Shown in pieces: positions 1-64,000 of a DNA stretch of 64,000 nucleotides (the first letter of the stretch is position 1; the number at the start of each line of letters is the position of its first letter). The notes below the pieces were generated by a model. That model saw only the letters and a program-made list of their open reading frames with translations, was not told the DNA's origin and did no database searches. The stretch lies in NCBI GenBank assembly GCA_000708835.1, contig DF237079.1, positions 62,001 to 126,000 on the forward strand, given 5' to 3'. Source of the DNA: Klebsormidium nitens. Taxonomy: Eukaryota > Plantae > Klebsormidiophyceae. The position numbers were made by a program, and so were the translations under genes.

Positions 1-102
1 CAAATGGGGTTCGTTTACGAGAAAGAGGAGACGCCCCAAACCGCTCGATATTTAGGCAGGCCAAAAAGACTACTCCTTAGATCACGTCTTACAAATGACT
101 GA
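1..102 (+). CDS. 3' end of a probable GNAT-family acetyltransferase (partial, runs off the window start)
   Basis: Frame 1 reads QMGFVYEKEETPQTARYLGRPKRLLLRSRLTND*. This resembles, from memory, the C-terminus of plant plastid GNATs (GF.E.EP...ARYL.RP.RLLL). Only 33 codons are visible. Confidence 0.45.
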   Translation, partial: QMGFVYEKEETPQTARYLGRPKRLLLRSRLTND

Positions 103-260
103 CACTGTGTGTAGTTCAAATTGCTATTGTAAAGGAGCAAGTCACATATGCTAGGATGCCGCAGATTCATAGTTTACCATATAAGAAACAGTAACAGCCC
201 AAGCGGCTTCTGACTCGGGCCACTGGTTGCCCTGAGCCGAGCCGCTCAGCAACGAGCAGG

Positions 261-317
261 CTTCAAGGTCATTGTTGAAGTCGGTCGGGAATCAAGCCTT
301 GATTCCCGACCTTGAAG
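261..317. repeat. Palindrome with a nested inverted repeat
   Basis: GGTCGGGAATCAAG-C-CTTGATTCCCGACC (283-311) has perfect 14-bp arms. CTTCAAGGTC (261-270) is the reverse complement of GACCTTGAAG (308-317). Confidence 0.8.
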
Positions 318-1472
318 GTGCCAGACAAAGATGCGCTCTTTGAGCTGTCAATCACAAACTTAGGGCACTCGGATATATATACAGCCGCGAATCATGAAAC
401 CTCATCATTGAAGGTTTTCGACAATCAACTTTCGAGCGGGTCGTTCGCAACATCGTGAGCTAAAACCCTGTCGTTTTTCTGGTTGTTTTGAATAAACTGT
501 CATCAGCACCTTACCCCGTTGATTGAAGCGCGACGTAAAGGCGATCACCAATACTGCAGGCAGAAATCGGTCACGTTCGGCACGATCACTGGCAACGTAC
601 CTGCAGCCATCTCATGAGCCCATGTGCCCACGCTTACGATGTTTTAGTGCGCGCGCATCCAAGCTAGCCTGCATCTTGGTTGTTAAGTTAAGCGCGTGAC
701 AAACTATATGTGCGTGCCTCTTGGGTGTTGAGCTTTCTAATCGAGGAGAATAATAATTACATCCATGAATGCACAGTATAGTATACTGACTTTCTGCCCA
801 GAGCCGAATGCCTAGGACCTAGCCAAGAGATTTGGAATGCAGGTATACTCACGGCATACACTCGGTCCAGAGGCTTCCGTAAGTTGATGATACGTAAGCA
901 TGAAAGAGGGTCACTAGCGCAGGTTCAACAGACTCCGAGTACCATTGTTGATGAGATCGTCTGCGTCGAACTGACGAGGTCGCGTCTGACAATGGGCCGC
1001 ATGCGCGGAAATGCACATGCAGCCTGGAACCTCCGACATCCACGTGAATGCTTTCAAATCTACTGCATTTGATCGACCGTACTGATGTTGTCGGTCCGTC
1101 TTTGATGTGACAGCGAAACGTGCCATTTCGCTATACGATCCACACCCACGGAAATGAGAGAAGGTGAGGCTGACGTTGGGCTGACGGTGCAACGAAAGGA
1201 AGGGGCGATCAAGCAAAGCTGCTGTCTCGTCACAGAGCGAAGATATGTACCATCTGAATTATGCAACTTGTGAGGCAAAGATCATCATCCTTGGAAGAGG
1301 AAGACAAGTAAACCATTAGCGCTACCTTGTAGCTGCAGCGACCCTCGCAGGTGCGCAGAAGGAAGGAAAGTGTAAGCGAAGTCGGCAGGTTTGCGCGTCA
1401 ACGGCTGTAGCGCCTCTCAAAGATCAGTGTCCAAGACGCTTGCTCTACCTCAGACGCTCTCTGGCGGTCCTG

Positions 1473-2597
1473 ATGGAAGGTCTGGTGTGCAAGTTGGAAG
1501 GCTGCAGCCGGCCGGTCTATCGTGATGAAGCAACCAATGAGATCTACCTGTTCTGTGGGAGAACTCACAGCAGAAAGTACGAGGAGCTGGTTGCGCAGGC
1601 AGCGGGAAGGCCCATGTGTAAGCTTCCCGGCTGTGACCGGTACGTGTACTACGATGAAATTGCAGAGATAAAACACAACTTCTGTGGAAGAACGCACGCA
1701 AGAGCTGCGGGATCTTTGCAAAGACCTCTCAGGATCGACCCCTCTGCAAGAGCGCGGGAGTTGGCGGGGGAGAAGCTATGCAAGCTGCCGGGATGCTCCA
1801 TAGAGGTGTGCGTTGAGGGAAACCGGGTCCACGACTTTTGCTGCAAGACTCATGCAACGAAAGTAGCGGAATGTCTTGGTCCGCAAATGAAGCCAGGCTT
1901 CCAGCTGAAAGATAAAGAGGCGATAGGGCTGATCCAGAAAAAGCACGACGAAAGACAGGCGCATCAGCTCCCGCATTACATCTTCGAGAGTGACATCTAC
2001 AGCTGCGATCCGTGGGAGCTTTCAGAGGTGAAACGGGCTCTTGAGAACGACCCCAAGACAGAGGACTGGCTCTATTGGGAGGTTGTGCCGGATGGACAAA
2101 TGAAGAGAGAGACTGGAACGTTTCACAGATGGAAAGCTGCAACCGGCAAGGTTACAAGAATAAAAGACGGCAGTGACCGGGAGATTGGATTCAAAAACGG
2201 ACTGGAGTTGGTGTTCAAGATAAAGGACAAGCACAAGCTGGTACTTTCACCTGGCCCCACGGGAGCGACTCAGTTTAGATGGCGAATGGTGGAGTATAGA
2301 GCAGAGGCAGAACGGCTGCAAAAGTGGCGGCTCGTCGTGATATCCAGAGCAGAAGTAGCGGCGCTGGGTCAAAGCGCAGGCGAGGAAGTTGGAGGGACAG
2401 GGCCAGCTCAGACGGATGACGACGTCACGTTGATAGCAGAGGATGAAATCACGATGGAAGGCCAGCTGGAAGCGGGCGGGGGATCCTACCAGGCGGCGGC
2501 TCCAGACATGACGCAAGCGCTGAGCCGGACCGAAGAAGTCGTGGCATTCTACGACGAACGGGGAAGCAAGCGTCAGCGGTCAACCGAGGGAGCATGA
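1473..2597 (+). CDS. NAC (NAM) domain transcription factor with three N-terminal CCCH-type zinc-finger repeats
   Basis: Single open frame from ATG 1473 (the ORF track starts at TTG 1440). NAC subdomains are recognisable: PGFQLKDKEAI (A), IFESDIYSCDPWEL (B), DWLYW and RWKAATG (C), IGFKNGL and RWRMVEYR (D). Three Cys/His repeats lie at 1488-1568, 1617-1697 and 1779-1853. An optional upstream coding exon 1261-1307 would splice in frame to the acceptor at 1453. Confidence 0.75.
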   Translation: MEGLVCKLEGCSRPVYRDEATNEIYLFCGRTHSRKYEELVAQAAGRPMCKLPGCDRYVYYDEIAEIKHNFCGRTHARAAGSLQRPLRIDPSARARELAGEKLCKLPGCSIEVCVEGNRVHDFCCKTHATKVAECLGPQMKPGFQLKDKEAIGLIQKKHDERQAHQLPHYIFESDIYSCDPWELSEVKRALENDPKTEDWLYWEVVPDGQMKRETGTFHRWKAATGKVTRIKDGSDREIGFKNGLELVFKIKDKHKLVLSPGPTGATQFRWRMVEYRAEAERLQKWRLVVISRAEVAALGQSAGEEVGGTGPAQTDDDVTLIAEDEITMEGQLEAGGGSYQAAAPDMTQALSRTEEVVAFYDERGSKRQRSTEGA

Positions 2598-4287
2598 GGA
2601 GTCTGAGTTGACCGTTGCTCAAGATAAGACAGGTTGAGATTGATGGGCTTACGTCAAGCAGTCTGAACATTGTAGCCTTTTCTGGTTGCTTGGTTGTTTC
2701 ATTCTGTCGAGAAAGTTGGGGTTTCAGAGCCTCAGTTTTGTGCCATCGCCATGATCTTGGTCATCTTTCGATGTTTCATCCAACGATTGCTTTCATAGAA
2801 GATGGGCATACTGGCATGCTTTTCATACGCGCAGTAACAGGATGCTTGACATAGAGCGCGAATCTGTTGCAGCTCAGAGCTTCACGGATATGGCCTTACA
2901 GAAGGTCGCCTTGATTCTTTGAGCTTGATAATCCAGAACTTCGTTCTCGCCTGACGTGTGAATTAGACATACAGCAAGATTGTCTGCGGTCGGGGCATCG
3001 TGCAGCCACCCTGGCGGCTTCATAGAGAACCTCCAATCATTCAACAGCAAAATCAAGCTTCTCCATGCTTGCCGAGACAAACTTTGAATATGTTCAGCAA
3101 CTGAAATTACGCTGCTGTGTGTGTGCAGTCTGGTTCCATGAAGACGGAGCTGGGCCCCGTAATCAGCTTGCACAGAAATCACCGACAAATCGGCTGGTCT
3201 AGCAGTCAAATTGGAAAAAGGACGATTCTTAGCGGCGGCCTGGAGGAGCCTTCACTTTCGTATGTAGATATCTCGAGACGATCGCTTTGAAGACGGTGTA
3301 CATGGACTCCGTTGTGCAGGGCTTCGTCATAGCCAAATATATGCTTTGGATATTTGGAAACCTGCAGCCAGACCAGACTGGATTCTGATCTGTTAAGTTC
3401 ACTGGTCAATCTTCGATCCGAGCTGCAATCGATCATGATACTCCTATGATACTGCTCGACCTGGCTCGACCTCCTGATCATCAAGTTCGTTAGTACAGCT
3501 CAGGACATTATCACGCCGCTATGTTCTAGCTGATCGGCATAGTGCAAATCTGTCGACTTGATAGTGAGATCGAAGCTCAAGCTGAGGGCTATGCCGTGGA
3601 GCTGCATGCAATGATCAGTGCAGACGTAGCATAGCCGCCCTTGTAACAAATATAAGAGATGCGGTGACATGATCCAAAATCATGGAGCTAAAATTGAGCG
3701 ATCGCGAGATTGCATGTATGCCACATGTGTCGCATCAGTTCAAGCATCCAAAGGATGCATGAATGAGCAGCCGCCATCCTTGCTGGCACCAGTAGACATG
3801 CTGTTATGAAGGAAGGGTATGTGTATGTAGAGGGCCCGAAAATGAATGGCGCTTAGTGCCACGTAAACCGCCCTCGATATTCCAGTCATCCGAGGCCGGA
3901 AACGCAATGTATCCGCCCTCAAGAGGGGCTACGATAAAATGGAGGCCCCTTACGTCCGTCCTTACTTAGCGGTTGGTAGTCAACGGATTGACAATCAGCA
4001 GGTGCGGAACTTACTTGCTTCGTTTAGTTAGACAAGCTTTCAGAGCTGATCAACATTTGATAAGGTCAATCATTGCCCAAAAGAGTTCCGTTTGACCACC
4101 AAAGCCCGCTAATGCGCATCGCAGCTGTTTGGTCATGCAGCACACGCTTAGTCCCCGAAGCCACTGTTTGGAGAATCTATATAGCGCCTTTAAGTGTACA
4201 GATGGCAAGGCAAACGTCTGACCCAATTCAGCCGTTATCGAGCGAGGCTTCTGAGTGCATAGGCGCAAAATTAAAGCAGCGAGTCGG

Positions 4288-7200
4288 CTACCCGAACGTG
4301 GCTATCAAGAACTTTTTGTAGATGCTCATGAACTTGGCGACGAAGGCTGCAGCAAGAAGCCACCAAGTTAGTCTCAATGTCAACATCGTGCAACTCAGCA
4401 GTGAAGGCAAGCAATGCTTCTTGTAAGCGTTACAAAGAACGCGCCGGTAGAGAGCTTACACGGTGAACGAGGGATGCCCAATTCAATGAAAGAGCGATGC
4501 ACAATTCAAGAATCGAGCGAAGCTTCTCCAAAAAGAGACAGAAACTTCAGCCGAATCTTTTGTTTCATGCATTCTCTAGTTTTATGGTCCCGCTTCGAAC
4601 GCTCTTCCAAGAACACCCATAAGCGGAACAGCGGTATGAGCCCGAAACGGCATTCCTTACATTCTAAGAAAACAAAGAAGTCGCAACATTGGACACGTGC
4701 CTCCATTCTCTGCTTGTGTTTAACATGCAGGTGGATCTGCTGGAAAGAAGGCCACGCCAAAACACGACACCTGCTCACCTTCTAAGTGGAAGATCGCCTT
4801 GGAGCCCTGTTGCATCCGGTGTTCCTGTACGACAAGCCAAGACGAAAGTCAGCAGATTTGCCTTCCAATTCTGACGGGCCTTCTTCAACACTCTAATGCT
4901 TGATCAATTAAGCAACCTTTGGCTCCTCGGCAGAAGGGTCGCCTTCAGTTGGACCAAACGTTGGCACCCCGGACGTCACGAATTCGCAAGCACAATGGAC
5001 CGCTGGAGCAAAATAGATTTCTTCAGCAGGATAAACAAACTCAGACATCAGAAGGAAATCAATTCGAAATAAGAAAAGTAAAAATCAAGATAGGAATTAA
5101 TGTCATTCAGATCCACACTAAGATGGAAATAGTCGTGAGCTACCCACGAAGTTGACTAGGTTGTCATAGGGAGGCGTAAGCAACGAGGAGAGAATAGAAC
5201 GGGGACCGGCGGTCAGGAAAGGCGCTCACGTAGAAAGCCGCCCAATGGCACACCTCGTGCTTCAGCTCCGAGTCGAGCTTCTTCATCAGCTCTAACATCA
5301 ACCGCTGCAGACCAGAACCCGTTGTTTAGTGACGCACTGTTTGACACCAGCCAGCCCGAAGCACTTCCTGGCGTCGTTCTTGCGTTTACATTGACTCCGG
5401 TGGAGTCAATCCAATCCTATCCTAACACCCTTCAACCGGCAGAACCTCTTCCTTGCTGGTCCCGTTAGAGACTGGAGCACAGGCGCTAAAAGAACGTCAT
5501 GAAGTCGACACCGAAGAAGATCCGACTCTTCTCCCAGGAAAGGCTCAACGGCCGGCTCGTTGGTGGAGGTCTAATATCCCCTGCTGACTTGTTTCTTGTC
5601 TCGAGCCCAGGTAATGTGCGCGGAAATAAGCGCAAAGGTCGGTCCGGGCAAAGACGACCGAGCTTACCTTCATGATTACCTCCGGAGGTATGCAGTTCAC
5701 CAGCAACTCGTACAGCTTTCCCCGCACCATAAACAACCTGCAGTTGCAACAAGAGACGCTCAACAGCGTCACGTTGGCAGTAAGCCGTCCAATCTTCGAG
5801 CTCAGGCTTTTCAAGGCGAAGCAAGTTTTAGATAACGCTTGAGCGAGAGTCCACTGCGCGCGGTTCAGAAATACAACCCAAACGGACTGCTTCCTGCCTG
5901 CTGGACAGAGCACCCTGAACACGAAAAGCTCTTCGCAGATTTCCATCCTACCTGACCGTTTCTGCTTCGCATATCGCGGCACCCACTGCTCACCGTTTTG
6001 GGCTCTGTTCGTTGACGATGTCGTTCGCGATTTCGGTGATGTACGCTTCCCAGTCCATAACCTGAACCTGCTGATTGTCGGTGAACGGATACCTGCAGCG
6101 AGAGAAGAGCAGCTCGATTGAACTTCAACAGGAATGCAAGTCGAAAGGGTCTTTCGCACAAGAATTTGCTTTGACTGGGCGTGTGTATCCTGACCAATAA
6201 TGTTGCGTTTGCCTCCTCTAGCGATTGAATAAAGGAAACACGTGAAGTAGCAACATCGAGCGTCACGTAAGCGGGCTAACACGCAGGCTGACAGCAGGCC
6301 CTTGAAGTAAATCCAGTTGCAAAGGTGCTCAAAATTGAATCGTCCTGTTCAGACCACTTGGTGAACTCGTGCAAGCCAAATCCTACCGCAAGTCATGCCT
6401 CGCCAGGTGAAGTCCCTCGTTCCGGGAAACACAAAAAGGAGCTCTCAGAAACTTTATTGACCATTGAGTAGCCGAGTGCCCCACAAGCTCTTAGTCTGAA
6501 ACGTTTTGCAACAAAGGGATGGACCCACGTGCCGAGCTACACAAAAACCGGCCTTGTTCAAAGAAGCAGCTGTCGAGTCCAACAAATGTGCCCCACTGCG
6601 TCAGTAAAACTCTTGTTGAGTTCAATTGAGTAGAATTGCGGATTGTAGATAAGTGACTCACTGCTGCACTTTACAGGCCTCCAGCGAGAGGATCGCCCGC
6701 CGCAGGTTGCGCTGGGAGGCAAGGGCAATCCGGCCCGCAAAAGCGGATGGCAGTGTCAGCCCCTCCTTCTTGGAAACAAAATGTAGGACTTTGATAATCT
6801 GCGGTATAAAAGACGATCGATCGGAAAGTTTCTTTAACAGTTGTTATACATAGAATCGCGCATCGAATTGTTGTCTCTATTGGTGTGGGCTAAATCCCGC
6901 TTGGCAATCCTGTGAATTGGTTGTTTGCTGAACAGTCCTTTTGTGCCTATCGTCTTCTAGCAAAAGGGAGCATACAACCACGAGCCCACCATGGTAACCA
7001 TTCAAGAACGGATATAGCAAACCACAATCAAACGACCTCCTTGTGAGCACCTTAACCATCGCTTCATCGACGATCTGTTCGGCAACATCGACCTCAATCA
7101 AAGTATCCCAATCACGATAACCAAACCTTAACTAGATCAAACGGAGGTTTAGTTTTGCTAACCCACCTCCTCCTGGCTGGGCAGGTTAACCCTTATCGGC

Positions 7201-9002
7201 AGGCATCGGCTGCGCACCGCTTCGATCACTTTGGACGCGCTATTGCAGCAGAGCACCAACCGACATGCCGCGCTGTACTTCTCCATGGTCCGCCGCAGCG
7301 AGTGCTGCGCCTCCTTGCTCAACTTATCGACCTCGTTGAGAACGAGGACTGCGAGGCAAATTTGCAGCGCATAAGGATTCCGGACGAGTTGAGTGATTGA
7401 CCAACCTAGAATGGAATCGGAACTCAAGGAAAGACTTTGTTTAGTTGCTCATTTGATTGGCAATCCTCATAAATCCGAGGCGCCCGATTTAGAAGACGCC
7501 AGACAGCCGGCAACACCTTTTCCAATGTCCTGCTCCTCAATAACCCTCATGACCTTTCGGACAGCGCTTAGCACCTTAACTCTTGTCAATAATCAAACTC
7601 CGCAGCCCTGCCCCACTTCTTTGATCCGTAACCCTCGGCCACTGGCCTTCCCAAGACGAGCTTTTGATACAAAAGTTCCCTAAAGCAACCAATGAAACCT
7701 GGACACAGACTTCAGATCTTGAAACACAACCCGCTGCCCTGCTCACCCTTGAAGCCCTTGACCCCGTCCACTGTGAGCGGCCGGCTCTTGGCCATCTCCT
7801 TGATGACTTCCTGCACTACATACCGGTCCTGGAACCCAACGTCGCTCGGGGTCAGCTCGATATGATAGTTGCTGGACACTGTTGTGAGCTCCAAGTCAAT
7901 CTTGCGCGTCCCGGCCTCCACCTTCCACGCCTTGTTCTCCACTTTGACCTGAGAAGGAGGAGAAACTTTTTAGGAGCGGTGTATGGAACAGGAGGTTTGT
8001 GAAAAGGGCGTAACTTTGATTTGGGCAAAAGTTCGTGGAATCCCGAACAGATGCTATCAATCTTGGTCCTTTAGAACTTGACTCACGGAGCCAAGCGCCA
8101 ATTATGTCGGACCTTCCGGAACTTTTGATTTTTGAATGATTGCTTGCTATTAAGCTCGGCAAAAATCCAAACCCACTTGTCCCAAAAGGCAAAATCCATA
8201 ACAATCTTTTGACCGCTTCGCTCGTAGTGAATGACGAACGGTGTGTACAAGAGAAGCAATGTGAGAGCAAATCCTCCCAAGATGCAACCCGAAGCACAGG
8301 GCATAGAGGCCAACTCCAGCCCATGTGTGCACTCTGACCCACCTTTTCGGCACCGGCACCGTACATATCTCTCAACAGTGCCATGATGAGGGTTTTCTTT
8401 CCAGCACCGGAGGGGCCATAGAAAAGGAGATGTGGGCAGTCTCCAGAAGAAACCTGCATCATCGACAGGCATCCGTTCATTACCTCCTCAGGGCCACAAT
8501 TGCTTCTGGTCATCAAGCTCAAAATGAAAGACCTCTGGGAATGTGGTAAATTGGAGTGCTCTACTGTAAGAACACGCAGAAACAAGTGATGGGACGGGCC
8601 ACCAAAGAGGAATCAGGGGGATCTAAGTACAGCGCTTCATTCCACAAACTAGAAAATGCAGTCGAAAGTGTAAGAATAGAATATGAAGTTTCAAGCTCTT
8701 TGAGAGACGCCGCTTTCCAGTGTTGCTTCTAGTACAGAAATATTGAGTGGGTTTTGAAACTGAGCGGGGAGTCGAGATTGTCATGATATAAACAGGCTTG
8801 AGTTCTTTCAATCGGTTTCATCTAAGAAGGTGCAACACAAAGAGGTTGTCAGTCTCTGAGACCTCCCCATAGCGTCTCAAAAGAACAAGACAAATTCGGA
8901 CACGGGCGCAAAGCTCACCAGGTTTTTGAGGTGCTCAGCTTCTTGCGCATGGACTGTGCACTTCTCCAGAGTGTGCGGGCGGTATTTATCGACCCACAAC
9001 AT
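4288..9002 (-). CDS. RFC3: Replication factor C 38-kDa subunit (human RFC3 / yeast RFC5 orthologue), 10 exons
   Basis: Exons at about 9002-8919 (MLWVDKYRP), 8453-8343 (PHLLFYGPSGAGKKT, Walker A), 7948-7747, 7348-7167 (VLNEVDKLSKEAQHSLRRTMEKY, SRC), 6798-6662, 6092-5994, 5737-5668, 5304-5230, 4824-4779 and ~4346-4288 (AFVAKFMSIYKKFLIATFG*). All introns are GT-AG and phases are consistent. Confidence 0.95.
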
Positions 9003-10152
9003 GGTGACTGACTCGGTGTGCGCCTATTCTTGCTATTGAATTCTGCGCAAATGTTCTGCTTATATTTCAGGGCAGGACTATGGCCAAACTGTGCTGAAAA
9101 AGTGGAGAGACACAGGGCGTTTGAAGCAGTTGAGCAACTAAGCGTCAGCCAGCTTCAGCGAATAAGCAACTTCTAGAAGACTTGCTAAGTAACAGACAAC
9201 CGGCAAGCCGACAAGGACCCAAACAGTTTTGCACGGGAAGCTAGACTTATCAACAAACGTCGATCAAACTGCAGCGCCGAAAGCTGGACAGCGCGCGCAA
9301 CGGGGCCAGGAGAGCAATGGGGCGCCAGTGAAAAGAGCTCCCTTGACGAGTTGCTGTGAGCGCTGACCACCTTTGAATGCAGCATCCAACTCCCATCCAA
9401 CATGCACAAACTTGAAGCAAGCAAGAGAATCCCGTTCCAAAGAATTGAAGCTGATTGGCTGCCGTTCCCGCCATTTTCCCGTTCCCCGGGGTTAATGATA
9501 GCCACATTCACCGGGCACTCTAGGGGTTTCTCAAGAATCGAGTTTTACGCCCAGTAACCATCAACCGGGTTTGTCTTGCCAGGTGTAACCGTTGCCACCT
9601 TGTCAGGTCCTCTTCGGCCGAAAAGGAATCTTTTGACGTCAGCGGCGGTCATCCCTCCTTTCGGCGCAATTTGATTGGCCCGCCATGGGCTTGCTTCTGC
9701 CAGCAATTGCCAGCGCTTTTGCAACTTTTGGCAAGGGGTGTGCGGGTTTGGAGCTGGGGGGGAGAGCGAAGAAGCGCTTCCTGTTCATGCAGAACGCCCC
9801 CTTTAAGCCAAGGCTTTTTGATTGGCTGGAGATGTGCCGCTCCAGCTGCATTCTGGCCATGAATCTGGATGCAGAGCGTCGATTGAAAACGCCGCTCGCA
9901 AGGTTGAGAGCCCCGACATTCGTCCTTGGTGCATTGGGAACGACACCCACGTGTTTGGAGACTTGGGGCCGCGACCCACGGCCACTGTGTCGGAGTATAA
10001 GTATTAGAAGTTGCAGATACATGTAGTCCTCAAAAGGAAACCATAACCAATCTGAGCTAGCTAACCACTCAAGCTGAGACACACAGCCAATGATGTAACG
10101 TAGTATGTACATGTATCCTGACCTTCATAGATAGCTCACGCTCTCTGCATAA

Positions 10153-12382
<2,230 letters not shown>

Positions 12383-13438
12383 GCTTTGTAATCCGCTTCT
12401 CTTGTTTAGGAGGTAGGCGCATGCAAATTTCATGATCCTTGGAGTTGAGCGCCCAGTCGGTTAGGTGTCCTGTTCCATGATTGCTTACAGAGGTGGCAGT
12501 GCTCGCAGTTGAAGGTGTAGGCAGCCTGGCAAGAAACTTTCAGTGTTATGAGCTTCAGGCCGCCTGTTTCTAACTGCAAGAGCTTGTGAAGGATCCGTAT
12601 CGAGCAATTCAGTTGATGGCGAGGCTGAGTCCTAAAGTCGAAAAGCCAGAAACTCTCGCTCAGGTTGACGGCAGACTCATAACTTGCGCGAAAACCTCCA
12701 ATTGGCGTGAGTCCGACTAGCCAAAGCCTGCCCAACTTGGTTCCGCAATCGACTCCAAACGATCGTAGACCAGGTTGGTCAGTTCGTTCCTTCGTTATAG
12801 AGGGTTCGAATGCGCTCGTGGATTTTCCCTTGGTCCCTCTGAGAATATATATATGCGGGCCCAGTCCGGTCAGGCGACCGGGCATGCGGGGCCAGGCTCA
12901 GGCTACAACCTTAAGCGTCTTCGCAAACCGTCGATCTGAGTTGGCACATGGATTCCGCGGCTCACTCTGAAATGCGCAGACTCACCATAATCTTGTGCAC
13001 TAGCGTACCCTAGCTTCGATCAATGATCGGAGGGTGCATGCTGGCCATCACATTGGGAAGCTTCGGCAAAATGCATCCTTGCCTGCGCGGCGCATGCAAC
13101 CCTCAAGGTACGCAGCACTCATCCTCCACTAGGTATATAATCTGACGTTGACGATGCGAACCTAGCGGCTGGAAACTGTAGCATGAGAGCCTGTGTCGTT
13201 CATGATTAGCAAAAGCATCATGCATGTGCACGCAGCATGCTACATGACCATGGATCAAACCGAGTCAGGGTGCACTGACGAAAACAGATTTTTCATGCCC
13301 CTCGCACAAGGATCTCAAGTAAAGTCTGCATCGCTCCACGGGAAGTGGTAACACGGCTTCGTTCAACAACCACAGTAAGGCGCTCCTTCAAGTGATCGTT
13401 GAATCCCTGCCTTCAACTAAAGACCGAAAAGCACGTTC

Positions 13439-16400
13439 CTAAATCTCATCGTCCTCGTCTTCGAACGGGTCCTTCTCCGGATAGTCACCAACCTGCACGT
13501 ACGATCACGCTGATCAAATCGAAACACGCCGTTATGAATACGAGCTGACGTGACACCCGTCATGGAACGAAACCACTTTTGCCAAGCGCAAAACAACCTT
13601 CGAAACCTCCCTCCGAAGAGGACCTGGGATTGTGCGCCCTCAACCTACCAATCCACGTAACAAAAAACAGAGAAGCTTCTACACCTGGACATCCGACTTG
13701 GCTTCTCAGTGAAGCGTGCGGAAGTTGCTTGGGGCTCTGTTGATCCGCTCACCTTGACCTTGTCCGGTCGGAGCATGCCGCCGTACCCTGGAGCGCACGT
13801 GAAGAAGCGCTCCCCTTTGACACTGCAAGGTGGCCGGCAGACAGGGTCCAGCATGGGCTCTGAATCTTGTGCGCAGAATTTCGACGACTTCCAAATTCGG
13901 ACTTCTATTCTCTCCTCCACACCCGCAAAGAATGGCTCCAAATGGTCAATGAATACATCCGGACGCATGCGAAAAACTGCAAATCAAGCAACTCTTCGTC
14001 CACTTGTACCACTGGGTGGTTCTCCGCCATCGGTCGACGAGCTTGCTAAGTGCCAGAGCCTGAGACAGCCGGATCATGGCATACCGCGACCAGGAACAGT
14101 AGGAAGCTTAACCCACCTGCCGTCGTTCTTGCCAACCGGCTCGTCGTACTTCACCCCAACCCAGTACCCCGGGGGCAGGCCCTTGCAGTTGTTGCCCACA
14201 AACATGACCTCCCCCCGCTTCGCCCCCGGGTCGACTTCGCACCGGTTACCCACCTGCACACGGGCAAGCTCATAGATCGCATCCCTGACTTGAAGGTCGT
14301 TGACATCAGCATCTGAAAGCCCCACGACCCCACTTCCGCCCCCTTGGAACATGGGTGCAGTGCTAACGTCAGCACCCTCGCCCGCCGCAGCTGGGGTAGC
14401 TATCTGCCACGATTCCTTTTGGCGACTCCTCCGTAACGAAGCACTTCTGAAAGGCCCACTGAGTCGGGGACTTTTAGAGGATGTTAGCCATGTTAGCTTT
14501 TTCGGCCTCGAGAACCCAGCAGTTTGAGAACTGGCATACGAGCCAGAAGGCTGGGAGAGACACTTCTAGAGCCGACGAAACAGAAGCACTCAACCGAGAA
14601 GTTTAACTTCGCAGACCCTCCATCGTACACCGCACTAGTCCATCAACAGGTAGAGCACCACTCAATATGCTCAATCCTGGGCAAAACATCTTGGTTCCTT
14701 CTCCTCACCTTGATGCCTTCGGCTAGATCCGCCATGTGATCGGGACCCGGAGCCTGCAAGCGAAACGGCATACAACGTCACGGAATGCTCCTTTTACAAG
14801 CTCGACAAGAGACCAGATACAATGTCCTTATCGTTGCAGCAGTGCTTCAATTAGGTTCGTCGAGCAGGTGGTAAAATGCGTGTCCGGTTAGTGCGAAACT
14901 AGAACGAATCTTTAGGTGACCAAGATACTAGATGTCCAATTTGTAATAGAAATGGAGAAAACGAGCACCTGCCGCTTTGAAGCCACATTCGTTCTAAAAG
15001 GAAGATCTGTTCCAAAAGGTGGAGTATCGGAGCATACCTCTTTCGGAACATACACCTCCCCGTTCCGCTCCGCTAGTTCCTGCACCGTCAAACCGCCATC
15101 AGTTGCCAGCAGCATAGGACTTGAGCATAGATGACAATTCTCATGCAAGCACTCACTGCGTACGGCTCCGCCGCTGCCACAGAAGTCCACCATGTCTTGT
15201 TGGTTGCAGACTTCAAAGGTAGCTGAATCAGGCCCTTCACACATGGACTCCTCCATTCGACAACCGATGGACAATTCGTGCAAAGGAAACAAGGAGGAAA
15301 TTGCAGAAGAGCAATCTGCTTTGAGTATGCGCCCAAAGATCCAAAACCCTGGTAGCTTGTCTTTCCGGACTTGAGTTTCAAGTAGAAACAAGCATGGGTG
15401 ACTGAATAGAAGTTCCTGATTCCCCCTCGTCATTTCGCTCTTCCACAAGGCGCGACCAGCCCCCGACTTGAGCAGGCTCGCACAGCTGAGAAAAGGGGGG
15501 CCGTGTTCACATACGAGTCTGCAAAAGACAGTGAATCGGGCCTGCTTGCTCACCTTTTGTAATGTCCATGTTGGATCCTGAGCTAGCTTGGTCTCCTTGA
15601 ACTTTCTGTACGTAACTGTAGGGAAAACAACTATGTGAGAGGGCCCTTTTATTTCAAAAAGAACAAACCTTTTAGTAGACAGAGGGAGCGGTTGGTAGTT
15701 AACAACTTAGCAACAAAAGGTCGGAGCATCTTGCGTCATAATGATTCTCCACCAATATCGGCGATGGGGAGCTCCTAACGGCTGAACTACATTGAAATCT
15801 TTCAACATGAGCTGACCACAGTGACTCTTCGTAGTCAGTAAGTGGTTCAAGGGCAACCAGTCACCTTCTCTTTTGTTGTATGCTTCCTCAGAAATCTGGT
15901 ACTTCTCCACCAACGAGGTGTCCTCGAGCCACCCTCCCACAGAGTGTGATTGAGGGTCAAGGTCGATGATGTGGATCCGATAACTGTCAGGGGATAAAGC
16001 AAGGTTCCATCAGTTCTTCTCAATATTCTTTGCAGATTTCTCAATATTCCCAGAACTTATAGCGACTGACTTATCCAGCAATCATGTTGCACACTCTTAT
16101 GGCGGATGGTAGACCTTGGTTTTCCAGCCAGAGAAACAATCATTGACTTTTTGTTGCTGCATATTATATTGAAGAAGTGCAAAGCACTCATGCTGTGCTT
16201 ATCTTTGAAGTAAGTGCAAAGCCGGTGATCGCAGTGCAGACCACTCAATTTAGACCAGCCCAATGAACGCACCCATCCTGAGGAGAGTAGAAGCCCAGCG
16301 GCCGCCCGCTGTCGCTCAGGTCCGCAACTTTCTTGCCAGACTCATCAAGGAGTTGTAAGACCATGGACTCCACAGCGGTTCCAGAGTGTGATCTCAAGCG

Positions 16401-16816
16401 CTCCTTTACGCCCTCAATGCTCGTCTGCAAAGACAGAAGATGGCATCAGTGGTGGACTGCAGATCAGTACACTATAGATGGATCAGCTCCTTCGTCCAGA
16501 AAGAATTCTCTTGCATTCCTATCAAAGACAGTAGTGGTTGTAGGAAATGTTCCCCTTTGTGAGGCAGAAATATTGATACTGATGACGGACGTCGACACAC
16601 AGATTTTGGGAGAAGCAAAGGCAGTTTCGGCAAAGAGATGGCTCCATTTGCAGTGATCATGTAACAGCTTACGTGGAGGTCAAATCGCAGCTCCATGAAG
16701 CGCTGCTTCAGGTTGCTGTGGGAAACATTCAGCAACACAGTGTCGTCTGCCTTATTCTGACTTGAAGGCCCCTGTACATACGCCTTCAGAGCTTGCATAT
16801 CATAGACAGTCCCCAT
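13439..16816 (-). CDS. TBCB: Tubulin-folding cofactor B (ubiquitin-like + CAP-Gly), 9 exons
   Basis: Exons 16816-16676, 16424-16273, 15983-15865 ([23 protein letters not shown]), 15615-15554, 15079-15038, 14753-14709, 14251-14117 (VGNRCEV...[20 protein letters not shown]-Gly), 13822-13753 and 13492-13439 ([16 protein letters not shown]). Confidence 0.93.
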
Positions 16817-17099
16817 GATTGACTACACCGCTTCTTCTTGGGCCCCAACCAAACGTATTCAGTGCGTCCTTGCTACCACCGCTCGACTCCTCTGTTATCC
16901 TCTTGTAATTGCTGCCTGAAGCAGCAGAAAGGACTTTCACCACCACAAGGACCTTGTTTGAATGAAGGTTAGTCAAAGCACTGAACCACTGAACAGATGC
17001 CGTATAGCCGTCCAAGGGAAAGAGCTGCTTTGCTTTATCCAGAAAATGAGAGATCATTGGATCATGAGCTGATCAACAGTGAGCTTGGAAGGTGGAACC

Positions 17100-17108
17100 A
17101 AACCCTAA
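17100..17108 (+). promoter_or_regulatory. Telo-box (AAACCCTAA) in the TBCB / HicB-like divergent promoter
   Basis: Exact AAACCCTAA match lying between two divergent start codons. A single 9-mer is weak evidence. Confidence 0.35.
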
Positions 17109-17288
17109 GTTTTGTGCGGACGATGTCTGGACGGTGGACAGGCGCAAACCTTGAAGTATTCCGGACGTCCGATCAGCCTCAAACCCTTGAATCACGGACG
17201 CGGCCGCGGGCTTCGCGCACGTCACAGCGCCGATTGCATACGCTACCTGTGATACAACTCGGACACTAGAGTCACTTGAGAAGAAAGG

Positions 17289-17654
17289 ATGGCAGAATTC
17301 TTGCGCCGGGTACTAGGGCAAGAACTAAATCAGCCGTACCCACTCTGCTGCAAGTACAGCAAGGCAGAAGGGGAGTGGGAAGGTCGCTTCCCAAACTTCC
17401 CAAACGCCCGGGTGTACGGGGAAAACGTCGAGGAACTGACCGCAAAGGCTGCACATTTACTTCCAATCATAGCGAATATGTTCCTGCTGGCCGAGAAAGA
17501 CCTCCCAAGTCCCTCAGCTGTATACGCAGAAGAGGATCATGTGATGCAGATTCCCCTCCGTTGGGATGCTGTCATCCAGGTCGTTGCTGAGGCAAGAAAC
17601 TACCAAGTCTGCCAAGAGATCATGAAGAAGCGATGCAAAAGATCCCGGCTCTGA
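17289..17654 (+). CDS. Intronless 121-aa protein with a HicB antitoxin-like (UPF0150) N-terminal domain
   Basis: YPLCCKYSKAEGEWEGRFPNFPNARVYGENVEELTAKAAHLLPIIANMFLLAEKDLPSPS aligns by eye with the HicB pattern Y...e.eeggy.v.FPdlPg..t.GetleEa..na.eal......l..g..lP.Ps. The start context is good (aaggATGg). The C-terminus is KKRCKRSRL*. Confidence 0.6.
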   Translation: MAEFLRRVLGQELNQPYPLCCKYSKAEGEWEGRFPNFPNARVYGENVEELTAKAAHLLPIIANMFLLAEKDLPSPSAVYAEEDHVMQIPLRWDAVIQVVAEARNYQVCQEIMKKRCKRSRL

Positions 17655-19525
17655 GGAAGGATAACATCCATGGTCCCTTGCGAAACGTGATTCCAGAGGT
17701 ACTATTCTCAGCATATTAAACTTCGTGTGCAACGACGTAAGGTCAATATTATGGATGATAATCGTTACACGTTGGCTTGACTAGTGATGTGCAACTCCAA
17801 AATGATTTTGACCTGAATCCTTTTGCAACAAGCAAGTGCATTGTCAGAGAATGCTTCGATTTTTATGGACCGGATTCTGGAGACGAGATCGTCTGGCTCC
17901 ATGGTTGTTGTCCAAGCTGCATGTTATCTTCAAGCATTGTAAGTTTTCAAACTCAAGCCAAAGCAGACTGAATCCAGATCATCCAGACCTGCATGCAGCA
18001 CCCACTGTTCAATTCAGCACATGATACTACAAACCGCTTGCAGGTTCCATCTTGCTTCCATGTTTGAATTTCCCTCATAGAGTCTCCCCACTGACTAAGC
18101 TATGAAGCTGTATAATGAGCGGGGCAGGGGTTTCGAATGAACGACCCGTCGCGTCATGTATCCCAACTCAGAAACTGCACGAGATCGAGCCAATAGAAAC
18201 GATGCCGACCGTCTCTATCAGATCTTGTTATATGCATGATACCGTACTCATGCCGCCAATCAACTTCGCACCTGTATCTGTCTTCCTTGTGGCCTTCAAG
18301 GTACTGAGTTCACCAGCAGGGTTCGTGTACTACTATAAGAATTCTGAATTCAGTGTTGTGTACGGTACGATTGCAAAGGTCACAACTTCGGTTAGTATCG
18401 TGATAGAAGCTTTGGAGCCCCTTTGGAGTTCAGCATAGCCCATAGAGACACCGTGACAGTAGCCCCAAGGTACATACTCATGAGTCTACATGTAGGTACG
18501 TTGTGAGAAGCCTCTAGCTTAGCATTCAGCAAGCGCGCTTGCGGAAAACAGCTAGAGATCGAGAAACTTTTTAACCCGGATTATTGCATTGAATTTCATT
18601 TCATGATTTGGAGCGCCTGTTTGAACTTTGCAGGGCTATACAAGGACCACGCGCCTTACATAACGTCTTTTGCACGCATGGCTTTTGGACGACTCCAAAC
18701 TTTCAGAAAACGTGAGTTGATTACATATATATAGTCATCTAGCTTGGCTCGACACATGAGTTGCAACATCAAAAACCGGAGTCCCTTTCCACTATAGCGC
18801 ACCATGCATCGCAAACCAACATGCAGCTTTGATGTTACTTAGTACGCAGCCATGCCCACGGGGGCCCTCAGTTCAGCCACATTGACAATTATTCGTCGAT
18901 TGGTGCGCTGGACTAGACAATGTGCAGGAAGGTCACTTAATTGCAGAACAAGAGAAATGAGTAGCTGCTTTGACTTCATGAGCCTCTAGCGAACCGCACG
19001 GCCGGCACAAAGCTAAGGATCAAATACGTGGTGTTTTAAGCAACCATCTAAGCCATCGATGTAACTGCCCACTGAGCTGTAGCACACTTGACTGTTATGG
19101 CTGGTGTTGACGAAGTTTGCCGACCAAAAACCTTAAAGAATTGCTTACTTTAAATTATAGCTGTCAAGGTCAAGTACCTCTGTTTGACTGTATAAAAATC
19201 AAGTGTCAACCAAAAGCTTGTAGCTGAAGTAACTTCAGCAGGTCAACCTGTTACAACCGATGGTCACAAGCGCCACTGTGCTCAGAGCAGATTGTCCCAG
19301 CACGCGTGACGGCAGTGAGAGGTTCGACTCATCCGAACGTCTTAATAAGTTGCCTTTGTAGGACTATGTTGCTGTCGGGTCTCCTATCAACAATCGATTA
19401 AATATGCTTTCAGCCCCGGGAGACAAAGAACCGACTCTCCTTTGACAAATTCATCTCTGTGAGCAACACAAACTTTGGGTATGTACAAGATATCATCAAC
19501 TCGTTTTTGACCCATCGACCGCAGG

Positions 19526-22500
19526 TCACTTCTCAGGCGTTGCCGGCGTCGCAGGAGCGGCCACCGGGATGTCGCTGACTGTGTCCGGTGCTGGCTGCAT
19601 TTCCGGCGCCTTGGGCGGAACCGGCGCCGGAACGGGAGGAACCTCTTCGGGCAGGTACTTGTGCCACGTCATCTTGAAGCTGATGTTGCCACGGAGTTGG
19701 TCCGCGTTCTTCGCTTTGGCCTTCTGCTCCTCGGGCATGAAAAACGCCTCCACGTGGAGGTCTTGGGAGACGTTCCGTTCCTCGCCGTCCGCAATTCCGG
19801 CGAGCGGAATGACGGCCATGCCGATGAAAGTTGCGCGGCCGAGGACTTCCTGGTCCATGATGACAACAGTCAAATTCTGGAGGGCGGGATCCTGCGAAAG
19901 GGGACAAGGAACACAGTCAGCGTAATCAGAGTTTGAAACGGAACCAGGATAAGCAGAGCCACCTAGGGTGCTCCGATTTAGGAGCCACTGTGACGTCCGC
20001 GAGGGCTCTGTGTAGCATATGGAAGTAACCCAACTAACAATGCGACTGAAGACTGAAAGATACACATGGATTGAGTTTCAAGGTCAAAAAGCACAGAGGT
20101 TGCTCGGTTAAGGTGAGGTGTCCACCAGTATCCAGGAAGCGGTTATCGTGGGAAACAGACAGTGCATGGGAAGGAGACTCGGTCCGTGAACGGCAACATC
20201 TACGCGGCATAACAGGACCACTTGCGGACCTTCGCCAGGTGCGGGGTGTTGACCGAAGGAACTCTTTGCAACCACGTGCAATGACCGTTAGCATCACAAG
20301 ATTTCTACGATTCATATAATGACGGGGTGGTATCAGAAACGTTAACCGCGCGGAACGAAAGGAGCAAAAGGAGCCGCAGAAAACAGCGAGAATTCACTGG
20401 ATTCTCGGAAAGCCAGAAAGTTCACCGGAAGCTCAGACTCAAGCTATGATAGCGTTGAAACGGGAGGTCGCCTCAGCAAGCGTGGTCCTCGAAATGAGAA
20501 GACAGAAAGTGCTGGAGTGCATGCACGATCCAAGGATGCTGGCGAAGATTCGGGACCAGCCGGCGGAGCAGAATGTAGAGGAATGTTGGCGACAAAATCT
20601 GCTGACGGCCTGAGGAAACCGTCAGCCTCGGGCACCATAAAATCGCACCCAAGATGTTGCACGGCCAGTCTGCAAACTCTCAGGTGCGAGTTTTACGACA
20701 GTCGACCATATGGCATACTCCCTGCCTTTGTGGTAGCTATCGAACACTTCGTCGAAATCAACATCTTGGGTCCCAGGTGAAGGGCCCCAAGAGCGGCACT
20801 GTCGCACCTCGACCATGACTTTGAGCTCCTCCTCCCACGTGGGGTTCCGGGTGTTGATCTGGGGCGTCGTCTTGATGATGCGGTCCGCCTTCTTGCGCAC
20901 TGCACCGAACAAGTCTCGATTCATTGGGGAGAGAAGCGCGTGAATGATGATGTTAAGCTGAGGGGACGGGTGGGCTTAGTGTGGGGGTTAGAGTGGGGTT
21001 AGGGTGGGTTAGGGTTATGAGTTCGTCTGTGCCACAGAAGAGTGGTGTTGATATTCGTGGAGCTTATGCATCATAGAACCAAGAGTAGCACGAGAACGGG
21101 TCAGGGACCCCGGCCCAGTCGCTGTTGCTCAGAAAACATACCATGTCAACAAACCGCTTCGCTTCGGCCGACTTCATTAAGGTCCTGTGTCAAGCGAAGA
21201 GAGTGAACGCTCATCTGCGGTCCTCCGGACCAACGAGAACGCTTACAATCAATCACGTGGCACAAAAAGTACAGACCTAGTACAGAACGGTAGTTTACAA
21301 AGCTGTACGTGGACCGGAAATGCGAAGCTGGCGAGCCTAGCAGTTTTCGGTCGACGCAGAACCTTACTATTATGGTCGAAGTAGTCATGCACCGAGTCGA
21401 ACTTCTTGGCTCAGACCATGGGCAACTTTCTGAAACTTTAAAGTTTAGCTTCCATTTCGGGAGAGTCAACCCAGTACGACGTGGCCCACGATCAGACGGG
21501 AAGGCGAGCTGGTACGTACCATAAAACCAGACGATGGGGTCCGGTACCCCTGCCACGTCAGTGAGGCTGCGCATGGTGGGGAGGTCGGCGCAGGCGATGC
21601 TCGAGATCCGCAACTCGCCAGAAGGCCAGAACAAAAGGTCCCTGCACGGATGCGGAAGCGGATTCCGCTATGTTGGCGAAATGACGCGCTCTGTTCCAAG
21701 TTTGGACTCTTCGGATGTCTGTGGATTGTGGCGGACTGTGCAGATCAGAAGCACGTGCTTTCCGACTTCGCTGCCAGGTAAAACTAATAAAAGTACAAAC
21801 CGAGAAGAAACGGTCTTTGGATACAGTCACCGGAAGATGAATTTCGACTCATCATTCCACAACGAAGTTTGGAGGCTTGCAATGGAAAGTTGAACACGTT
21901 ACATAAGAAGCGACTGCCGGCACGTCTTTCGCTCATCGAAACGACCATGTCTTATATAATTGCCCGTCTCCCGACAAGCAATCTCGCCAACTTGGCAGAC
22001 AGCCAGAAATTTTGAAATCTTCCATTGCCCATACGCATCGAGGTCGGAGTCGCGTCGGAAATCATAAGCGATGGCAGAAGTACCCAGACCAATCGCAGCA
22101 AGTTCAACAGGCAGCCAGAGACAGCCTCGATTCTCCTCGAGCAGGCGCCCCCAAAAACCAGTCCTTTCAAACCAGGTGGCAGCGAGCGGCTCACTTGTAA
22201 TTATCCTCCCGTGGGATGATTGGCACCTGCACGTGGGGTCGTGACGTCAGCTTCCTGGGCCGGTGCTGACATCAGGACCGAATCTCGGCGAGAAGCGTCT
22301 CGGTGATGGTGTGAATGGAGAGACGGGTGCACAAATCGCAAACAATGGAATCAATGCCCGTCACGGGCATTGCAATCACACTTTCATCAGACATTGTTTG
22401 CCTTCAGAAAAGATATTTGACTGTGCTGAATCGGGGTAAGGACCGGGCTGGTAAAGCTTGAAGGACGGGGTCTCTTGAAGCCCCGATTTAAATGCTCCAT

Positions 22501-25500
22501 TTGAGCACTTTGGGCGGCAAAATTTTAGCCCAAGAGCCAAAGCGTGCAGACTTGTTGTCTAGAGGGACTCACCACGATTCGGTTGGGCCATTGCAGGGCG
22601 TCAACGATGGCACCCTTGACAGTGCTGCAGAATAAGGGAGCCGTCTGATATTGTGAGCAGATGAATACCCGCAATAATCTAATTGGTCACGTGCACGTGT
22701 TGAGTACAGGTTCGCTCCTCTGACAGACGCCATCCGTTAAAAAACTCTGAGAAGCGTTTGGCAGGTCAACAAAGCACCTCAAAACTAAGGGGCACACATA
22801 GGCCAACGACAGAAGCTCTTCGACCCCCAACATAAAATCTCCGTTGGGAGCCCCGGAACATGTGGCATGGGACTGCTGTATGGATCTTCTTGCGTAAAGT
22901 GATTAAGTTAACATCCTGTGGCGCGAGAAGCACAAAGAAATGCGGTTGAGTCTATTCAGGAAAAAAGAGTTGGACTCGGTACTCCGACCCACAATCGAAG
23001 AGCAAGTAACCCAAAGCCGATTGCTTTTAGGCAGAACTAATGTGTTCGCTCTACCTGCAATCAACGACTCAAGATCCTGAAAGGTCTTTTGGACGAGTAC
23101 TTGAACTTCGCGAACGCCGGATACATGCGACAAGGACTTTTGAGACAACAAGAAGGCTTGCCATGTGAAGAGGGGGGAAGGAGTTGAAAAAACGACGACA
23201 CATGCGACCCACCTCATTCACGGGCAATCTTACACGATCACGTTCCACGAGCGCTCCTCTGAGCTCGTTTTCAAAGAAAGCCGAACATGTGACCGACAAA
23301 GGATGGGTGCAAACAGCAGAGCTGGATTGGAAGGAGAGGTGACGTCACCTGTCGATGAGAGCATCCAGCCCGGGTATCAGGTTGGTGACCCCGCCAAGCG
23401 CCTCGATTTGGAAGTTCACGTGGGGCTGCAGAAGGCATCCGCACAGGGATCAGACGCCGAAAATTGCATGAAGTTGGGTCAATTGATATGAGCTCTGAAT
23501 AATACATTCTGAAAAGACGTGTGTGTTGAGGACGGGACAGTCTGCCAACGGGTTTGCAGAAGCTGCTACGGTCGGAAGCGTTTTGGGGTCGCCAGAAAGA
23601 GCGCAGCAAAGTTGCCTAGCTTTGATCTGGCTTCTGGTGAGCGGCTTTCGATAGTGTTGAAGTCTTCCAAGTCCCTAATGGACGCCCCCCGTATATTAAA
23701 CAGGGCGAGTAAAGTTTCATCACATCTGGAGACGCTGACGACATAGGATGCTTGCTATCCTGGGGACCCCTCTGTCGGGGTCTTTCTCGAACCGTCGGGC
23801 GGATGACACTACAGATCCGTAAGAGCAGTCCTGACTTAAACCCCTTTAGGACTTTGGCAATAATGTCAAATCAATTTCCAAGACTATCGTTTGTCCGTAG
23901 GTTGATTTTGGAGGGCAAGAGTAAAGTGTGGGCTCGCATGCGTTCAGAACGTCTGGATCATTCGTCCCTCTTACTCTCTCGCAAATCGAGGGCCGCTTAG
24001 AATCGTCTCACTATCTAGGAAAGGCCTGCAGCCAAACCTCGACAGATGAGACTCAGAACGTCCGAAGGACAAACGCAGGAGTGAAGAAATGAGCACATTT
24101 TGTAGGAAGCCCAACTGGCAGGAGAAGGGAAGAAAGGAGGGACAGACCTCTTCCTGGATTGCAATCGTCATCGCCCCGAAGCAGGGCAGCAGCACGCCGG
24201 TGAGCGGCTTAAACGCAATGCGCATCCACGCAACCAGGTCCAGATCCTTGAGCTGCAAAAAAAGAAGGCTTCTCGCTCAGTAACCTTGCGTTCAGGTGTA
24301 AGAGGTTAGGTCTTCTTTTCGAAGGTTGCAAGGTATTCTGGTGCTTGGTGGTTTGAAAGCGAAGGCTTTGAGAAACACCGAGGTGCTCGCAGATTGGAAC
24401 CAACATAAACTTCGGAGGCTGATAGTCACAATGAGAGTCGGGGAGGCTAGGACTGAAGAGATTCGAGAAGTCCACGATGTCAGATGTTGAACTGCTACTA
24501 GCTCCATGTTTTCAACGGTTTCGCGGCTACAACTGCGTGCAGACTTGACGGATAGTAGAAGAATCACAGTTGAAAATAGCAAGGGCCACTGCCAAAGTGG
24601 CCTTCGGGAGCTAGCTCAGAAGCTTCGCAAACAGGACAAAAAGTGCGCCGTGTATACATGAAGACAACTGAAATGTTGAACGACTGATTTGTCATCGGGA
24701 GGAGGAGATTGGAAGATTTTCGTAGGCACAGGGTACTCGGAAAAACCATTGAAGGTCGGAATTGGCAAGGGCTTTGTTCTGCAATACTACCAACAGAAGC
24801 ACTGACGAGAAAGAGTCGTGAACCTGGTCGCTGACACGAGTTTCCTTGATCAGCAAAGGAGGCATCAGCATTCACAATGAAGACTCAAATCAGGACTTCC
24901 GTTAAGGTTCACAATGACAAATACATTAGCGCGCGCACCTTGATTGCGAGCGCAAACGAGAAGCGCGGCTTGATCTCCAGGACCATCGTCGGCTTGCCTT
25001 TCATCCAGTCCAGCTTAACATCCAGTAGGATCTCATCCGGCTCGTGTTCAGTACGGACGCGCACCTCTGGTCAACCAGCAGAAAGAAAGCTTCAGACTTC
25101 ATGTTCAGCTCTTCAAGTTTCTAGGGCTTTCGGGCAGGACTTTGGGCAACCTCTGCTCTAAGATCGAGCAGGATGTCACCAAGTCGGTCCTGAGAATGGC
25201 AAATCGTTACCTCGCGGTTACTTCGAAAGGCCCCTGCAAGAGAATACATGTTATGGTCGCCAAGTGCTCAGTGCTCTCCCTCCTCTAAAAGCCGAGTCCT
25301 TGACACGTGCTAATGCTACTTCCGTAAGCAAGTTGGCGCTCTCAATGCTTGCGACACAGCAAGGATCAATGTTCTGTACCAATGTTACCAGAATGGTTCT
25401 ATCTGATGGGAAGGTTTCCTTGGATGGCTGGGGGAGATAATGCTGATCGAGCGTCGTATCTACGTGTCAGCAATGACTCCTCCAAAATGCAGAGAGTTGA

Positions 25501-26812
25501 CGACATGAGTGATTTTACAAATGTAAAGACAATTCCAGCCTTCTTTGCAGTTCCTCGCTTCTGCATCGCACTCTGTCGCAAAAAGTCAACGGAAGAGCTC
25601 ACTGAAGTGCCTGCCTTTGGACAAACAACAAGTTCCGAAAGTATCAATAGAGATTGTCAAGTCTGGCCTTTGTGCATTTCCCCCACTTTGCAAAGACTTT
25701 CCCAGACAGTAGGGGACAAGAACGAAAGGACAAAGCAAAGGACTTACCTTGGAATACAGGTGGCACTTCCCCCAGGTCTAGGCTCTTCACCCGCATCACT
25801 TCAATGGCATCCGGCTGATATTGCTTCAAAATGCCGTCAATTGACTCTCTGGCGACCTTAGAAGCAGCCTCGTTCAGGCTGGGCCAACTTTGTTGCAGGA
25901 AGGCGTTTAGCCAATTAACCTGTGTGAAAGTGAGTGTTTCTGATATGGAGCTCGGATGTCATTGTAGATTCTAAGCCGGCGATTTTGTGGTTGCTATGCG
26001 AACTGCTTTGACTAAGCAACAATGTGTTATTAGCATTTTGTGACACAGTGGTGAGTTGGGTGATTGTGAAAATGATCAGAGCCAGAACCAGTGTCTGCTG
26101 CATTGAGTGGAATTGACCAATCTGCCTGGCTCTGTAGACATATGCACTGCAACGTGGGGCTGAAACTTTGGTCGAGCATACTCTCAAAGATGCCTCTTCG
26201 ATGAATCTTAAAAAGAAAACTATTGGAGCTACACGCTTTTCTTCCTACTTTCAATGCCAGCTATCTTCAAGCTACCAGATGTCCAGGTCATCATGTGCAA
26301 AACATTTTCTCTTTTTAAACAGTAATCTGACTTTGAGACTTTGAGGTTTGACTTTTCCACAATGTGGTTCTTGAAAAATCAACATCCTTTCAATGAAGCT
26401 CACTGCATTGCGCCTTTTATCCTTGATGTCTGATGATTCCAGGCGCATTATACATTCACATGAAAATAGAAGGATGCAGAACAAAGCTCACATCCTCCCA
26501 CGGTCCAGCCTCATCCAATGGCGGCGCTGTGTGCACAATGCTCGTCGGTGTTAAGACTGGCTGCTGAAGTCCTGGCTCCTCATGGACTGAGCTAATGCGG
26601 CTCAGATGCTCAGCTGCAGGGGCCCCGTTCACACCGCCTTTCTCAGCCATGCCGTTCCTGTTCAGCAGAGGCGCCGGGGGGCCTGCAGGGGCCAACTCTG
26701 GAGGACTGACAGGGGCAGGCTCGTCAGAGGGGCCGGCTAAGTTGGTGGGCAATTCCCTTGAGGTGGTTTCAGGTGCAGGTGCGCCGAGGCACTTTTGAAG
26801 AGCGCCGCCCAT
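19526..26812 (-). CDS. Synaptotagmin-like SMP + single C2 protein (CLB1/SYT7-like) with a Pro-rich tail
   Basis: Exons 26812-26492, 25919-25748 (VNWLNAFLQQSWPSLNEAASK...LDLGEVPP), ~25066-24944, 24252-24148 (RIAFKPL..LLPCFGA), 23425-23349, 22624-22573 (AIVDALQWPNRIV), 22226-22195 (VPIIP), 21651-21520 (GVPDP), 20899-20808 (NTRNPTWEE) and 19891-19526 (RGNISFKMTW). The start codon is uncertain, and a short exon between 26492 and 25919 may have been missed. Confidence 0.85.
20962..21017. repeat. Degenerate G-rich TTAGGG-like tandem in an intron
   Basis: GGGTGGGCTTAGT GTGGGGGTTAGA GTGGGGTTAGG GTGGGTTAGG GTTA. On the transcribed minus strand this gives repeated CTAAC units. Confidence 0.6.
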
Positions 26813-27327
26813 TCCTTTTCTGAGCTGGTTGAGCCTGACAGCAAGGCTTTGACGCCAATTCTCAGGTTCCTTGGCCCCTGACAATGATAAAAGTAATCCC
26901 TGGGCCTGGGCCTAGGTAGCTGTGTGTGTGTGATCCTGTGAGCTGCTTCTTTTAGTGTCCCATTTCTGCGGACGTGTCGGACGTTCACCTGAGAACAATT
27001 GCGTCCAACATGTCCGAATTAGGGGTTTGGATTAGGGTTGAAGCTCTGACTGGCAACTTGTAAGCAGCTTGTTAAAGCAGCTGAGCTTGCGGTGTCGCCG
27101 CACGCAAATTGCACATGGCACGTGATGGTTTCAAGTTGAACAACCTCAGAATCCGCCTTTACAAGCTGCCAGTAAAATATCGCCAAGGTGGCGCCGGCAC
27201 CATCTTTCCTTTGTAAAGAGGGCGAGAGAGGAAGGCTTCAGGATGTTGTAAAGAGAGGAAAGGGAATTCCTGTGAAGCGAGCAAGGGGCGATCAACAGGC
27301 CAGCGCTTGAATTCCATTGGGGTCGTC

Positions 27328-28800
27328 ATGGGGCAAAAGTCCAGCAAACGGAGGGAGGAGGTTGTGTCGGAAATTGAGAAAAGGATGGTGGCCGCGGTTG
27401 TGGCCAGACACAAAGACCCCAACCGGAAGGTGCCCCCCAGTTTTGATGCAGTTGCGCTAAAGTTCCCGGTCATCAACAAAGCATTTTGTGAAGTGCGAGA
27501 GGTATTCAACAAGTTCGATGTGGATAAGAGTAAGACGATAGACCTTGAGGAGATGAAGGTACGTTTTGAAGCTGTCACGCTGAGTGCTAAGACTGCAGTC
27601 AATTTGAAGGGCTTGCTCTTGCTATGCAAGGTGTCAAATGTGGATGGGAGTGTCTTGAAACAGCAGCCTTATCAGTTTGTCTCAAGTCAATTTGCTGCTC
27701 GTGCGAGCAAGAACCCTTCCAGAACGTAGTCACAATTGCTGCAGGTATCAGAGCGACGGTATTCTGAGAGCAACCCAAAAATTTGCACTTTTGAAAATCG
27801 TTCTGCTGCTGGCAGGCAACTAAACTCTGGAAGCAGCTCCTTGAGGTACTTGGCAAGCTTAAAGCCAACCAACAGTCCAAGTAGGAGCAAACTGCAAGCT
27901 TTGATTGCAGGATGTCTCTGGTTCTCCCAGTTCGATTGCATTCACTTTGTCCTTCTATCCAAACTGCTAAATACAGTCGAACTCAGATTTAGAGGGGCTG
28001 TCGGTGTTGATTGTTTTGGAATGAAGATCCGGGGTTGCAACACTTCCGCTCACTGGTACGAGCAGTGGCTCATCGCGTCTATGCTGTTGAAATGGTCAGT
28101 TTCAGCTCATAGTCTGCAGAGTTCTCGGAAGCAGGCCATCCATTGAGATAGTTTTTCAGCTTCGCGCCATTTAGCTAGCTCAGGTTTATGGCATTTAATG
28201 TTCCAAACATCGAGCAGTGCTTCTTAAGGGCGGCACCGGTGCTTGCACAATACAAACACAACAATGGGGAAAGCTGCCTGGCACATGTTTTGAAATCAAG
28301 TTGTAACCTCGCTGATCAGAAAGCCCCCCCTTTAACTCACTTGCATTCTGTCTATTCCTCCTCCACTTGTGCAGAGCTGTTTTAAGGACCTCCACTTCCA
28401 GATTCCAGAAGGCGAAGTTCAAGCCTATTTCAAGGAGAGTGACATGGACGGATCCGGGAAAATCGACTTCCGGGAGTTTGTTGTCATCATCGCGCTGAGC
28501 TACCTCCTGGCTCCCCCAAGAAGGGATAATGCGCTGTCCCCACAGCTGCAAAAAGCAGTTGAAAGCATTGTTGATGCTTTCATGTTTTGTGACAAGGACG
28601 GAAGTGGATATGTGAGCAAGGATGAGATTACAAACAGCTTTGCAGAGACATGCGGTAACTTGAGACGACCATCAGGGGGCGTTCGTTCGGTTGTTGGACC
28701 GCGGTGGTTAGAGATGGACTGGGATGCTAACGGTACAGTCTCCTTCAAGGAGTTTTTGTTTGCTTTTGCGGATTGGGTTGGGGCGGACGAGGAGGATTGA
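27328..28800 (+). CDS. Calmodulin-like protein with 4 EF-hands (CML21/22-like), predicted N-myristoylated
   Basis: Exons 27328-27558 and 28375-28800. EF loops are DVDKSKTIDLEE, DMDGSGKIDFRE, DKDGSGYVSKDE and DWDANGTVSFKE. The N-terminus is MGQKSSK and the C-terminus FLFAFADWVGADEED*. Confidence 0.9.
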
Positions 28801-30379
28801 CAATAGGTCGAAGCTTCGTTTTGCCGACCTGTGGCCATACTACCAGATGAGCTTAAAGCCGGTAGATAGCCAGAAGAAGCCTGGGGTTCAATCGATCCTC
28901 TTAGGTTGTACTATGATATCAAAAGGAGACTAAGTAGCTAGCTGTATCAATAAGTCAGGATCAAAGGCGGCAGTTTGCGCAGACTTCCAAAACATTTGCT
29001 CGCATACGATTTTCGAAGAACATTTGTGGCATCCACCTTGATGTATGTCAAGGCGGACCAAAGTAATGGTCATACGCCGTTGCTATGGTTTAAGGTTTGA
29101 TTTAGTATCATGCACGCATGAGCAATTTTGCTAAGGCCTCGCGCCGATGAATATTCACGGGTGCAAAACTTATACTTGCAAATGTGATCGCGAGATGTTG
29201 CGACTTGCACTGCAGGAAGTCAAGTGCAAGTCGACCACGGCTCCGAACCGACGTTAAATAGTCAATTCAATTCAGTGACTCATTGAGTTCCCCATAACAA
29301 TCTGGTCGACTCCAGAGCTTCAGGCAACGCGTTGTGTACGTTGGCCCTCATGTATCCAATGATGGACATCTGCATTCCGACTCGCATGCTCTGGCAAATA
29401 AAAATGCGCCTATAAGTTTGTGCAGATATCCGGCACGATCTTTACATAACTCACGGACTTGAAGCTACGTATACAATGCATTGTTCATTCAGTATGTAAC
29501 AAGCTATAGCCGAGTCGCGATCCGCTCAGCTCAGCTAACTGAGCACAACTCGACGCAGGCGGCTAACTATATACTACGCCTATCGCGATGGCAACCATAA
29601 AATTGTATTTTGACATATGAAATTCTATAACCACAGGCTGCATGGCACATGGATTCATGATGTATATAGCATATACCAGGCGTCTCATTCTCCCATAGTG
29701 TTCCATTGTCTGAGCATTGGCTTGCAACTGTGTTCCACAATGCATGCATTTGACGATAACCGATTCACAAGTATTCAAAGTGCGCAACAAATTGCACTTT
29801 CAGTGGCCAACATGAACAAGCATCAATGCAATAGAAGCATGATGATCCGACCATCTTTGCTGCTGCCAGGGACCATGCAATTTTTAAACATCCAAGCGGA
29901 AACCTACCAACCTACCATAAAGAATATTGCACATACTTGATGGAGAAGCCCAAGCGACAAAACGGCTTTGGATTGCAGGTCTGAGCCAAAAGCTGTCTAG
30001 CTAGTGTTCTCGTGCTTCCTTACAAAGGGGAGACAGTGTAACACACTGTGCATCCAGAATGATGCAGATTACATGATGCACTTGTCAAAGGGAATAACGC
30101 CCCTGTCATCTACCCTGACCATGTGACGAAAGCACTGACGCATTGCTAATGTGCCATATATCTGTGAGCAAGTCTATCGCATAAACAGGTCAACAATCCG
30201 TCACCCCAAAAGTTCCGTGTCCACCAACTGAAAGCATAACGAAGACTTATTTGAGACCCTATATTGTGACCTGCATTCTGTTTTCTAAAGCCTACGGGAG
30301 GGTTTTCATTGCGGAAAGGCGCTGCAAAATATCAGTGAACGAACCGTATGTACACGTCCTCCCCTCGTCCTGCAGCATC

Positions 30380-32829
30380 CTACTCCACCTTCTTGGTCTT
30401 GGCACCAGCACGTGGTATCTTGCTCAAAAGCTGCTCATCAACAATTGCGTAGTATTTCCTCGCTTCATCTCCAGCCAGCTTGATGTATTTGTCCACTTCA
30501 CCATGGTACTGCTCATAGAACTTTGGCACCGTGAACCCAATCAGGACCACTGCAGAAAGAAGGACACAAGGGGTAAGTCACTTGAAGTTGCGGCTGATGA
30601 TCATACTTGCATCAATCCACCATGGAAACTGTGACAAAAGGAGTGTCTTTGTATGTCTCTGTAGAAGTCAGGGCTTGATGAGTATAGAGAAACCAACATG
30701 AAAGCAAGCTGACATTGAATATGCTCATAAGAAAGAGGCTGAGCATAAGAATCAAAACAAGCTCAAGCGGTGTACCTAGGAAGACGAGAGTCAGCAGGTT
30801 GAACCACGAGCCCACAGTCGAGATCACGTACAGCGACAGGATGACCTGCAAGAAAGTACTTGTGATCAAATTCGCAACTTCAGAGGAAGCCTCTTTTTAA
30901 TGCTCAGTGGTAGGCAGAAATGGAACTCAGTGGAAGGCAGAATACAAAACATCTCCAACACCATCTCTGAATGATGCCCTTACTTCCACACTAGGCTTGT
31001 TCAGACAGCACTGGAAGAGAGCGTGATACAAAGTCAGGTACATTCAGACGATTGGAATGAGGCAAGGTCTAGATGTCAACACCAAACCCATCTCACTAAT
31101 GGTTTCAGCGTCGGTTTCAGGATTGTGCCGCCAATCAATAACTGCACCCAGATCTTGGCAAGCGAGTCATCACCAGCGAGCTTGATAAAACCAAGTTGCT
31201 GCAAAATTGGAAGTGCACAAAGAACCCGACAGAACCCTCTGCTTACCTTGAAGAACAGGATATAGTCCCTTCCGAGAGCAACATCATGGGCAAGTTTCAG
31301 ACCCTGGTTCAGTGTGACGCGCAGCTCCTTCGCGATCGAGTCTACAAGTTCCTCTGATAGTTCAAGCTTCGGAAGGGGAGGAGGGTTCCTGCCAGCAAGG
31401 GCAACGAGAATTTAAGACCAAGCGTGATGTTCATTGTTTCTACCCCTCTGTAAAACTGTTAACCTCAGTCTTTGTCGTCGGCTCCATACGGGCGATGTCT
31501 ACACTGAAAGATTCCAGTTGCTTCCCATGGTTTCTTGTGAAACTAATGAACCTTGTATTGTAAAAAAAGCTGGGAATATTGCAATGGAATGGGGCAATGA
31601 TCAGCAAAGGACTCTCAACTGGGTCGCATTCCAGGTGCAGTTTCGGCTATGGCGCTGCTTCTTACAACAATCTGGCTCCAGTTGAAGATCCAATTTACCA
31701 GATTGCAGGGCTCTCTTTGACCATACGTAGACATGGCATTGAACAAAGAAAGACGAGAGGTGCTTGAAACTGCGAGCAATGTTACCATTGAACGAAAATC
31801 AACGAATGGTGCCTAAACTAAGCAATGTTGACAAGCAATGTTGCCTAAATCCAACACAACCAGGCCCAAGAAGAGCTGTCAAAATGTCAAAATGGTGAAA
31901 TCAACAATCAGCGGTTGTTTGCTCATAATCACAGTCTTCACAGGGAAGTCTAAATAGGTATTCCGGAGTGTGCTTCGATTAACACCCCTTCGCAGGCAAC
32001 TCAGGATACTCCAGAGTGGGTGCGTCGGATGGCACTTGGTCAAAAAACGCAAGTGCGTCACGCATTTCATTAGCACATATTGCAAGCAGAATTACAGATG
32101 ACACAGATCTAGCAAACAAGAGATCCTCTGAACTGATCGGCTTTGGATTGCTCGTGCTTTCGGTAATAAATCCAGCTGAGCAAGTTTTGAACCTCTTAGC
32201 ACATCTCCTTTTATGCAACTTTCTAAACACCAATTTTAGCAAACAGAGCGTTTGGAGCGAAGTGCTGTCCTCCAAAGATCAAAGAGCTGTGCTTGGGTGC
32301 TCAAGATCTAACATTGCATGCAGCAAGCATGCAGATTGCATTAGTCTCACCTGTTCAGCAGAGAAGCTGCATATGACCAGATGAAGAGCGCCGAAACCAG
32401 GATGAGCAGCACATTCGCGATCAGCGACAGAAGGGTATACCCGGACCACTCGAACAGGATGTACGCAAAGAATACACCTCCCAAGATCCCTCCGCTGAGA
32501 TACATGTTCTTCCAGAGCAGAACATCAGCCACTGCATGGAGAAGAGAGGCTTGTCAGATTTGACTTTGAGTACAGAGCCAAGTAATGATTTTCACAAAGA
32601 CATACCCGCAAACCCCTAAACTGCGAAAAGAGCTGCTTTCAAGGCTCCATCTAGCGACATTGACACGCAGACTTCTGCTAGAAAACTCACGCTGGCCTCC
32701 TCCAAGCGCCTTGTGGACATTCTTTTGCTTCGGCGGGTTGATACTGTGAACCGCCGATTTCATCTCCTCTGTAGCATGGGACGATGCCGGTGCTGCTGCC
32801 ACAGGCCTCGATGCATGCACCTCTGCCAT
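30380..32829 (-). CDS. Reticulon-like protein (RTNLB), 5 exons
   Basis: Exons 32829-32691 (VHKALGGG), 32531-32351 (ADVLLWKN...FEWSGYTLLSLIAN), 31388-31247, 30845-30776 (ISTVGSWFNLLTL) and 30549-30380 (FTVPKFYEQYHGEVD...KTKKVE*, a dilysine ER-retrieval-type tail). Confidence 0.93.
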
Positions 32830-33430
32830 GGTTGCTTGGTTCGTTACTTCCCTCTAGGCGAGTCAAGGGCCTCTCCTAGCACAGACTTCGTCTCCTTGCT
32901 GCAGAAAATGGCGGCCTTCTGTTGCTGAACAAGCTGAACAAGCAAATTGGAATTTGGCTTCCAGAGCTCTGCATGCCAGCGCGTCGTCACCATCTCCTTG
33001 ATCTGTTCCTCTTCGAGTATGGTCCACTCTTCCTCCAGCTGGAGTCACAGAAGGAGCAGGGGGAGTCTGCATGGATTCCTCTACACGAAGAGGAGGATTT
33101 GCGCCGGTAGGTACCTACCCGCCTGTTTCAGTACGGTACCGGTTCTTAGACAACTAGAATTGGTCACAAGTTCAAGTTGCATTTCTTCATGGGATGAATT
33201 CGCAGACTCTGCTCTGAGTCTGAGAGTTCAGCTTCTGTCTGGTGAGAAATTTAAATCTTTGGAGCTCCTCCTTCCTCTTCATAGATTTCAGGGTAAGACC
33301 AGAATTCAATGCCCTAATCCTTTCTGCCCTGATTGATCTTCTCGTGGCGCTGCAATATACGCTGCGCGAGCTTTTGTCGTAGATATTTCTCCAGAGTCGG
33401 TGCGGGCAACAGAAGCAACTAACCTCAGCG

Positions 33431-36098
33431 ATGGAGGATGATGAAGTTGCCTCAGGGAGCATTCCTGCACCTAGCATCCCTGTCAAGTGGAAAAACAAAA
33501 AGTTAGCACGACCGAGTAGTGGTATGGCTGAGCTCGTCCAGGAGATGCAAGAGACTCTTCCAGTGGTGGGTATCTTCCACTGCGGGTTTGTGTGGCTAGA
33601 ACCTTCTGAAGATGAGGTGGAACTTCTAGAGAGGGGCGCCTTTGGCAAGCCGCTGCCCCATGCGGAGATACTTAGAAGGCAGGGTAAGGGGCCTTGGTTG
33701 AGCGTCCTCATCAATGGCTGCGGAATTCGACACCTAGCGCAAAAACAAAGCAAGAATGTTCCACGGCCTTTCGGATGGTGTTAGCCATTAGAGGTCAGAT
33801 TTGGAACTGGAAGAATGATCACCATTCTGCTGTAGACTCGTTGAAGCATGGCTTCTTGCCCACCCTCAAATTGGTGGTGGGACAATGTACAGGCCCCCCC
33901 AGCAGTGCAACTGTTTTAGAACACTGACTTATCCTTTGTGCAGCCTATCCGGAGGAGGTGTTACGGTCCATCGAACGCCGGTCGTTCATTGCGCAGCTTG
34001 AACTAGAGGAGGCATTCTTTCTAGCGTACGCCGTGGGCTGGCTCCACATCAAGGACAGCGTACGTTGCTTCTCTACCCTGTGTTGCGACCAGACGTACCG
34101 TCATCTTTCTCCTTGTTTCCATTGAAGATTCAAATCAATTCAGAGAGGACTGCAACATATGTGCAATATGTCACTGACTTGGAGACTACTACTTGACTAC
34201 TTTGCCATCCGTCCAAGGTGTCAGAGTATTCCACAGGGCTGGAGATTGAGTGGTCATTCCCTGTTCAGCATGTCGCAACCAGCCAAAGCAGCTGACTCAC
34301 GGAAACCTACTTCTTCCAGCAAGGAGTCCGGATACCTGCTACCGAGCTGTGGCGCCTCTTCCAAGAGTGCCGGCCGACCTTCCTCCCCCTCTACACTGCG
34401 TACCACCATTTTCGGTGTAGTGGCTGGGTGGTCAAGAACGGCGTCCAGTTTGGGGCGGACTGGGTCCTCTACCGGGGGCACCCTGGAGAGATTCATTCAG
34501 AGTGAGTGCGAAGTTGTTCCAATGGAAATCGAAGTACGCTCTGTTTTGTCGCTAAGTCTAAGAGGGCGAGTCCCCTTGTGTTTTCAAACAAGGGGGTGGG
34601 TGTGCTCGTAGATCTATCGAAGAAACTGTTTGCAATGTTCCCAACCGATGTCACCGCTTGCGCTTCAGCTGTCAACCGGAGGATCGGCAGCGGTCTCCGT
34701 TCCTGACCTAGTAATCAGTTTGGTTCTTTGAGAGTGCTCTAGATTCGATGATGATGGGACTGGTTGCGCTCTAAGTTCTCAACTGGTAGACTCTTTGTTG
34801 ATCTAGCGGTGCAGACATTCGGTGGTGGGATCGAGTTCGCTGCTTGTACAGTAACTTCAAGCGGGAAGGCAGAAAACCGAGGTCGAGCATGTGGAGAACT
34901 TCTGATCATGCGGAATGATTCTGATTTTCCAGACGCAGCACAAAGTTCGAGTTTTTACCACACAGGATAGTGCTTAAGAGTTCGAATGAGATTCACTCGT
35001 CGAAGTTGGAAGGTCGGGTCACCGGCGTAATATTGGTGCTAAAAGGGGCTTTGAGAGCTTCGTGCACTGACAGCAGCAGAGAGAGGCGTCCCTTACTTAC
35101 GACTCTTCCTTATACACGGCAGTTCTACAGCTTCGTTGACCAATCGAAAGAATCCAGGTAGCTCTGGAGACGAGGAGCTAGAGAGTCAATACATTCTCCT
35201 TGTTTGTTGGTCCTCGTAAGCGACGCTCCCCGTTCATTCCTCCCAGGTACTGCGTGATAGTGGCAGCAGAGGGGCTGCCCCCCAGGCTGGACACGTGGGT
35301 GGACCTGCACTCAGAAACCAGGCTGTGTCGACAAGTGGTGAAGGTGAGCCTTTCGACCACTTCGGGCGGCAACCAGCTCCCTGGTCAACGGTATGAGAAG
35401 ATTGTTCTTTTGGAGGGGACCTCTGTTTACGAGGTCGTCTTAGGCAGTCGTCGCACTTATGTGTTGTTCTCGTGGTGTCAGATTGTCTCGTTTCTGGCAG
35501 GCATTCACGTGAAGGTCTTTAGAGCCCTCTCATGATAGGTCTGCGGCTGTCCGTTCCTACGAGAACCCCAGTCTGGCTTGTTAGACGACGTACAGACGTT
35601 GTGACGAAACTCGACTCCACATATAAGGTCCGCCAGCTCCAAAAGCGTGTCCATGTTCGATTGCGCATAAGACGAGGAGGAGGCGGCTTGAACTTAAGAC
35701 ACCTCTGTGCGAGGGATCAAACTTGGGTCAGATATGATGTACTGCATTGATCCTGGGTAGCATTGCATAGTCTAGTCAGGTCAGTCCCTTTGCTCGCCTT
35801 CAGCCTCTGCCTTTGAATGGGACTCGACGTGTCGTCTTTTGGGACCTTTGCAGTCGGTGTCAATGTATGCGAGCTGGACGCACAGGCTGAGAGCGCCATC
35901 ACTCTGAAAAGTCCAAGCAGAACCTCTGCGAGTGATACTGGCCTTCTTTTTCCGCAGGGCCTGATTCAAGTGAACCTTATCCAAGATCGGGGGACAGCGA
36001 GTGCAGATCCGACGGAACACTTGGCTAGTTTCTCTATTGAAGAAATCCAGATCAAGCGGTGGCAACCTGAACGGCACAGGGAAGGGCCACAGGAATGA
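33431..36098 (+). CDS. SEN2: tRNA-splicing endonuclease subunit SEN2, 5 exons
   Basis: Exons 33431-33683, 33944-34059 (QLELEEAFFLAY), 34320-34501 (YHHFRCSGWVVKNGVQFGADWVLYRGHPGEIHS), 35247-35343 (RLCRQVVK) and 35958-36098 (IEEIQIKRWQPE). The catalytic Tyr, His and Lys positions are present. Confidence 0.9.
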
Positions 36099-37214
36099 CC
36101 AGCAATGCCTATAACGATGGATAGAGTCCCTGGAGGGAGATTTGAGGATGCTTACCGAGGCAATCATCAACAAGACGGGATGATGCGAGCGTACAACTCT
36201 AGTAGTATTTGTACTTGAACTTGCCGGCTCAGATTGCCAGCTTGAGCTTGCAGATGCCAATGTGTATGTCGAGGTAAGTAGGAAAAAACCACGCGTTGAA
36301 AGTTGAACTAGAGCGTGAGGAGTCGTGCCGAAGCCCCTCCAGATAGGATTGCGGAATAAGCTAGCCTATAGGTGAAATCCTATTAATGGACATCTCGATT
36401 GGTGCATGCACTTCGTGCAACTGTCACGGTAGGTATCAGACATCTGTGGCACCATGCCCATCATACGCTGAGTCGATCATGCATGTACAATTCACGACCA
36501 TCTTGTCCAATTGTCAGAGCCTGCAGCTAGCAGCTACAATACCGTACCAGTATTGGATTTCGGCACCTTCAGTTCGACGCCGATTAATTAATTATGAAAC
36601 CTTTTATCCTTTCGGCAGTCGAAGTGCTACCTGCTAAAATAACCATTATCGAACCATTATCACGCTCCAATGTTTTCTGAAATTTTCGGTCAAGCAGATG
36701 ATTATTTATTTGATGCCGAAATTAAATACCGGTACGGGTAGTAAGTCCTACAGTACCATGTGCATGCATGGGCCCCCGGGCTTGCACATGCAGCTGTATT
36801 TATAGAACAAGCTAAGCATTTAGGTATCGCAATGCATCCAATACTAATACCCAGCGTAGGTTCAATTGCATATATTCCATCATTATCACGAGCACTCAGA
36901 TTTTGTAGTTGGATGCAATGATTAAGAGGAGCCTCAGGCCCTCAACTACAAGGCTAGGGTATACGGTATTTAGCTCGAGTCGCATGCACTACTACAAACT
37001 GGATTTCAGTACGTAGAAAGTCGTTCAATGCATTGTGAGCTGACATGCGCTTTGAGTCAATAGAGAACCACTGAAGAAACAGATTAAGATCACATTCTTA
37101 GCGTGCTCGATTTTGAAATTTCAGCTCCTCGTACAAAAGAATCCACTCCTAAACTAAACCTCTCCTGTCACCTGAAATCAGCTACATCTGACAAATCTAA
37201 GAGTGCAGGCAACA

Positions 37215-40200
37215 TCACTGCGCATCAGCCGCGGACTCGATTGTCCCCATGTTGATTCGACTGCTATGAACGCTAAAGCCGAGCAACGAGTTGTCAACCA
37301 CCTTTTTGCCCTTCTTGCCTTTCTTCTTCCCAGCACCATCTGATGCCGTAGTGCTCCTCTGAGCATCATCAGTGCTCTCTGCTGCGCGTACAGTTGCGTT
37401 GGAAGTCTTCTCCGCATGCCTGAACAGCAAGAAGAATATTCATAAAGTTGGTGACCATACGGCATCCGCAGAGAGTGTCCGCAAGAGCGGCATCCACCAC
37501 AAGGACGTTCGTCTGCAGCGCCAATGCTCTGCAGCGCTCAAGAACATAACTGACCACTTCAAAGACCGAAAAACGGTGAATTCCACAATGCAAAACCTGC
37601 CCACCTGTCTCCGACAACGGCTTCTCCCCCGAGGAAGTCTGCCTGCAACACCGAGGCCGGCATGGCGCTGCGGCGCTTGAAGAACTCGGCCTTGAAGGCG
37701 GTCACCTCCGGCTTGTCGCCCCAGTACTCGCTGATGTAGTTCCCGGCCTCGGAAGCAGACGGCAGCGTCATGCAGAAGTCGAGCAGGGTCAGGTCTGCAG
37801 ACCAGGGTTAATAAGGAGGTTAGGGAACGGGTCAAGAAGCGGGCAAAAAGTCTATGGTCAGGAGCACACGTCGGGCGAACGGCTCAGTAACTTTAGCTAA
37901 CAATCATGAAAGAACGGCTGCTAATCAACAAATTTGCAGCGAGGAAGGACAAGAGCTTGGACAGAATACTATCAGGAATCGGAATCGACACTTCCTGCGA
38001 TACCCATGAAACGGACAGGACAAGAGGAGTTCCGCAACAGACTTCTTTCCTAGCGCATCCATTTCCGACGCGGGATTGCGTGAGGACTGCCAAAAATTGG
38101 ATCGTATATTTTGGGGCATACAATGGGTCCAGCGAGCTCAACGTAAGGAAAACCAGACACCATTTGCGAGTATCACGCAAACAGCTCCCGCTGAAAGTGA
38201 TTGCCCCGCTTGTTCGAGCCCAATGGACTACTTGCGAAATCGAAGCGAATACTGCAAAACTCACCGTCCTGTCCCGTCAGTTTCCGCGTCCACTGCTCAC
38301 ACCAACGCCGGAACTCCTGACCAGCCTTGGCGGTTGCCGGGGTGAAAGCGGGTGGTGCTGCAGGTTCCGCTGCGCCTGCGCAGAAACGTTTGAGGAGCAG
38401 TTTAGGCAAGTCGTTTCTTTGCCTCCAAACGTGCACAAATGAACCAGAATCCATCCAGAATCATCGTCTTTGAACATCTTGAGAGCTAGTCAGACGTAGA
38501 AGCCCTTCCCCGGTCCATTTCAAGACTTACCAAGTGCTCCTTTCTTATCCTCCAAAGGATGAGATGACGCAGAGGAAGACTAGCGCTAGAACGAGGAGCC
38601 TCATCGGAGCGGGCTGACGAACCCGTGTCAGGTGCAAGCAAGAGGAAGCCAAGCTCAAGCAGCGGAAGGAGTGCTAAGAGTGCTAAGAGTGCCAATAACC
38701 GTCGCTGCAAACTCCCGTACTCCTGACAAGCTACAAAACCCGTCCTACGCATTAACCTTACATCCCAATTGGCGTCCCAGAATTGCAACCCCCAATTTGA
38801 GAGCTTACGGAACGAACATCAAGGCGCGCAATTTCGCAAGGTCACGAGCAGTCCCTACAAAAAAAACAGCCCTCACCCGCGCCCTTCTTCTTGGCCTTGG
38901 CTCCTGTCGCTGTTGCCGCTGCGCCAGTGGGGGCCAGGGTCGGGAAGTCGGCCGCGCCGGCAGGGGCCCGCGCTCCGGCGACCATGGGGGCCGCTACCTG
39001 CTTGTAACCAGACTGAGCCGGCGCCTTCGGGGTCGCCCAGTTGCCGCCAGCTTGCGGCATGGGGGGGCCGCTCAGTGTAGGGAAAGCGGGCCTGCAAGGG
39101 CCAATGTGTGGCGTTTCAAAAGTGGAACCATTGCAATTTATCGGCTGAGGTATAAAGAGCCAAACGGGGGTGTTTGCGGTGACGGAGGATGGACTGGACA
39201 GAAGCTGGCAGCGCAGAAGCCTAGAGGCCGGACAACCGCAGCAAGGGGGACCAAAAAGGACGTTCACAATGACAAAAAAGCAAAGGCAATGGAGCAACAG
39301 CAAATGAGTCAAAATCAGAACCGGGCAACAAAAGGCACGGAGGCAAAAGTGGCGATCAGAACCCGGCAGAAAGGCTCAGAGAGCAAAGAGTTTGAAAATC
39401 AGAACCAGAATCAAGTCAGGATCCAGGGATAAGGCACCCACTGTGCCGGCTCCTTGGGCACGTTCCCGAGCGTGATGGTGACGTCCTTGCCGTAGTCCCA
39501 GAACAGATCATCGTCATCGTCCACGTGCTGGGGGGGTGCCGGGGCAGCCTTGGGAGGGGGGTTGGCGGGCTGTTGCTGAGCAGCAGCGGGGGGAAAGAAC
39601 GCGTTCGGGGGAGTCGAGCGCTGCCACGGGGCTCCGGAGGGGGCTGCAATAAATGAACAGGATGTTAGAAAGTCTCCCCCTGCTCTCCTTTTCGTTCCTT
39701 CGTGTTCAGTACTTTTTTTGTCAGCTGGTGCTTCAGTACTCTTCGCGATTGTATAGTAAGGGCTTTGTAAGAGCATACTTCCCAATGTACTCTTTGTGGA
39801 GATTGTAGTGATGGGCTTAAACAAACTGGGCTTTGGACAGAAAGAGAGGCACTTGTTCAACGCTGAATTCCACGGGTGATGATGCTGTTTGTAAGGCACA
39901 GATGGACTCCATCCGGGTTGCGTGGTAGGATCCCGCCGAAATGCGCGGATCACTGCTCAGGTAACAGCTTAGCACTCCCATCTTACTTCCCTTTCACGTT
40001 TTTTCGAGAGTTCCTTCAGGCTGGGGACTCAGCAATTCGTCTCGTCGTCAAAGCTCTCCCACGTTCTCGAGAAGATGTTCCCAACCAATTGCCACCTCCG
40101 ATGAACCCATTTCAAACGTTCAGCACACTACGTCTCCGTCCCTCAAACCACCAATCAACGAAGCACAACAGCTTACCTTGCGTCGGCGCAGGCCGTGGCA

Positions 40201-43200
40201 TCGCCGCCTGGCGCGCCCTCTCCTGCCCGGCCCGCCTCTCCGCTTCCTTCCGCTCCGCCTCCTGGATCTCTTTGAGCGTCATCCTCTTCGCGCCCCCCCC
40301 GTTCGTGTTCCACGCAGGCGCCTGCTGCGGTTTCTCCTCCTGGTGCAGCCCAGGGAGGAAGTCGGCGAGCGACGGACCGGCCGCGGACTTTGCGCTGTAC
40401 TCGGGAGGGGTGTCATCGGCGGCGGCGCTCTCTTCGGCCGCCAGCTGGCGCAGCGACGGGCGGGTCGCGGCGGCTTCGACGGCCCAGGGGGATGCGGATT
40501 GCATGGGGGACGGCGTGGGCGCTGCAAGGGGGGAGAGGTTTGAGATAACGAGGATTTGTTTCATTATGAGATGATTACAACTTGAGCTGATTGATACATG
40601 ACAAGCAGCGGTGAAGCAGTCCTTGCAAAGATGCCGTGAGACATTGAGAATGATGCCCTGGGGAAGTAGAGAGGACGTTGCAATGCAGAGTTCGCACGAA
40701 GCAGACCACGGCTATGAGCCTTGAGAAGGGAAAAGCTTGTAGAATGCGTTGAGAAGTCCTAGCTTTCGCTGCATTCTTTCAGGACGTTCCTGAAACATAA
40801 AACCAGGCAGACAAACACGTCTGCACTCAAATTTTCCAAGGACTTCGTGGCACTCAACTCGGTATATCCATCACTGTCAAACAATGCGCTCTCTTTGAAA
40901 GTCAGGCCCTCCCCCTCACCTGGCTTGCTCGCTGCCGCCGCCTGCTTGCCCTTCGCCCCCTTCTTCTTGCCCTTCTTCCCGCTCCCCGCTTCCACAAACT
41001 CCGCCTCCTCCTCCGCCGTGATCGTCCTGACAGGTGGCGTCATCTCATTGGCCCGCTTCCTCTTCTCCTCCTTTCCGGGAGGGGGCGTCTGCGGCGCCGC
41101 CGCGGCCGCGTTCATAATCACCTGCTCCGCCAAAGTGTCTCTCGCCTGCAGCTGCGCCTGTTTCTCCATCCTGTTCCCAACCGGGGAGGTACCCTGAGCC
41201 TGGCTCGGACCCCACACCGGACCCCCCTGGGCCTGAGACACCTTGGCGTTGCGCTCCGCAGCCTGGCGCGCTTCTTCCTCCTGGATCTCTTTCAGCGTCT
41301 TGGGACGGGACCCCCCTCCCGCTCCCCCCCACGGAGACGCACCGCTCTGGTTCGCACTGTAACCCCCCGCCGCAATCCTCGCCGCTTCTTCCGCTGCCAG
41401 TCGCGCTCGCTCCGCTCTCTCCCGCTCGGCTTCCTCCATCTGGATCTGCAACAACGACTTCTTTTCCTTGGGCGCCGCCGCCACGGTCCACGGGGCCTCC
41501 TTCGGCGGCTGTGCCAGAAGCCTCGTAACGGGAGGCCCTGCTTTCAGCTGCTCCGGTTGCTTGTTCCACTCACTCAACGACACGACCACCGGTTCCGGCT
41601 GGGGTTCCGGCCCCCACTGAGGACGGCCGTCCGGTTTCGGCGCCGGCGCCTCAAACCGATTGTGATATCTCGCCGGCTCTTCCATAGAAGGCCCTTTTTC
41701 GGGGGGGGTTGCCTGCCGGGCGCTGCTCTGAGGAGCTCCCCACGGCTGCTGCGGGGCCGGAGCCCCCCGCCGCAGCTTCTCCAGATGCTCTTGGTGCATT
41801 CGCTCGAACTCCTGTGCTCGCAGCTCGTCTTGCGAAACAACCAAACCTTGCGAGGCCCCCGGAATCTGCGGTGCGCCCAATCCCTGGGACACGTGCTCGC
41901 CGTTTTGGAAGCCCCCCCACGGCGGCATCTGCCCCTGGATCTCGACACCCGGTTCCATTCTTGATGGGTGCTCTTCCCGCATCGTCTGCCGCTCAACGTT
42001 CGGCATTGGTCCTCTCGCCCAACGCTGCTCCGCCGGCGGACCATTCGTTGCGGCAGGGTGCTCCTGCCCCTGGCCATGCCCCCCCTCGCCGGCCGAAACG
42101 CCGAGCGACTTGAGGTACTGCACCAAGGCCTCCACTGGCAGGTTCCCTTCCTGAACCGCTTGCACCAGTTCGGGGGGGATGCTTTGCTCCTGCGGGGGCA
42201 CCCCCCCCGCGCGCTCCCTGGGAAGGACGCCTTGCAGGAAGGGGGGGAGCTCAGGCTGAGCTCGCGCCTCCTCCCGCACCCCCCCGGACTGGGACCGCAG
42301 CAGGTTCTGCTCGTGTTGCTGCTGACGTATCATCATCTCCTGGTGAAACTTCTGCTCGGGTGTCTCGAAGGGGGGGCGCGGCGGCCAGCCGTGCTGCTCG
42401 GGGCCGGGGAAGCGCATGTGGGGGGGAAGAATGTCTGGCGGGAAGGGCCCCCCGAGGAAGGGAGGCTGTTCTAAGGGGGTGCGTGCACGGCGCTCGGCTT
42501 CCTCGCGTTCACGCTGGCGCTGGCGCTGCTCGGCTTCGACTTGCTCCAAAGAGTGGGCCTGCAGAAAAAGAGGAAGTGGAGCAGATGAACAGGAGGCCAG
42601 CATGAGGTGATCATGAGCTGACATGTAATGAGGACTAGCGAGCGTATGAATCAAAAAGCAGCATTTGATCCGAGGTCGAAGGCATGAATACAAACCCTGC
42701 TTGGCAGCGATTGAAACGACCGTAACCCATTTGCTGAGCACGAAAGTAAGCCGTCTCAATTGAGCCAATTAAAACCAGACATACACCTTGTACCTTTCTT
42801 CAGCTTGCTTTTCAATTCTATTTTGAAATTTCAAAGTTTGTCTTTAAGTGCAGGACAGCGCCGGTCGCACAGGAAGCAGGTCCACACACCTGCTGTGGGG
42901 GCTGCAAATGAGGGGGTACTCCGGCAGGGAAAGCAGGCCCCTCGCCATGCTGCGAAAGGCCACTGTGCTGGCGTTGCAGGTGAACCTGCTGGAAGAAGCG
43001 GGCGTGCAGTTCGCGCTGCTCGTTCAAGTAAGCTGCACATGGGGATGATGGACGGAATCAGCGCGCTGCACTTGGAAGGCCGTTTAAAGCGTGAGAGGCT
43101 CCCACCAAAATTGCAGCAAACTGAGCGTCTGCACAGAAACGGCAGCTTCGTACGATTTGACTCATACGATTACACTCAAAACTTGTCGAACCACTGAAGG

Positions 43201-46200
43201 CTAACCGAGGGACTGCACAAACGCTTCCACTCCGCAAACCCCACAACATCGCCCAAGCAGCGCAGGTAACAACGTAACCAAACAAGCAAGCACGCTTACC
43301 AAGATACTGCTCGTGGTTGCCCCCCAACTGAGCAAACACCTCCGCAGACATAATGGGCTGCGGGAACGGCATCGAGCTCTCTCCCAGCAGCAGCGGCGGG
43401 TGTTCCGGCCTCTTCTGCCCGCTGTCCCGNNNNNNNNNNNNNNNNNNNNNNNNNNNNNNNNNNNNNNNNNNNNNNNNNNNNNNNNNNNNNNNNNNNNNNN
43501 NNNNNNNNNNNNNNNNNNNNNNNNNNNNNNNNNNNNNNNNNNNNNNNNNNNNNNNNNNNNNNNNNNNNNNNNNNNNNNNNNNNNNNNNNNNNNNNNNNNN
43601 NNNNNNNNNNNNNNNNNNNNNNNNNNNNNNNNNNNNNNNNNNNNNNNNNNNNNNNNNNNNNNNNNNNNNNNNNNNNNNNNNNNNNNNNNNNNNNNNNNNN
43701 NNNNNNNNNNNNNNNNNNNNNNNNNNNNNNNNNNNNNNNNNNNNNNNNNNNNNNNNNNNNNNNNNNNNNNNNNNNNNNNNNNNNNNNNNNNNNNNNNNNN
43801 NNNNNNNNNNNNNNNNNNNNNNNNNNNNNNNNNNNNNNNNNNNNNNNNNNNNNNNNNNNNNNNNNNNNNNNNNNNNNNNNNNNNNNNNNNNNNNNNNNNN
43901 NNNNNNNNNNNNNNNNNNNNNNNNNNNNNNNNNNNNNNNNNNNNNNNNNNNNNNNNNNNNNNNNNNNAGGAAAGTACGGCGGCCGTTCCGTTTTGGGGGG
44001 CTGCTCCGCAGGGCGTTGCGGATCCCCCCGGAAGAGGGGGAACTGGTCCAGGGGGGTCTGGGGCTTGGGCGGTTCGTCCCCATGGAGGAAGGATAGGTCA
44101 GGGGCACCGGGAAAGTGGGGAGGGAAGGGAGGCTCTGCCGGGGGTGGTTGGAACTGGGGTTGTTGTTGCAGCTTGGGGGGCTCGGTTTGGAGGCTTGGGT
44201 AGTGTAGCTGGATGGGAGGCTGCTCGGGGGTTTGAGGCTTCGGGACTTGTTGGGACTGGGCGACGTGGTTCTGCTGCCAGGCTGCATGCTCAGCAGCTGC
44301 CGCCGCCTTTGCGTCTGCACAGAGAATGCCCTTCTGACTGTGAGCCATTCGTTGGACACTTCAGGATGCTCCAATACAACGATTGGGCATTCCAAGCATC
44401 AAGGTGAGAATCGACAACGAACCTCAAACCGTTCTTGGGGTCGCCCTGGATTCGACGGCCGAAGACTGGATACACAGAAGCAGCTTATCCACGAAAAACG
44501 CCTCACTGCAATCAGGATACTAAGCAACAGCTTTCATCCCAAGGACTAGTGTTGCTCCAAGTAGAGGAAACGAAGATGTTTGCAGCATCAACAAAAGTAA
44601 GTGAAACCGACCTGGCACAGCTCGCTGGTACGGGGTGTCTGCCTCCGCTCCAGTCCCGGGCCTTGAGCCCCGCTCCAAGGTCCCCTCCCGCACCTCCGTC
44701 CTCCCCGCTTCCGTCTCCCTATGCTCGTACCCCGGAGGCATGCGCGGCGTTTTGGGCTTCAGGTGCGGCAGTGCGGTGCCCAGCGGCACGAACGGCGCCG
44801 ACTCTGGGAGCGTGTGCCGGCGTACGGGCAGGTCTGCGGTGAAGAATCCTTGCTCCAACCACTGCTCGATGTCCTCCTGCGGGAACGGCCCCTGCGTCTC
44901 CCCCTGGGGGTCCTTGTACCAGTACAGCGCAGGGGGCTCGCGCCCCCCCTCCGTGTGCGCCTCGTCGTTTTCGTGCTCCCCCCCCGTCTCCCACAGCTCA
45001 GGCGCGGGCTCCTCTCTGCCCCCCCCAGAGAGCAAATCGTCCGGCAACAGATGTACCGCACTCTCCACGGGTTTCTGCGCACGCCCTTTGTCAGACTCGT
45101 CCTTTCGCCACGTTGATGCTTGGTCCGCCCGGTGAGGCGGCTCTTCGCTTTTGGGGGGTGGCGTCGCCGGCGCAACCCTCTTCTCCCTCTCGGCTGCCGC
45201 TTTGTCCTCCGCTTGCTTGCGCCACACGCGGTCTTCCTCTGCGAACCGGTTGCTCCGCCAGTCCTTCGCACCTGGAGCGTCGTCACCTGGCTTGGGCGCT
45301 TCCTTCGGGCGGACCTCGTCTTCCTTGCGGGGCGGGGGGCCGTCGTTGCGGCGCCAGGGTTGGTGTTCGTCGCGCCCTGCGCTCAAGATGTGCGAGACTG
45401 GATCAGAGGTGACCAATCCAAAGGCACTGATCACGAGGAGCCCAAGATCAGACTCTTTTGGATACAGGATGAAACTGTACGATCAGAGCAGAAGGTCACA
45501 GCAGAACACTTTGTTACAAGACCTCACAAGGTGAAAGTCCTCATACATGAACAGTGCTTCAGGCAATTCGAAGTTCCATCCCTTTCGAATCCAAAAGCAG
45601 AGCGAATATACTTGACGAGAGTCCGGTGGAGCGACGAGTTGCAGGATATTCAGCCACGTAGAGCGCAACTCCAATTTGATGTTGATCTGCACCGTGCAGC
45701 AGAGCAGTTCCCCACCTCTAGCAGGCAGAGCAGCCCTTTCAGCATCAGCAAAGCGTGCTTCTGCTGCTCTCTCGAACTGTGCGCCACCTGCGCCGCGTTG
45801 CGCGCTGAGTGCAGGGGCATCAAAGAAACCATCGTCGCCACCAGACTTCTCATCGCCAATACCTGAATGCACAGACGCGTATCAGAACGCTTGAGCAACA
45901 CAAGAGCATCCTCAGCTGGAACCAAGTTGAATACTTGCGCCCGAAACATGTTTTCGACATGATCCCTCCTTGTACCAAAATATTGACAGCCACAGGTCGT
46001 GCCCAGAGTGCAATTGACCACAGCAGAATGTAGATAGTCCAAAGCACAAACCAGAATCATGTCCCGACATAAACTTGAGCAGCTAATCCTGAGAAGCCGT
46101 TGTACATGGTGCTGCCAGAGCTCCTGCTTAAAAGTTCCCCGCAATCTGCTGGCACGATCCTGGAATCACAAATGCCCTTGGGTTCAATCCTTCTCACGCT

Positions 46201-48838
46201 GACCAGCCAAATGAACATGCTTCACAAAATCAGCTGCCTACCTGGAGCAGCAGGCCTGGGTTGGCCCCTGCCTCGTCCTATGCCAGGCTGCAAAGTGTCC
46301 TTTGGTGGAGTCGGAGCCGCTTCAAACGCCTCCTTGTTGCGCGGCGGCGGGCGAATGGGCTCCCCCTTGCGGATGCTCTCATAGTAGCTCTGTGAGATGG
46401 ATGCAATGCTTAGAAGTGGCATCAAGATCAACAAATTCTGAAACTCTGTAGTTTGCCTGCTTCGCTCAGACCAAATTCTTTGGCTGCCACCAAGCTTCAT
46501 GATCGTCTGATATTGAAATAGAACAGACTTCATTTGAAAAGAACAATAGTTAGAAACACCACATGTTGCAATTTCCCAGCAATTCAAACTTTCAGTGTTT
46601 ATAGCAACTTCGCTCCAAGCTTCTGGACGAGCTCAGGCAGAAAGGAATGAAGTAATTTGGCCCACCTTGTCCTCCTCATCAAGCGGAATGAACGCCAGCG
46701 GTTCCCCGCCCTCCTTCACGATGATCTCCTCCACCTCCGCTGTCGTCTCCGGCTTCTTCAACCGGGCCGTCCCTCGCACCTTCCGATACACCTCGAGCAT
46801 TGTCTCCTTCGAATACCGATGCGCCCTCGGCTGCTCCTGCACCCCCTCCCTCTCCGGCAAGGGCGTCTGGTGGTCCCAAAATGCCCCCACGAAACCCCCT
46901 GCCGGCGCCCCAATCGGCGGCCGCTGCTCCTGTGGGCCCGCAAACCCAGGCGCCCTGCCGCGCCCCCGACCCCGTGCAAACCCTCCAGGGGGGATGGCAA
47001 ACCCAGTGGGTGGCGGATCAGCGCCGCCCCTGCCCCTTCCCGTTGGTCTCCACGGATCATTCCCCGCACGGCGGAAACCTGCATCTTCGGGGGGCGCTCT
47101 TGGCCCAGGAGGAGCCCCACCGTCCCGCTCCGGCTCAGGCCCCCATTTGTTCCGAGGAGGGGGCACCTCCTTGTCTCTGTCGTTGTCCCACCGGTTACCC
47201 CCCCACTTGCGAATCTCTCCGCCTGCGTCGCCCCACCGCTCCCTCCTGTGATCAACAGCATGCCCTCCAGCGCCATCGGCGGCGCCCCACTTGTTTCCCT
47301 CCCCTGCCTTGTCAACCTGCCAACGATCACGAAACCCATTGGCGGCCCTTGCCTGCGCCCCCCCTTCGCGCTCCTCATCCCGCCAACGGTTGTCGGGGGG
47401 CCGACTGGGGTCCCCTTCTGGCTCCCAATCAGCACCGCTACCCCCCGGCTTGCGCCATTCAATGTCCTTGTTGAAGGGGCGAGCTGGCGGCGGATCTTTC
47501 CCCCAGCGAGGCTTGTCGGTACCCGGGTAGCCAGGGGGCCCGGCAGGGCTGCGACCAGCATCCTGAAAAGAAGCCAATAGCTTACGTTATGGAAGGAATT
47601 GGGTCAAGTGTATTTGCCTGCAACTGAAAATTCAAATGCAGTGTGAAGAACCATTACCATGAGCTGCTTGTACTTCCCCGCAGCTACTTGGAGAAAAGCT
47701 CCCAAGTTTACTGTTGCCACAATCAGCATGATATAGGAGACAAGCCAGGAGCTATATCTTAGAGAATAGCTTGCGGTCTCATTGAATAGTCTCCGGAGCA
47801 TTCGTGCACCAGAAGCAGAGGCAATCCTACTTCGCATTTGGAATTCAGGGTTGGGCCAGCCATGGCCGTAAATACGCTAGCTCTCCAAACAAGTTACCAG
47901 GTACACATTAGGACAAAAAGTCCAACAGTTCCAAAGCATGACTGATTGACCATTTGGAACCACATCCTGAACCCTAATGAGACTGGTGCGCTTTTCTCTC
48001 AGAAAGATATGGCTACTCATAATAACGACTCACTTTCGGCCCAGGTGATTTCAACCACTGGGGTTGCAAAGAAGGCCCGTCGGCACCCCTTGGTGAATCT
48101 GCAAAGGGAGGCCGGAAGCCCTGATCAGGGTGGTCGTTTCTGTGCTGTATGCATGCAGTCTACTGTGATTGCCTGATGTTTGCAGAGGTCTCAGAAAACT
48201 CATAAAACGATGTACAATATGCCTGGATCGCTCTACTGTCTGACCAAGACCTTAATCAACCTCAAGAAACCCCAGGAAACCCCAAAAGCCCCTGATTGAT
48301 ATCACACGAGCTTCACCCACCTTTGCCATCCGATTCAAGCACAACCAACCTCGAACCACCACCAGCTCCTGTTACATTGAAGGGATGCATCTGAAACTAT
48401 TCTTTTGCAGAACCACAAAGTCAGGGCTTGACTGACTCAGGAGCTTTTCGAAGTTATTGAGCTCTGCTGCTCCACACATGTAAGCCCTACCGCAACTGCT
48501 CTTTCCAAGACCTCAATGACATGCTTTCTTCCCCCAAATTTCATTCTCCAATTGCATCACTGCTTGAGAAAGCATTCTGGCAACTCTCAGGGCAACTATT
48601 ATCCTCTTCCTGCTTAATCAAGAGCTCATTGACAAGCAGCCAGTTGTTTCTGAAGTCACTATCCATTTTGAAAAGTTGCAATCAACTGATAAACGATCAG
48701 TCCATTGTGGAATACCATTTCAAGACTAACGACATATCGACCTTTTGCTTGGAAAAGATAGTTCAAACCCTTACCAGTAGGCCTGCCTGGACGAAAACTC
48801 AGCGTGCTTCCGTCATCCTTGGTCTTGGAATCCGCCAT
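37215..48838 (-). CDS. GYF-domain protein (GIGYF / plant EXA1-like translational repressor), about 15 exons, interrupted by an assembly gap
   Basis: Exons include 48838-48775, 48098-48034 (SLQPQWLKSP), 47562-46666 (RGG-rich, RYSKETMLEVY), 46389-46241, 45862-45716, 45376-44612 (GYF: WYKDPQGETQGPFPQEDIEQWLEQGFF), 44314-gap-43300, 43032-42890, 42558-40920, 40521-40177, 39643-39442 (DDDDLFWDY), 39091-38877, 38375-38265 (FRRWCE), 37794-37605 and 37419-37215 (LLGFSVHSSRINMGTIE). Confidence 0.9.
43430..43967. other. Assembly gap (538 N) inside a GYF-gene coding exon
   Basis: Run of N. The likely coding frames on the two sides differ in the ORF track, so the gap length is only an estimate. Confidence 0.99.
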
Positions 48839-49728
48839 CACTTCACAAACACACGAGACACCTAAGGTTACGCTATGCCAATTCTGTACACTCGGGCAGC
48901 TAAGTCTAACTGCTAATGTACAGTAGCTCGTTGACGTTGAGTGCTAGCTCTACCAAGCCACAGAAAAGCAACACCACTCTCGAGTTTCCAGGATGCTTGG
49001 AAGAACACTTCTCCAATGCGTCGCAGGACAAGCATAAACCCCAGTACAAACACACCAGGATCTCAAGAAGAAGGACAGGCCTTCCCAAAAGAGGTGATGA
49101 AGAGGGCAGCAATTGGAAGCAATGAAACGAGGACGTTGCCAATGCAAGCGACTTGTCCAACTTCGGTGTGCGCGTCTACAAACTGCTGGCAGTGGAGACA
49201 AGCAATTGTCAATGTTATGACGAGGCAATGTGGATCCCTTCTTGAAATTCTGTAGACCTACTTCAACCTGAGGCCCAGGGCCTGCAGGCTGCTTCATGAT
49301 TCGGACGCGTCGGAGTCGAACTTGAAGTTTGATTCAAAAGGTATTCCCTTCTGCGAGTCGTATGGCTTCAGCCCATCTTATACGTATGCGAGTCGGCAAA
49401 CATCAAACGGAGAGGAATAGCAGGAACTGCCATGGAAGCGTCTGCGTATACGGCTAACGGAAGGCTATAAGTATAGGTACATCATGGCTAATACGAACAA
49501 CGGTGGTCGCGCTTATGTAGCCTATTGGTACGGTATATGAAATACAATTTTGAAGGAAAGCTGAGACTCTGGCCCAGGGTCAGACCGTAGACGGCATTGT
49601 GCTGTTGTCATTGATCAGTGACATTGAAGCCCACCTGGGCGGCGCTCTGCGTGCCATTCTTCATCAACTTCTCCTTTCTGTTTTGCCGGCTGTCAATTGT
49701 ACATCTAGGACGGCAAGAACAATCCGTG

Positions 49729-51558
49729 ATGGCTTTGCAATGGGTGCTCATGGGTTCGGTTGCGATACTTGAAGCCGTCATCCTCGTCTTCCTGTCTTTG
49801 CCTCTGCCACATGCTTTGCGGAAACGGACAGTCTGGGTAGTGGAGAACTCGCTGCAGCCTATGCTTGCAATAGTACCTTTTGCCATCTTCCAGCTCACAG
49901 GTGAGCGTCGATGGAAGCTGCCCTTGAAAAGCTCGCTCCTGCTCCTTACTGGTGTTGAAAGAAGGGGCTGAGCTGCTTCCTTGCATGCACAACCACAGAG
50001 GTAGACCTGCCCGCGTCAGCTTAGTCAACAACATGCAGGTCATGGATTTGGTCAGAATTTTTGGTATTGCTCTCAAGTCAACCACTTTGTACTTGATGCT
50101 CTTGTGAACTTTGAGTAGACTGCAATATCACTTAAACGGAGTGGTGCATGCTGGGTCGTGCTGCACGTGGTTCTTATGATTGCTTCCGCAAACCTGCAGA
50201 AACCACTATTTGAACCTCCTTATACGTTGGCAAGCACCAAAGGATAGTTTGGGTATGTTAGAGCTGATGGAAGATGGATCAGCTGAGCCCCTCATTCGAT
50301 GCTTTTCTCCGTTTGCAGAGGTGTACTTGAAATGGGAGGCAAGGATGCGGTGTGCAGGAGTAAGTATGTCGGCTCGTTTCTATTTGTTTTTGTCTATCGC
50401 GTCCCATGAGAAATTTTTTGAGCCCTGTTATGCAGCTTTCGTGCACAGGTTGTAAGAATACTGATGCAAGTGTGTTCACAAACGCACGCTCATAACAGCA
50501 CTGATGGGGGGTGGTGTGGCTTGGCATAGATTGGTATGAATTGAACATGGGAAGACTGCTTTTGAGATGAAGACAATTATCTTTCTGAATATGATAAGCG
50601 GACACTTGTCCTTAGATTAGTGAAATTCGGGACAAGTCTTGACATAGCAAAGTAGTGGTAAACTGGTTTTAGCATGATCAGGGAAACCCAATTGTGTAAG
50701 TGAGCAGCCCCTTGAAGACTCAAAAGAGAAGGTGGTCCCTAGATTGAAGTCCTGCTTTGAAGGACCTCGCTGGGCGAAGTTGGATTCGCATGATCCACAG
50801 GCAGCCTGTAGCTTTGGAAAGCGAATCTTTGAATCAGGAAGGGCTTAATTCAGAGTTTGTGACTGGCTTGATCTTATGAGCTTCTTCCTTATTGATGGCC
50901 AGTGTTGGCTGGATTCGCAAAGCCAGAAATCGATATGGCATGCAGATTATCCTTTGCAAATTTTGGACAACAGTCTTTGAGTGGCCACTCATTCACAGAA
51001 GCTCTCCGTCTCTTGCAGGAAGTCTGCACGGTGGCAGATAAAGACCGGTTTGACAAGGCGATGATGAAGACGCAACGAAACGGTGTTCTGGCGTTTTCGG
51101 CACTCCTGCTCTATTGGTGAGGCTCATGGGTCTTTTGGAAGCCAATCAGACGGTGCTGACGAGATTGGAGTACGCTTCCGGTGGCATGTTTGATGCCATC
51201 CCCAAGGCTTCGACTTAAGGGTTGCAATCTTGTTATTCTGGTCCATTGTCGAGGAGTGCGAGCGTTGCAACTCAAGGCCTTTGCGAAATCTGAAACTGAA
51301 AGGCCCGACTTCGAGAGAACGTTGTGACATGTGGTTTAAACGGGAAAGCCTTGAAGGTCCAGGCTTCATGCAAAATCCCCTTGCGTCAATCACTTCTTCA
51401 TTGATGGATGTTTTTGACTATTGTACCAGCTGTTAACCCGGGTAGAGCTTCCTTTTCACCCTGTCTTCCCTCCTTGCAGGATCCTGTTTCGGTTCTGCAA
51501 AACATTGAAGAAGCTCTCGCTTATGGAAGACAAGCTGAGAGTCCAGAAGGACGAATGA
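49729..51558 (+). CDS. Small BAP29/BAP31-like ER membrane protein, 4 exons
   Basis: Exons 49729-49900 (MALQWVLMG...LPLPHALRK...PMLAIVPF), 50319-50359 (EVYLKWE), 51019-51116 (KAMMKTQRNGVLAFSALLLYW) and 51480-51558 (ILFRFCKTLKKLSLMEDKLRVQKDE*). This matches the recalled pattern of the short plant BAP31-like family. Confidence 0.85.
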
Positions 51559-52463
51559 CTGAGGTATACACGAGAGTAGCTTTTAGTGCTTTGCTTGTTG
51601 TATCATATGGATAGGGGCTGCATATTAACATGTCGCTTGTGTAGATTGTCATACAAAGTCAATGACGTCGCTGCACAATTAGAAAATCCAGCCGAGACAC
51701 ATACCCTGACCATCGTTCATAGATTTAGCAAATGCAAAGTTGCAACTTTCAATTCCGAATGTAATATCGAGACAAAGTATTGCATGGCAAATGAAGATGT
51801 TGAAGCTGTAAAGTGGCACTGATGTCTGAACGATCTTTTGCTACAGACTTATAACTATATAATCCTTACACATACTGGAGGATAACCGGAACTGGATGAT
51901 GTTATGAGCGGATACGTGTGCACTAGCTCTGGACGTGCTGTTCTGATCTCAACCAATTGGCCGCCTCTTAGGGATGTCCCCTAATATGAGCCACGTACCA
52001 ATACACCTAATCGAGATTCGGCGGTGCAATCAAATGAACCATGGAATAGTATGTTCTCATGCATAGCTGCCGCCCCATTGTGCATATGCATTGAAGTGCT
52101 GATCCTCAAAGAATCAAAGGAGGATGGCCCTTCATTCGCGTCAGTAATTTGGGCGACGGTATAGTAAGGAGTGCAAAAGTCCATTGGAATTGGCGTCAAA
52201 CTTAACATGTTACATGGGGCATGCGCTGAATCTTAGAATTGCCATGGGAGCAATTGGTCTGTTGGTTTACGAAATCGAGCAATTCAAAGTATATTCAGCT
52301 GATCCAACATCGACAGCTAGCTGCAAAGTACAAATAATGATGAACGTTGAGAACTGCATGGTTTGTAAATTGTGACCCCCTGCAACTTCAAGGATGAGCA
52401 CAATCCACAGACTTAGAAGTTAGGACTTTACAGTCGACCGAGTATTACTGGCCTCTGGGCCAA

Positions 52464-53095
52464 GGCATCGTGGCAAAACACTTGTGCAAGGGCGTCCGGA
52501 CCTCCGAAAAAAAACCGGCCACCAGGGGGGTGCGAGCAGAAATAGACAGGAAAAACACCGGCCACCAGGGGTACCCATGCCCCGTCGCAGAATAAATTGA
52601 GATTAGATAGATATACGAGATGGGGCCTGCAATCAATTACTCCACGTTTAGAAATCAAACCAATCTACGGTACTTACAATGGGCCAGTGTGCGATCCAGA
52701 GCCGTACTTACAAAGGGCTAACTAGTGTGCGATTCAGAGCCGTATAAGGCACTAACCCAGTTACATATGCGGCTGGACTCTTCAATTTTTGACAGAGCCC
52801 GTTTGACCATCTCGTCCCAGACCGGTCGGTTGGTGTGACGTGTCCCATGCGGCTTCTCGCAGGGGGCCGGCAACACGTTTGGTACATGTATACGGGGTTG
52901 AGTGGTTACTTATAGGCAGATTTTCCGACGATATTGTGGGTTTTGAATGCTGTCGAAAATGTTCAACCGGGCACCGGCCACCAGCCCCCTCGACTCTTTG
53001 CCAGGGAGCTCCGAGAACCGGCCACCAGCCCCATCAAGGAAATCCGGAAAACCGGAGGTCCGGACGCCACTGCACAGGTGTTTTGACACGATGCC
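52464..53095. mobile_element. Non-autonomous MITE, probably PIF/Harbinger (Tourist-like)
   Basis: 43-bp terminal inverted repeats at 52464-52506 and 53053-53095 (39/43 identical) that start GGC. They are flanked by a 3-bp direct repeat CAA (52461-52463 and 53096-53098). The element is 632 bp with no transposase ORF. Confidence 0.75.
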
Positions 53096-53517
53096 CAAGC
53101 AAGAGCTCTACCTGTAGGCTCTAACAAAATTAAACATAGACGTATTTCAATTTTCAAACCTCGAGATCCTCAGGCCACAAACAAATGCATACGAGCCTTC
53201 CGATGTGTGAATCGACGTCAGTTGATCAAGCCTTCGGATTCAGATCCGAAGGAATCTGGCCGGGCACGAAGTACCGGAAGGTAGAAGGTGTTCAACGCAC
53301 CGCGCAGTGCGCAGTCCACTCAGCAGTGAGCACCGTCCTCCGCATTGTGACTGGGCAGGCGGCCGGCCTGTTCCGAGCTGCTCCTTCGGATCATCGCTTC
53401 GAAGCGCCAAAGCAAGAGTTGCGATCCTCAGCCTCTGACTCGGTGGACTTGCGCTTGGCCTCCAAGCCAAAGTGCTGCTGCGATGCTGCGGCCCCTCTCT
53501 GTTGCATAGCCACGCCA

Positions 53518-55639
53518 ATGGCGGCTGCAATTGCCAGAGCCGCAGGCATCCTGCCAGCGAATGGGGCCGCCCGGGCGGGGATCGAGGGGAGCCGCTATGA
53601 TGGCGGCAATTGCGCGGCGCTTCAGTGCAGACTGGGTGTTCCTGGTCTACCATCTGCAGAGCTCAGGATTGATAACACGCAAAGTCCTGGAGTCAGGCAG
53701 GAAGTAATCAAGCAAAAAAAGGCCCAGGCTTCAGAAAGAGTAAGGCGGAGGCAACGTACCGCAATCATTGCGGCCAGCGGTGGTGCTTCCGTCCCAATTC
53801 AGGGGGGTGGCGATGGGGGCATTGCGGGGGGTGGCGGGAGAGGTAATGGTGGGGGGAGAGGCGGGGATAGAAGCGATGGCAGTGAGTCGGCCGATGGTCC
53901 AAAATCTTCCAATCCGCTCTCTGTGATCCTAGAAGGATGGAAGGAGCGTGTGGAAGCGGACCCCTCCTTCCCATTCAAAGTCCTCACCGAGCAGGTTATT
54001 GGCGTGTCTGCTTCCGTGCTCGGTGACATGGCGGGCCGGCCTAACTTCGGCCTTTCCGAGCTCGATTTCGTGTTCTCAACCATGATCGTTGGATCCATCC
54101 TCAATTTCTCGCTGATGTACCTTTTGGCGCCGACGCTCGCGACGGCGGGGGCCACTACTTTGCCCTGGATCTTCCACAATTGTCCGCCTGGGCACATGTT
54201 TGAGCCGGGCGGCTTCAATCTGCTGCAAAGGAGCGGTAAGATGGACCGAAAAGGTTTACTTTGCTGTCCGATTTTGATCCCCTTTTTCCGCCCTCTTTGT
54301 AAGTGGCAATCGGCGCTGGTTGTTTCAGATCTCAAGCGGCAATTTGCCCTTTTCTGTGATTCTTGGAGTTGGGCGGATTCAATCTGCTGCAAAGGAGCGG
54401 TAAGACGGACCGAAAGCTTCGGTATGCTGTCCGGTCTTGGCTGCCTGGTACTGCCTCTCTTCTCCGGGGGCAATTGGCGCTGATCTTCTCAGATCTTATG
54501 CAATTGCCCTGATCTTGAGATTCTTGGACATTGATTAGCATTCATGGCGCTTCTTCTTATCTGGAAAGTCGCTGCCCTCAGAGATATCTGTCTATGACTC
54601 CAAACCGTGAGACTGCTTCGCACTTTCACTAATTGACAAGCTTCCTGCTTTCCCTTCAATTCCAGGTAGAGCATGCTGGTCTTGGAGGGCTTTTACAATA
54701 TGATCAGCTATCAAGAGGCTAACACACCGTACCTTACCAACGAGAAGTAGGCCCTACTCTTGTTCCCTGACGCAGCTTGTTGCGGTCTCGCAGGGACGTT
54801 CGTTTTCAAGGGCATCCAGTTCGCTGCCATCGGTTTCGCTGCGGGTTTGGTTGGGACAGGGATGACAAACCTGCTGCTGAAGGTGAGCGCCCATACTTTC
54901 CTTGGTGGCGTTATATGGAGCCCATTAATCTGTCCAGAAGAAAGCAATGGGATATGCCAACCTGCATCGAGGACTTTACCGCCGCAAGCTAGAGTCTGAG
55001 TAAAGGAAGGACAATCAAGAAGTGCAGCTCACGGGGATATTGCGATCAAGCCTGGTTGCTGGCTGACGATTAAGTACCGGGTGGCTCCTCTATCAGATCT
55101 CGTTCACAAAAGCCCTCATGAGCCCCAGAAGAGTTTGCATTTGGGCCAGGTCCTTCTTGCTTGCGAGTCAGCCTCTGCTACCTGTAGTCCGAATGTGACC
55201 AACTGTATGGTTCACGTTCTGGATGTCACTTTGCGCAACTAAAGTCTTGGTAAATTTTCAAGAAGTGATCTAGGCCTCAGCCCCTTCGAGCAATGGACCA
55301 GGAGAAGTTGTCCTTTCCGCTGAGGACCCGTTGTTCTTTGACGAATATTCTTTGCTCTGCCGTATGCAGCTGCGAAAGAAGATGGATCCTGACTATGATG
55401 GCAACTCGCCACCCCCCCTCGTGCTCAATGCTGCCACGTGGGCCCTCCACATGGGTCTGTCAAGTAACCTGCGGTACCAGGCTCTCAACGGGCTCGAGTT
55501 CCTCTTGGCCCCAAAGATGAATCCAAGCATCTTCAAGACTGGCGTCTTCCTTTTGCGCACGCTCAATAACGTTGGAGGAGGCGCTTCTTTCTCCATCCTA
55601 GCGAAAATGACAGGGTCCCAAAAAGCAAGAGAGCGGTAG
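53518..55639 (+). CDS. RETICULATA-related chloroplast envelope protein (DUF3411, RER2/3-like), 3 or more exons
   Basis: Transit-peptide-like N-terminus and a Gly-rich linker, then WKERVEADPSFPFKVLTEQVIGV...RPNFGLSELDFVFST. Exons 53518-54235, 54794-54882 and 55370-55639 (LNAATWALHMGLSSNLRYQALNG). A GTAGGT overlapping the stop could be a donor for one more short exon. Confidence 0.9.
54214..54528 (+). repeat. Imperfect 164-bp tandem duplication spanning the RER exon 1 / intron 1 junction
   Basis: TTCAATCTGCTGCAAAGGAGCGGTAAGA occurs at 54214 and again at 54378. Further shared blocks follow (GGACCGAAA, TGCTGTCCG, GGCAAT.GGCGCTG, TCAGATCT, GATTCTTGGA). Confidence 0.9.
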
Positions 55640-56813
55640 GTAGAGCTCGACCTGTAGTTCGAGGAATCTTCAGACGTTTGGTGAAACAGCGAGCCTGCCC
55701 TGTGTTTGAAATAAGGTCGTGAGGTTTATTGATTACGTCACAGGTTCTTGCCTGGCCATTGATGGGCCTCAACCATCAACGTCGATTGGTGGTTGCCACA
55801 TGCAAATTCAAGGTTATGCCGCGTGGTTGACTAGAGGGATAGCAGCCCATTCCGTAGTGCACCGGTGCGCACGGGCGGCCCAGATTTTCCTCTCTTCGAC
55901 TGTGGTACAGGTCATGACTACAATTAAGCGCATCATTAGAAGGTGTGAATGTGAACTGCAACGTATGTTAGTCGGTGTAGTGACTGCGCGCAAAAGTACG
56001 CGTGGCCAGCCAATTGCGATCTATTGCATGCCAATGTCGCGGTAACATTGAACTGGCAAACCCGGGCGGCGGCGGCCATGGTCAGAATTTAAAGCCCTAT
56101 GATCTGATGTAACCTGCACCTAGCTATACTATAAGCGCGTGGCTGCAGTGTCAATCTCACGCGACGGCGGGGACGAAAACTAGCATATGTTGACCCGGAC
56201 GTACAGCGCCATGTGTGCACAGATGCACTCGACCATCATTGCATGCGTGTCAAAAAATGTAGTTAAGGCGGCTGTCACTATGGTGGCCGCTGCCGCACAC
56301 ACTCACGAGCTGGGCCCGGCCCGGCACGGGTCATGCATAAGAGCAGACAAGTACGTCCCGGCGACTGGGGCTATCGTTGTGATTGGGTGTGAACTTAATT
56401 TGTCACGAACGTTCCGCATGCAATCTCATTGCGAGAAATTTGTATGGCGCCATATCGACGCCGACATGCCAATTTGTATCTGATCTGCAACGTGCCTCAA
56501 TTGAATATCTCTGCAACTATCCAACTGATAGTTTAGTATTCCTCAATTGGAATCCAGGATATCCTCCAACCAGAATAGGAGTGGCGTTGTCAGCGAGGAG
56601 CATGGCTCAAGCTTAGCATGACCGTGTAAGGGACTGTGAGATTTTGTAACCGTCCGATTTTCGTGTAATTCAATGCAACGCCCCTACGTCTAAGCATTTC
56701 CATGCTGAGTCGGAGCAAAAGAATTTAACGAAAGGCTCAAGACGCGTCGAAATTATGCACCATAGCTTCTCGTTGATCTCGTGGTCAGAAAACTTCTTTA
56801 TAAGTGGCTCAAA

Positions 56814-59800
56814 TCAGTGCTGTGCTAGCCTCTCCCTTGACTCCTGGCTAACGAGCCCCAAAGCATTGGCGATGGCCCGAGTGGCGGCGATCATTGCGAT
56901 GCCGCTGTTGAGTTTGTTGATGGCGGAGCCCACTCCCTGAACGATCCATGCAAGACGCGGTCAGTGAGGAGCAGTCACGCTCGCTGCAAACCTTAACGGT
57001 ACGAAAAGCACACACGACAGGATTAACCCGAACGATTCCTGCACTTTCTCACGCATCATCGAAGCAATCGGCTGCATTTCTCCTACCGTCGATCTAGATA
57101 TTGCGGACTTGTTTCTGATGACCAAGCTAGTCGTGGCAGTCTTAGCCAAGGCGCTGAGCTTAAGCCTGCGGCTGTTCTCGCTGGGCCGTGTATCCAAAGA
57201 AAGATAAGAATCAGGCGTCCGTCAGCATCTGCCGAAAAGCGGAAAGAGGCACTCACGACACCCGCGGCCCCTGCGGCAATTGCCATTGATGCCGTCACGT
57301 CGCTGATCCCGGAGGCGCACATGACAGGAATCGACACAGCCCGCGAGATGGAGTATGCGGCCGCAAGTGTTGGGGAAGCCTGCAACCCAGAAGTCCGTAG
57401 ATTGGAATTAGAGTGGATCAACTTGGATGCTCTGCTTGTCAAAGGGCCAATCACATGGATAGAAGAGTCCACCAATGAACAGTCTTCGTCTCTAAGCTGT
57501 CCCAACGCCAGAATTACGAATCACAGGAACTTTAACGGGCACTTGGAATAAGCACTTTGTTTGCGGGTTAGCCGGTACACCGAGAGGGTTTCGGTCGGAT
57601 TCTGAAGTGAATCTTATAAGGTGCCCACCTTCTCGATCATGCCCGCGACTCCGGCCTGGGTCGGGGCGGAGCTGACGCCACCCTCCGTCTGGATGATGTC
57701 GGCGCCCGCGTTTTCTAGGAGCTCCGCCAGGTGTACCTGCAAGGGAACGGGGCAGAACGTTTCGGCCACAAGAATACGCACGTCACCGGCAGATGTAAAG
57801 AGCGTGAAGTGACACGTATTCGTCATTGCACAAAAATGGCGCTGTTTTGCAACGACTGTCGCACGTAACTTTTCGGTGTGAATCATCCTTACGGACGTTT
57901 GAGCCAAACCAAGGGCGGCTAACATGAGGTCCGACTTCGGTGCACGAACAAACAGCCAGGATCTCGTAGCTCGCAACATAGACAAGAGACGTCAGTCCGC
58001 TGGCCAATTTGACGCAACCAAGCGAAGGTTACTTTGCTGTTCTAAAATCAGCGCTCATGAGATGTTTGACAACGTTTTGTTTCCGAACGTCAACCCAAAA
58101 CCTGACAAAGCAGCGGGGCCTGAGAAGACTCGAGTGCTCCTTGTGTTGAGCAATCTTCCTTCGAGTTAAGACGAGCCCAACGTGCAGGAGATGAGAAATA
58201 TCGATGTTACATCTGACGTCCTTTTTGAGAAAGTCTGCAAGTATTTCGCTTAGCTAGCATTTCAATACAAAGACTAGCCTCTCGACCAATCAAAAGGCTT
58301 ACGTATTTGTCTTCAAGAAGTTCATAGCATATGCTTCTTTGCACAACTGAGTTGTCTCACCTGGTCTGGCAGAGGGAGGGTGTGGGGCACGGTCACAGAG
58401 AGCGGGATGGTCGGCAATAGCTGCCTCGTTCTTCTCGTCAACGCCAACACCTGCAGAAGTGATGAACTCCGGGTTGCAGAGGAGAACCTCTTCTGACACA
58501 GCGGAAGTACTGGCGTTTGCCAAGCATGACAATCGAGAGCCTAAGAGATTGGGAGGATCTCGAGGCTGCTTCACATGGAATCTATATGACCAGGACAAGC
58601 TTCGAGCAGGAATGCGCAACATTTGACAGATATAAAGTCCTTCTGAAACAGCTCTTGGTTAATTGAGAGGTTTGTGACGCGCTTGACAAGATTTCTAGAA
58701 GCTAATCAGCTGCTTTTCCTAAAAACGAAGAGAATTGACGGATTCGCCCTCCTGACTGACCTCCTCAGCATCGAAGGTACGGCCCTCAGCATAGAACGGG
58801 TCGTAGTTCCCAATCTCGACCTGGAAAGAAAGTCGAGAGATTTGCGCATCAACTTTGAAGACGTGCTTCTTGGCATCGAGTCCCGATGTGCCATAATCCT
58901 TGCAGCCGGCCAACCGCAGCCGGTCATCAATTATCGACGATATCAAAACCTTTCATGTCGGAATAACCTGTACTGAAGGAAGACTCGTGTGCCTTGAACA
59001 AACATGAAGCCTTGTTCTGAACGGGCTCATAGTGGAAACCCTTGTCAACCTTTTAAATGCAGAGAGTGCAGATTGATATGGCTAGAATCTGCGGAGCTTG
59101 GGATTATTGCAACCTGTCAATATTTGCAATTTTCAGATGTTTCCACATAAGTCCTTACATCACACAGCGCCATCCCGCAAAGTCTTGTCTGTCTGAGCAG
59201 GCTTTGTGTTGGCTTCCAAGCAAATCACGAAATGGCAAAAGAATCAAGCTTCTCAGAACAGTGGCCTGAGACCATACCATGGTGGCACCCGCCGCAACAG
59301 CAGGTACGAAGAGTTCGGGCTCAACTGCGGAGACGCAGACCTACAAGAAAGAAGCCACACACATGACATGTGAGCCACGGAACGCTTTGCGCAGTAAGCT
59401 GATGCTCTTTGTCTTGGCCAAGACGGATCCGGGCAGTCAGAACGAAAGAACAGGAAGTGTTCTTACAGTTTGCGAACTCGGACAGCCTTACAAAACGACA
59501 GTCGGTTGATTGGGAGGTGTGATTGCTGAAAGACAGCCCTAGAGCAGATTGGAGCAAAAGACCAAGCTCTTTGTCCAGCTTCAAACGATGATGACACAGA
59601 GACAACTACAATGAGGCAAACATGCAACAATATCCTTGCCGCCGGTATATGGACAACATTCCGGACTCACCGGAACGCTTGTGAGGCTGCAGGCCAGCTT
59701 CACTAGCTCAGGATCGCAGGCGATGTCAACGTGTGTAGCACCACCCTGAGGGGAGGAAGGAAAACCTTAGCACAGGTATCAGGAATCATTATACAAGTTA

Positions 59801-61061
59801 GTTAGTGGACACCGGTGAGTTTTTTGTGTGTGAGGATATGAACGGGAGGATTGAGGAATGCATCGCAGCTGCGGCCTAGCGATTGCACCACCACAATTCG
59901 CGCATTACTACAAGAAGGCAGTACTGATCGGGCGCTTCCATCAATGAGCTGGTACTTACAGGACGGGTTCAAATAGAACTAGTATTCTGGGACTGGCTTC
60001 ATGAACAGCATTGTTAAGACGGCAACAGCGAGGTGTTGGGATTTAGGGAGGCCTTTGCGATCAGTGTTTGTTCGGGGAACACCAAGACCAGAGTTTTGCA
60101 CATGTCGTTAACGGCGTTCTTGGCCTCCAGTCCCCAGTACTAATAATCTTCCTTGATGACCGGAAAGCTCTCGGAAGGTGGTTGGACAACTTTGCCCCAG
60201 GAAGAAATGCGCACCTGCTCAGCCGCAGCCACAATCTCCGCCACATTCTCCCGGTTAAAGTTCTTCAGTCCCGCGATAACCTGAACCGAAGTGGGTGAAT
60301 TAAACGGTTTCATTATTGATTGCATGAAAGCTGACAACAAGCTCAAAATGTAGTTTCATTGCTTCAGGCTAACCTAAAGCTGCAGCGGGTAAAAGCTCTC
60401 AGAAAAGTCTCCCGGAAGACTGATGAGGTGCAAAGGCGGCAATGTGGTCTTCTGCTCTGTCCATTTATACACGAGGTTTTCTCTTGATGCCGCGAATCAA
60501 AGTGGTCACGCACAATTGGGTGGTCAAAACAGTAGAGTTGCACATTTTCGCACGTCATGCAGACAGCCTTACACCAACCTAAGGAGTACTGCAGTGTCTG
60601 AAAAGATGGGAGAAAAAGGATATTCTGCTTTCACCATTACCAAGCGTAGCACAAGCAAGTGCCCACTGTGTGTCTGAATTGTTTGTCTTCGGTTGGATAA
60701 GTGAGATAACTGCAAGAGGTTCTGGAGACTCGGTTCTTTCTCGCAGCATTGCAGTGACACCCTTGGCGGCAGAAGACAACCACCACTGATACATCATCAA
60801 CAAAATTCCCGGGTTGTTGCTTGCCTTGAAAGCCTTCTTCTCAGCAAACGGCCGAAGGACGTCCTGCCTCGACGGAGCATCGGCCTGCCCCGCTGACGCA
60901 GCCACATTGAGCCTGCGCAATTGGCTGATCTTCTTGATCGTCGGCGCTGGGCAGACTCTGCATCCTGCGATGCTCTGAGAGGAGCATAGGGATGCGTCGG
61001 AGACGCGAGCGAGGCTGCTGGCAGCAGAGAGAGCCTGGGTGGTCGCTGCAGAGGCCGCCAT
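56814..61061 (-). CDS. ycf23: Nuclear-encoded, plastid-targeted Ycf23 (DUF561) protein, 9 exons
   Basis: Ser/Ala-rich transit peptide. Exons 61061-60825, 60280-60215 (VIAGLKNF), 59745-59671 (GGATHVDIACDPELV), 59340-59278, 58820-58761 (EIGNYDPFY), 58450-58361 (LSVTVPHTLPLPDQ), 57736-57629 (GADIIQTEGG), 57379-57257 and 56936-56814 (GVGSAINKLN). Intron 1 is GC-AG. Confidence 0.92.
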
Positions 61062-61697
61062 TGTGGATCTGTGCGTCCAATCTTACAAATGCTGGTACGC
61101 GATCTTGCGTGTGGAAAAAGATATTTCGAAGTGGAAATTTGGCACTTTTTGACGTCATCAAAAGTGACATCAGAGGCCTTGCGCGTCATGAGGTTGGAAT
61201 TTGCGAAACACCAGCCTCGCGGAGCGAATTCAAAGAGCTCCTAAAACAGGGCCTACCGTGCCAAGTGGAGCTTCAAGGAAGGCATGGAGGCAGCTTCTCT
61301 GCCTGTTTCACCCACTTTCAAGTTTCATCCGCAAGGTGATTCAATTCCAAGAAAATCTGAAGGTTCCTTTGATTTCCAAATTGCAATGCTGCTGCGTGCC
61401 TGTAGCTAGGGAGGCGCTCTCATCCTATTTAGGTTGTGTGAAGGGGACCTCGCTTCAGAGCAAAAGAGTTTGTTTCATGAGTGCAGAGTATTGTTGCGCA
61501 TGAATCAAGCTCGTTGAAGTTTAGAAGAAATCTAGAAGGTGGTCGTGCGGATGAATGTTTGTTAAAAGCTCAGAAGTTTTAAGCTCAGGACACGCAACCT
61601 GCAACTGAAACAACTGGTCTTCGACAAGCTCAAAGGAAACCCAAAGTCTCTTGAAAGTTGGCCATTGTGTACCGCAGTGGTGCATGCAGCAGCAATC

Positions 61698-64000
61698 ATG
61701 ACAGGGTCTGGAGACAACGAGCTGCCCTCAGTGAAGACTTCCGACCTCTTTGCCCGTGCTTTGGAAAATGAAGGAATCAAGTATATCTTTGGTGAGCAGC
61801 TGTCACTCAGCTCAGCCAGGGGACAGTTAGGACATCAGCATACAACTAAAAGGGCATGCTTTCTCAGTAATGCAGTAAAAAGAAAGGGTTTTGAATGAAG
61901 GCAGGTTTGACATTCCTTCTTGCAAGTAAGTTGTAGAATTTTATTGTTTGATAAGTGTAGGACTGGGTGTCACTTGACTGAGAGTATGCATCGCTAGCAT
62001 TTTTGAGGCCCAAGGTGAAGTTCCTGTCAATGCAGTGACTTCGCAAGGCGAGAAGTACCCATTTTCACCCCGCAGCATCTTCCAAATTTATCAAGAGAAA
62101 GAGTGACAAGACGTTTGGAGTCTGCTCTATCATGGGATGGACGACCTGCACTATTGTGACCCTGGTCAACCGTCTCCTCAATCTCACTTCCTTGGCAGCC
62201 ACTTCATGCAGGAAACTACAAACAACTCAAAATTCAAAGTGAAGTCCTTTTCCTCCTTTTTCTTTTTCAGGCATCCCTGGGGAGGAGAATCTGGACTTCC
62301 TCAACTCTCTCAAGGATTCCAAAATCCAACTTGTCCTGACACGCCATGAACAGGCCGCGGGCTTCATGGCTGCCACAGTTGGCCGCATCACTGGCAAGTG
62401 CGGAGTGGCGCTTTCCACCCTAGGGCCCGGTGCTACCAACTTTGCGACGGCGGCGGCATATGCTCAACTAGCGGGGTTTCCCATGCTGATGATCACAGGG
62501 CAGAAACCGATTAGGCAGAGCAAGCAGGTGAGTTAACAAGGATAAAACTTGTTAACTAAACTCCATCAATGTGGCACTAACCTGGGTTTAAAAGGGGAGA
62601 GGGTGACGAAGGAGGTACTGGTTTGACGATGGTGAAAGCAGACCTCTTCTTCTAGTGGCTGAGCTTTTGTACAACCGCCACTGGATTCTCAGGTTCTCTG
62701 GCCCTGGTCGGACACTAGCAGGCAATTGATTTGTGAGGAATTCGGTCAAGCATGGAGCTTGAGTCGGTTCCAGTATCTTAACACAGAACTAAGTTTGTTA
62801 GGCGACATATTCGGCTTTTGACTTCACCAAAGCCTTTTTCTCAAAGCTTGCCTGATGGCACATGCCAAGGTTTACGGTGCCTACGTAGTGTTTGAAACTT
62901 CAAAGACTTCACCAATAAGATAGCCACAGGTGCGTCACCTGTACACAGGTTACTTGTCAAATGGGGTCATGCCTGAAGTGATTTCTCTTCTCTTTGGTAC
63001 CAATAGCCATTTCATGTAAGAGATGCCATAGTTATTAATGGGGTCCTTTTGGATGTTGGAACAGGTGCAAACTGAGAATAAGAACTCTGATTACAGTGCT
63101 CAAGTGCTCTGAATGCTTGACTCCCCTGCATTCTAGGTCAAAAACACATCCCAAGTACCTTCTGTCTTGACTTCTTGTTCCTCTTTATGTTTGCAGGGCT
63201 CGTTCCAAATTGTGGAGATTGTGGATCTGATGAAGCAGGTGACGAAGGTGAGAAGAGGTTCTCTGCTCCTGTTCTTGAGCTCAACGATTCTATGGTTGGA
63301 TCTGAGGACTATCTAGTCCCAGCTTCATACTGTCAATACGAGATGGAAGAATTCCTGGTCTGCATACTGAAAAGGTCCTGTGAAAATTGTGACTTTGAAA
63401 CCCAGTAACTGCTCCGTAGTGAAAGTCCGGACTCAGGAAATGGTGATTCAATCGCAAGTTGCCCTTTCGCCCTGATGTGCCCCATGCAGATCAGATCCTT
63501 CTAAATACCGCGTGTTTTTGCTGATGGGATTGCATTGTCCGCCCTAAGAAATAGCAACTCGTTTCAATACCTGACACCTATTCCTTTTGATCCCTCAAGT
63601 GTTTCAAGTTCGGTTTTTCAAGTCTGTCTTCATGCACGCTTTCTACGTTCTGCCACTGACACATGCAAAACTACAGCTGTCAGTGTGAGCCTCATACTTC
63701 CTTCGTCAGCTACAAATCGGGCCTGTACTCTGCAGAAAGATAATACATTTTCATTGCCAAAGACTCCGCAAATTCTGAAGCAAGTCGGTGACGGCGACCT
63801 TGCCCCGTTGCTCGTGTGCAAGTCCATCCGCGTTGCCAAGTAAAAGCACCCCGAGGCGGTCCAACTAGAACAGAATTAGATTTTGAGCTTTTGTGCATGA
63901 GTCTCCAGCTTTGCGCCTCCCATCGCTCCGCAGTTCACGAAGCAGATAGCGGACGGCGATCGCGTGCCGTCGCTCGTGCGCGAGTCCATTCCTGTCGCCA
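61698..64000 (+). CDS. Bacterial-type thiamine-diphosphate enzyme of the acetolactate synthase large-subunit family (partial, runs off the window end)
   Basis: Exons 61698-61791 (SDLFARALENEGIKYIF), 62271-62527 (GIPGEENLD...LTRHEQAAGFMA...STLGPGATN...ITGQKPIRQSKQ), 63197-63247 (GSFQIVEIVDLMKQVTK) and 63934-64000+ (FTKQIADGDRVPSLVRE). An optional upstream exon 61284-61335 splices in frame at 61678 and adds 24 aa. Confidence 0.9.
63764..63841 (+). pseudogene. Diverged duplicate of ALS-like exon 4 inside intron 3
   Basis: ILKQVGDGDLAPLLVCKSIRVA aligns without gaps to FTKQIADGDRVPSLVRESIPVA (11/22 identical), 162 bp upstream. The acceptor CTCCGCAG has become CTCCGCAA, and a GTAAAA donor remains at 63840. 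Confidence 0.75.

Follow-up and report, generated by a model that had tools for sequence, protein, structure and literature searches.

A transcribed, intron-free Klebsormidium gene with a probable standalone, highly diverged HicB-type N-terminal domain

Introduction

The components of toxin-antitoxin systems are considered to be encoded by prokaryotes and phages. Among them, the HicB antitoxins of type II HicAB systems have been compared here through the structures from E. coli (6hpb/6u0i), S. pneumoniae (5yrz), Y. pestis (HicB3, 4p78/4p7d) and B. pseudomallei (6g1c/6g26); in HicB, the face formed by the beta-sheet and helix alpha1 covers the HicA RNase. Standalone HicB-like/UPF0150 proteins also occur in bacteria, and those considered here are 3kwr of L. 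plantarum (a 'putative RNA-binding protein') and TTHA0281 (2dsy) and TTHA1013 (1wv8) of T. thermophilus. Phage HicB-like proteins are represented by PHROG_497, by the BFVD entry A0A6J5KMA2 and by the description 'nuclease of the RNase H fold, HicB family'.

Klebsormidium is placed near the base of the lineage toward land plants, and bacterial gene acquisitions near the base of that lineage are of wide interest. A search of the literature returned nothing on HicB in connection with Klebsormidium and nothing relevant on eukaryotic HicB. The present analysis concerns a small open reading frame in a 64-kb stretch of Klebsormidium DNA (the window, whose numbering is used throughout). The ORF belongs to a transcribed, protein-coding nuclear gene, and its product is probably a standalone and highly diverged member of the HicB/HicB-like N-domain superfamily, for which a descent and a binding role may be inferred.

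The locus and its neighbours

The coding sequence (17289-17654, + strand) is intact and complete, running from ATG to TGA over 121 codons plus the stop without an intron, as is borne out by the ORF list, the RNA contigs, an orthologue (P0001, described below) and a dN/dS of 0.40. The 121-residue product carries FPNFPN at residues 34-39, YGENVEEL at residues 43-50 and LPSPS at residues 72-76, and its C-terminus reads KKRCKRSRL; the sequence and the RNA contigs agree with the preliminary description on each of these points. The arrangement claimed there, head to head with a gene for tubulin-folding cofactor B (TBCB) at a distance of 472 bp and with a telo-box in between, is likewise confirmed by the coordinates, the TBCB start codon lying at 16816 (- strand) and the 472 bp being the ATG-to-ATG distance.

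An exon-by-exon search of this upstream neighbour returned Ubiquitin_2 (PF14560, E 8e-11) and CAP_GLY (E 3e-10 and 7e-4), with the CAP-Gly domain divided between two exons; its architecture, a TBCB-type ubiquitin-like domain plus CAP-Gly, is on sequence grounds that of TBCB. The first TBCB exon with its 5' UTR occupies 16673-17056 (- strand), as given by the splice joints and by the assignment of Ubiquitin_2 and CAP-Gly to exons. In the RNA assemblies the TBCB contigs end at 17029-17056 and those of the HicB-like gene begin at 17285-17305, and these contig ends delimit a divergent promoter region common to both transcripts (17057-17284, assigned to neither strand). The telo-box AAACCCTAA (17100-17108, + strand) is the sole copy in the 64 kb when both strands are scanned; since about 0.5 copies are expected by chance (an estimate), its presence by itself is weak evidence.

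On the other side, a spliced gene with a weak C2-domain match (18922-20924, - strand, E 0.006) stands tail to tail with the HicB-like gene, about 1.3 kb from the ORF and on one contig with it; its RNA contigs stop at 19893 in a splice-like loose end. The composition of the HicB-like ORF (GC 0.53, GC3 0.59) is host-like, the corresponding values for TBCB being 0.52 and 0.63, with GC3 computed on the joined exons. Flanking repeats of the mobile-element type were searched for around the gene and none were found, and Rfam gave no match at the locus nor on L001, the contig that carries the orthologue.

Transcription

Part of the window is contained in 20 of the 24 public runs listed, which come from eight studies, and the contigs of four runs from four studies were mapped to positions 15000-20000. 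Each of these four runs holds one colinear, unspliced contig of 590-660 nt over the HicB-like ORF (17285-17941, 17293-17885, 17294-17907 and 17305-17893), matching the window at no fewer than 99 letters in 100. The four runs are taken to be RNA on account of exact intron-skipping joints in TBCB (15078/15553, 15615/15865, 15983/16273 and 16424/16673, all four of them CT..AC and hence GT..AG on the minus strand) and of zero RNA depth in several bins between and within the genes of 15000-20000. The colinear unspliced contigs in all four therefore indicate that the HicB-like gene is intron-free and transcribed, and the expression that had been suggested as a check on the preliminary description is present in the RNA assemblies of four studies.

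The transcript extends over 17285-17941 (+ strand), with 5' ends at 17285-17305, 3' ends at 17885-17941 and a 3' UTR of about 230-290 nt; its strand was inferred from the conserved ORF, as the contigs themselves carry none. No contig reaches further than 4 nt upstream of the ATG, and the others start shortly after it. The conserved N-terminus of the orthologue argues for the ATG at 17289 as the probable start codon.

Several further observations were made on these assemblies. In one run (X2), 31 foreign, CT-rich letters are joined at 17293, just after the ATG, and a 'cag' at 17293-17295 could act as a splice acceptor; the 31 letters are absent from the whole window with up to 3 mismatches allowed. 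An upstream exon was accordingly rejected and the gene model left unchanged, and the letters may stem from contig chimerism or from a paralogue, or else form an alternative leader. Within the TBCB intron 15079-15552, low-depth RNA contigs (15078-15548) occur in three of the four runs, which suggests intron retention or pre-mRNA. A single C>G difference at 15264 was seen in the run labelled organism B, which otherwise matches at 99% or better, so that the labels organism A and organism B appear to denote a single species.

Orthologue and selection

An exhaustive phmmer search over 1.84 billion representative sequences returned a single real relative, P0001, a protein of 119 residues with 54% identity (E 1.4e-32), encoded on L001, a 1.9-kb Logan contig of run SRR23617307. 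The further proteins listed by this search (P0002-P0005) consist of tandem repeats and owe their scores to the addition of many stretches worth 0-9 bits each; they were discarded as spurious. One of them, P0004 (603 residues), has a repeat unit of about 100 residues with a stretch of the P-x-CC-x-x-SK-x-G type resembling residues 7-29 of the HicB-like protein; this likeness (48% over 23 residues) was set down to a chance match inflated by repetition. A word-index search with the HicB-like protein found no match, a word search with the two-sequence alignment of the algal protein and P0001 (A1) returned P0001 alone, and pattern and tblastn searches of IMG/VR and the JGI metagenomes with the same alignment found no relatives. 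Since the exact protein was not found in the public protein collection either, the gene seems to be unannotated.

When the window is compared with L001, the ORF aligns (73% nucleotide identity over 243 nt) and the flanks do not, save for one short block. The start (MA..RR) and the core are conserved in P0001, and a purine-rich leader precedes the start in both. Identity to P0001 is 76% over beta1-beta3, 69% in the loop with LP-x-PS, 48% in alpha1, 43% in the C-terminal helix and 11% over the last nine residues. As read from this alignment, the ORF is beyond chance: a second organism keeps its frame from the start codon almost to the end. Nei-Gojobori estimates for the pair (dS 0.93, dN 0.37, dN/dS 0.40) come with an excess of synonymous changes (Fisher p ~8e-5), and the gene is, by this comparison with one orthologue, under purifying selection.

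The short block outside the ORF is non-coding and lies about 450 nt beyond the stop in both sequences (window 18094-18160, L001 1241-1295), with 81% identity over 37 nt by blastn, more shared letters just upstream and no conservation of frame. A low-depth RNA contig (17959-18244) spans it.

That the HicB-like gene is real is shown by its intact, intron-free reading frame, its place among spliced eukaryotic genes, its host-like composition, its occurrence in RNA assemblies and the purifying selection acting on it.

Kinship with HicB

The preliminary description had proposed a comparison with the Pfam profiles HicB_lk_antitox / UPF0150 as a check. Pfam and NCBIfam (PF15919, PF15970 and PF21748 included) gave no family up to E 10 for the HicB-like protein or for P0001, the latter carrying only a precomputed 'weak' PF15970 entry. 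A PADLOC scan of the HicB-like protein produced no usable match, an 'E2' match at E 0.013 over 38 residues having been set aside as chance.

More distant comparisons point in one direction. With phmmer against the PDB sequences, E. coli HicB (6u0i/6hpb) ranks first at E 0.06 over residues 25-115, followed by 3kwr and then by S. pneumoniae HicB (5yrz); a two-sequence profile searched against the PDB retrieved 3kwr only, at E 0.13. PHROG_497, named 'HicB-like', matches residues 17-90 at E 0.001, and every language-model neighbour of the protein is a bacterial HicB cluster (0.89, 178 shared features). BLASTP against E. coli K-12 HicB gave E 7e-7 over residues 17-120, and hhalign of A1 against an alignment of 18 enterobacterial HicB sequences gave 76% probability and E 2.3e-5 over columns 26-92. 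In the reverse direction, when all 1705 pieces of the six-frame translation of the window were searched with E. coli HicB, the HicB-like ORF was the single match (8e-4; the next at 3.3). Both the F-P-x-F/I-P ... G-E-x-V-E-E motif and the loop with LP-x-PS can be aligned with HicB position by position. These tests, modest singly and consistent jointly, indicate a detectable sequence homology to characterised HicB.

The fold was predicted with AlphaFold (AF2) from a two-sequence alignment. The model has a mean pLDDT of 74 (84-88 in the core) and a pTM of 0.61, one of the five models reaching only 41, and shows the order beta1 (16-24), beta2 (29-34), beta3 (37-44), alpha1 (47-67), beta4 (84-89) and a helix (92-119). 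Residues 16-91 (17334-17561, + strand) are assigned the HicB N-terminal-domain fold by AF2, Foldseek, VIA-align and hhalign. The structural check proposed with the preliminary description supports a HicB fold at the level of a model: the topology is that of the HicB N-domain, and HicB or HicB-like/UPF0150 proteins take all of the first 17 places in the Foldseek search of the PDB (best E 8e-4, probability 1.00), with a TM of 0.72 to the isolated N-domain of B. pseudomallei HicB (6g1c). VIA-align Z scores are 10.7-8.5 for nine HicB entries, 6.9 and 5.9 for UPF0150 and below 4 for double-stranded RNA-binding domains (dsRBDs). The structural neighbours in the ESM Atlas are bacterial HicB clusters bar one phage-integrase row, a Bacillota cluster matching residues 1-119 at TM 0.69, and a viral structure library returned phage HicB-like proteins and no convincing match from viruses of eukaryotes.

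The model thus places a beta-beta-beta-alpha-beta fold, predicted to be of the toxin-binding type, at the N-terminal side of the protein. We conclude that residues ~16-91 are a diverged HicB-type N-terminal domain whose membership is at the level of the superfamily and not of a Pfam family; the kinship with the HicB N-terminal domain proposed in the preliminary description is supported at that level by fold and remote sequence similarity.

The C-terminal region

Beyond the domain, the model has one long C-terminal helix (residues 92-119, 17562-17651, + strand, pLDDT 53-68) with the basic end KKRCKRSRL, and no HTH/RHH domain was matched with Pfam HTH_3 and RHH. The BLASTP alignment with E. coli HicB is weak toward its end and stops at HicB residue 104 of 138, about where we take the recognition helix of the E. 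coli HicB HTH to begin. This is a hint that the C-terminal part may be a truncated HTH, for which hhalign gives no homology beyond column 92; the protein may just as well derive from a standalone HicB-like form such as 3kwr. A search downstream of the stop codon found no further HicB-like sequence. The DNA-binding domain that the protein was said to have lost is therefore absent, as no HTH/RHH is present, and the loss itself is just one option, given that standalone HicB-like/UPF0150 proteins exist.

The last three residues, SRL (17643-17651, + strand), fit the plant PTS1 pattern [SA][RK][LMI], with basic residues before them, and could be read as a working PTS1 by which a domesticated antitoxin fold is directed to peroxisomes. 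This reading is unlikely. The alignment with P0001, which ends in ...RRRRSANIVVS, shows that the tripeptide is not conserved, identity falling from 76% in the beta-sheet core to 11% over the last nine residues; the gain of a PTS1 put forward in the preliminary description thus finds no support. A tripeptide match that ends a basic tail can also be chance, and the tail is modelled with low confidence as the end of a helix. The one tail feature common to both orthologues is the basic cluster (KKRCKR in the algal protein and RRRR in P0001), and from this sequence feature nuclear import or nucleic-acid contact would be a somewhat better guess than peroxisomal import.

The missing toxin

The absence of a HicA-like partner from the flanks, noted in the preliminary description, was upheld and extends across the window: none of the ten ORFs flanking the HicB-like gene matches Pfam HicA_toxin, and E. 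coli HicA as a single query found nothing in the six frames of the 64 kb (best E 2.3). The transcript itself, about 650 nt long, contains one conserved ORF, no second ORF being conserved in L001. The data support an orphan gene without HicA within the 64-kb window, a spliced or distant HicA elsewhere being possible.

These results bear on whether the protein could be a working antitoxin, active to this day against a HicA-type RNase that comes either from another locus of the Klebsormidium genome or from bacteria or viruses, and so the unlinked half of a eukaryotic toxin-antitoxin or immunity pair. The toxin-binding domain is the best-conserved part of the protein, beta1-beta3 being 76% identical between the orthologues, and the gene is under purifying selection, both of which speak for such a role; against it stand the lack of any HicA-like ORF in 64 kb and an identity of just 21-28% to functioning HicBs. 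Overall, this role is doubtful.

Origin and proposed function

The HicB-like gene would, in our preferred account, descend from a HicB-type gene of bacteria or phages that was acquired before its two known carriers diverged (dS ~0.9). Every relative recognised by its fold or by a profile comes from bacteria or phages, and the family itself has two members, which makes a bacterial or phage origin the most economical. Among the 1.84 billion representatives searched exhaustively, no prokaryotic sequence scored; with no donor nearer than ~21-28% identity in the collections searched, no meaningful tree can be drawn and transfer is deduced from distribution. Horizontal transfer from bacteria or phage is thus likely, with a donor lineage and a direction that are not identifiable at ~21-28% identity. 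Of the horizontal acquisition that had been suggested earlier, the exclusively bacterial and phage kinship stands, and the donor and direction do not follow from it at this distance.

A lineage-specific orphan that arrived at a beta-beta-beta-alpha-beta sandwich by convergence, without any bacterial ancestry, is improbable. It would account for the lack of a Pfam or NCBIfam match and for the single relative among 1.8 billion representatives, and the model does come from a shallow alignment; yet the PDB phmmer search, PHROG, BLASTP (7e-7), hhalign and the reverse search all indicate HicB alone, the HicB motifs align residue for residue, and the gap in Z between HicB entries and other folds is sharp. 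The weakest alternative, that this is not an algal gene at all (contaminating bacterial DNA, an assembly error or a chance ORF in a non-coding transcript), draws on HicB being typically prokaryotic and on the exact protein being missing from public protein collections, and is highly improbable against spliced TBCB 472 bp away and the C2-domain gene ~1.3 kb away on one contig, an ORF carried at ≥99% identity by RNA assemblies of four studies, a host-like composition and a conserved frame with dN/dS 0.40.

The product of the HicB-like gene, a small soluble protein of the alpha/beta class, may act as a binding module through its conserved, modelled beta-sheet/alpha1 face, without transcriptional autoregulation. 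It could bind a HicA-like RNase or some other protein of the dsRBD fold, or else RNA. It can be speculated, as a long shot, that Klebsormidium keeps a domesticated antitoxin module that neutralises HicA-type (dsRBD-fold) RNases that have their genes at other loci or are introduced by bacteria or viruses; if true, this would amount to an immunity or RNA-control system derived from a toxin-antitoxin pair in the nucleus or cytosol of a streptophyte. More generally, a HicB toxin-binding domain that is fixed in the nuclear DNA of a streptophyte alga, served by a promoter arrangement of eukaryotic type, and transcribed and kept by purifying selection without a toxin or a DNA-binding domain would be a clean eukaryotic domestication of an antitoxin fold. 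For now, the gene is a well-supported curiosity and not a mechanism, in a family of two known members.

Comparison with known systems

Eukaryotic dsRBDs (Dicer, DRB, Staufen, DGCR8) appear in the structural list as a related alpha/beta sandwich, but their Z scores of only 3-4 are far under those of HicB, and the algal protein has no Pfam dsrm match.

Phage HicB-like proteins come closer. A 98-residue Caudovirales protein is matched by Foldseek at E 1e-3 and TM 0.70, in addition to PHROG_497 at E 0.001; nevertheless, the phage proteins are no nearer to the algal protein than are bacterial HicBs, and no relative was found in IMG/VR by pattern and tblastn searches.

Standalone HicB-like/UPF0150 proteins of bacteria share with the algal protein the same fold in a single domain of ~70-100 residues and the lack of a DNA-binding domain. 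Among them, 3kwr is the top match of the two-sequence profile (E 0.13), with 24-28% identity and a Z of 9.1, and 2dsy and 1wv8 have lower Z scores (6.9 and 5.9). Unlike these bacterial proteins, the algal protein has an extra C-terminal helix of 28 residues with a basic end.

With the HicB antitoxins of type II systems, the algal protein shares the beta1-beta2-beta3-alpha1-beta4 domain (Z 8.5-10.7, rmsd 2.2-2.9 over 72-84 residues) as well as the aligned F-P-x-F-P...G-E-x-V-E-E and LP-x-PS motifs, with BLASTP reaching 7e-7 to E. coli HicB. It differs from them in having no C-terminal HTH/RHH DNA-binding domain and in an identity of only 21-25%, below all Pfam thresholds. Further, in contrast to the HicAB arrangement, the algal gene is monocistronic, stands without an adjacent hicA and is transcribed from a divergent promoter region that it shares with TBCB.
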